IMG/VR virus record: IMGVR_UViG_2740892322_000001
Location: 1 to 19,665 of that record
DNA: 19,665 nucleotides
Direction: 5' to 3' (one strand)
Source: a virus
Taxonomy: Duplodnaviria > Heunggongvirae > Uroviricota > Caudoviricetes
Part shown: positions 1 to 19,665 of the stretch, in pieces
How the letters are laid out: every line of letters starts with the position of its first letter
How positions within the stretch are numbered: position 1 is the first letter of the stretch
Translations under genes and position numbers: made by a program
The notes under the pieces: model-generated
What the model was told of the DNA's origin: nothing
Database searches by the model: none
What the model saw: the letters and a program-made list of their open reading frames with translations, nothing else

Positions 1-260
1 AATTTCCCTTTGCATACCAGGGCAAAACCTTTCCAGCCGATATACACCGTCAGGACAGCGCCACGAACCGGCAGCCCGACCTGCCCGTCGGCATCGTTCA
101 GTTCAATATCAAGCTGGTCAGCCTCAAAGCCCCGGTTATCCGTCAGGGTCATACTCATCAGACGGTCGCTGATATTGCCGGTAATATCCCTGCTGTCGAG
201 CATCAGCATGTAATCCGGCGTCAGCGTACTGCCTGCATCAAATGTCAGCGTATCCAGCAT
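1..260 (-). CDS. D: P2 gpD-like tail protein, N-terminal part only; gene runs off the left edge of the window
   Basis: Hand translation of the minus strand from ATG at 258-260 gives MLDTLTFDAGSTLTPDYMLMLDSRDITGNISDRLMSMTLTDNRGFEADQLDIELNDADGQVGLPVRGAVLTVYIGWKGFALVCKGK, recalled as the gpD N-terminus. The start overlaps the U stop (TAATG). Not in the ORF track because it has no stop in the window. Confidence 0.8.
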   Translation of the reverse strand, partial: MLDTLTFDAGSTLTPDYMLMLDSRDITGNISDRLMSMTLTDNRGFEADQLDIELNDADGQVGLPVRGAVLTVYIGWKGFALVCKGK

Positions 261-561
261 TATCCCGCCCCCGTCATACCTGTGAATCTGGTCGCCATAC
301 TGCCAGCCTTACCGATGAGCGACTCCGCCTGTTTACCGATATCGCCATAAAGCGCGGCCAGTGATTCATCAACGCGGGTGAGCGACAGCGTAAAATCAAT
401 TTTCCGGGGTGTGCCGTCTGCAAAGAAAATCCGAGAAACTGGTAGGCATCCCGTTTACCGATACGGGAATTTGACGGCCAGCGATAATCTGATTCACGCT
501 GCATGGTCTGGTGTGGCAGCGTCTGGCGCATAAAAACAAACATACCTAACGCGAGCATCAT
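261..561 (-). pseudogene. U: gpU-like tail protein, frame-disrupted: N-terminal 44 aa in one frame, C-terminal ~57 aa in another, about 60 codons missing relative to P2 gpU
   Basis: ATGATG start at 556-561 with strong SD AAGGAGGTGA. The track ORF 274..561 reads gpU-like to ...YQFLG, then turns Arg/Ser/Cys-rich with rare codons. A different frame reads IFFADGTPRKIDFTLSLTRVDESLAALYGDIGKQAESLIGKAGSMATRFTGMTGAG with common codons, ending at TAA 261-263 overlapping the D start. P2 gpU recalled as ~159 aa. Confidence 0.55.
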
Positions 562-615
562 TTTTCGTCACCTCCTTAACCGTCATGCATCATGCTGGCA
601 CGGGCGCGCGCACGT

Positions 616-2862
616 TTATCCCGCTCGTATTTTTCGAGCGCCACCGGTGCCATACGTGGCGGCATGAGTTCTGGCGGCGGTCTGGTCAAGTGTGTCTGAC
701 TCTTTGTTGATGACCCCGAGCTTTTCCAGTACCCAGTCAATGCCGCTGCGTAATTTGTTGAACGCATTAAGCGGCAGCATCAGCGCGTCAGCCAGTGCCT
801 GCCCGAACATGACGCCCGTGTCACGGCAACGGTTCAGGGTGTCCTGGGTGGCTTTGACCGGTGCAATCAGGTTTTTAAACCACTGCCACGCGGCCTGTAA
901 CTTTTCGCCCAGCCAGTCAAACACCGGCTTAAGTGGCGTGAACAGTTCTCCCACCGGAGCAAATGCCGCTTTCAGCCCTTCCACCACACCGCCAAAGAAT
1001 GCGCTGACAGGCTCCCAGTATTTACGGATAAGCAACGCCCCGGCGACAATGGCAGCCACCACGGCCACAACCGGCCAGCTAATCGCCCCGATGGCCGTCA
1101 TAACGGCACTACCAACCGTCGTGAAGATTGCCCCCATTGCGCCTGCTGCCGCGATGATGGCATTGATGCCGGTGATAACCGGCCAGGCCACGAGGCCAAT
1201 GGCACCGATGATGCCAGTAAGCGCCAGTGCGCCACCGGCAATGAGACCAATGGTTGACGCCAGTGATTTGTTTTTCTGTATCCAGCCGTCGAGTTTTAAC
1301 ACATACTTTGTGGCCGTCTGCATGAGCTTACGCAGTGCGCCTTCCTGCTGGTCAAACAGGTCAGTCCCCACCGCCTCATAAGCGGACTGAAACTCCTTAA
1401 AGTCACCGCCGAGATTGTCCTGCATGATATTTACCAGCTCTGCGGTCTTCCCGTCTGAGGCTTTAAACGCAGCGGTCAGTTTGTCCAGCTTTCCGGTTGA
1501 GGCGGCAGTCATCAGCACGGCGGCGGCTGAGCTGGCCTCCTCCCCGAAAATGGTTTTCATGTATTCAGCCTGCTGGGCAGTACCGAGCCGGTTTTTCTCA
1601 AAACTGGCCTGCATTTCTTTCAGAATGGTAAATACTGGTCGGGTATTCCCTTTACTGTCTGAGGTTTTCACGCCAAGCTCTTTGAGTGCATCCCATGCTT
1701 TTCCCGTTGGTGCCTGCAGGCGACTTAACACGGCACGGCTTCCCGTCCCCGCCATTGAGCCTGTGATTTTTGCATCATGCAGCGCCCCGACCATTGCGGC
1801 GGTTTCTTCAATGCTGACACCGGCATTTTTTGCCACTGGTGCGGCATAGGTCAGCGCATCGCTCATGCCGTCAAAATCGGCGGCGGTTTTGTTCATCGTC
1901 ATGGAGAGAACATCCCCGATATGAGCGACCTTATCGTTTGAAAGCTGAAAGGCGGATTTCATCCCCATCAGCAGGGCGGCGTTTTCTTCCATCGTGCGGC
2001 GGTTCGCCAGTGCCATATTCAGCGTGACCGGCGTTGCCGCCTGAATGGCATCAACATCCCCACCGGCTTTCGCAATGATAATCTGTGCACCGGCTGCATC
2101 ATCCGCCGAGGCGGCAGTATTGTCACCGAGCTGGCGCGCCTGCTTGCGGAGTGCGGCCATTTCGGCGGAGTCTTTTGCCACACCTAGCACGGCCTGCAAT
2201 TCTGAGTTTTTCTGCGCAAACTCATAACCGGGCATCAGTAGCTTAACACCGGCCATCGTTCCCGCCGCCGCAATCCCCACACCGGCAGCGCCCACTGAGG
2301 CCATATTTCCGGCCAGTTCCTTTCCGGACTGATAACGCTGTTTTACTGCGTTAAGTTTTGCCTGTTGCGCACTGACACGCGCCAGCGCGTCGCGCTGACG
2401 GTTAAGCTGTGCGGTGGTTTCACTGATACGGTTTTTCAGTCCCTGCTCATCATGTGCAAGATTGCGGGTATTAATTCCCACAGCGGCCAGTTCCCGCTGC
2501 TGGCGTTTAACGGAATCCGTCAGGCGGTTATATTTCGCCTGTAAGTCCTCCGCCGCACGCTTTGCGGATTCCAGCACTTTCGCCTGAGCACGGGTCGGAC
2601 GTTCGGTGTTTTTAAACTGTGTGGCAAGGGCTTCGGCTTCCTGCCGAGCCTTTTCAAGTGCATGACCAGTCACGGCGAGCTGTGCACTGGTCTTGCGAAA
2701 TCCCTCAATACGGGATGCGTGACCGTTCAGCTCGCGCAGTGATTTTTGTGTGTCCCGGATATCCCCCGACAGCGACTTACTCGCTGTACGGATGGATTTA
2801 AACGGGCGGGATGCCTGGTCAACAGCCCTGAGCAATACCTGTAATTTTACATTGTTACTCAT
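616..2862 (-). CDS. T: tail tape measure protein (P2 gpT-like); C-terminal end probably frameshifted, see findings
   Basis: 748 aa ORF with coiled-coil Ala/Gln-rich N-terminal half and Gly/Ala-rich hydrophobic segments typical of tape measure proteins. Sits after E/E' as in P2. Start ATG 2860-2862 overlaps the E' stop. Confidence 0.85.
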   Translation of the reverse strand: MSNNVKLQVLLRAVDQASRPFKSIRTASKSLSGDIRDTQKSLRELNGHASRIEGFRKTSAQLAVTGHALEKARQEAEALATQFKNTERPTRAQAKVLESAKRAAEDLQAKYNRLTDSVKRQQRELAAVGINTRNLAHDEQGLKNRISETTAQLNRQRDALARVSAQQAKLNAVKQRYQSGKELAGNMASVGAAGVGIAAAGTMAGVKLLMPGYEFAQKNSELQAVLGVAKDSAEMAALRKQARQLGDNTAASADDAAGAQIIIAKAGGDVDAIQAATPVTLNMALANRRTMEENAALLMGMKSAFQLSNDKVAHIGDVLSMTMNKTAADFDGMSDALTYAAPVAKNAGVSIEETAAMVGALHDAKITGSMAGTGSRAVLSRLQAPTGKAWDALKELGVKTSDSKGNTRPVFTILKEMQASFEKNRLGTAQQAEYMKTIFGEEASSAAAVLMTAASTGKLDKLTAAFKASDGKTAELVNIMQDNLGGDFKEFQSAYEAVGTDLFDQQEGALRKLMQTATKYVLKLDGWIQKNKSLASTIGLIAGGALALTGIIGAIGLVAWPVITGINAIIAAAGAMGAIFTTVGSAVMTAIGAISWPVVAVVAAIVAGALLIRKYWEPVSAFFGGVVEGLKAAFAPVGELFTPLKPVFDWLGEKLQAAWQWFKNLIAPVKATQDTLNRCRDTGVMFGQALADALMLPLNAFNKLRSGIDWVLEKLGVINKESDTLDQTAARTHAATYGTGGARKIRAG

Positions 2863-3282
2863 TCGTGTTTCCGCTTCGCCGGAGCGCCTTTTCGCGCCAT
2901 GTGATGAGTTCGGTCAGGCTCATGGGATACAGTTCTGATGGCGGCCAGTGAAATATCACTGCCACATCCGCCATCAGGTCATCGACCGAGAGATTTTTCG
3001 GAAACGTCACTGCACCGAGTTCGGCGACAAAAAACCGACCACCTTACCGGCCAGCGCCACAAGGTCAGGCAGTTCCAGCGCGGCGACTTCCTGCTCGGTC
3101 AGCATCGGTGCCGTCATGCGCGGCAGCACCTTAATCAGTGCATCGACTTCGGAGTTTGCAACCGCAGCCAGACTGACACCGCGCAGCGTCCCGGCATTGG
3201 GTTTCATCAGCGTGACCTTTTCGATAACCTGCTCACCACGTTTGACCGGATTTTCCAGGGTAATGACATTTTCTTTGTTCAT
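2855..3282 (-). CDS. E+E': tail assembly chaperone gpE+E', made by programmed -1 ribosomal frameshift at 3028-3034
   Basis: Hand translation: after the slip the -1 frame reads VAELGAVTFPKNLSVDDLMADVAVIFHWPPSELYPMSLTELITWREKALRRSGNTNE and stops at TAA 2855-2857, overlapping the T start. Total about 142 aa, as recalled for P2 E+E'. Confidence 0.7.
3007..3282 (-). CDS. E: tail assembly chaperone gpE
   Basis: 91 aa, same length as P2 gpE. Contains the T_TTT_TTG slippery heptamer near its 3' end. Position between FII and T. Confidence 0.85.
   Translation of the reverse strand: MNKENVITLENPVKRGEQVIEKVTLMKPNAGTLRGVSLAAVANSEVDALIKVLPRMTAPMLTEQEVAALELPDLVALAGKVVGFLSPNSVQ
3028..3034 (-). promoter_or_regulatory. 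slippery heptamer T_TTT_TTG for the E/E' -1 frameshift
   Basis: Minus-strand codons GGT TTT TTG (G F L) in the E frame at 3036-3028; X_XXY_YYZ pattern characteristic of tail chaperone frameshift sites. Confidence 0.7.
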
Positions 3283-3338
3283 GGTTTTCTCACTTCTGAA
3301 TCAGGGTTAACCGGTCAGCCTGGCTGACCGGATGAAAA

Positions 3339-3857
3339 TCACAGGCCGATATTGCGGCGGTGTTGCTCCAGTCGGTCGACGCCGTTCACCTTCTCAATCA
3401 TGTTGATGGTGTCGATTTCGACCAGCTCCTTACCGTCCATCGTCAGCCGGAAATAGGTGCAGACCACGGAGATTTTCGACTCAGTGTCTTCTCCCTGTTT
3501 CCCCTCGCCGGTGTCGATTTCTTTCTGACGGCCACGCATGACCACCTCGACGGCCACCGTTTCGCCGGTATCGTCGCGCTGGTAAGAGCCTGCAAAACGA
3601 ATCGGCACGGCATCCACACCGGTTGCGGCGTAAAGCTCCCAGATAACCGAATCCGGGAAGCCCCCGAGCGACCACTCCATTGACAGCGCATCGTCATCAA
3701 GGCCGAGGTCTACCGGTGCGCTGCCGTTCATCCCCGCACCGCGATAGTTTTCGAGCTTACGGGTCAGTTTTGGCAGCGTGACGGACTTTGCAACGCCCTG
3801 ATAGCTGTAGCCGTTCAGAAAGACGTTCATTAACTTGAGTTTGCGCGGCATTGCCAT
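3339..3857 (-). CDS. FII: tail tube protein (P2 gpFII-like)
   Basis: 172 aa, same length as P2 FII, immediately downstream of the sheath gene. Confidence 0.9.
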   Translation of the reverse strand: MAMPRKLKLMNVFLNGYSYQGVAKSVTLPKLTRKLENYRGAGMNGSAPVDLGLDDDALSMEWSLGGFPDSVIWELYAATGVDAVPIRFAGSYQRDDTGETVAVEVVMRGRQKEIDTGEGKQGEDTESKISVVCTYFRLTMDGKELVEIDTINMIEKVNGVDRLEQHRRNIGL

Positions 3858-3869
3858 CGGTCAGGCTCC

Positions 3870-5060
3870 TTAATTGCTGTTAACCGAGGTGACCAGATTT
3901 GCCAGGTATTTATCGGTAATACGCTGGCGCAGGGTCAGGTTTTCAAGAGGAGGCACCGGGGTATAGTCGTAGTCGATATACAGTTTTCCGGCCTTGAGGG
4001 TTTCCGCATCGTTGGATTCTTCGCTGAACCAGCAGGTCGCATCCACGATATAGCCGTTTGTTTTCAGCTCACGGAATTTGGCATTAATGCCGTCAACGAT
4101 GTCGCGAATCAGCGTTGCGGTGATGGGCTTATCCACCGCCCACATGTGCGCCTCAGCCATCGTGTCGGCCAGCACCTGCGCGGTGCGGGTGTAGTTTTCA
4201 AAGAGGAACAGCGGGTCATCGGAGCAGGTACGGTTACCCCAGAAGCGGAAACCGTCGCGGCGAATCAGCGTTGTGACGCCTGACTCGTTAAGCAGGTCAG
4301 CATCGGTGCCGGACTCCTGCAAATCCCAGAATACAGAGGCGCTGATGCCGGTAACACCGTTCACCCCAACGTTGGACAGCGTTTTATGCCAGCCCTGCTC
4401 CTGGTCGATTTTAGCGCGCAGACCCAGCGCACGGGCGGTGGCATACGCGGTGGCGGTGGTACTGGTGACCGTATCCCATGCGAGGAAATCCGGCCAGATG
4501 ACCATCAGCTCACGCTGGCTGAAATTCTGGCGGTAGGCTTTCACCTCGGAAATGGTCTTACATCCCCATGCGCTGATATACCCGAAAGCACGCAGCTTCT
4601 GACAGACTGATGCCAGTGCAACAGCCACCTCTTTGGTGTCCAGTCCCGGCACGCCGAGAATACGCGGTTTAACACCAGTTACCGACTCCGCCGCCAGCAG
4701 GGCTTTCAGTCCGGTGTACTGACCGTTTTCGTCGGTGGTGCCGATGATATTGGAAACGGTCTGCGCGAGTTTCGTTTCCTCGTCGTCGCCGGTGCCGTCT
4801 TCCACACGCACGACAACGGTGACCGGTTTTGACTGGTCGGCGATAGCCTGCAACGATGCCGCCAGCGTGCCTTTTTTACCGGCCTTTGCAATCGCGCTCT
4901 GCACATTGGTAATCAGCACCGGTTTATTGAGGGGGAAGGTTTCCGCATCCGCATCGCTGGCCGTGCAGACCATGCCGACAATGGCGGTGGATACGGTGGA
5001 AATGACGCGGGTGCCGTCGTTAATCTCCAGCACCTGCACGCCATGATGATAGTCGCTCAT
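3870..5060 (-). CDS. FI: contractile tail sheath protein (P2 gpFI-like)
   Basis: 396 aa, same length as P2 FI. GGAG SD upstream of ATG at 5058-5060. Confidence 0.9.
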   Translation of the reverse strand: MSDYHHGVQVLEINDGTRVISTVSTAIVGMVCTASDADAETFPLNKPVLITNVQSAIAKAGKKGTLAASLQAIADQSKPVTVVVRVEDGTGDDEETKLAQTVSNIIGTTDENGQYTGLKALLAAESVTGVKPRILGVPGLDTKEVAVALASVCQKLRAFGYISAWGCKTISEVKAYRQNFSQRELMVIWPDFLAWDTVTSTTATAYATARALGLRAKIDQEQGWHKTLSNVGVNGVTGISASVFWDLQESGTDADLLNESGVTTLIRRDGFRFWGNRTCSDDPLFLFENYTRTAQVLADTMAEAHMWAVDKPITATLIRDIVDGINAKFRELKTNGYIVDATCWFSEESNDAETLKAGKLYIDYDYTPVPPLENLTLRQRITDKYLANLVTSVNSN

Positions 5061-5132
5061 CCGTTTAACTCCGTGGTTAATGGGTGCAACTATTTTCTGT
5101 TGGGCAGTGCATGAGACGCTATTTGACCTGGC

Positions 5133-5151
5133 TGGTCAGTGGATGAAACAA
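5133..5151 (-). promoter_or_regulatory. possible late promoter activator site upstream of FI (imperfect dyad TGGT-N11-ACAA; minus strand reads TGTTGT...)
   Basis: Dyad centred about 82 nt upstream of the FI ATG. Shares the TGTTGT half-site with the dyad upstream of V. P2 late promoters are recalled to carry a TGT-N12-ACA Ogr site near -55; the match here is imperfect. Confidence 0.25.
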
Positions 5152-5186
5152 CAGATAAAGAAAAGGCGGGCAATCAGCCCGCCCGT
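5151..5186 (-). terminator. rho-independent terminator downstream of the cargo gene, insulating it from the FI late operon
   Basis: Perfect 7-bp GC stem GGCGGGC / GCCCGCC (5165-5171, 5177-5183) with loop AATCA. On the minus strand it is followed by TTTTCTTTATC. Confidence 0.7.
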
Positions 5187-5494
5187 CCTGATTTGTACTC
5201 GCTCAGTTTCCAACTGACAATTTACGTAGCCAAAACGCTATCAGCTCTGACAGCCAGCTTTGAGCGAGTCGAAAAAGTTCATACCTTTCTGCTGGTGAAA
5301 GTTTAACTAACAGTTCAACCTATCAATTAATTGATGAACAGGTTGAGGCGTTTTTAATATCTCTGCGTCATCTGAGACGATTTTGCGCTACAGGATTTAC
5401 GGCTTATCTGGGGGCATTCTTGAGCCCTGACTCCTCTGAAAACATAATTAGGCCATACCTGTGACCTGCTCTTCGTTGGTAAGGTTAGCGAATA

Positions 5495-6604
5495 TTAATC
5501 TGAGTCCATTTTCCCAAACTCTGTCAGGCCGAAAACGGAGCTACCAGAAACATGAGCTTGTAAGCCCGCTTCCTGCATGTCACTTAATTCAACTTCTTGG
5601 CTATCCTCTAATCCGATAGAGAACATGGGATAGGCCCAGTTCCAATTCGGATCAGGAACCAAACTATTATTCTCTATCTTGAAAAAGCTGACCATGAGAT
5701 GATGCCTTCCCTGTATCGCCTCTTCATCATTGATGTTGACCAGTACACCAAAGTGCTTGTAGCCGGCTTGTCCATTCTCGAACATTTTTATCTTGGTGCC
5801 GTTTCTGAACATCCAAAAAGAATGATTTCCAGTGGAATCAGCGACCTGCAAGTTATCTTCGTCAATTTCCCAATTAAGATATTGTTTGATATCAGACTTT
5901 GGTTTGAGTTTTTCGTCATTACTAAACCATTGTATTGCCGGAAGTGGAAGGTGAAGACCTTCCGGCTGGGGAGGCTGACCTGCAGCAATGGAATGCATGA
6001 TCTCTGTCATTGATGGAAGCCCCATCAAATGCCATACATCATGGATATCCTTTTTAAGTATAAGAAGCCCTTTGGATACACCATCCGCGTAAGTTGACTT
6101 TAAGCGGACTAGTATGTCCTTGTTACCATCTTTGTCGAGGTCTTCAATGTTTACTGAAGAAGCCACAACCTCGTCGTCCCCTGCGTCTGGGATGATTGCC
6201 CAATACCCAATATCGTAGAATCCAGGTCTGCCAACCACCTTATCTATCAAACTCTGTCCAGAGGGCTCGAAGACCATCAGGAAACGGCTAAGGGCACCAT
6301 TTGTGCTCACAGTTCTTCCGTAGACTACAACGGAGTTTGAGGTGCTTAGATCGAGAGACTCGCTAGCCACTGAGTCAAACGCCACTGAGTCCAAATGTGT
6401 GGCAAGCTGCTGCTGGATGCACTCCCGAGCCATTTCAACTAATTTTTCGCGAACATCAGCAGATCGTATTGGCTGTGAAGTGAAATGGAAAAGCCCTACT
6501 GTAGCCGCTATGCCTATTATTCCCGAAATAACGGTACTTAGAACCTGCTCCTTTACCACTTTCACAACTTTCATCAATAGCTTCTTCAACTTCACTTCAG
6601 GCAC
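5495..6604 (-). CDS. hypothetical membrane-anchored protein, cargo gene at the Z/fun-equivalent locus; candidate anti-phage or superinfection-exclusion function
   Basis: 369 aa ORF from GTG 6602-6604. A more likely start is ATG 6572-6574 (MKVVKVVKEQ..., 359 aa) with a GAAG-type SD. Hydrophobic segment LSTVISGIIGIAATVGLFHF near the N-terminus. AT-rich relative to flanking late genes. No recognisable family by eye. Confidence 0.7.
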   Translation of the reverse strand: MPEVKLKKLLMKVVKVVKEQVLSTVISGIIGIAATVGLFHFTSQPIRSADVREKLVEMARECIQQQLATHLDSVAFDSVASESLDLSTSNSVVVYGRTVSTNGALSRFLMVFEPSGQSLIDKVVGRPGFYDIGYWAIIPDAGDDEVVASSVNIEDLDKDGNKDILVRLKSTYADGVSKGLLILKKDIHDVWHLMGLPSMTEIMHSIAAGQPPQPEGLHLPLPAIQWFSNDEKLKPKSDIKQYLNWEIDEDNLQVADSTGNHSFWMFRNGTKIKMFENGQAGYKHFGVLVNINDEEAIQGRHHLMVSFFKIENNSLVPDPNWNWAYPMFSIGLEDSQEVELSDMQEAGLQAHVSGSSVFGLTEFGKMDSD

Positions 6605-6902
6605 CTAAATACTATTAAACTTGTCATGGGAAAATCCGATTATTATTGTAGAGAACAACAAAAACTGGCCTCGATTTTAGAGTTTTTCCAGTATCTATTT
6701 TCCGACTCGTTCGGCGGTAATCCACCGTTATATTCATGAGGCCGGGGTGCACTATAATATTCAACTATATACTCTGTTTGTAGTGGCACATTAAATTTGG
6801 TGACAGATATGCATCACGTCCGCTCCTAGCACAGAGCGGACAGTCAGATTAGGTTTTACTCTGTGCCATAGATGAGTAATCTCACACCAGAGCTAATACG
6901 AT

Positions 6903-7481
6903 TTATTGCGGCATTTCAGGCCATTCTATATCCGGAGCATTTTCCGGCTGAACGCGATTAAGTAGCACACGGTATTTTTTCCAGTGTGTCAGGCTTAACT
7001 TTTCTTCCTCGGTAGCCATATCTAAATCGACAGCATCCTGCAGCATGGCAATGATTTCACCTGCATATGCAATCTGCTCTTTCTTCTGAGACTCAGCCGC
7101 TCTGACAAGTGCATCACGCTCTGCATTCTCATCATTCACCCACGCATTTCCGTTCCATTTCTGATAATCCCCCTCCGGGGAAATGGCTGTCACGTCTGGA
7201 GGTAATGCGCCAAGTTCAGAAATATAAATGGCTGCTCCCGTTTTCGTTTCGTAGACAGTCTTTCCGCGATGATCTTCCATCAACTCCCATTTCATTTCAT
7301 CTGCATTGAAAACGGCTGCATAACCAGCAGGAATATCAGGTGGTGCAATATCTGTACTGTTTGCAGGCAGGCCAGTATACGGCGGAATATATGCATCACT
7401 TTCGCCAATAAACTCATTGGTTCCATCAAGTAAATTGAAAACGCGGATAGTTTGTGCTTCTGCACTCATTCTGAAAGCCAT
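6903..7481 (-). CDS. G: tail fibre assembly chaperone (gpG / Tfa-like)
   Basis: 192 aa ORF immediately downstream of H with overlapping stop/start at 7481, as in the P2 H-G pair. P2 G recalled as 175 aa, so this is a variant chaperone matched to the variant H. Confidence 0.8.
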
Positions 7482-10099
7482 TATGCAAGCCTCACAATAT
7501 AGTTAAATGCGATGTTTTTGACGGTGTTTTCGGTATTGCCAGTAGCATTTACGGTAATGGAATGCCCGTGTGAGCCAATAGCAACAGTGTGTGAATGTGC
7601 ACCAATACCAACAGTATGGTTATGTGCTCCAATGTCGACTGTATGTGCATGATTGCCTGATGAACTTGTAGTCGTAGCACCTTTATCACTTCGCGGAACA
7701 CCATAATCTGCACCGCCTGATTGCACGCTCACAGCAAAACCGACGGTATGTGTATGATTGCCAGAAGTATTGGTTGATTTTGTGCCGTGGTTAAACGTAC
7801 TGACTGTTTTTGTCCCGTAATCAAATGAACTGGTCGTTTTCGTTCCTAAGTCCGTATTTGACGCACTGGCGCTGTGAGTATGCGATTTAATCCCGTCCTG
7901 TTCCTGTGACAATACGGCACGCCCACTGGCGGGTTTGCCCTTGATTGTCCAGCCGCGCATATCTGGAATAACACCAGAAGGATAGGCAATAGCCAGTTTC
8001 GGATATGCTGCCTTATCAAACGTCTGTCCCTGCATGATTGCATAGCCTGCAGGCGGTGTATCTGATGGCCATGGCAGCGGAACACCTGGCGGAAATACTT
8101 CAATATTTGCCGAGCCGTCAAATTTCACGCCGTTAATTGTCCTTGCCGTTTTCAGCTTTGTTGCTGTAGCCGCATTGCCGGACAGTTCGCCTGAAAGACC
8201 ACCGCTGAATGTCTGTTTCGCCGCCCATGTCTGAGCTTCGTCGATAATTGGCACACGTCTTGTCGTGATCGTGCGGCTTCCCGGATTTCCTGAAATACGC
8301 ACCATAAAAAAGCGGTAATTCGCTTTACTTACAGTGCTGCGCCATACATGCATTGAGCGCCCCGTACCGGAATCATCACTCGGACCAACTGCGATGTTTA
8401 TCAGGTTGCCATCAATGACGCCCCAGTCCATACCGTCGGGAATGTTGGTCATGTTATCAAGCCGAACGGTTATCAGACTGCCCGGCACAAAGTCGTGGGT
8501 CTGCCAGTCCAGGCTGGTGAGCTTTGCCACTGCACCGCCGATACCCAGATTCAGGGGAAGTGAATACGAGGTGTAGACTTCCCGCCATTCGCTCCACGAG
8601 CTGCCGGTATAGACGCGCTCAAACGTGCGACCTTTAAGGGTTGCACCTGTTCCGGCAGTTGTATAACGCTGCCATACGTTAACACCATCAAAGCGCCTCA
8701 ACACTTCCAGAATACCGAGGACTGTCACGCCGTTTCCGTCCAGTATTGGACCGTTGGTCGCTTTACCTGTAACGCTGTAAATACCTGGTGAAGTCACATC
8801 ATTCAAATCCCCGTCGTAATAACGACTCTCTGACTGATGACCAACTCTTAACCACGGTTCCCACTGCGGATTTGATGCATCCCAGCTTGCCGCAAGGCAG
8901 CGGACGTACATATTTCCACGGCGAGTGGTATAACGTTGCGTTCTTCCATAATTCCCGCCTTCGAGGATCTCAAGCGTCCCCTGAGCAAAGCCGCCTTCCT
9001 CTGGATAATTGCGTTCATATGAAGCTATAGCCGAGCTACTGTTACGCCATAAACCAAGATGCTCGGCGGCTCCAAGCGTATTCAGGTCTATAGTCGTACT
9101 CAAAGGGCGGGTCGCTGATTGAGTGTGACGCCATACGCCCCACGGACCATCAGTGCCATTCCACTTATTGGCGAGTTTACGCATGTATACATTGCCGTCT
9201 CTTGTGGTAAAGCGTTGCGTACCTGCAAAATTGCCGGCAGCAAAAACCTCAAGCACACCGACAGCATTATCTTCCGGGAAATTTTTCTCCAGTGTTGCGT
9301 TGGTGGATGTTGCTTTAGACCAGATACCTGAATAAGCCTTAACAGGACCAAACGTATTCAGATCAGCATCAACCGGCATTTCGCCATTGTTTTTCATAAA
9401 CGTCAGGCTGGTAACGCCAACATTGTCCAGAAAAGCTGATTTATCCTGGATATCTGCACCGTTCTGATTTTTCGCCAGACGTGAATTTGCGTTGTCATTC
9501 GCAGCCTTGACCGCTTTTGGCGTTGCCGCCAGTGACTCACTGGTGCTGTTTGTTGCACTGCTTAACTGAGTAAAACCTTTCTCTGTCAGCGTGGCGTCAG
9601 GATGGCGGCGGGACTGCTCATGCTCTGCGATTTTGTCATCGACGTAATCCTGCGTCGCCATCACTGTGCTGGCATCAATACTCAGCTCAACGGACGCCAC
9701 GTTACTGAGAATAATAACCATGCGGCAGGTCTGCGCACGTCCGGAGCCTTCAGCCAGTTCTGGCTTATAGCTTTCTGCCATGTTGGATACCGCAATCAGT
9801 GTTCCGGCATCATCATACAGACCAAGCTCACGCATCCAGAAGCCGCCCACTTCTGGCGGAACAACCAGTTCAGCCACGATATAGTTTTTATTCTTGTTAT
9901 CCACACTGACTTTATTCAGAGCGTGACGCCAGACTTCATGCACCAGTTTCGTCTGACCGGCATCCGGCACCGGCAATTGGCCATTACCGTCACCCACAGC
10001 CATTGCAGACAGGTTTACTTTTTTCCCGCCGGGAACAGTAGCGGCTGCCAGCTTCGCGGCTCCGGCAGTAGTGATAACGGTTTTAAATTTCGTGCTCAT
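7481..10099 (-). CDS. H: tail fibre protein (gpH-like), mosaic: P2-H-like N-terminus, divergent repeat-containing distal region, His-x-His-rich C-terminus
   Basis: 872 aa (P2 H recalled as 669 aa). N-terminal ~200 aa [20 protein letters not shown]...[20 protein letters not shown] matches P2 H. C-terminus [36 protein letters not shown]...[11 protein letters not shown]. Confidence 0.85.
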
Positions 10100-10109
10100 T
10101 GTTTCTCAC

Positions 10110-10640
10110 TTATCCGGGATAAACAGTAATAACATCACCATCACAGACCACACCGCCTGTATACAGATAGCCGGGAATGTCCTGGATAATGTTCAGACCG
10201 ATAAGGTGGCGACTTGCGGGTTTGGCATCGGCAATCAGCCGTTCCATTTCCAGATACATCTCCTCCGTGATGCCGCTTTCCAGCACACCGATATCAAGGC
10301 GAAAGGTTCCGGGCGGGTCGTTTGTCTCCCACCATTCCTTTACGTTAATGAGATAGCCGAGCGGCTCCACCACACGCCGGATTGCGCCGATAGTGCCTTT
10401 ATGACAGTGGATGAAATAGGCATCGCGGATAACGGCGCGTTTTGTCGCTTCCGGCCACTTTTCATCCCACCTGTCGACCGAAAACGCCCACGCCAGCCAC
10501 GGCAGCAGATTTGCCGGGCAGGTGTCCGGGTTCCACAGCTCACGAATACTGACCGGCGTTTTTTCAATTTCCGCACAGGCTTTTGCGGCGGCGACCTCAA
10601 GCGGTGATGAGCCGGTCGGCAGCAGGCGCGAATCACTCAT
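10110..10640 (-). CDS. I: baseplate assembly protein (P2 gpI-like)
   Basis: 176 aa, same length as P2 I; overlaps the J stop by 8 nt. Confidence 0.85.
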   Translation of the reverse strand: MSDSRLLPTGSSPLEVAAAKACAEIEKTPVSIRELWNPDTCPANLLPWLAWAFSVDRWDEKWPEATKRAVIRDAYFIHCHKGTIGAIRRVVEPLGYLINVKEWWETNDPPGTFRLDIGVLESGITEEMYLEMERLIADAKPASRHLIGLNIIQDIPGYLYTGGVVCDGDVITVYPG

Positions 10641-11541
10641 CCGAGCCTCCGGTCACAACGCGGTATTCGGTACAGAAAGACGCCTGCGTATTGTTGAGCA
10701 CGATGTCGGCCAGTGGTGCAGCCAGTTCGACACGCTGCACGCCTTCCACATGCAAAGCGGCATAAATGGCAGACAGACGGATGTCGCGCCCCAGCCGGTG
10801 CTGTGCCGTGATGTACGCTTCCAGTTTTTTCACGGCAGCAGCGCGGATGGGTTCGCTTTCGGGACCAGGGTAAAGGTAAAGCGTGGCGTTTATCTGGTAT
10901 TCAACGATGGCGGCAGACTGCACGGTCACGCGGTCGGCCACCGGCCTGACGTCCTCACCATTAAGGGCGTTACGCACCACCGCCAGCAGGTCTTCGGAAG
11001 CGACACCGTTATTTTCACGTGACAGCACAGAGATGGTGACACAGGCCGGAGACGGACTGGTGACAGAGATATCCGCGACACGCCCGTCAGCACTGCGTCC
11101 ATGATACTGATAGGCACCCACCGACCCGGCGACGCTTAAACCTTCAAACGCCTGCTGAATACGCAGACGATAATCGGTGTCAGATTCCATCACTGCCGGT
11201 GTCGGCGGGATGGTCGAATCATCTGCCGGGGTGATAATCAGGCGCGTGGTGTTGTAATTGGCACCAATCACATCAAGGTCATTACCGGCGGCACAGGCCA
11301 GCATCACCGCCCGTGCGGCCTCATTCACACGCTGACGCCAGATAAGCTCACGATAAGCATTTTCCTCCAGCAGTTTGACGAGAGGCTCAGATTCCAGTGT
11401 CAGGGTACGGGCGACCGCCTCCTGCTGGTCTTCCGGGTAAAGGGAAATCAGTGTCGCCTTGCGTTCGGCAAGAATGGTTTCAAAGTCCAGCTCCTCGACC
11501 ACATCCGGTGCGGGTAGCTGGTTCAGGTCGATAATCGGCAT
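10633..11541 (-). CDS. J: baseplate assembly protein (P2 gpJ-like)
   Basis: 302 aa, same length as P2 J; follows W. Confidence 0.85.
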   Translation of the reverse strand: MPIIDLNQLPAPDVVEELDFETILAERKATLISLYPEDQQEAVARTLTLESEPLVKLLEENAYRELIWRQRVNEAARAVMLACAAGNDLDVIGANYNTTRLIITPADDSTIPPTPAVMESDTDYRLRIQQAFEGLSVAGSVGAYQYHGRSADGRVADISVTSPSPACVTISVLSRENNGVASEDLLAVVRNALNGEDVRPVADRVTVQSAAIVEYQINATLYLYPGPESEPIRAAAVKKLEAYITAQHRLGRDIRLSAIYAALHVEGVQRVELAAPLADIVLNNTQASFCTEYRVVTGGSDE

Positions 11542-11545
11542 GGTT

Positions 11546-11893
11546 TCAACTCACAGGGATGGTTAACGAAAGTGGCTGGCCGGTGTCGTTGTGCTGGCCG
11601 GTTAACGTGACCGTCATTCGCCCGTCAAAACTGCGCTCAGTGGTGACGGATGACAGGGTGACGCGGGGTTCCCATTTCAGCACCGCCATGTAACAGGCGA
11701 CCTTAATCTGCAACTCAAGCGCCGGGGTCTGCGGCTGGTCAATCATTGACGCCAGCAACGAGCCGTAATCACGACGCATCACCCGTGAGCCGACCGGTGT
11801 GCGCAGGATATCGCCGATACTCTGGCTGATATGCTCAAGGTCAGTGACAGTCAGGCCATCACTGCGATTCATTCCGAGATAACGCGCTGTCAT
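11546..11893 (-). CDS. W: baseplate wedge protein (P2 gpW-like)
   Basis: 115 aa, same length as P2 W; start overlaps the V stop by 4 nt. Confidence 0.85.
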   Translation of the reverse strand: MTARYLGMNRSDGLTVTDLEHISQSIGDILRTPVGSRVMRRDYGSLLASMIDQPQTPALELQIKVACYMAVLKWEPRVTLSSVTTERSFDGRMTVTLTGQHNDTGQPLSLTIPVS

Positions 11894-12525
11894 AAAGGAC
11901 TCCCGGTTGTGCCGCCGCTGTCGCCGGGGTGTTTATGGGTATGCAGTACCTTACCGTTTGATGAGAGTTCACCGCCGGTGTGTTCAATGTTGCCGCGCAT
12001 CGTCCCGCCCTTCTGCACTTCCAGCGTGCCGGTGATCAGCTTGTTTGTGCAGACCACCTCCGGCGTGTCCAGAGTGATGCGGGTTGATGCTTTCACCATG
12101 ACCACCGGCACCGTGGCAGTAACAGAATCAGAAGCCGTCACGCTGGCCGTTTTAATTCCGCTTACCGTAAGCGCACTGGTTTCGGGTTCATACTCAATCA
12201 CCGCCCCGTCAGGGAAACGGATATGCAGGGCATCCGCCGACGCAGACGGCGCAGGGTTATCGCCGGAATAAATCCCCGGCAGAACGAACGCCGTGTCGAG
12301 TTCACCGCCCACGGCCAGAATCAGCACCTGTTCCCCCACGGAAGGTGCCCACCATGTGCGCGAACGTCCGGCGCGATGGGTCAGCCACTGAAGCCAGTCG
12401 GTGCACATGCCGCCGGTCTGCACACGGCAGCGACCGGCGTTAAGGTCGGTTTCAACGATAATGCCGGTACGAATCATGTTGCGCAGTGCGCGCGCGAGTT
12501 CCTGAATATTTGCGAGAGTGTCCAT
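11890..12525 (-). CDS. V: baseplate spike / assembly protein (P2 gpV-like)
   Basis: Track ORF 11890..12543 begins at TTG. The likely true start is ATG 12523-12525 (MDTLANIQELARALRNM..., 211 aa), matching the recalled P2 V N-terminus and length. Confidence 0.85.
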   Translation of the reverse strand: MDTLANIQELARALRNMIRTGIIVETDLNAGRCRVQTGGMCTDWLQWLTHRAGRSRTWWAPSVGEQVLILAVGGELDTAFVLPGIYSGDNPAPSASADALHIRFPDGAVIEYEPETSALTVSGIKTASVTASDSVTATVPVVMVKASTRITLDTPEVVCTNKLITGTLEVQKGGTMRGNIEHTGGELSSNGKVLHTHKHPGDSGGTTGSPL

Positions 12526-12572
12526 GCATGTGAGATTGCACAATATATAAAAGTTATGCTATCTGGATTCAT

Positions 12573-12591
12573 TTGTAGAACCACCAGACAA
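12573..12591. promoter_or_regulatory. perfect dyad TTGT-N11-ACAA between divergent V and the plus-strand cargo gene; candidate late promoter activator site for V and/or operator for the cargo gene
   Basis: ttgtagaaccaccagacaa is symmetric. Centre about 57 nt upstream of the V ATG and 18-36 nt upstream of the cargo ATG. Resembles but does not exactly match the recalled P2 late promoter TGT-N12-ACA element. Confidence 0.3.
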
Positions 12592-12608
12592 CATTCAAGG
12601 AGAGCGTA

Positions 12609-13394
12609 ATGGTCAGCTATAATGTGACTAATGTGTGGGAGCTAATCGTTTTGTATCTTTTGGTCTTTGCAGTATTAGCATTTTTTAGCTTTGGTAAAAG
12701 TAACCTTATGAGGCTTATTGCACATTATTTCAAATTTGGATATTCAGACAAAAAATTAAAAAGACTGGACCGCGAGTGGCGCGACATTCAACTATTTAAA
12801 ATACTTAACGGAATCAATGTATCAGGCATCGAAGATGTGAGAATGATACAGCAGGGGCTGATTGATGGAAAACTAAAAACATCGGATTTTTTCCTTACTC
12901 GCTTCTGGGGAGACATAACAGAACCGCCATGCATCACAAAAACAATGAGTGCAGTCCTGGCCGGAATTCTTTATATTATCTTCGCATGTTGCATACACAA
13001 CGAGCAATCTGCCATAGTAGAGGATGCCATAGCCATACCATATAAAAATATGATGTACCATGTTTATAATGACAAGGTTCTTTTGTTCTCCGACAATAAA
13101 ACAGATAAGTTCTATAAAGCTTTTAGCATTGCCGATTGCAAGAGACTGCAGAACACTTTTGTAACAGACACACTTCCTGCAATCGCCTGCAATAAGCTCT
13201 TACAGCTAAACGAGGAGGACTCCGAATGGTTAAGTCAGGAGATTAAAGATAATAACAGCCACAGAAAAACATTATTAATAATATCCCTAATCTATTTCAT
13301 TTCAGGTCTATTTATATTCCTGTCATACACAAAATTCCTTTACGCCAATAAGAAGGTTTTAGAATACAAAGCATCAAATAAAAACCACTCATAA
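12609..13394 (+). CDS. hypothetical integral membrane protein (three predicted TM helices), cargo gene at the S/V junction (P2 orf30 position)
   Basis: 261 aa ORF with strong SD AAGGAG 6 nt before the ATG. Very AT-rich, Lys/Asn/Ile/Phe-rich. Hydrophobic segments ELIVLYLLVFAVLAFFSF, MSAVLAGILYIIFACCI and LLIISLIYFISGLFIFLSY. Opposite strand to all flanking late genes. Confidence 0.7.
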   Translation: MVSYNVTNVWELIVLYLLVFAVLAFFSFGKSNLMRLIAHYFKFGYSDKKLKRLDREWRDIQLFKILNGINVSGIEDVRMIQQGLIDGKLKTSDFFLTRFWGDITEPPCITKTMSAVLAGILYIIFACCIHNEQSAIVEDAIAIPYKNMMYHVYNDKVLLFSDNKTDKFYKAFSIADCKRLQNTFVTDTLPAIACNKLLQLNEEDSEWLSQEIKDNNSHRKTLLIISLIYFISGLFIFLSYTKFLYANKKVLEYKASNKNHS

Positions 13395-13463
13395 ACCTCT
13401 AAACATTGCGACCAGCACGGCCGCTCAATGTTTAATTGCGCATCAGCCTCTGCCTGGATAAAA

Positions 13464-13916
13464 CTAACGCTCAAGGTGAGCCAGGATAATCTCTTCAATC
13501 ATCTGCACATCCTCACCGGTAAAGCCGAGCAGAGGACGCGCCGGATAATCAGTTTTCTTACCGTCTTTCCGGGTTTCTTCCGACAGACCGAACTGATGCA
13601 CACTGGCAATTTTCGGCGACTTCCCGCCGTAAAACTCCATTGATGCCTGTTCCGGGCTGGCGCGGATATGCAAAAAACGACTGGTGATAAGTTTCGCAAA
13701 CATTTTTCGCTTAACACGACCGGTCTTTTTTCTGGCGCTCTGCTGCTGGCGTGGCACGTAGGGTGTGCCGTCCGGGGCTTTCTGTGCCATCACCCGACGC
13801 TGCTGACTCTGACGCAGACGTTTCGCCAGTTCGGCGCTCAGTCGCCGACGCCCTGACGGTGACAGCGATTCAGTCAGTCCGGTCAGCCGGTCTTCAAAAC
13901 GCTTAAACTCATTCAT
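13464..13916 (-). CDS. S: tail completion protein (P2 gpS-like)
   Basis: 150 aa, same length as P2 S; overlaps the R stop. Confidence 0.85.
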   Translation of the reverse strand: MNEFKRFEDRLTGLTESLSPSGRRRLSAELAKRLRQSQQRRVMAQKAPDGTPYVPRQQQSARKKTGRVKRKMFAKLITSRFLHIRASPEQASMEFYGGKSPKIASVHQFGLSEETRKDGKKTDYPARPLLGFTGEDVQMIEEIILAHLER

Positions 13917-14376
13917 CCCACTTGCTCACCAGTTCGCCATTGATATACAGCTCCATCGGGCGGGTAACCGGCTCCGGCGGCGGAGGTTCCGGGATATTCT
14001 TCACATGTAGCGCGCCTTCCACCTCACTGACCAGCGTGCGCTCGGTCAGCATCAGGCTGATGCTGATATCAAAGCTGCTGTCATTGTTGATGTCTGCATA
14101 AAACGTGAAGCCCTTTTTCTGGCCTTCGTCGGTGGTCATGATGTCTGGCTGATTTTCCCGCAGCCACGCCAGCACCGGCACAATGAGCAGGTCAAAATCA
14201 CCGGTAAAGTCGGTCACAATCACATTGAGCGTGTAACGCTTTTCGAATGACATAGACGTCGCCAGTGTGGAGGCAATACTCCCGTTATCCACGAATATCC
14301 GCAGCATCTCGGGACTGGTTTTCAGCACCGTGACGGCGTCAGTCAGCGCCCTGCGCAGGCTGTCGGGTTTGAGCAT
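13909..14376 (-). CDS. R: tail completion protein (P2 gpR-like)
   Basis: 155 aa, same length as P2 R. Confidence 0.85.
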   Translation of the reverse strand: MLKPDSLRRALTDAVTVLKTSPEMLRIFVDNGSIASTLATSMSFEKRYTLNVIVTDFTGDFDLLIVPVLAWLRENQPDIMTTDEGQKKGFTFYADINNDSSFDISISLMLTERTLVSEVEGALHVKNIPEPPPPEPVTRPMELYINGELVSKWDE

Positions 14377-14629
14377 CGTTTTCGTCCTGACAGTGTTTAA
14401 TCATTTTTACCTGGCTGGCACAGCGTGCCAGCGCGTTCTCAAGCTGCCGGATATCAGCACTTAAATCGCCGTTCGTCTGCGGGTCACTGCCCGGCATCGG
14501 GCAAAGGCTCACTTTCGGGCAGGCGTTGGCGACAATCACTGGCGTCGGTGCAGGCCGGACGCTGGTGCAACCGGCGCACAACATCAGGCAGGTCAGCGCC
14601 GTACCAGCGGCGAAAATCTTCGTTTTCAT
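14339..14629 (-). CDS. lysC: outer-membrane spanin lipoprotein (P2 LysC / Rz1-like), starting inside lysB in another frame and overlapping R
   Basis: ATG 14627-14629 with GAGG SD gives a 96 aa product MKTKIFAAGTALTCLMLCAGC... with a lipoprotein-type signal and Cys. Same length as P2 LysC. Starts inside lysB and extends into R. Confidence 0.7.
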   Translation of the reverse strand: MKTKIFAAGTALTCLMLCAGCTSVRPAPTPVIVANACPKVSLCPMPGSDPQTNGDLSADIRQLENALARCASQVKMIKHCQDENDAQTRQPAQGAD

Positions 14630-14909
14630 TGAGTAACCTCGTGATGGTTTTCTCGCGCTGTGCTTCACGCTTCGCGGCGTTCTCCAGTTCCTGACGCAGT
14701 ACCACCTGCGCCAGCTCGTTTTTGTCTGCTCTGGTGAGGGCAACATGAAGCTGATTTTTCAGCATGGTGATAGTCGTCTGCTGCCCGCTGGCGACGTTGT
14801 TCGCCCTGTCCAGCGAGGCGCGCAGGCTGGCATTTTTATGTTTCACCAGAAACAGCCCCGCCACCGCCAGCGATAACAACACAACCAGTACAATCATCAG
14901 CTTTGACAT
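14484..14909 (-). CDS. lysB: inner-membrane spanin (P2 LysB / Rz-like)
   Basis: 141 aa with N-terminal TM MIVLVVLLSLAVAGLFLV followed by a coiled-coil-like charged region. Same length as P2 LysB. Confidence 0.8.
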   Translation of the reverse strand: MSKLMIVLVVLLSLAVAGLFLVKHKNASLRASLDRANNVASGQQTTITMLKNQLHVALTRADKNELAQVVLRQELENAAKREAQREKTITRLLNENEDFRRWYGADLPDVVRRLHQRPACTDASDCRQRLPESEPLPDAGQ

Positions 14910-15322
14910 GGTTCCCGCCCCTCAAAACGCTGACGGCAGGCCGTACGTATCAGCCGGAAGAACACCGACGCCACGAGGTAAATCAGCGCAGTAAAAATCC
15001 ACCCGGCAGCGACCAGCGAGATAAACGTCGCCACCATCACCACCAGAGCCGCCGCCCGTCTGCGCCACGGCACCGGCTGCAAAAACAGCGACGTGACAAT
15101 CTTCACGGCCAGCGATTCCGGCGGCAGCTCCCGCCCGTAGCGTTCCAGCACATACTCCGTGGCATACACGCCGACACCACCGGCAACCACACAGATAACC
15201 GTCGCCAGAATCGCCCAGGTGGCGACAAAACTGACGGCCACGCTCTGCGGGTAAATCAGGGACAGTGCCAGCATCAGCGCCAGCGACACGTTCAGCATCA
15301 GTGAAAGGGATAATTTCTTCAT
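14897..15322 (-). CDS. lysA: lysis timing / antiholin-like membrane protein (P2 LysA-like)
   Basis: 141 aa with multiple hydrophobic segments; same length and position as P2 LysA. Confidence 0.75.
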   Translation of the reverse strand: MKKLSLSLMLNVSLALMLALSLIYPQSVAVSFVATWAILATVICVVAGGVGVYATEYVLERYGRELPPESLAVKIVTSLFLQPVPWRRRAAALVVMVATFISLVAAGWIFTALIYLVASVFFRLIRTACRQRFEGREPCQS

Positions 15323-15336
15323 GGTGTTTACTCCGT

Positions 15337-15834
15337 TTAAGCCGGTACGCCGCCGGCGGTACGCCAGACGGTGACCAGTTTTTCCAGTGAATGCTCACGC
15401 TGACCGTAACCGGCACCCGGCAGGGACGCCCAGATATTGCGACAGCGTGAAATGGCGCGCTCAATGCGTCCCGCCCGGATGTCATCCAGTGCACCGCGTT
15501 CGCGGATCAACTGAATGGCGAGCCTGTCCTGTGACAACGGACTGAAATCCGGCAGGGCAAGCTGTTTGCGGTAGTGCGGCCAGAACAGGTAAAGCTGCTG
15601 ATAGCGACCGGAGGCCGTGGATTTTTCACCGCGACGGTTAAACACCTTCGCCGGTCGGCCATGCGCGAACGGGTGGTCACTGTAGTCGGTGAAAATTTCC
15701 GGCTTTCCGTCCAGTCCGGTGACTATCACGTCATAGCCCCGGTTTTTCGTCAGCGGATGATTCGCCGTCCCTTCGGACACGGCCAGCATGTCGAGAAAGG
15801 CGGCGATATTCTGATGCGTGTTAATTACCGGCAT
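15337..15834 (-). CDS. K: endolysin (P2 gpK-like; clearly resembles lambda R lytic transglycosylase)
   Basis: 165 aa. Motifs FLDMLAVSEGT, GYDVIV, FTDYSDHP, SGRYQ, IWASLPGAGYGQ match the recalled lambda R / P2 K family. Start overlaps the Y stop. Confidence 0.85.
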   Translation of the reverse strand: MPVINTHQNIAAFLDMLAVSEGTANHPLTKNRGYDVIVTGLDGKPEIFTDYSDHPFAHGRPAKVFNRRGEKSTASGRYQQLYLFWPHYRKQLALPDFSPLSQDRLAIQLIRERGALDDIRAGRIERAISRCRNIWASLPGAGYGQREHSLEKLVTVWRTAGGVPA

Positions 15835-16115
15835 TACGGTTTCCCCCTGCCCTTAAAGCGGCGCTGAATGGCAATCTCAATCACCTGATAACCGGCGATA
15901 CCCAGCATGGAACCGATGCCGCACACCGCAGGCAGTGACAGGTCAGGAAACTGCACCAGAACAACACCGGCAACCATCGAGACAAAACCGCCGAGCAACA
16001 TGCGCCCGATAAACAGACGCGGGGTGATGGGTTCACCACCGGCAAGCACCTTGCCGACAACAATCAGCACCCCAATCATGAAAAGCGACAGGACGCTTTT
16101 TTCTTCTGCTGTCAT
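15834..16115 (-). CDS. Y: holin (P2 gpY-like)
   Basis: 93 aa with hydrophobic TM segments and charged C-terminus; same length and position as P2 Y. Confidence 0.85.
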   Translation of the reverse strand: MTAEEKSVLSLFMIGVLIVVGKVLAGGEPITPRLFIGRMLLGGFVSMVAGVVLVQFPDLSLPAVCGIGSMLGIAGYQVIEIAIQRRFKGRGKP

Positions 16116-16118
16116 GCG

Positions 16119-16322
16119 TTACTCCCACAGATTGACAGTTTCAGCCACGGGCGCGGTCTGAACGTCGGGCAGTTCGACGGCGGTGCCGTGTGGCAGCACC
16201 GCACCCAGTTCAGCCAGTCCCGGATTTGCGGCGAGCACGGTCTCAACCACGCCCTCAGTGCGCCCGTAATACCGGACACAAATGGCGTCGAGCGTGTCAC
16301 CCTGTAGCGCAAAGGTCTTCAT
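16119..16322 (-). CDS. X: tail protein X (P2 gpX-like)
   Basis: Track ORF starts at GTG 16391. The likely true start is ATG 16320-16322 (MKTFALQGDTLDAICVRYYGRTEGVVETVLAANPGL..., 67 aa, P2 X length), sharing one base with the L stop. Confidence 0.8.
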   Translation of the reverse strand: MKTFALQGDTLDAICVRYYGRTEGVVETVLAANPGLAELGAVLPHGTAVELPDVQTAPVAETVNLWE

Positions 16323-16831
16323 CAGATTTGACTCACGATGCAGCGCGGCTTGTCCTGGATACGCGCCACCGCCCAGCGCATATCCCGCCACAGTTCATCA
16401 ATGGTGCTGTCAATGCTGTCGGCCTTCTTGTCGCCTTTCGCACTGGCATCCACGCCGCGATAACGCTCATAAAGCGACGCGGTCGCCATCGCACACACGG
16501 CGCGCTCGTAGTAAAAAACTTTGATGCTTTCACCGTCGATGTCGTCCGCCGGAACGTCCGCCAGACGCGTAAAACCGGCGGCAATTTTCTGTTCGCGGTA
16601 CTCGTACAGCTCCGCATTCGTCTCCGCCATGCCTGACTTGATGGCCTCACGCAGACGGGCGGGGGCGACGGTCTGCTCAAGGCGCATACGTTCCCGGACG
16701 CGCTTCGGGTCGATATCGGGAAAAAAGAACGTGTTTTTAATCACCGGCTCGTCGCCTGCCGGTTGCGGGATGACCACCGTACCCTCACCGGACACGGGAG
16801 CCTCCTTTCGCGGAATAATCAGCGTCATCAT
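16322..16831 (-). CDS. L: head completion / stabilisation protein (P2 gpL-like)
   Basis: Track ORF extends to 16891. The likely start is ATG 16829-16831 (MMTLIIPRKE..., 169 aa, P2 L length) with an AGAGG-type SD. Confidence 0.8.
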   Translation of the reverse strand: MMTLIIPRKEAPVSGEGTVVIPQPAGDEPVIKNTFFFPDIDPKRVRERMRLEQTVAPARLREAIKSGMAETNAELYEYREQKIAAGFTRLADVPADDIDGESIKVFYYERAVCAMATASLYERYRGVDASAKGDKKADSIDSTIDELWRDMRWAVARIQDKPRCIVSQI

Positions 16832-16930
16832 GACTACCTCTGAAAAGTCGGGCGGTGGACGCCGGTGCAGTGTCAGGTGATTCACCCTCACTGACCGGCG
16901 TGCCGCCCTGGCGCGGGGCGCATTCGGTTG

Positions 16931-17674
16931 TTAACTGGCTTTCTTTTTCGGGCGTCCACGTTTTGCCGGTGTCACGCTCCGGGTCTTACGCGGGGCGCGG
17001 GTGACCGCTTTGGGCTGCGGCTCCGGCTTCGGTTTCAGCTCCCGCTCCAGTCGTTCAATCTCTTTTTTGACGCCTGCCTGACAGTCGAGCTGTGTCGCAC
17101 GTTGCAGGTGAGCCAGCGCACCGGCGGCATCACCAGCGTCACGCAGAAACAGACCGGTGATTTTGTGCAGCTTTGCGCGCACTTCATCAGGCATGTCAGC
17201 CGTGGCGGTCAGTTCAAGGGTCTCCGTCAGCAGGCGGATATCCACAGATTCACCGGCAGCGTGGGCACGCATGGCCGCGAGTGCGACCTCCTCGGTGAAC
17301 ATGTACGGCGGGGTGCGGCGGTGTTTACCCGGCATGGTCAGACCGTACTTCAGGGCATAACGGGCAATCTCCAGCGCACCGGCAATATCGCCGGTATCCA
17401 GACGCCACAGCATGACCGTCATCAGAATGTCATCCTGTGCACCTTTGCCCTGCTCCAGCACACCGTTCACCCACGGCAACCAGAACGGCAGCAGTTCGCG
17501 CTTTTTCGCGGCCTTAAGCTCTTTTGAATAAATCGCTTTCAGTGTGCGCTGGTCTGCGGCCAGCTTGACCAGCATCTGCTCATAGACAGTTGCATGTCGC
17601 AGCGGGGCGGCTTCCCGCTGCGCGGTCATCGCTGCCGAGACCCGCATCATGTGGCGCTGTGCGGGACTCGTCAT
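16931..17674 (-). CDS. M: terminase small (endonuclease) subunit (P2 gpM-like)
   Basis: 247 aa, same length as P2 M; basic Lys/Arg-rich C-terminal tail. Confidence 0.85.
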   Translation of the reverse strand: MTSPAQRHMMRVSAAMTAQREAAPLRHATVYEQMLVKLAADQRTLKAIYSKELKAAKKRELLPFWLPWVNGVLEQGKGAQDDILMTVMLWRLDTGDIAGALEIARYALKYGLTMPGKHRRTPPYMFTEEVALAAMRAHAAGESVDIRLLTETLELTATADMPDEVRAKLHKITGLFLRDAGDAAGALAHLQRATQLDCQAGVKKEIERLERELKPKPEPQPKAVTRAPRKTRSVTPAKRGRPKKKAS

Positions 17675-17677
17675 CGG

Positions 17678-18751
17678 TTACGCTCCCGGCTCTGCGGTCG
17701 CCTTAGCCGGTGTGGAGAAATCACCGACCTTGATTTTTTCCACCAGACAACCGGCGGCGTAGTCTTCCACCACGTAATCAATGTTCATTGACTCGTAGTT
17801 CTCCACGCGGTCGAGTTTCGGGTTTTCCACAATCACGCGGCGATGGCTGTCATCCATGTAGTAGATAGACAGGTTTTCCAGCTTCGTGATGAGCATCGCA
17901 TCCGCCGGGAAGTACGGGACGCGTACCGCTGGCAGGTTACCGATGCGTTTCTGGCTGATGATGACGTCAGCAGCCAGCATTTCGCTGTTATCCTGCTCCC
18001 TGTTGACGATGGGGAAATACTTGTCCGCCAGTAGCTGACGCCCCACAATCACCACAAGGTCAGGGTCTTCCTGATACCACGGCTCAATCAGGTTGTTGGT
18101 CGCATCCATCACCAGTGCATCGAGGCTGGCATAATCACCGCCCTTACCCACGCGGATGACCTCAGAGGTGGTGCTGCCTTCCTCGTCAGTGACCTTGCTC
18201 ATCACGCGAGCCGGGGCTTCATTGCGGTATTTCTGCAGCCAGCCGACCGCCACATCCTGCAGCATCGGATTGCTGCTGCGGTCAGAGGTTTCGGCACGCT
18301 TCACGCCGTTAAAACCGGCCATGATGAAATCAAGGGACTGGCGTTTGATAATGGCGTTACGGATACGGAGCTGGAAATCCTGATAACGCGCCCACAGGTC
18401 CAGCGTTTTGTAGCGGATATAAAAATCGAAGTTAATCTGGTCGCATTCGTACTTGTTTGACGCCAGCTTCGAGAAGTCCTTCGGCTGACGCTCGGTGCCA
18501 CCGGCGGTGTCGGTGGTGCTGGCGATGGAGCCGGTGACACCAATACCAATTTTTTCCCCTTTCATTTCGCTGACCGGCACAATGTTGATGCGGGTCAGAA
18601 AGTCAGAGGACTCCTGCATGGTGTTCATCAGGGTCTGGGTGACCGACGGTTCAACAGTGAATTTTTTCGACACATCACCGGCATCAATGCCGTTCAGTTC
18701 GGCAACACGGGACAGGTAAGCATTAAATTTAAAGCGGGTTTCCTGGCGCAT
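17678..18751 (-). CDS. N: major capsid protein (P2 gpN-like)
   Basis: 357 aa, same length as P2 N; AGGAAA SD before the ATG. Confidence 0.9.
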   Translation of the reverse strand: MRQETRFKFNAYLSRVAELNGIDAGDVSKKFTVEPSVTQTLMNTMQESSDFLTRINIVPVSEMKGEKIGIGVTGSIASTTDTAGGTERQPKDFSKLASNKYECDQINFDFYIRYKTLDLWARYQDFQLRIRNAIIKRQSLDFIMAGFNGVKRAETSDRSSNPMLQDVAVGWLQKYRNEAPARVMSKVTDEEGSTTSEVIRVGKGGDYASLDALVMDATNNLIEPWYQEDPDLVVIVGRQLLADKYFPIVNREQDNSEMLAADVIISQKRIGNLPAVRVPYFPADAMLITKLENLSIYYMDDSHRRVIVENPKLDRVENYESMNIDYVVEDYAAGCLVEKIKVGDFSTPAKATAEPGA

Positions 18752-18809
18752 AGTTTTTCCTGAAATTAAGGGTTAATCGTGAAGGTTTTCCCGGACTGAC
18801 TGACGCCGG

Positions 18810-19664
18810 TCAGCAGTTCGTCATCAGGCCGTCACCGCCACCACCGGTGGCCTTGCTGCGGCGCTGCTGGGTCAGACTTTCGGTGTGGTCGAGACTGTTT
18901 TTCAGGCGGGTGAATGCCTGGCTGGTTTCATCCGCCCTGTCAGTCACCGCCTGCTTAAGTGCGGAAAAGGCGGTTTCCATCTCAGCGAGGCGCTGCTCAG
19001 TGGCGCTCAGTTTTTCCTGCACATGTTCAGCAACAGCGGTCACCGCTTCATGCACGTCATTCAGACGGGCGTCATCGCTGGCCTGTTTGCGGCCAAAAAT
19101 GGATTTCACCTTTTCGGTCAGGGCGGTGAACACGGTTTCAGGCAGGTCTTCAAATTCCAGCTCAACGGGCGTTGCCACTGAAATCAGGTTTTCAGGGCTT
19201 AATTTGAAGCGGTTCAGAGGGTTGTGTTTTGCCGTGCGGCAGAATTCCAGGTATTCCGTGCCGAGGCTTGCCGGGTCATCGGTGACGGCCAGCCCCACCA
19301 GATAACATTTGCCGGTGTTGGCAAAGTTCGGCTGAATTTCCATTGAGGTGTAGACCTTCTGCGCGGCCTTGTTCATCGCGATAAGGTCATCGGTCGGGGT
19401 GATTTTCGCAAACAGCGCCCATTTGCCTTTCAGCGCCGAATCATCGTCAATCTTTTCGGCCTTCAGTTCGACCACATCGCCATAACGCTTAAAAATACCG
19501 TCAGGCAGGATGCCGCGCAGATGTTCCAGGTTAATGCGGCAACCATAGACTCGCGGGTCAAAGGTTTCGGCCATTTCCTGAATATCCTGCGCACTGATGA
19601 CACGCCCGTCACAGGTGTCACCCTCAACGCCGATACGAAAGAATTTTGAGACTTTTTTTGCCAT
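18810..19664 (-). CDS. O: capsid scaffolding protein (P2 gpO-like)
   Basis: 284 aa, same length as P2 O; N-terminus MAKKVSKFFRIGVEGDTCDGRVISAQDIQEMAETFDPRVYG matches recalled P2 O. Start codon sits at the right edge of the window. Confidence 0.9.
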   Translation of the reverse strand: MAKKVSKFFRIGVEGDTCDGRVISAQDIQEMAETFDPRVYGCRINLEHLRGILPDGIFKRYGDVVELKAEKIDDDSALKGKWALFAKITPTDDLIAMNKAAQKVYTSMEIQPNFANTGKCYLVGLAVTDDPASLGTEYLEFCRTAKHNPLNRFKLSPENLISVATPVELEFEDLPETVFTALTEKVKSIFGRKQASDDARLNDVHEAVTAVAEHVQEKLSATEQRLAEMETAFSALKQAVTDRADETSQAFTRLKNSLDHTESLTQQRRSKATGGGGDGLMTNC

Positions 19665-19665
19665 T

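Follow-up and report, generated by a model that had tools for sequence, protein, structure and literature searches.

Two frame-shifting gaps in the tail genes of a P2-like prophage contig are probably errors of draft assembly

Does the bacterium itself carry a broken tail gene U in this P2-like prophage, or is the gene broken only in the draft sequence? The window analysed here is the entire contig FBVS01000098.1, 19,665 bp long, from draft assembly GCA_001517685.1. A literature search by this assembly accession found no paper, and a published study of ST131 'tailocin' prophages covers other prophage regions (PMC9205054). An initial annotation of the window had described U as split across two reading frames and had noted that, if real, this would leave the prophage tail-defective unless complemented. 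We examined both parts of this description, the lesion and what it says about the prophage.

The minus strand of window positions 1-5060 holds a P2-type late tail operon comprising the sheath and tube genes, E/E', the tape-measure gene T, U and the start of D. According to the open reading frames and the annotation of a collinear relative, the genes share one strand and follow the P2-type FETUD order, and U and D overlap at stop and start. As a reference we used the O25b:H4 (ST131-type) prophage at yegQ-yegR, represented by loci L001 and L003 and called copy 1 below. Apart from the gaps, the window and this prophage are collinear, and six SNPs and a 2-bp intergenic indel are all that separates them. 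A search with the first 1,500 bases of the window gave matches in 1,613 records from E. coli and 80 from phages. Among the matches listed, which include 100%-identical ST131-type chromosomes, all span 1,839 bp in three pieces.

The features at the U end of the contig are as follows.

Positions 1 to 260, minus strand: first 87 codons of D, the tail hub gene, which the contig end truncates (from the annotation of an identical relative).
Positions 260 to 430, minus strand: stranded C-terminal part of U, encoding gpU residues 104-159 followed by the native TAA, with no usable start codon of its own.
Positions 274 to 561, minus strand: truncated U reading frame of 95 aa, 44 of them native and 51 out of frame (from the ORF, alignment and Pfam).
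Positions 430 to 431, minus strand: junction 2, at which 178 bp (L001 2732-2909) are gone, the first missing base being a site that differs from the second prophage described below.

Closer analysis bears out the description of the lesion. The proposed start, ATGATG with a Shine-Dalgarno sequence, is present at 561-556 (minus strand) with AAGGAGGTGA upstream at 577-568, and both elements are those of the annotated intact gene. The initial annotation had read the first 44 residues as gpU-like, with the frame then lost up to a stop at 274; these 44 residues are indeed identical to intact gpU. The second frame, in which a gpU C-terminus ending on a TAA had been recognised, translates as IFFADGTPRKIDFTLSLTRVDESL...GAG*, and its TAA has one base in common with the D start (TAATG at window 262-258). 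Intact gpU has 159 aa, and the first 44 and last 56 residues retained in the window are both identical to gpU of the ST131 prophage. Residues 45-103 are absent, the frame is broken and the 56-codon C-terminus is left stranded. An internal, frame-changing loss of roughly 175 bp had been estimated; alignment to intact relatives gives exactly 178 bp (59 codons plus 1 nt) and places the junction at window 431|430, with no microhomology. The consequence for the protein can be read from the PF06995 (Phage_P2_GpU) profile. The intact relative matches profile positions 1-120 (E = 4.8e-44). The 95-aa product of the window still scores significantly (E = 1.2e-10; 41.5 bits against a cutoff of 27.5) but covers positions 1-44 of 120 only; no single reading frame carries the complete domain, the C-terminal remnant being in another frame.

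The initial annotation, which had listed assembly error as a possibility, missed a paired gap in T. The two gaps are of the same character and lie 211 bp apart. The features around the second gap are as follows.

Positions 616 to 2862, minus strand: truncated tape-measure reading frame T', 748 aa (from the ORF, alignment, Pfam and a protein look-up).
Positions 640 to 641, minus strand: junction 1, at which T lacks 161 bp in its 3' end; the exact join is ambiguous by one base, a G (from alignment).
Positions 431 to 641, minus strand: retained 211-bp block, L001 2521-2731 (from alignment; shared run L003 5320-5530).

Junction 1 lies at window 641|640. Depending on where the ambiguous G is counted, the missing segment of T is L001 2360-2520 or 2361-2521. 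T' consists of native residues 1-741 followed by ARKIRAG*, compared with 815 aa for T in intact relatives, and the last 74 native residues are lost (53 missing and about 21 out of frame). The PF10145 PhageMin_Tail domain is present in T' (E = 1.6e-45). The retained block between the gaps carries U codons 1-44 and the Shine-Dalgarno sequence preceding them, together with the end of T, of which the native stop (578-576) remains and the last codons have been put out of frame.

Taken at face value, these data describe ordinary decay, in which frame-shifting losses of 161 bp in T and 178 bp in U have left a prophage that makes no tails on its own. We consider this unlikely, although it has points in its favour: the gaps stand in the deposited record, where gene calling yields the 748-aa T', and broken gpU genes are common in databases. 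Among the latter are the frameshifted P0001-P0004 (139-154 aa), P0008 and P0009, and P0019, a 93-aa protein with an in-frame deletion. All of these retain '...FLGVGEEN...' after residue 44, and thus their junctions differ from that of the window. Intact gpU homologues sharing the window's junction, an outcome that the initial annotation had allowed for, were sought in a protein homologue search, and no database protein has it.

The nucleotide searches gave the same picture. We probed 5,426 complete E. coli genomes with 40-mers. A control taken from the retained part of U was present in 1,423, and the two 40-mers centred on the junctions were present in none. Both junctions were also absent from IMG/VR and the JGI metagenomes. 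By exact-protein look-up, the 95-aa U product has no record, and the 748-aa T' is recorded on FBVS01000098.1 only. Real deletions would thus have to be two private events, 211 bp apart and both near a contig end (the gaps lie 431 and 641 bp from it), with neither junction reproduced in any other genome searched. They would also have arisen without the microhomology typical of slippage. We looked for direct repeats at the deletion ends, the signature of replication slippage, and found none, with microhomology of a single base at junction 1 and of no base at junction 2.

What decides between the two readings is the position of the gap edges relative to another prophage. As a stand-in for a second copy, the P2 genome record NC_041848 (host strain T22) matched only two edges, and the comparison was therefore widened to 80 IMG/VR loci, giving 71 haplotypes together with P2. 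One locus, L031, differs from copy 1 in the T region at L001 2352, 2360, 2361, 2439, 2487 and 2520, shows zero differences across 2521-2731, and differs in the U region at 2732, 2735, 2789, 2813, 2825, 2855 and 2890. Further differences follow at five sites between 3035 and 3204, and at 3340. The T gap, read as 2360-2520, begins and finishes on sites that differ between the copies, and the U gap begins exactly on such a site (2732). Base 1 of the window is the last base before the differing site 3340 and the first base of a stretch common to both prophages. In all, four of the five block edges fall exactly on L031 differences. At least four matches in one haplotype were obtained in 4 of 20,000 random placements (~2e-4, or about 2 in 10,000 by chance) and with no rigid shift, which counts against real deletions.

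The L031 pattern led to a genome in which both prophages can be seen. The rare L031 allele at 2520, probed with a 40-mer, is present in 3 of the 5,426 genomes, and one of these is strain S14. S14 (H35) carries copy 1, 100% identical to the window across T-U-D, as well as a second prophage (copy 2) that adjoins fieF and has the L031 pattern. The 211 bp retained in the window are exactly the stretch identical in both S14 prophages, and the other end of the contig stops 114 bp into a 576-bp stretch that both have in common.

A deletion within one prophage has no reason to respect the sites at which another prophage differs, whereas an assembly graph containing both copies does; this favours an artefact. 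We consider it probable, at roughly 85%, that the T and U gaps are errors of the short-read draft assembly and not deletions in the bacterium, a judgement drawn from sequence comparison. The source isolate would probably carry two P2-like prophages, the one in the window at yegQ-yegR and another, about 97% identical to it across T-U-D and resembling the fieF-adjacent copy of S14. In stretches where the copies are identical, reads could not be assigned to one of them, and where the copies differ the assembly graph would fork. At the end of the contig, shared pieces appear to have been placed directly side by side by the assembler or scaffolder, and the copy-specific stretches between them dropped. 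The true prophage would then have an intact T (815 aa) and an intact U (159 aa). We infer the second prophage of the source isolate, which is seen directly only in the related complete genome S14, and likewise the software step behind the loss.

Real deletions draw some support from two edge details that do not fit an assembly artefact exactly. The U gap extends to L001 2909, 19 bp past the last S14-type difference (2890), and at 2352, a differing site 8 bp short of junction 1, the window keeps the copy-1 allele. The last 430 bp of the contig likewise present a difficulty, as they have copy-1 alleles at five differing sites, and this block is therefore not simply a shared piece. In addition, O25b copy 1 and S14 copy 2 are identical over 2,443 bp that include I, J, W and part of V (window about 9591-12033; L003 14641-17083), and the contig runs straight through this stretch. 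Either the second copy of the isolate differs there from that of S14, or the repeats were bridged in some other way; more generally, there may be small differences between the second copies of the isolate and of S14. The edges are offset by 114 bp at the far end, by 125-127 bp as judged from 2910 and 2360, and by 19 bp past 2890; a search for a single k-mer size gave no consistent solution, nor did we find one named assembler step that reproduces all edges.

The small differences between the window and copy 1 were examined against S14 copy 2. Four of the five alignable SNPs private to the window carry the copy-2 allele of S14. They are at window 2257, 16916, 18186 and 18468, four of the six SNPs relative to the O25b:H4 prophage, and each is flanked by copy-1 alleles at 9 to 88 bp. 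Tracts of copy-2 alleles, as expected from path switching, were looked for in the window, and only isolated single sites were found. Conversion over short tracts, recurrent polymorphism or errors of polishing could have produced these sites. They hint at copy-2-like sequence in the source isolate, although they are only suggestive.

The single indel is at window 13408 (plus strand), where a GA is absent relative to the O25b:H4 prophage (AAACATTGAGCGACC -> AAACATTGCGACC). It is intergenic, just 3' of a 261-aa cargo ORF, and lies inside an imperfect inverted repeat (AAACATTG...CAATGTTT); the region has no counterpart in the second prophage of S14. The cargo ORF itself (12609-13394, plus strand) lies between the baseplate gene V and the virion morphogenesis gene. 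On the opposite strand, another cargo ORF of 359 aa (5495-6574, minus strand) separates the tail-fibre assembly gene from the sheath gene and adjoins an IS3 remnant. In P2-like phages, such cargo positions often hold accessory or defence genes. Neither of the two ORFs has a Pfam or PADLOC match.

S14 itself provides indications of exchange between its co-resident P2-like prophages. The holin, lysozyme and LysB/LysC proteins of its copy 1 (L087) have the same accessions as those of copy 2 (L086), which indicates gene conversion between the copies. Copy 1 of S14 also has an ISEc12 insertion in the baseplate gene V.

Such exchange raises the possibility of real deletions guided by mismatches. Recombination between co-resident, ~97% identical prophages would form a heteroduplex, from which the tracts bounded by the outermost mismatches of each cluster would be removed without resynthesis and the ends rejoined. 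This would account for gap edges that lie on inter-copy differences, and the copy-2-type lysis genes of S14 copy 1 indicate that the exchange it starts from does occur. We nonetheless regard it as very improbable. An inter-copy difference also marks the end of the contig, a coincidence that only the assembly process explains, and there are no copy-2 alleles beside the junctions. We know of no repair pathway that removes a mismatch tract and religates the ends without resynthesis. Such a mechanism, if true, would be novel.

Assembly error being the reading we prefer, only part of the earlier interpretation stands. That the prophage is tail-defective follows if the contig is correct. The evidence points instead to assembly error, namely the location at a draft contig end, the unique junctions and the edges on inter-copy differences, and the inference of a defective prophage is probably wrong. 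If the sequence were true, the yegQ-yegR prophage would be without the tube initiator and the C-terminus of the tape measure, and its tails would depend on a second prophage. Both gpT and gpU could then come in trans from a co-resident P2-like prophage, and the case would be one of routine prophage biology. The wider implication is one of caution. When an essential gene is frameshifted near the end of a draft contig, and the genome is likely to have two similar prophages, read support is needed before decay is scored. Counts of 'defective' prophages and of pseudogenes based on short-read drafts will contain such cases.

Three known systems allow the locus to be placed. In P2, six copies of gpU sit on the gpD hub trimer and initiate the inner tube (bioRxiv 10.64898/2026.09.14.750843), and gpU is homologous to the C-terminal domain of the pyocin R2 'ripcord' protein PA0626 (PDB 6U5B chain h). 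The U of the window occupies the same position in the FI-FII-E-T-U-D operon as the tube initiator of P2 but, as deposited, is without residues 45-103 and in a broken frame. The other broken gpU genes (P0019 and P0001-P0004) are likewise P2-type gpU genes with internal lesions, and they show that prophage tail genes do decay in nature; none of them, however, has the window's junction or a paired lesion in T. The third comparison is with repeat-induced errors in short-read assemblies. Their usual outcome is a contig break or a run of N, whereas the pieces of the window are joined without N or overlap. The window resembles them in its gaps at a contig end, its edges on differences between copies, a retained block that corresponds to a shared stretch, and junctions that are unique.

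Follow-up and report, generated by a model that had tools for sequence, protein, structure and literature searches.

The window, by which we mean the whole 19,665-nucleotide stretch of DNA analysed, carries a genuine gene, intact and subject to purifying selection, that moves as a module among prophage variable regions and defence islands. Its product belongs to a rare protein family, and the predicted periplasmic, non-enzymatic architecture of that product favours entry exclusion or envelope sensing over a classical cytoplasmic defence system. We regard the gene as a reasonable candidate to keep incoming phages out at the cell envelope, and we put forward, tentatively, the possibility that it encodes a single-gene, envelope-level anti-phage protein of the superinfection-exclusion type. 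The gene and its surroundings comprise the following features:

6812–6902, strand not given: left slot edge, P2 backbone downstream of G, aligning to P2 and to the P2-EC58 'left inverted repeat'
6643–6777, minus strand: IS3-family transposase remnant (RefSeq annotation; cassette comparison)
6575–6647, minus strand: conserved 5′ leader carrying the ribosome-binding region, with DNA homology across contexts
5495–6574, minus strand: coding sequence of the 359-aa protein (RefSeq WP_001599801.1, 'hypothetical protein'; PHROG 15038)
5257–5494, minus strand: downstream non-coding stretch that moves with the gene, homologous to L002, L004, L006 and L014 as far as 5257
5061–5268, strand not given: right slot edge, P2 backbone upstream of FI (92–94% identity to P2-like phages; P2 alignment)

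As the initial annotation had recognised, the locus is the Z/fun variable slot of P2: the gene lies between G (tail-fibre assembly, Caudo_TAP; 6903–7481) on the left and FI (sheath; 3870–5060) on the right, in a P2-like prophage carried by E. coli ST131. The slot has been treated in the literature as a hotspot for cargo and defence genes (10.1101/2024.10.15.618418; 10.64898/2026.02.27.708500), and unannotated single genes are common in P2/P4 hotspots and often prove defensive once tested (10.64898/2026.02.27.708500). The region is AT-rich, as had been noticed, with a GC content of 0.41–0.47 compared to 0.55–0.59 for the tail genes. The flanking DNA is 92–94% identical to P2-like phages and also matches annotated inverted repeats. 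A gapless search found no long inverted repeats around the insert of the window, only a short palindrome and the shared edge sequences; the palindrome, GTCCGCT-N10-AGCGGAC, lies at 6818–6841 in the left slot edge and recurs in loci L002–L005.

In phage P2 itself the G–FI gap is filled by fun(Z). Homology of the window protein to P2 Fun(Z) (NP_046777.1) was rejected, the best BLASTP match having an E-value of 6. Fun(Z) is likewise non-essential, AT-rich cargo between G and FI, and the NP_046777.1 record credits the cloned fun(Z) gene with blocking the growth of T5. However, Fun(Z) is 528 aa long, runs opposite to the late genes and includes the stretch GEKGTGKT, which reads as a P-loop by eye, whereas the window protein is 359 aa long, is encoded in the direction of the late genes and is membrane-anchored, without an NTPase motif.

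The open reading frame 5495–6604 on the minus strand is present as described, with 369 codons counted from its GTG. The ATG at 6572–6574, which the initial annotation had preferred to this GTG, is indeed the better start: RefSeq annotates WP_001599801.1 as 359 aa from the ATG, PHROG 15038 covers residues 11–369 of the GTG form from end to end, and homologues carry AAGGAG 7–8 nt upstream of the matching ATG (L002, L004 and L013). The in-frame GTG at 6602–6604 falls inside the conserved leader and is probably not the start. Fifteen pairwise comparisons of the window gene and five homologues gave dN/dS values of 0.18–0.26, indicative of purifying selection; the value for the window gene against the E. 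albertii copies, 0.18, rests on few substitutions. A gene at least 99% identical occurs in 54 of 5426 complete E. coli genomes, and its reading frame is intact in 51 of these 54. Carriage in E. coli is restricted to the P2-like prophage, nearly always in human clinical isolates, including O25b:H4-ST131.

The sequences on either side of the gene conform less closely to what had been proposed. The AT-rich upstream region was confirmed as a 328-bp gap, but part of this gap is the IS3 transposase remnant, which occupies the position of a 245-aa gene in cassettes L002, L004 and L013 and whose 44-aa fragment was not recognised by Pfam. Across contexts, DNA homology sets in some 73 bp ahead of the ATG. 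The search for a sigma-70 promoter upstream of the gene yielded nothing convincing, the best matches reaching 8 of 12 positions; the conserved leader (6575–6647) holds no good promoter, and no upstream sequence able to drive the gene in a lysogen was found. The terminator attributed to the gene proved to be just a weak hairpin (5450–5467), and the strong terminator-like hairpin at 5164–5184 on the minus strand is part of the P2 backbone. Comparison of identity by segment showed that the first ~45 nt of the downstream stretch are kept in all contexts. This conserved 238-bp tail gave no Rfam match and contains no open reading frame of at least 20 aa on the strand of the gene.

The same 1.39-kb module (window 5257–6647) was found in unrelated settings: a CP4-57-like island (L002, L003 and L005), an Erwinia-type island (L004), and accessory regions of lambdoid prophages, by GmrSD, NgoMIV restriction-modification and DUF4238 genes (L006–L009). 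In L013 it adjoins NsnA/PD-T4-2_A-like and RiboL-PSP HEPN genes. Distant members of the family adjoin genes coding for AAA_13, for HsdR together with an integrase, for HNH, deaminase, BamHI restriction-modification and resolvase proteins, or for DUF559. By a raw tally, made without a background control, 10–12 of about 16 neighbourhoods contain restriction-modification, GmrSD, PD-T4-2-like, AAA_13, HsdR, HNH/deaminase, DUF559 or mobile-element genes; the check that the initial annotation had proposed, for homologues in other defence islands, was in this sense positive. Three or four neighbourhoods, including those of L030, L026 and the P0042 contig, are devoid of defence genes. The gene is independent of tail-fibre modules. 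No constant partner gene was found, the upstream neighbours being unrelated between contexts, and since no neighbour is conserved, the gene behaves as a single-gene unit. Except for the NsnA-like and HEPN pair of L013, the upstream neighbours had no Pfam or PADLOC match; assignments of a 245-aa neighbour as HEPN-like and of a 251-aa neighbour as AbiC-like were not confirmed by family scans.

The supposition that the protein falls outside every characterised family held in searches of Pfam, PADLOC, NCBIfam and PDB sequences. Its sole family match was to PHROG 15038 (full-length, E-value of 3e-259), an entry that catalogues the same family from prophages; since this entry carries neither function nor description, the match identifies the family without shedding light on what it does. 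No model of PADLOC-DB 2.0.0 (2023) was matched by the window protein or by the 31 family members, Pfam and NCBIfam scans of the protein and its 31 relatives assigned no family, and PDB sequences searched with the protein and with the family profile gave no match. A full-text literature search on the protein accession returned no mention. The family is rare: a profile search of 1.84 billion proteins recovered only about 30 full-length relatives, to which a repeat word-indexed homologue search using the wide alignment added none. Likewise, tblastn against 50,697 phage records, including P2, gave no match to the protein, and no homologue was found on plasmids. Relatives were seen in Pantoea and Erwinia, as well as in a genome bin of Desulfobulbaceae and in environmental metagenomes.

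The structure model, built on an alignment of 31 sequences, was confident, an earlier alignment of 11 sequences having given a pLDDT of 58. Together with residue conservation, it delineates the following parts, numbered from the ATG:

6488–6544, minus strand: single transmembrane signal-anchor, residues 11–29 (hydropathy peak of 2.13; model helix 2–32)
6020–6394, minus strand: beta domain 1, residues 61–185, after a helix at residues 38–57
6095–6175, minus strand: single FG-GAP-like loop, residues 134–160, DEVVASSVNIEDLDKDGNKDILVRLKS (FG-GAP proteins against the family profile; hhalign)
5510–5860, minus strand: beta domain 2, residues 239–355 (structure model; conservation counts)
5618–5653, minus strand: family signature D-x-x-W-N-W-G/A-Y-P-M-x-S, residues 308–319 (conservation among 31 members)

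The N-terminal hydrophobic anchor that had been read from the sequence is thus present both as a hydropathy peak (residues 11–29) and as a helix of the model (residues 2–32). Among the 31 members, the N-terminal flank of the anchor totals 101 Lys and Arg compared to 43 Asp and Glu (+58), and the C-terminal flank 65 compared to 60 (+5). Because the N-terminal flank is the more positive, the positive-inside rule predicts an N-in, C-out orientation. A second hydrophobic segment occurs at the N-terminus of P0040, a distant member, whose topology would be inverted if the gene call is correct. A juxtamembrane motif, F-x-x-T-S-x-P, is conserved in the family.

At the level of a motif, the FG-GAP-like stretch is genuine: true FG-GAP and FG-GAP_3 proteins match the family profile at positions 131–177 only, and hhalign places the similarity at residues 134–160. 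Within it, D145-L-D147-K-D149-G150-N-K-D153 spells the DxDxDGxxD calcium-loop signature, whose positions are conserved among the 31 members (D145 in 30, D147 in 26, D149 in 26 with Asn in three more, G150 in 30, and Glu or Asp at 153 in 27), suggesting that the D145–D153 loop may bind calcium. Most polar and aromatic positions that are nearly invariant fall in beta domain 2 (R257-N258-G259, D283, H291, D308, W311-N312, S319 and H341). The Trp/Asn-rich C-terminal motif DPNWNWAYPMFS, from the region so described by the initial annotation, is real and constitutes the most conserved part of the family, with D308, W311 and N312 each found in 30 of 31 members and S319 in 28, the other three having Thr. 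An internal duplication relating the two beta domains was rejected, as hhalign detected no similarity between them. Foldseek comparison of the model with PDB and BFVD gave no match at an E-value of 0.001 or below, and no nuclease, ATPase or other enzyme signature was found among the 31 family members.

Proteins of the FG-GAP/VCBS families (PF01839, PF13517) have in common with the window protein a 27-residue stretch bearing the DxDxDGxxD calcium-loop signature. In those proteins several repeats close a propeller, whereas the window protein has one repeat and its model shows two small beta domains; no Pfam match supporting membership of these families appeared up to an E-value of 10. One homologue is labelled 'VCBS repeat-containing protein' in UniRef. 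FG-GAP proteins that match the loop of the family also match Pfam PliI weakly, and neither the window protein nor its relatives gave a match to PliI (PF16743). PliI, Tsi1 and XAC2610 have been described as propeller-like inhibitors of peptidoglycan hydrolases (PMC10933484). Compared to these, the window protein is about three times larger, contains a second, unrelated beta domain, and is anchored in the membrane where they have a signal peptide or lipobox. The sole NCBIfam match, between residues 211–257 of P0038 and XAC2610_fam (NF047539), scored 21.7 bits for a cut-off of 35. This lead was downgraded because the match, which a single member out of 31 gave, falls short of the cut-off and lies outside the FG-GAP loop.

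A further comparison is with phage-encoded proteins that act at the envelope. T4 Spackle is a periplasmic protein that inhibits the gp5 tail lysozyme (PMC7677548), and P22 SieA is an inner-membrane exclusion protein encoded by a prophage (PMC10883804). Spackle, T4 Imm and SieA are all single-gene, small to medium-sized, non-enzymatic binders of the inner membrane or periplasm that block genome entry (PMC7677548; PMC10883804). The predicted location and architecture of the window protein fit the same mode of action, but Foldseek searches of BFVD and PDB and sequence comparison reveal no relationship to these proteins. Unlike the classical exclusion genes, the window family is also found in chromosomal defence islands far from prophages. 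With regard to the marks of superinfection exclusion, the gene is prophage-encoded, and the single transmembrane helix and the charge bias predict an N-in, C-out protein, P0040 being odd in this respect. Against this reading, the gene runs in the direction of the late tail operons, so that it may not be expressed in the lysogen.

The topology, calcium binding, anti-phage role and exclusion mechanism that we infer would combine as follows. The gene would be a self-contained accessory (moron) gene of the prophage Z/fun slot, and its product a bitopic inner-membrane protein with a short positive N-terminus in the cytoplasm, one signal-anchor helix and about 320 residues in the periplasm. The first periplasmic domain would be a partial propeller of the PliI kind, derived from FG-GAP and bearing a single calcium-type loop; the second would expose a conserved Trp/Asn/Asp/His surface. 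The product may bind a periplasmic target required for phage genome entry. Candidates on the side of the incoming phage are an ejection protein or a peptidoglycan hydrolase associated with its tail; peptidoglycan and an inner-membrane factor needed for entry are others. The product would thereby protect the lysogen at the envelope in the manner of superinfection-exclusion proteins, and infection would be halted before phage DNA reaches the cytoplasm. A narrower proposal, which we find doubtful, is that the family represents a new class of single-gene, envelope-acting systems in which an inner-membrane-tethered, FG-GAP-derived, PliI-like domain would neutralise incoming tail hydrolases or ejection proteins; the mechanism would be Spackle-like, but with prophages and the chromosomal defence islands of various Proteobacteria as carriers in place of a lytic phage.

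The original proposal of a candidate defence gene stands as regards its hotspot slot, its uncharacterised family and its recurrence in defence islands, and is weakened by the failure to find a promoter active in the lysogen; as a hotspot defence candidate the gene is credible but ordinary. Should the protein be protective, a family of unusual architecture would join the short list of defences acting before phage DNA entry. Most catalogued defence systems are cytoplasmic enzymes, in contrast to this predicted periplasmic, calcium-loop-bearing, non-enzymatic protein. Protection would also assign a definite role to cargo carried in the Z/fun slot of pandemic ST131, with a bearing on host range in phage therapy; otherwise, the gene would simply lengthen the list of hypothetical morons. 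Cargo transfer between P2 prophages and unrelated islands becomes amenable to study through the 1.4-kb module and the palindromic slot edges that are shared.

The presence in defence islands of a single-gene, membrane-anchored protein with a conserved F-x-x-T-S-x-P next to its helix could also reflect abortive infection or envelope sensing, and many of the single-gene membrane proteins found in islands of this kind are regarded as effectors. The periplasmic domains would then sense entry damage or a phage component, and the helix, perhaps oligomerised, would collapse the membrane potential, such that the cell would die before phage release. We consider this unlikely, given that the protein has one transmembrane helix only and no recognisable pore-forming or enzymatic domain, and that about 90% of it is folded beta structure, predicted to be periplasmic, which suits a binding role better than a lethal one.

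Effects on virulence are frequent among prophage morons, and the protein might be a lysogenic-conversion factor unrelated to phages. As such it might inhibit host lysozyme while bound to the membrane, or act otherwise at the envelope or in host interaction, to the benefit of the extra-intestinal pathogenic E. coli lineage in which the prophage resides. The clinical origin of nearly all E. coli carriers, O25b:H4-ST131 among them, and the apparent resemblance of the modelled fold to a periplasmic lysozyme inhibitor are in line with such a role. Nevertheless, a host-lysozyme role leaves unexplained the relatives from Pantoea, Erwinia, Desulfobulbaceae and metagenomes in settings resembling defence islands, and we judge this explanation quite unlikely.

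A further alternative would be orphan immunity, in which the protein would work in the manner of Tsi1 or X-Tfi XAC2610, directed against a T6SS or T4SS peptidoglycan-hydrolase effector of rival bacteria, and would be spread by mobile elements as a protective gene. No hydrolase effector or secretion-system gene adjoins the family gene in any context read; the sole trace is a weak 44-aa Tlde1 fragment located 2.6 kb away in L004. The neighbours are chiefly defence genes that target nucleic acids, and the XAC2610 match is the sub-cut-off one of a single member, making orphan immunity very unlikely.

Finally, although L002, L004 and L013 carry the 245-aa gene (RxxxxH motif) between the left-edge palindrome and the family gene, at the place where the window has its ~130-bp IS3 remnant, it is most improbable that the window gene is the leftover of a two-gene system, inactive alone since an IS3 event destroyed its partner: the upstream neighbours differ in L006–L009, L014 and L022 and differ again in distant members, homology between contexts begins just ~73 bp before the ATG, and the reading frame remains intact in 51 of 54 E. 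coli genomes, with a dN/dS of 0.18, from few substitutions, against the E. albertii copies.

The window spans the late-gene region of a P2-like prophage, whose genes lie on the minus strand. An identical stretch is found in E. coli O25b:H4, where it adjoins yegQ and ogrK. The ORF that the initial annotation had claimed at 5495-6604 (-) is real and corresponds there to the RefSeq hypothetical protein WP_001599801.1 (359 aa). Its start is almost certainly ATG 6572-6574, as had been proposed, because RefSeq uses this codon, the PHROG 15038 profile (359 positions) aligns end to end with the 369-codon form from residue 11 onward, and AAGGAG lies 7-8 nt before the equivalent ATG in homologous loci. 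The gene occupies the G-FI gap filled by fun(Z) in P2; similarity to Fun(Z) is absent, and homology was ruled out. Since P2 backbone extends from G to ~6812 and from 5268 to FI, the insert measures ~1.5 kb, and the AT-richness noticed earlier is apparent across it (GC 0.41-0.47 vs 0.55-0.59 in tail genes). The locus comprises:

3870-5060, tail sheath gene FI, flanking the gene
5139-5306 (+), hypothetical protein WP_023908562.1 (RefSeq, 55 aa), extending across the junction of P2 backbone and insert
5495-6574 (-), the gene under study
6643-6777 (-), remnant of an IS3-family transposase, annotated by RefSeq, immediately preceding the conserved leader and within the 328-bp upstream gap
6818-6841, palindrome GTCCGCT-N10-AGCGGAC, marking where the Z-slot insert has its left edge and lying within the 'left inverted repeat' of the P2-EC58 annotation
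6903-7481, tail-fibre assembly gene G, the other flank

The gene had been credited with its own terminator: a weak hairpin is present at 5450-5467, but the strong terminator-like hairpin at 5164-5184 is a backbone element, immediately preceding the promoter region of the F operon. The ORF of WP_023908562.1, probably a spurious gene call, overlaps the terminator-like hairpin. A promoter search of the 328-bp gap found nothing above 8 of 12 consensus positions.

As the sequence reading had anticipated in recognising no defence family, the protein matched nothing in Pfam, PADLOC, NCBIfam or PDB sequences. Neither 50,697 deposited phage genomes nor 72,556 plasmids yielded a relative, and full-text literature searches on the accession, and on VCBS in defence islands, returned nothing; PHROG 15038 is the sole catalogue entry for this uncharacterised family. 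When 5.8 billion proteins were searched by word index, 15 clusters (43-99% identity) were recovered. An exhaustive profile search, run on 1.84 billion cluster representatives, gave 67 matches, ~30 of them full-length relatives of 340-420 aa; the remainder are fragments and long FG-GAP repeat proteins confined to profile positions 131-177. Among 185,579 species-representative genomes, close relatives occur only in E. albertii and two Pantoea. Most distant members are singletons from metagenomes, one coming from a Desulfobulbaceae bin. In E. coli, 54 of 5426 complete genomes carry the gene, always on the chromosome and with an identity of 99% or more; 51 of these 54 have an intact ORF. The other three (NZ_CP107162.1, NZ_AP022032.1 and NZ_AP022549.1; H63-H65) matched it in two pieces or partly, which suggests occasional disruption, perhaps by insertion sequences.

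The gene moves between unrelated settings as one DNA module, which spans 5257-6647, from ~73 bp before the ATG to ~238 bp after the stop. The contexts of relatives, listed by locus for the close ones, are as follows:

L002, L003, L005: CP4-57-like island
L004: a different island, with a P4-type primase
L006-L009: lambdoid prophage accessory regions, adjoining GmrSD, an NgoMIV restriction-modification pair and DUF4238
L013, L014: Pantoea
Distant member: AAA_13 protein
Distant member: type I restriction R subunit and integrase
Distant member: HNH, deaminase, BamHI restriction-modification and resolvase genes
Distant member: DUF559 endonuclease-like gene
Distant member: VRR_NUC protein

In L013, an NsnA/PD-T4-2_A-like gene and a RiboL-PSP HEPN gene precede the family gene. 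Homologues thus appear to recur in other defence islands, the outcome that the sequence reading had proposed to look for, judged by an uncontrolled comparison of neighbourhoods (restriction-modification, GmrSD, PD-T4-2_A-like and AAA_13 neighbours); three or four contexts hold metabolic or unannotated genes only. No neighbour was found to be conserved across contexts, and the gene therefore behaves as a single-gene unit. In L002, L004 and L013, which share the left-edge palindrome with the window, the palindrome is separated from the family gene by a 245-aa gene. Because a 130-bp IS3 remnant holds its place in the window, the prophage copy could be the survivor of a two-gene cassette. Dependence on this partner is argued against by the varied upstream genes of other lineages, by a homology breakpoint only 73 bp before the ATG and by the intact ORF in 51 of 54 genomes.

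AlphaFold2 run on 11 close sequences gave a poor model (pLDDT 58); run on a 31-sequence alignment reaching down to 18% identity, it gave pLDDT 90.1 and pTM 0.84. The latter model contains:

residues 2-32, transmembrane helix
residues 38-57, helix
residues 61-185, beta domain
residues 239-355, second beta domain

A well-ordered linker joins the beta domains, between which we found no sequence relationship. The N-terminal hydrophobic anchor described earlier was recovered both as a single membrane segment by hydropathy and as helix 2-32. Across the 31 members its N-terminal flank holds 101 K+R vs 43 D+E and its C-terminal flank 65 K+R vs 60 D+E, from which the positive-inside rule predicts that most of the protein is periplasmic. 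The FG-GAP-like stretch proved to be a single FG-GAP-type loop, residues 134-160 being paired with an FG-GAP protein by hhalign; its DxDxDGxxE/D signature is retained family-wide (D145 and G150 in 30/31, D147 and D149 in 26/31, E/D153 in 27/31). Most other near-invariant residues fall in the second domain (N258, D283, H291, D308, W311, N312, S319). Because S319 is replaced by Thr in three members, this Trp/Asn/Asp/His set resembles a surface for binding more than it does a catalytic site.

Foldseek searches against PDB and viral models returned nothing significant. The FG-GAP proteins matching the loop also match Pfam PliI, weakly. PliI, Tsi1 and X-Tfi XAC2610 are described as propeller-like inhibitors in which a loop plugs peptidoglycan hydrolases (PMC10933484). 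One family member, P0038, matched NCBIfam XAC2610_fam at 21.7 bits (cut-off 35) in a different region, to which we give little weight; we therefore regard the likeness to hydrolase inhibitors as a lead from structure and not as membership.

These features fit an accessory protein of the envelope that is under selection on mobile elements specialised in carrying anti-phage cargo. We tentatively favour entry exclusion, given that the product resembles a binding protein of the periplasm and has no enzyme motifs. The predicted periplasmic protein would exclude phage entry much as T4 Spackle does by inhibiting gp5, the tail lysozyme, in the periplasm (PMC7677548), or as P22 SieA, another exclusion precedent, does (PMC10883804). 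An envelope-triggered abortive-infection protein is unlikely. A host-lysozyme or other conversion factor is quite unlikely, and an orphan immunity protein that counters peptidoglycan hydrolases used between bacteria is improbable. In all 15 pairwise comparisons dN/dS was 0.18-0.26, so the protein is under purifying selection; an inactive remnant is the least credible explanation. Unannotated, possibly defensive cargo in the P2 hotspot is a well-known kind of thing, and most randomly chosen genes of no known function from related P4 hotspots are reported to protect against phages (10.64898/2026.02.27.708500). What could set this protein apart from ordinary hotspot cargo is its predicted periplasmic FG-GAP/PliI-like architecture.

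The left-edge palindrome, for which chance predicts no occurrence in the window, is repeated in unrelated enterobacterial islands, both at the edges of cassettes and between genes (L002 1391-1414 and 6901-6924; L004 4746-4769, 6861-6884 and 6901-6924). At the right edge, ~50 nt of P2 sequence upstream of FI also occur in L002/L004 at 9286-9338. This suggests cassette exchange at short sites common to slot edges and islands. The 238-bp non-coding tail (5257-5494) moves together with the gene, and its first ~45 nt are kept in all contexts. Compared with the copy in the window, their identity is 65% in L014 and 78-92% elsewhere, which is higher than synonymous divergence would imply. The tail is explained neither by an ORF nor by an Rfam family.

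The 245-aa protein (L002 7086-7823 and equivalents in L004 and L013), without Pfam or PADLOC match, carries an R-N-I-M-A-H stretch (RxxxxH) that is HEPN-like by eye, and may itself be encoded by an uncharacterised defence gene. An unannotated gene pair lies upstream of the family gene beside GmrSD in lambdoid prophage and Pantoea contexts (L009 1154-1966 and 1970-2725; also L006-L008, L014 and L022), encoding one product of 270-275 aa and another of 251 aa with N-terminal hydrophobic segments, neither matched in Pfam or PADLOC. The window holds one more accessory gene:

12609-13394 (+), AT-rich moron of 261 aa (GC 0.35-0.42), with baseplate gene V on one side and the tail-completion genes on the other

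It runs opposite to the surrounding genes, and its product, which has no Pfam or PADLOC match, matches PHROG 2407 (no function assigned); it is a further candidate hotspot cargo gene.

What the first reader, a model, noticed from the sequence alone, without database searches (positions are those of the whole stretch)
12544..13463. AT-rich island on the opposite strand at the S/V junction encoding a three-helix membrane protein
This is the only plus-strand gene in about 20 kb of minus-strand late genes. It sits where P2 carries the AT-rich orf30, which I recall as having no assigned function. It is very AT-rich, has a strong SD, and encodes three hydrophobic helices separated by ~80-residue Lys/Asn/Asp-rich loops. 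Small multi-TM prophage proteins of this kind often mediate superinfection exclusion or abortive infection, but nothing in the sequence proves that. A divergent dyad (12573-12591) lies in its leader.
Basis: partly seen in the sequence, partly recalled or inferred. Interest (0 to 1): 0.65.

Follow-up and report, generated by a model that had tools for sequence, protein, structure and literature searches.

The report
P2 orf30 orthologue: prophage membrane-protein cassette
This AT-rich gene is the E. coli prophage version of phage P2's long-known but still unexplained gene orf30; it encodes an inner-membrane protein that the phage does not need to grow and that probably acts in the host cell, possibly to keep out other phages, though nobody has tested this.

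Summary
Window 12609-13394 (+) is a 261-aa ORF at 36% GC, set in 54% GC late genes between gpV and gpS. It has an AAGGAG Shine-Dalgarno sequence and three transmembrane helices separated by loops of 81 and 90 residues.

It is the orthologue of P2 orf30 (81% aa identity, annotated "nonessential", PHROG 2407). So it is a known gene of unknown function.

The "dyad in the leader" is not an orf30 operator. It is the activator site of the divergent late promoter PV, one base different from the site annotated in the P2 record.

New here:
- **Family.** Orf30 is a remote branch of Pfam DUF6216.
- **Position.** Relatives at only 19-35% identity sit at the same V/S position, same orientation and about 34% GC, in P2-like prophages of Escherichia, Yersinia and Enterobacter. 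Others sit at int-att or P4-satellite edges and stay intact in decayed prophages.
- **Neighbouring cargo.** The S/V junction is a small cargo hotspot whose other occupants include defence-candidate genes.
- **P2 parallels.** orf30 shares strand, GC content and layout with old, tin and fun.
- **Silencing.** The BL21 DUF6216 gene at this position is reported to be H-NS-silenced.

Best reading: an accessory membrane protein that acts in the lysogen, plausibly in phage exclusion. No mechanism is shown.

The parts
11890..12525 (-). gpV (baseplate spike), first gene of the V late operon; left flank of the cassette
   Evidence: 97% aa identity to P2 gpV. The ORF list shows a TTG start at 12543, but the ATG at 12525 matches the P2 annotation.
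12526..12608 (.). 83-bp V/orf30 divergent intergenic region. It holds the PV late promoter (read on the minus strand) and the orf30 leader and presumed weak promoter (plus strand).
   Evidence: Same 83-bp spacing as in P2. No sigma-70 consensus promoter on the plus strand; the best match is 8/12. The ACACAAC/ACAAC core is conserved in loci whose Orf30 relatives are only 20-35% identical.
12567..12594 (-).
   Evidence: The reverse complement, ATGTTGTCTGGTGGTTCTACAAATGAAT, differs at 1 of 28 nt from the P2 feature at 10239-10266, 'activator binding site; activation of pV promoter'. It shares the TGTTGT core with the pO/pP and pF sites.
12597..12602 (+). Shine-Dalgarno sequence AAGGAG, 6 nt upstream of the ATG
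   Evidence: Read directly from the sequence.
12609..13394 (+). orf30 orthologue CDS, 261 aa plus stop; inner-membrane protein in a remote branch of DUF6216
12636..12695 (+). TM1 (aa ~10-29), preceded by a short uncharged N-terminus predicted to be periplasmic
   Evidence: KD maximum 2.41; helix 7-28 in the AF2 model. Variable among alleles: 16/29 sites, dN/dS about 1.9 on few sites.
12696..12938 (+). Loop 1 (aa 30-110): predicted cytoplasmic helical domain, the most conserved part. Motif D-x-QLF[KR]-x2-NGINV-x4-DA-x2-I-x3-I-x2-G-x-L, followed by FFG-x-G.
   Evidence: Alignments A1 and A3. Its length is fixed at 80-81 aa in 32/32 relatives, and the positive-inside rule is satisfied in 30/32. 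dN/dS 0.27; pLDDT 84-94.
12939..13001 (+). TM2 (aa ~111-131)
   Evidence: KD maximum 2.03; helix 109-134. 12/21 sites vary among alleles.
13002..13268 (+). Loop 2 (aa 132-220): predicted periplasmic domain. Four beta-strands (141-173) followed by two short helices that carry the conserved pair C177/C194, a presumed disulfide.
   Evidence: AF2 secondary structure. There are exactly two Cys in this loop in 32/32 relatives. C194 is invariant and C177 is at least 90% conserved. This is the region that aligns with BL21-type DUF6216, whose model has the same order of elements.
13269..13391 (+). TM3 (aa ~221-241) plus a basic C-terminal tail (aa 242-261, 5 K/R), predicted cytoplasmic
   Evidence: KD maximum 2.37; continuous helix 202-260; conserved N-x-K...K motif.
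13401..13433 (.). Hairpin AAACATTG...CAATGTTT lying between the converging orf30 and gpS. It corresponds to P2's 'putative rho-independent terminator for O operon'.
   Evidence: P2 feature at 9397-9433. The fold is not better than shuffled sequence (z -0.5 to -0.7) and there is no T-run, so terminator function is annotated but not shown.
13464..13916 (-). gpS (tail completion), last gene of the O late operon; right flank of the cassette
   Evidence: 96.7% aa identity to P2 gpS.

Best explanation
The region is the P2 orf30 cassette. It is a self-contained accessory ('moron'-type) transcription unit of about 930 bp. It fills the whole gpS/gpV intergenic space of a P2-like prophage, convergent with the O late operon and divergent from the late promoter PV.

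It encodes a three-pass inner-membrane protein with these predicted parts:
- a short periplasmic N-terminus;
- a conserved 81-aa helical domain in the cytoplasm;
- a roughly 90-aa beta-sheet-plus-helix domain in the periplasm, with a presumed disulfide;
- a cytoplasmic basic tail.

The protein belongs to a remote branch of the uncharacterised DUF6216 superfamily. That superfamily is tied to this exact position in P2/186-like prophages of Enterobacterales.

The protein is not needed to build or release virions. I infer that it is made from the prophage at a low level, probably kept down by H-NS, and acts in the lysogen's envelope. The mechanism I think most likely is phage exclusion at the inner membrane. 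In that model the fast-evolving TM and periplasmic parts meet an incoming phage's ejection machinery, or the host membrane component it uses, and either block genome entry or trigger membrane failure.

Shown here: identity, anatomy, family, synteny, distribution, evolutionary rates.

Inferred: topology, expression regime, action in the lysogen.

Speculative: the anti-phage mechanism itself.

I put about 0.8 on 'lysogen-acting accessory membrane protein' and about 0.4 on 'anti-phage'. The score given is for the full statement.
For: **Identity**
- 81% aa identity to P2 Orf30, annotated 'nonessential' in AF063097; PHROG 2407.

**Dispensable for the phage**
- Among 78 IMG/VR loci whose gpV is at least 95% identical, 55 have an empty 69-bp junction, 17 carry the orf30 cassette and 6 carry other cargo.
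- In complete E. coli genomes, 459 of 1571 with a match at this junction carry the cassette.

**Same design as the proven P2 anti-phage genes**
- orf30, fun(Z), tin and old are the four complement-strand 'nonessential' genes in the P2 record. Their GC is 34.0, 32.8, 32.9 and 34.8%, against 50.2% for the genome.
- fun(Z) has the identical layout: terminator, then the gene, then a late-promoter activator site.

**Hotspot behaviour**
- Alternative S/V cargo includes a RelA_SpoT protein (PADLOC PDC-S33, E 1e-16), an AAA protein (PDC-S59, E 1.5e-31) and an AAA+TIR protein.
- In Burkholderia P2-likes this position holds other genes (PMC3091744 and PMC13366799).

**Family distribution**
- Relatives at 19-35% identity lie at V/S in the same orientation and at about 34% GC in loci L008, L010, L094, L096, L105 and L106.
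- Others lie directly after int at the att edge of a 186-like Pantoea prophage, and at the primase-att edge of a P4-like satellite remnant next to an AAA_15/21+HNH pair. Moura de Sousa et al. 2026 (bioRxiv 10.64898/2026.02.27.708500) list both kinds of site as minor defence hotspots.

**Retained intact in decayed elements**
- E. coli B P2 remnant.
- BL21 Eco1 remnant.
- Pantoea locus with only an int fragment left.
- Enterobacter remnant.
- Leclercia P4 remnant.
- 20 of 21 orf30 alleles are intact.

**Evolution**
- dN/dS is 0.47, against 0.08-0.16 for V, S, W and R. dS is also about 2x higher.
- Changes concentrate in TM1, TM2 and the beta-sheet part of loop 2. Loop 1 is conserved.
- Across phages, Orf30 is 31-35% identical where J, V and R are 72-84% and W is 60-76%.

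**Topology**
- Positive-inside rule satisfied in 30/32 relatives, and exactly two conserved Cys in loop 2 in 32/32.

**Silencing**
- In BL21-AI the DUF6216 gene of the P2-like prophage is one of three H-NS ChIP peaks and is up-regulated in the hns stpA double deletion (bioRxiv 10.64898/2026.09.05.749240).
- I located that gene between S and V on the opposite strand.
Against: - There is no experimental phenotype for orf30. Decades of P2 genetics mapped the exclusion of T-even phages, lambda and T5 to tin, old and fun, and none to orf30 (P2 record notes; my own knowledge of the P2 literature).
- There is no hit to any PADLOC, Pfam or NCBIfam model.
- Overall dN/dS is below 1, so positive selection is not demonstrated. 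The values above 1 for TM1 and TM2 rest on fewer than 20 substitutions.
- The H-NS data concern a very remote relative: pairwise BLAST is not significant, and hhalign gives 82% probability over the C-terminal half only. They do not concern this gene.
- No recognisable sigma-70 promoter lies upstream, so expression in the lysogen is assumed.
- Location in a hotspot fits any accessory function, not only defence. Two of the five alternative cargo types have no defence hit.
Confidence: 0.4

Rival explanations
1. A lysogenic-conversion factor that is not defensive. The membrane protein would change an envelope property of the lysogen, such as stress tolerance, transport, surface polysaccharide handling, or resistance to colicins or tailocins. 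It would be kept because it benefits the host, not because it stops phages.
For: Everything that shows 'accessory, acts in the lysogen, retained in decayed prophages' fits this reading equally well. There is no hit to any defence model. Classical P2 genetics has not attached any exclusion phenotype to orf30. Rousset et al. and Egorov & Atkinson note that P2 hotspots also carry non-defence cargo such as cytolethal distending toxin (quoted).
Against: The family occurs in animal-, plant- and environment-associated Enterobacterales (Escherichia, Yersinia, Pantoea, Leclercia, Enterobacter). That argues against a niche-specific virulence role. The high allelic diversity (18 distinct proteins among 20 intact alleles with near-identical flanks), and the co-location with defence-type cargo, are more typical of conflict genes.
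Confidence: 0.3
2. A non-essential helper in the phage life cycle. It would be an inner-membrane factor that tunes P2's own infection, for example genome ejection or entry, tail or baseplate assembly at the membrane, lysis timing, or exclusion of the P4 satellite. It would be expressed during lytic growth.
For: It is embedded among tail and lysis genes. In all six longer P2-like contigs examined it lies directly next to, and divergent from, PV, even where other cargo separates it from S. That suggests some coupling to the late promoter region. P2 has other non-essential membrane proteins that tune lysis (LysA, LysB, LysC).
Against: It is on the opposite strand to every late operon. The PV activator site lies within about 15-42 nt of its start codon, so late activation would more likely occlude orf30 transcription than drive it (inference). 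It is absent from about 70% of near-identical phages, including viable ones such as Wphi. Relatives sit outside any phage morphogenesis context, at the int-att edge, in a P4 remnant and in prophage-free remnants.
Confidence: 0.12
3. A largely silent passenger. The AT-rich DNA would be kept because of its position: it supplies the PV promoter and the O-operon terminator and nucleates H-NS. The protein itself would have little or no function.
For: The cassette carries its own version of the PV promoter region and of the putative O-operon terminator, so precise loss requires replacing the whole intergenic region. H-NS binding is reported at the analogous BL21 gene. The promoter signals are weak.
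Against: The ORF is intact in 20 of 21 alleles, and dN/dS is 0.47, well below 1. Motifs, the length of loop 1 and the Cys pair are conserved down to about 20% identity. AF2 gives a confident fold from the family alignment (pLDDT 82). The gene stays intact where neighbouring phage genes are pseudogenes.
Confidence: 0.08

Closest known systems
Bacteriophage P2 Orf30 (AAD03281.1; PHROG 2407)
   Same: Orthologue. 261/261 aa align without gaps at 81% identity. Same position between gpS and gpV, same opposite orientation, same 83-bp spacing to the gpV ATG, same PV activator site (27/28 nt), same low GC.
   Different: 49 amino-acid differences, mostly in TM1, TM2 and the first half of loop 2. The flanking genes are 96-99% identical, so this is a distinct allele of a diversifying gene. 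Closer alleles (95-96%) exist in Yersinia pestis-plating phages vB_YpM_46 and VB-YPM-4 and in E. coli 4/0.
Pfam DUF6216 (PF19723), e.g. WP_000115390.1 in the BL21 retron-Eco1 P2/186-like prophage remnant
   Same: Same genomic slot (between S and V, opposite strand) and a similar length (268 aa). Same three-TM plan. The C-terminal module has the same order of elements: TM, four beta-strands, two Cys-bearing helices, long TM helix, basic tail. hhalign gives 82% probability, E 1e-5, over 114 columns. 9 of 24 Orf30 relatives hit PF19723, best E 8.7e-7.
   Different: The window protein itself does not hit PF19723 at E <= 1, and pairwise BLAST is not significant. The N-terminal half differs: Orf30 has an 81-aa conserved cytoplasmic domain where the BL21 type has a loop of about 35-40 aa. 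DUF6216 has no known function either.
P2 lysogenic-conversion / exclusion genes old, tin and fun(Z)
   Same: Non-essential, on the strand opposite to the neighbouring operons, 33-35% GC in a 50% GC genome, and located at the sites of horizontally acquired genes in P2-like phages. fun(Z) shares the layout of terminator, gene and late-promoter activator site.
   Different: No sequence or domain similarity. Old is an ABC-ATPase/TOPRIM nuclease, and tin and fun are soluble proteins with demonstrated exclusion phenotypes. Orf30 is a membrane protein with no phenotype on record.
Prophage inner-membrane superinfection-exclusion proteins (e.g. T4 Imm, P22 SieA, HK97 gp15; recalled from my own knowledge, not tested here)
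   Same: A small multi-pass inner-membrane protein encoded as a single gene by a temperate phage and dispensable for growth.
   Different: No detectable sequence, profile or fold similarity to anything in PADLOC, the PDB or BFVD. Orf30 is larger and has two folded extramembrane domains. There is no evidence for a block to DNA entry.

Membership tests
P2 Orf30 orthologous group (PHROG 2407) | Full-length sequence similarity to P2 Orf30 | tested here: met
   BLASTP gives 81% identity over 261/261 aa, E 1e-161. phrog_2407 hits at E 2.6e-137 over 1-261 of 261.
P2 Orf30 orthologous group (PHROG 2407) | Located between gpS and gpV, transcribed opposite to both | tested here: met
   V at 11890-12525 (-), orf30 at 12609-13394 (+), S at 13464-13916 (-). 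Same arrangement as AF063097.
Pfam DUF6216 (PF19723) | Score at or above the Pfam gathering threshold (27.3 bits) | tested here: not met
   The window protein gives no Pfam hit at E <= 1. P0006, the closest distant relative, scores 17.2 bits.
Pfam DUF6216 (PF19723) | Homology detectable through intermediates or profiles | tested here: met
   9 of 24 relatives hit PF19723, best E 8.7e-7. P0040 carries a precomputed PF19723 hit and is found directly by phmmer with the window protein, E 9.7e-6. hhalign of A3 against the BL21-type alignment gives 82% probability, E 1.1e-5, over the C-terminal 114 columns only.
Pfam DUF6216 (PF19723) | Shared architecture: three TM helices; a periplasmic four-strand sheet; two Cys-bearing helices | tested here: met
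   The AF2 secondary-structure strings of both proteins have the same order of elements from TM2 onwards. The Cys pair is conserved in both alignments.
P2-type lysogenic-conversion / anti-phage cargo (old, tin, fun) | Non-essential, opposite-strand, AT-rich gene at a variable site of P2-like phages | tested here: met
   GC is 34.0% for orf30 against 32.8-34.8% for fun, tin and old. All are on the complement strand and annotated nonessential. Site occupancy varies: 55 empty, 17 orf30, 6 other.
P2-type lysogenic-conversion / anti-phage cargo (old, tin, fun) | Expressed in the lysogen and excludes a heterologous phage | not testable with these tools
   I found no expression or plating data for orf30. 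The only indirect data are the H-NS ChIP and RNA-seq results for a remote relative in BL21.
Known or candidate defence-system proteins (PADLOC-DB v2) | Match to a defence-protein HMM | tested here: not met
   The window protein, the BL21 DUF6216 protein, P0006 and P0024 give no hits at E <= 0.1-1. P0044 gives only a spurious hit at E 0.003 (Csx16).
Two-component membrane abortive-infection systems (sensor plus TM effector, e.g. RexAB-like) | A partner gene in the same cassette | tested here: not met
   The cassette holds one gene. The only other ORF of at least 60 aa inside it (12873-13061, minus strand, 62 aa) is antisense within orf30. Relatives at int-att and P4 edges also stand alone.
Holins / lysis regulators | Small (about 70-150 aa), inside the lysis cassette, co-transcribed with the late genes | tested here: not met
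   261 aa with two folded loops, on the opposite strand, and outside the Y-K-lysA-lysB-lysC block at 14484-16115.

The most novel reading that the evidence does not exclude
Orf30/DUF6216 is a previously unrecognised family of single-gene, inner-membrane anti-phage determinants (superinfection exclusion or membrane-level abortive infection). Under this reading it is normally muted by H-NS, and the gpS/gpV junction is a fourth defence hotspot of P2-like prophages, alongside old/tin, Z/fun and the int/cI-side sites. The family would be the hotspot's ancestral, position-locked and rapidly diversifying occupant across Enterobacterales. The periplasmic disulfide domain and the TM helices would set specificity, and the conserved cytoplasmic domain would act as effector or anchor.
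Probability: 0.35. Interest if true: 0.6.

Novelty: already known. Interest (0 to 1): 0.4.

Why it matters
orf30 is the last of P2's four AT-rich, opposite-strand, non-essential genes without a function. The other three (old, tin, fun) founded the study of prophage-encoded phage exclusion. About 8% of complete E. coli genomes (459 of 5426) carry this cassette, and both P2-like remnants of the laboratory B/BL21 lineage carry a family member.

If the protein turns out to be an envelope-level defence, three things follow:
- a new single-gene family would be added to defence catalogues, which currently miss it;
- a fourth P2 hotspot would be defined;
- it would be another example of immunity hidden by H-NS silencing.

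If it is not defensive, it is still a widespread, conserved prophage membrane protein with a fold not seen in the PDB. Either way the question is now sharply testable with a few clones and one deletion.

Tried and rejected
1. **Domain searches of the window protein.** Pfam, NCBIfam and PADLOC gave nothing. PHROGs returned only the 'unknown function' family 2407.

2. **Word-indexed protein search.** It found only four clusters at 77% identity or more. Distant relatives appeared only with the exhaustive HMMER search.

3. **Structure comparison of the pLDDT-82 model.**
   - BFVD gave nothing.
   - afdb50 was not available.
   - A PDB sequence-profile search gave one chance hit, E 0.25.

4. **The dyad as an orf30 operator or RNA structure.** Rejected. 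It is the annotated PV activator site, and the leader does not fold better than shuffled sequence (z 0.0).

5. **Intrinsic terminator.** The hairpin annotated in P2 is present but is not better than shuffled sequence and lacks a T-run. The consensus scan flagged a different weak site inside the 3' end of gpS.

6. **A sigma-70 promoter for orf30.** No site reached 9/12 on the plus strand. Only 8/12 matches were found, and they are not conserved among distant loci.

7. **H-NS high-affinity motif scan.** 45 matches against 40 expected, with no enrichment in the island, so it is uninformative.

8. **Known RNA families and insertion footprints.** No Rfam hit. No direct repeats flank the cassette.

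9. **Linking the BL21 'DUF6216' gene directly to orf30 by BLAST.** This failed. Only profile-profile and architecture comparisons connect them. The BL21-type protein has no tblastn match in the 50,697 isolated phage genomes.

10. **A family-wide genome scan with alignment A1.** The subfamily scan returned only 4 loci.

11. **Supplementary tables of the H-NS preprint.** These might have shown whether the orf30-type gene of E. coli B is also H-NS-bound, but they are not held.
Full report
**1. What is there**

The window is the late-gene half of a P2-like prophage. It is 99.8-100% identical to an intact prophage integrated between yegQ/ogrK and yegR in the uropathogenic E. coli strain 4/0. Minus-strand genes tile it in the order T, E, FII, FI, a Z/fun-site ORF, G, H, I, J, W, V, then S, R, lysB, lysA, K, Y, X, L, M, N, O.

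Between gpV (11890-12525, minus) and gpS (13464-13916, minus) lies one plus-strand ORF, 12609-13394. It has an ATG start, encodes 261 aa, and has AAGGAG 6 nt upstream. Its GC content is 36.4% against 54.4% for the rest of the window. The drop is sharp at both gene boundaries.

Kyte-Doolittle analysis gives three hydrophobic segments at aa ~10-29, 111-131 and 221-241.

RefSeq also annotates a 55-aa plus-strand hypothetical ORF at about 5139-5306. 'Only plus-strand gene' should therefore read 'only substantial one'.

**2. Identity**

The DNA from 12400 to 13600 matches P2 at 92%, and P2-like phages that plate on Yersinia pestis at 97%. The protein is 81% identical to P2 Orf30 over its whole length without gaps, and it hits PHROG 2407, 'unknown function', at E 2.6e-137. 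The P2 record labels orf30 'nonessential'.

In the literature I could search, orf30 appears only as 'unknown'. It is also listed as one of three sites (the TO region, Z/fun and orf30) where P2-like phages carry horizontally acquired genes (PMC3091744, PMC2771037, PMC6823313, PMC13366799). The recent P2 defence-hotspot papers do not discuss it. It is therefore a known gene with an unknown function.

**3. The dyad and the regulatory surroundings**

The P2 record annotates a 28-bp 'activator binding site; activation of pV promoter' at 10239-10266. It shares the TGTTGT core with the annotated pO/pP and pF sites. The right half (ACACAAC) is the best-conserved element of the V/orf30 intergenic region in loci whose Orf30 relatives are only 20-35% identical. 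The dyad is thus the Ogr/delta box of the divergent late promoter PV. It is not an orf30 operator, and the leader has no significant RNA structure.

Comparison with the 'empty' Wphi junction shows that everything from the base after the gpV ATG to the gpS stop is replaced. The cassette of about 930 bp stands in for 66-69 bp and carries its own version of PV.

No consensus sigma-70 promoter precedes orf30; the best match is 8/12. The hairpin that P2 annotates as the O-operon terminator is present at 13401-13433, but it is thermodynamically unremarkable. There are no Rfam hits and no flanking direct repeats.

**4. The protein family**

The word-indexed search found only close alleles. The exhaustive HMMER search found 39 hits. 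About 25 of them are full-length proteins of 250-270 aa at 22-35% identity.

The alignments show four conserved features:
- The three TM segments are conserved.
- Loop 1 has a fixed length of 80-81 aa in 32 of 32 sequences. It carries the strongest motif: D-x-QLF[KR]-x2-NGINV-x4-DA-x2-I-x3-I-x2-G-x-L, followed by FFG-x-G.
- Loop 2 holds exactly two cysteines in all 32 sequences. C194 is invariant and C177 is at least 90% conserved.
- The C-terminal tail is basic.

K+R counts in the TM-flanking segments favour loop 1 and the C-tail as cytoplasmic in 30 of 32 sequences. The inferred topology is therefore N-terminus out, loop 1 in, loop 2 out with a probable periplasmic disulfide, and C-terminus in.

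**5. Link to DUF6216**

The window protein does not hit PF19723. However, 9 of 24 relatives do, with a best E of 8.7e-7, and P0040 carries a precomputed hit.

A 2026 preprint (bioRxiv 10.64898/2026.09.05.749240) reports that H-NS ChIP peaks in the retron-Eco1 P2-like prophage of BL21-AI fall on the RT gene, the Ndt gene and a 'DUF6216' gene. All three are up-regulated in the hns stpA double deletion.

I located that gene (WP_000115390.1, 268 aa). It lies between the S and V homologues on the opposite strand, which is the orf30 slot. Pairwise BLAST to Orf30 is not significant. Profile-profile alignment of the two families gives 82% probability, E 1e-5, over loop 2, the Cys pair, TM3 and the tail. 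An AF2 model of the BL21 type shows the same order of elements from TM2 onward.

I conclude that Orf30 is a remote branch of a DUF6216 superfamily. The two share the C-terminal module and differ in the N-terminal half. The H-NS result bears on a positional and remote homologue, not on this gene.

**6. Where family members live**

At the V/S junction of P2-like prophages, always adjacent to and divergent from V:
- Relatives at 35% and 31% identity (L008, L010) are at 34% GC against 57-58% in the flanks. In the same loci J, V and R are 72-84% identical to the window's and W is 60-76%.
- A 22%-identity subfamily sits there in a Yersinia frederiksenii P2-like prophage, and in a decayed Enterobacter prophage.
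- Two further subfamilies sit there with extra genes between them and S: a DUF4062 protein in one, and an ORF6N protein hitting PADLOC PDC-S05 plus two small ORFs in the other.

Elsewhere:
- Pantoea relatives lie directly after the integrase at the att edge of a 186-like prophage. In another Pantoea strain the gene sits at the same chromosomal site with only an integrase fragment left.
- A Leclercia relative lies at the primase-att edge of a P4-like satellite remnant (Psu, a Pox_D5 fragment), beside an AAA_15/21 ATPase plus HNH pair.

Moura de Sousa et al. 2026 list int-att in P2 and primase-att in P4 as minor defence hotspots.

E. coli B carries two family members, one in each of its two P2-like remnants. 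Both are intact while neighbouring phage genes are pseudogenes.

**7. The S/V junction as a cargo site**

Among 78 IMG/VR loci whose gpV is at least 95% identical to the window's:
- 55 have an empty 69-bp junction;
- 17 carry the orf30 cassette;
- 6 carry something else.

The other cargo types are:
- a 251-aa protein with a CxxC...H...CxxC pattern and no database hit;
- a 247-aa unknown protein;
- a 366-aa RelA_SpoT protein (PADLOC PDC-S33);
- a 414-aa AAA protein (PDC-S59);
- a 508-aa AAA+TIR protein.

In complete E. coli genomes, 459 of 5426 carry the orf30 cassette, and about 1100 more have a junction without it. Twenty-one isolated phage genomes carry it, always annotated as hypothetical.

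**8. Evolutionary rates**

| Comparison (window vs P2) | dN/dS | dS |
|---|---|---|
| orf30 | 0.47 | 0.20 |
| V, S, W, R | 0.08-0.16 | 0.05-0.11 |

The higher dS suggests that cassette alleles are older than, or are exchanged independently of, their flanks. Replacements concentrate in TM1, TM2 and the beta-sheet half of loop 2, while loop 1 and the tail are conserved. Twenty of 21 alleles are intact, and they encode 18 distinct proteins. The gene is under purifying selection overall, so it is a real protein. The constraint is relaxed or diversifying in the membrane and periplasmic parts. Positive selection is not demonstrated.

**9. Parallels within P2**

In the P2 record the complement-strand, 'nonessential' genes are orf30, fun(Z), tin and old. 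Their GC contents are 34.0, 32.8, 32.9 and 34.8%, in a 50.2% GC genome. The latter three are the classical exclusion genes against T5, the T-even phages and lambda. fun(Z) has the same layout as orf30: the upstream operon's terminator, then the gene, then the next late promoter's activator site.

**10. Interpretation**

Firmly supported: this is an accessory cassette, dispensable for the phage, that encodes a real, conserved three-pass inner-membrane protein. [quoted passage not shown] All of this points to a function in the lysogen (about 0.8).

The most likely function is phage exclusion at the envelope (about 0.4). It rests on hotspot co-location, the design shared with old, tin and fun, the allelic diversity and the membrane location. 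Against it stand the absence of any phenotype in decades of P2 work, of any defence-model hit, and of any informative fold match. It is also unknown whether and when the gene is expressed.

The rivals are a non-defensive envelope or fitness factor (0.3), a non-essential phage-cycle helper (0.12), and a near-silent passenger maintained for its promoter, terminator or H-NS context (0.08).

**11. Verdict**

The finding is real and accurately described, but it is the known P2 orf30. The dyad was misassigned. The defence idea is reasonable, somewhat strengthened by context, and untested.

The useful additions are the DUF6216 superfamily link, the position-locked yet fast-diverging synteny across Enterobacterales, the topology and disulfide prediction, and the view of S/V as a small hotspot. 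Interest is moderate at 0.4. It would rise if the exclusion phenotype were demonstrated.

Noticed in passing
window 5061-6902 (ORF 5495-6604, minus strand): The Z/fun hotspot of this prophage (between gpG and gpFI) holds a 368-aa ORF. GC here is 41-47%. The ORF has no Pfam or PADLOC hit and sits next to an annotated IS3 transposase fragment. The same cargo occurs in only 52 of 5426 complete E. coli genomes. It is an uncharacterised occupant of a proven defence hotspot.
   Followed up: partly
window 5139-5306 (+), by mapping from L099 12740-12907: RefSeq annotates a 55-aa plus-strand hypothetical protein (WP_023908562.1) just downstream of gpFI. So orf30 is not strictly the only plus-strand gene call in the window.
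   Followed up: no
window 6800-8000 (gpG and the 3' part of gpH): GC falls to 43-47% across the tail-fibre assembly gene and the C-terminal part of the tail-fibre gene. That is consistent with a swapped host-range module.
   Followed up: no
window 13464-13916 (gpS) compared with L008, L010, L094, L017, L048, L077: gpS is dimorphic. It is only 46-57% identical in loci where gpV, gpR and gpJ are 72-98% identical. This includes loci with gpV at 97-98% identity (L017, L048, L077), all of which carry non-orf30 cargo. Cassette exchange at the S/V junction seems sometimes to take gpS along with it.
   Followed up: partly
L017:3168-3923, L038:3174-3917, L078:2776-3876, L077:2650-3894, L037:2392-3918: There are five alternative cargo genes at the S/V junction of near-identical P2-like phages: a 251-aa CxxC...H...CxxC protein with no database hit; a 247-aa unknown protein; a RelA_SpoT protein (PADLOC PDC-S33); an AAA protein (PDC-S59); and an AAA+TIR protein. 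All are at 34-39% GC. This site is not described as a defence hotspot in the P2 hotspot papers I read.
   Followed up: partly
L006 (E. coli B, 20209-20994) and L098 (BL21, 26316-27122): The E. coli B/BL21 lineage carries two members of the Orf30/DUF6216 superfamily, one in each of its two decayed P2-like prophages. Both are intact while neighbouring S, FII, D, portal, CII and gpA genes are pseudogenes.
   Followed up: partly
L097 3051-8750 (Leclercia adecarboxylata): A P4-like satellite remnant (Psu, a primase fragment) carries an AAA_15/AAA_21 ATPase plus an HNH protein in its hotspot (a Septu- or Gabija-like pair by domain content; not classified here). It also has an Orf30-family gene at its primase-side edge.
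   Followed up: no
L007 (Wphi S/V junction) versus window 12526-13463: The 'empty' 66-69-bp junction has its own TTGTGCC box overlapping the gpS stop codon, followed by a GC-rich hairpin just before the gpV ATG. So the PV promoter region exists in two unrelated sequence versions, depending on whether the cassette is present.
   Followed up: partly
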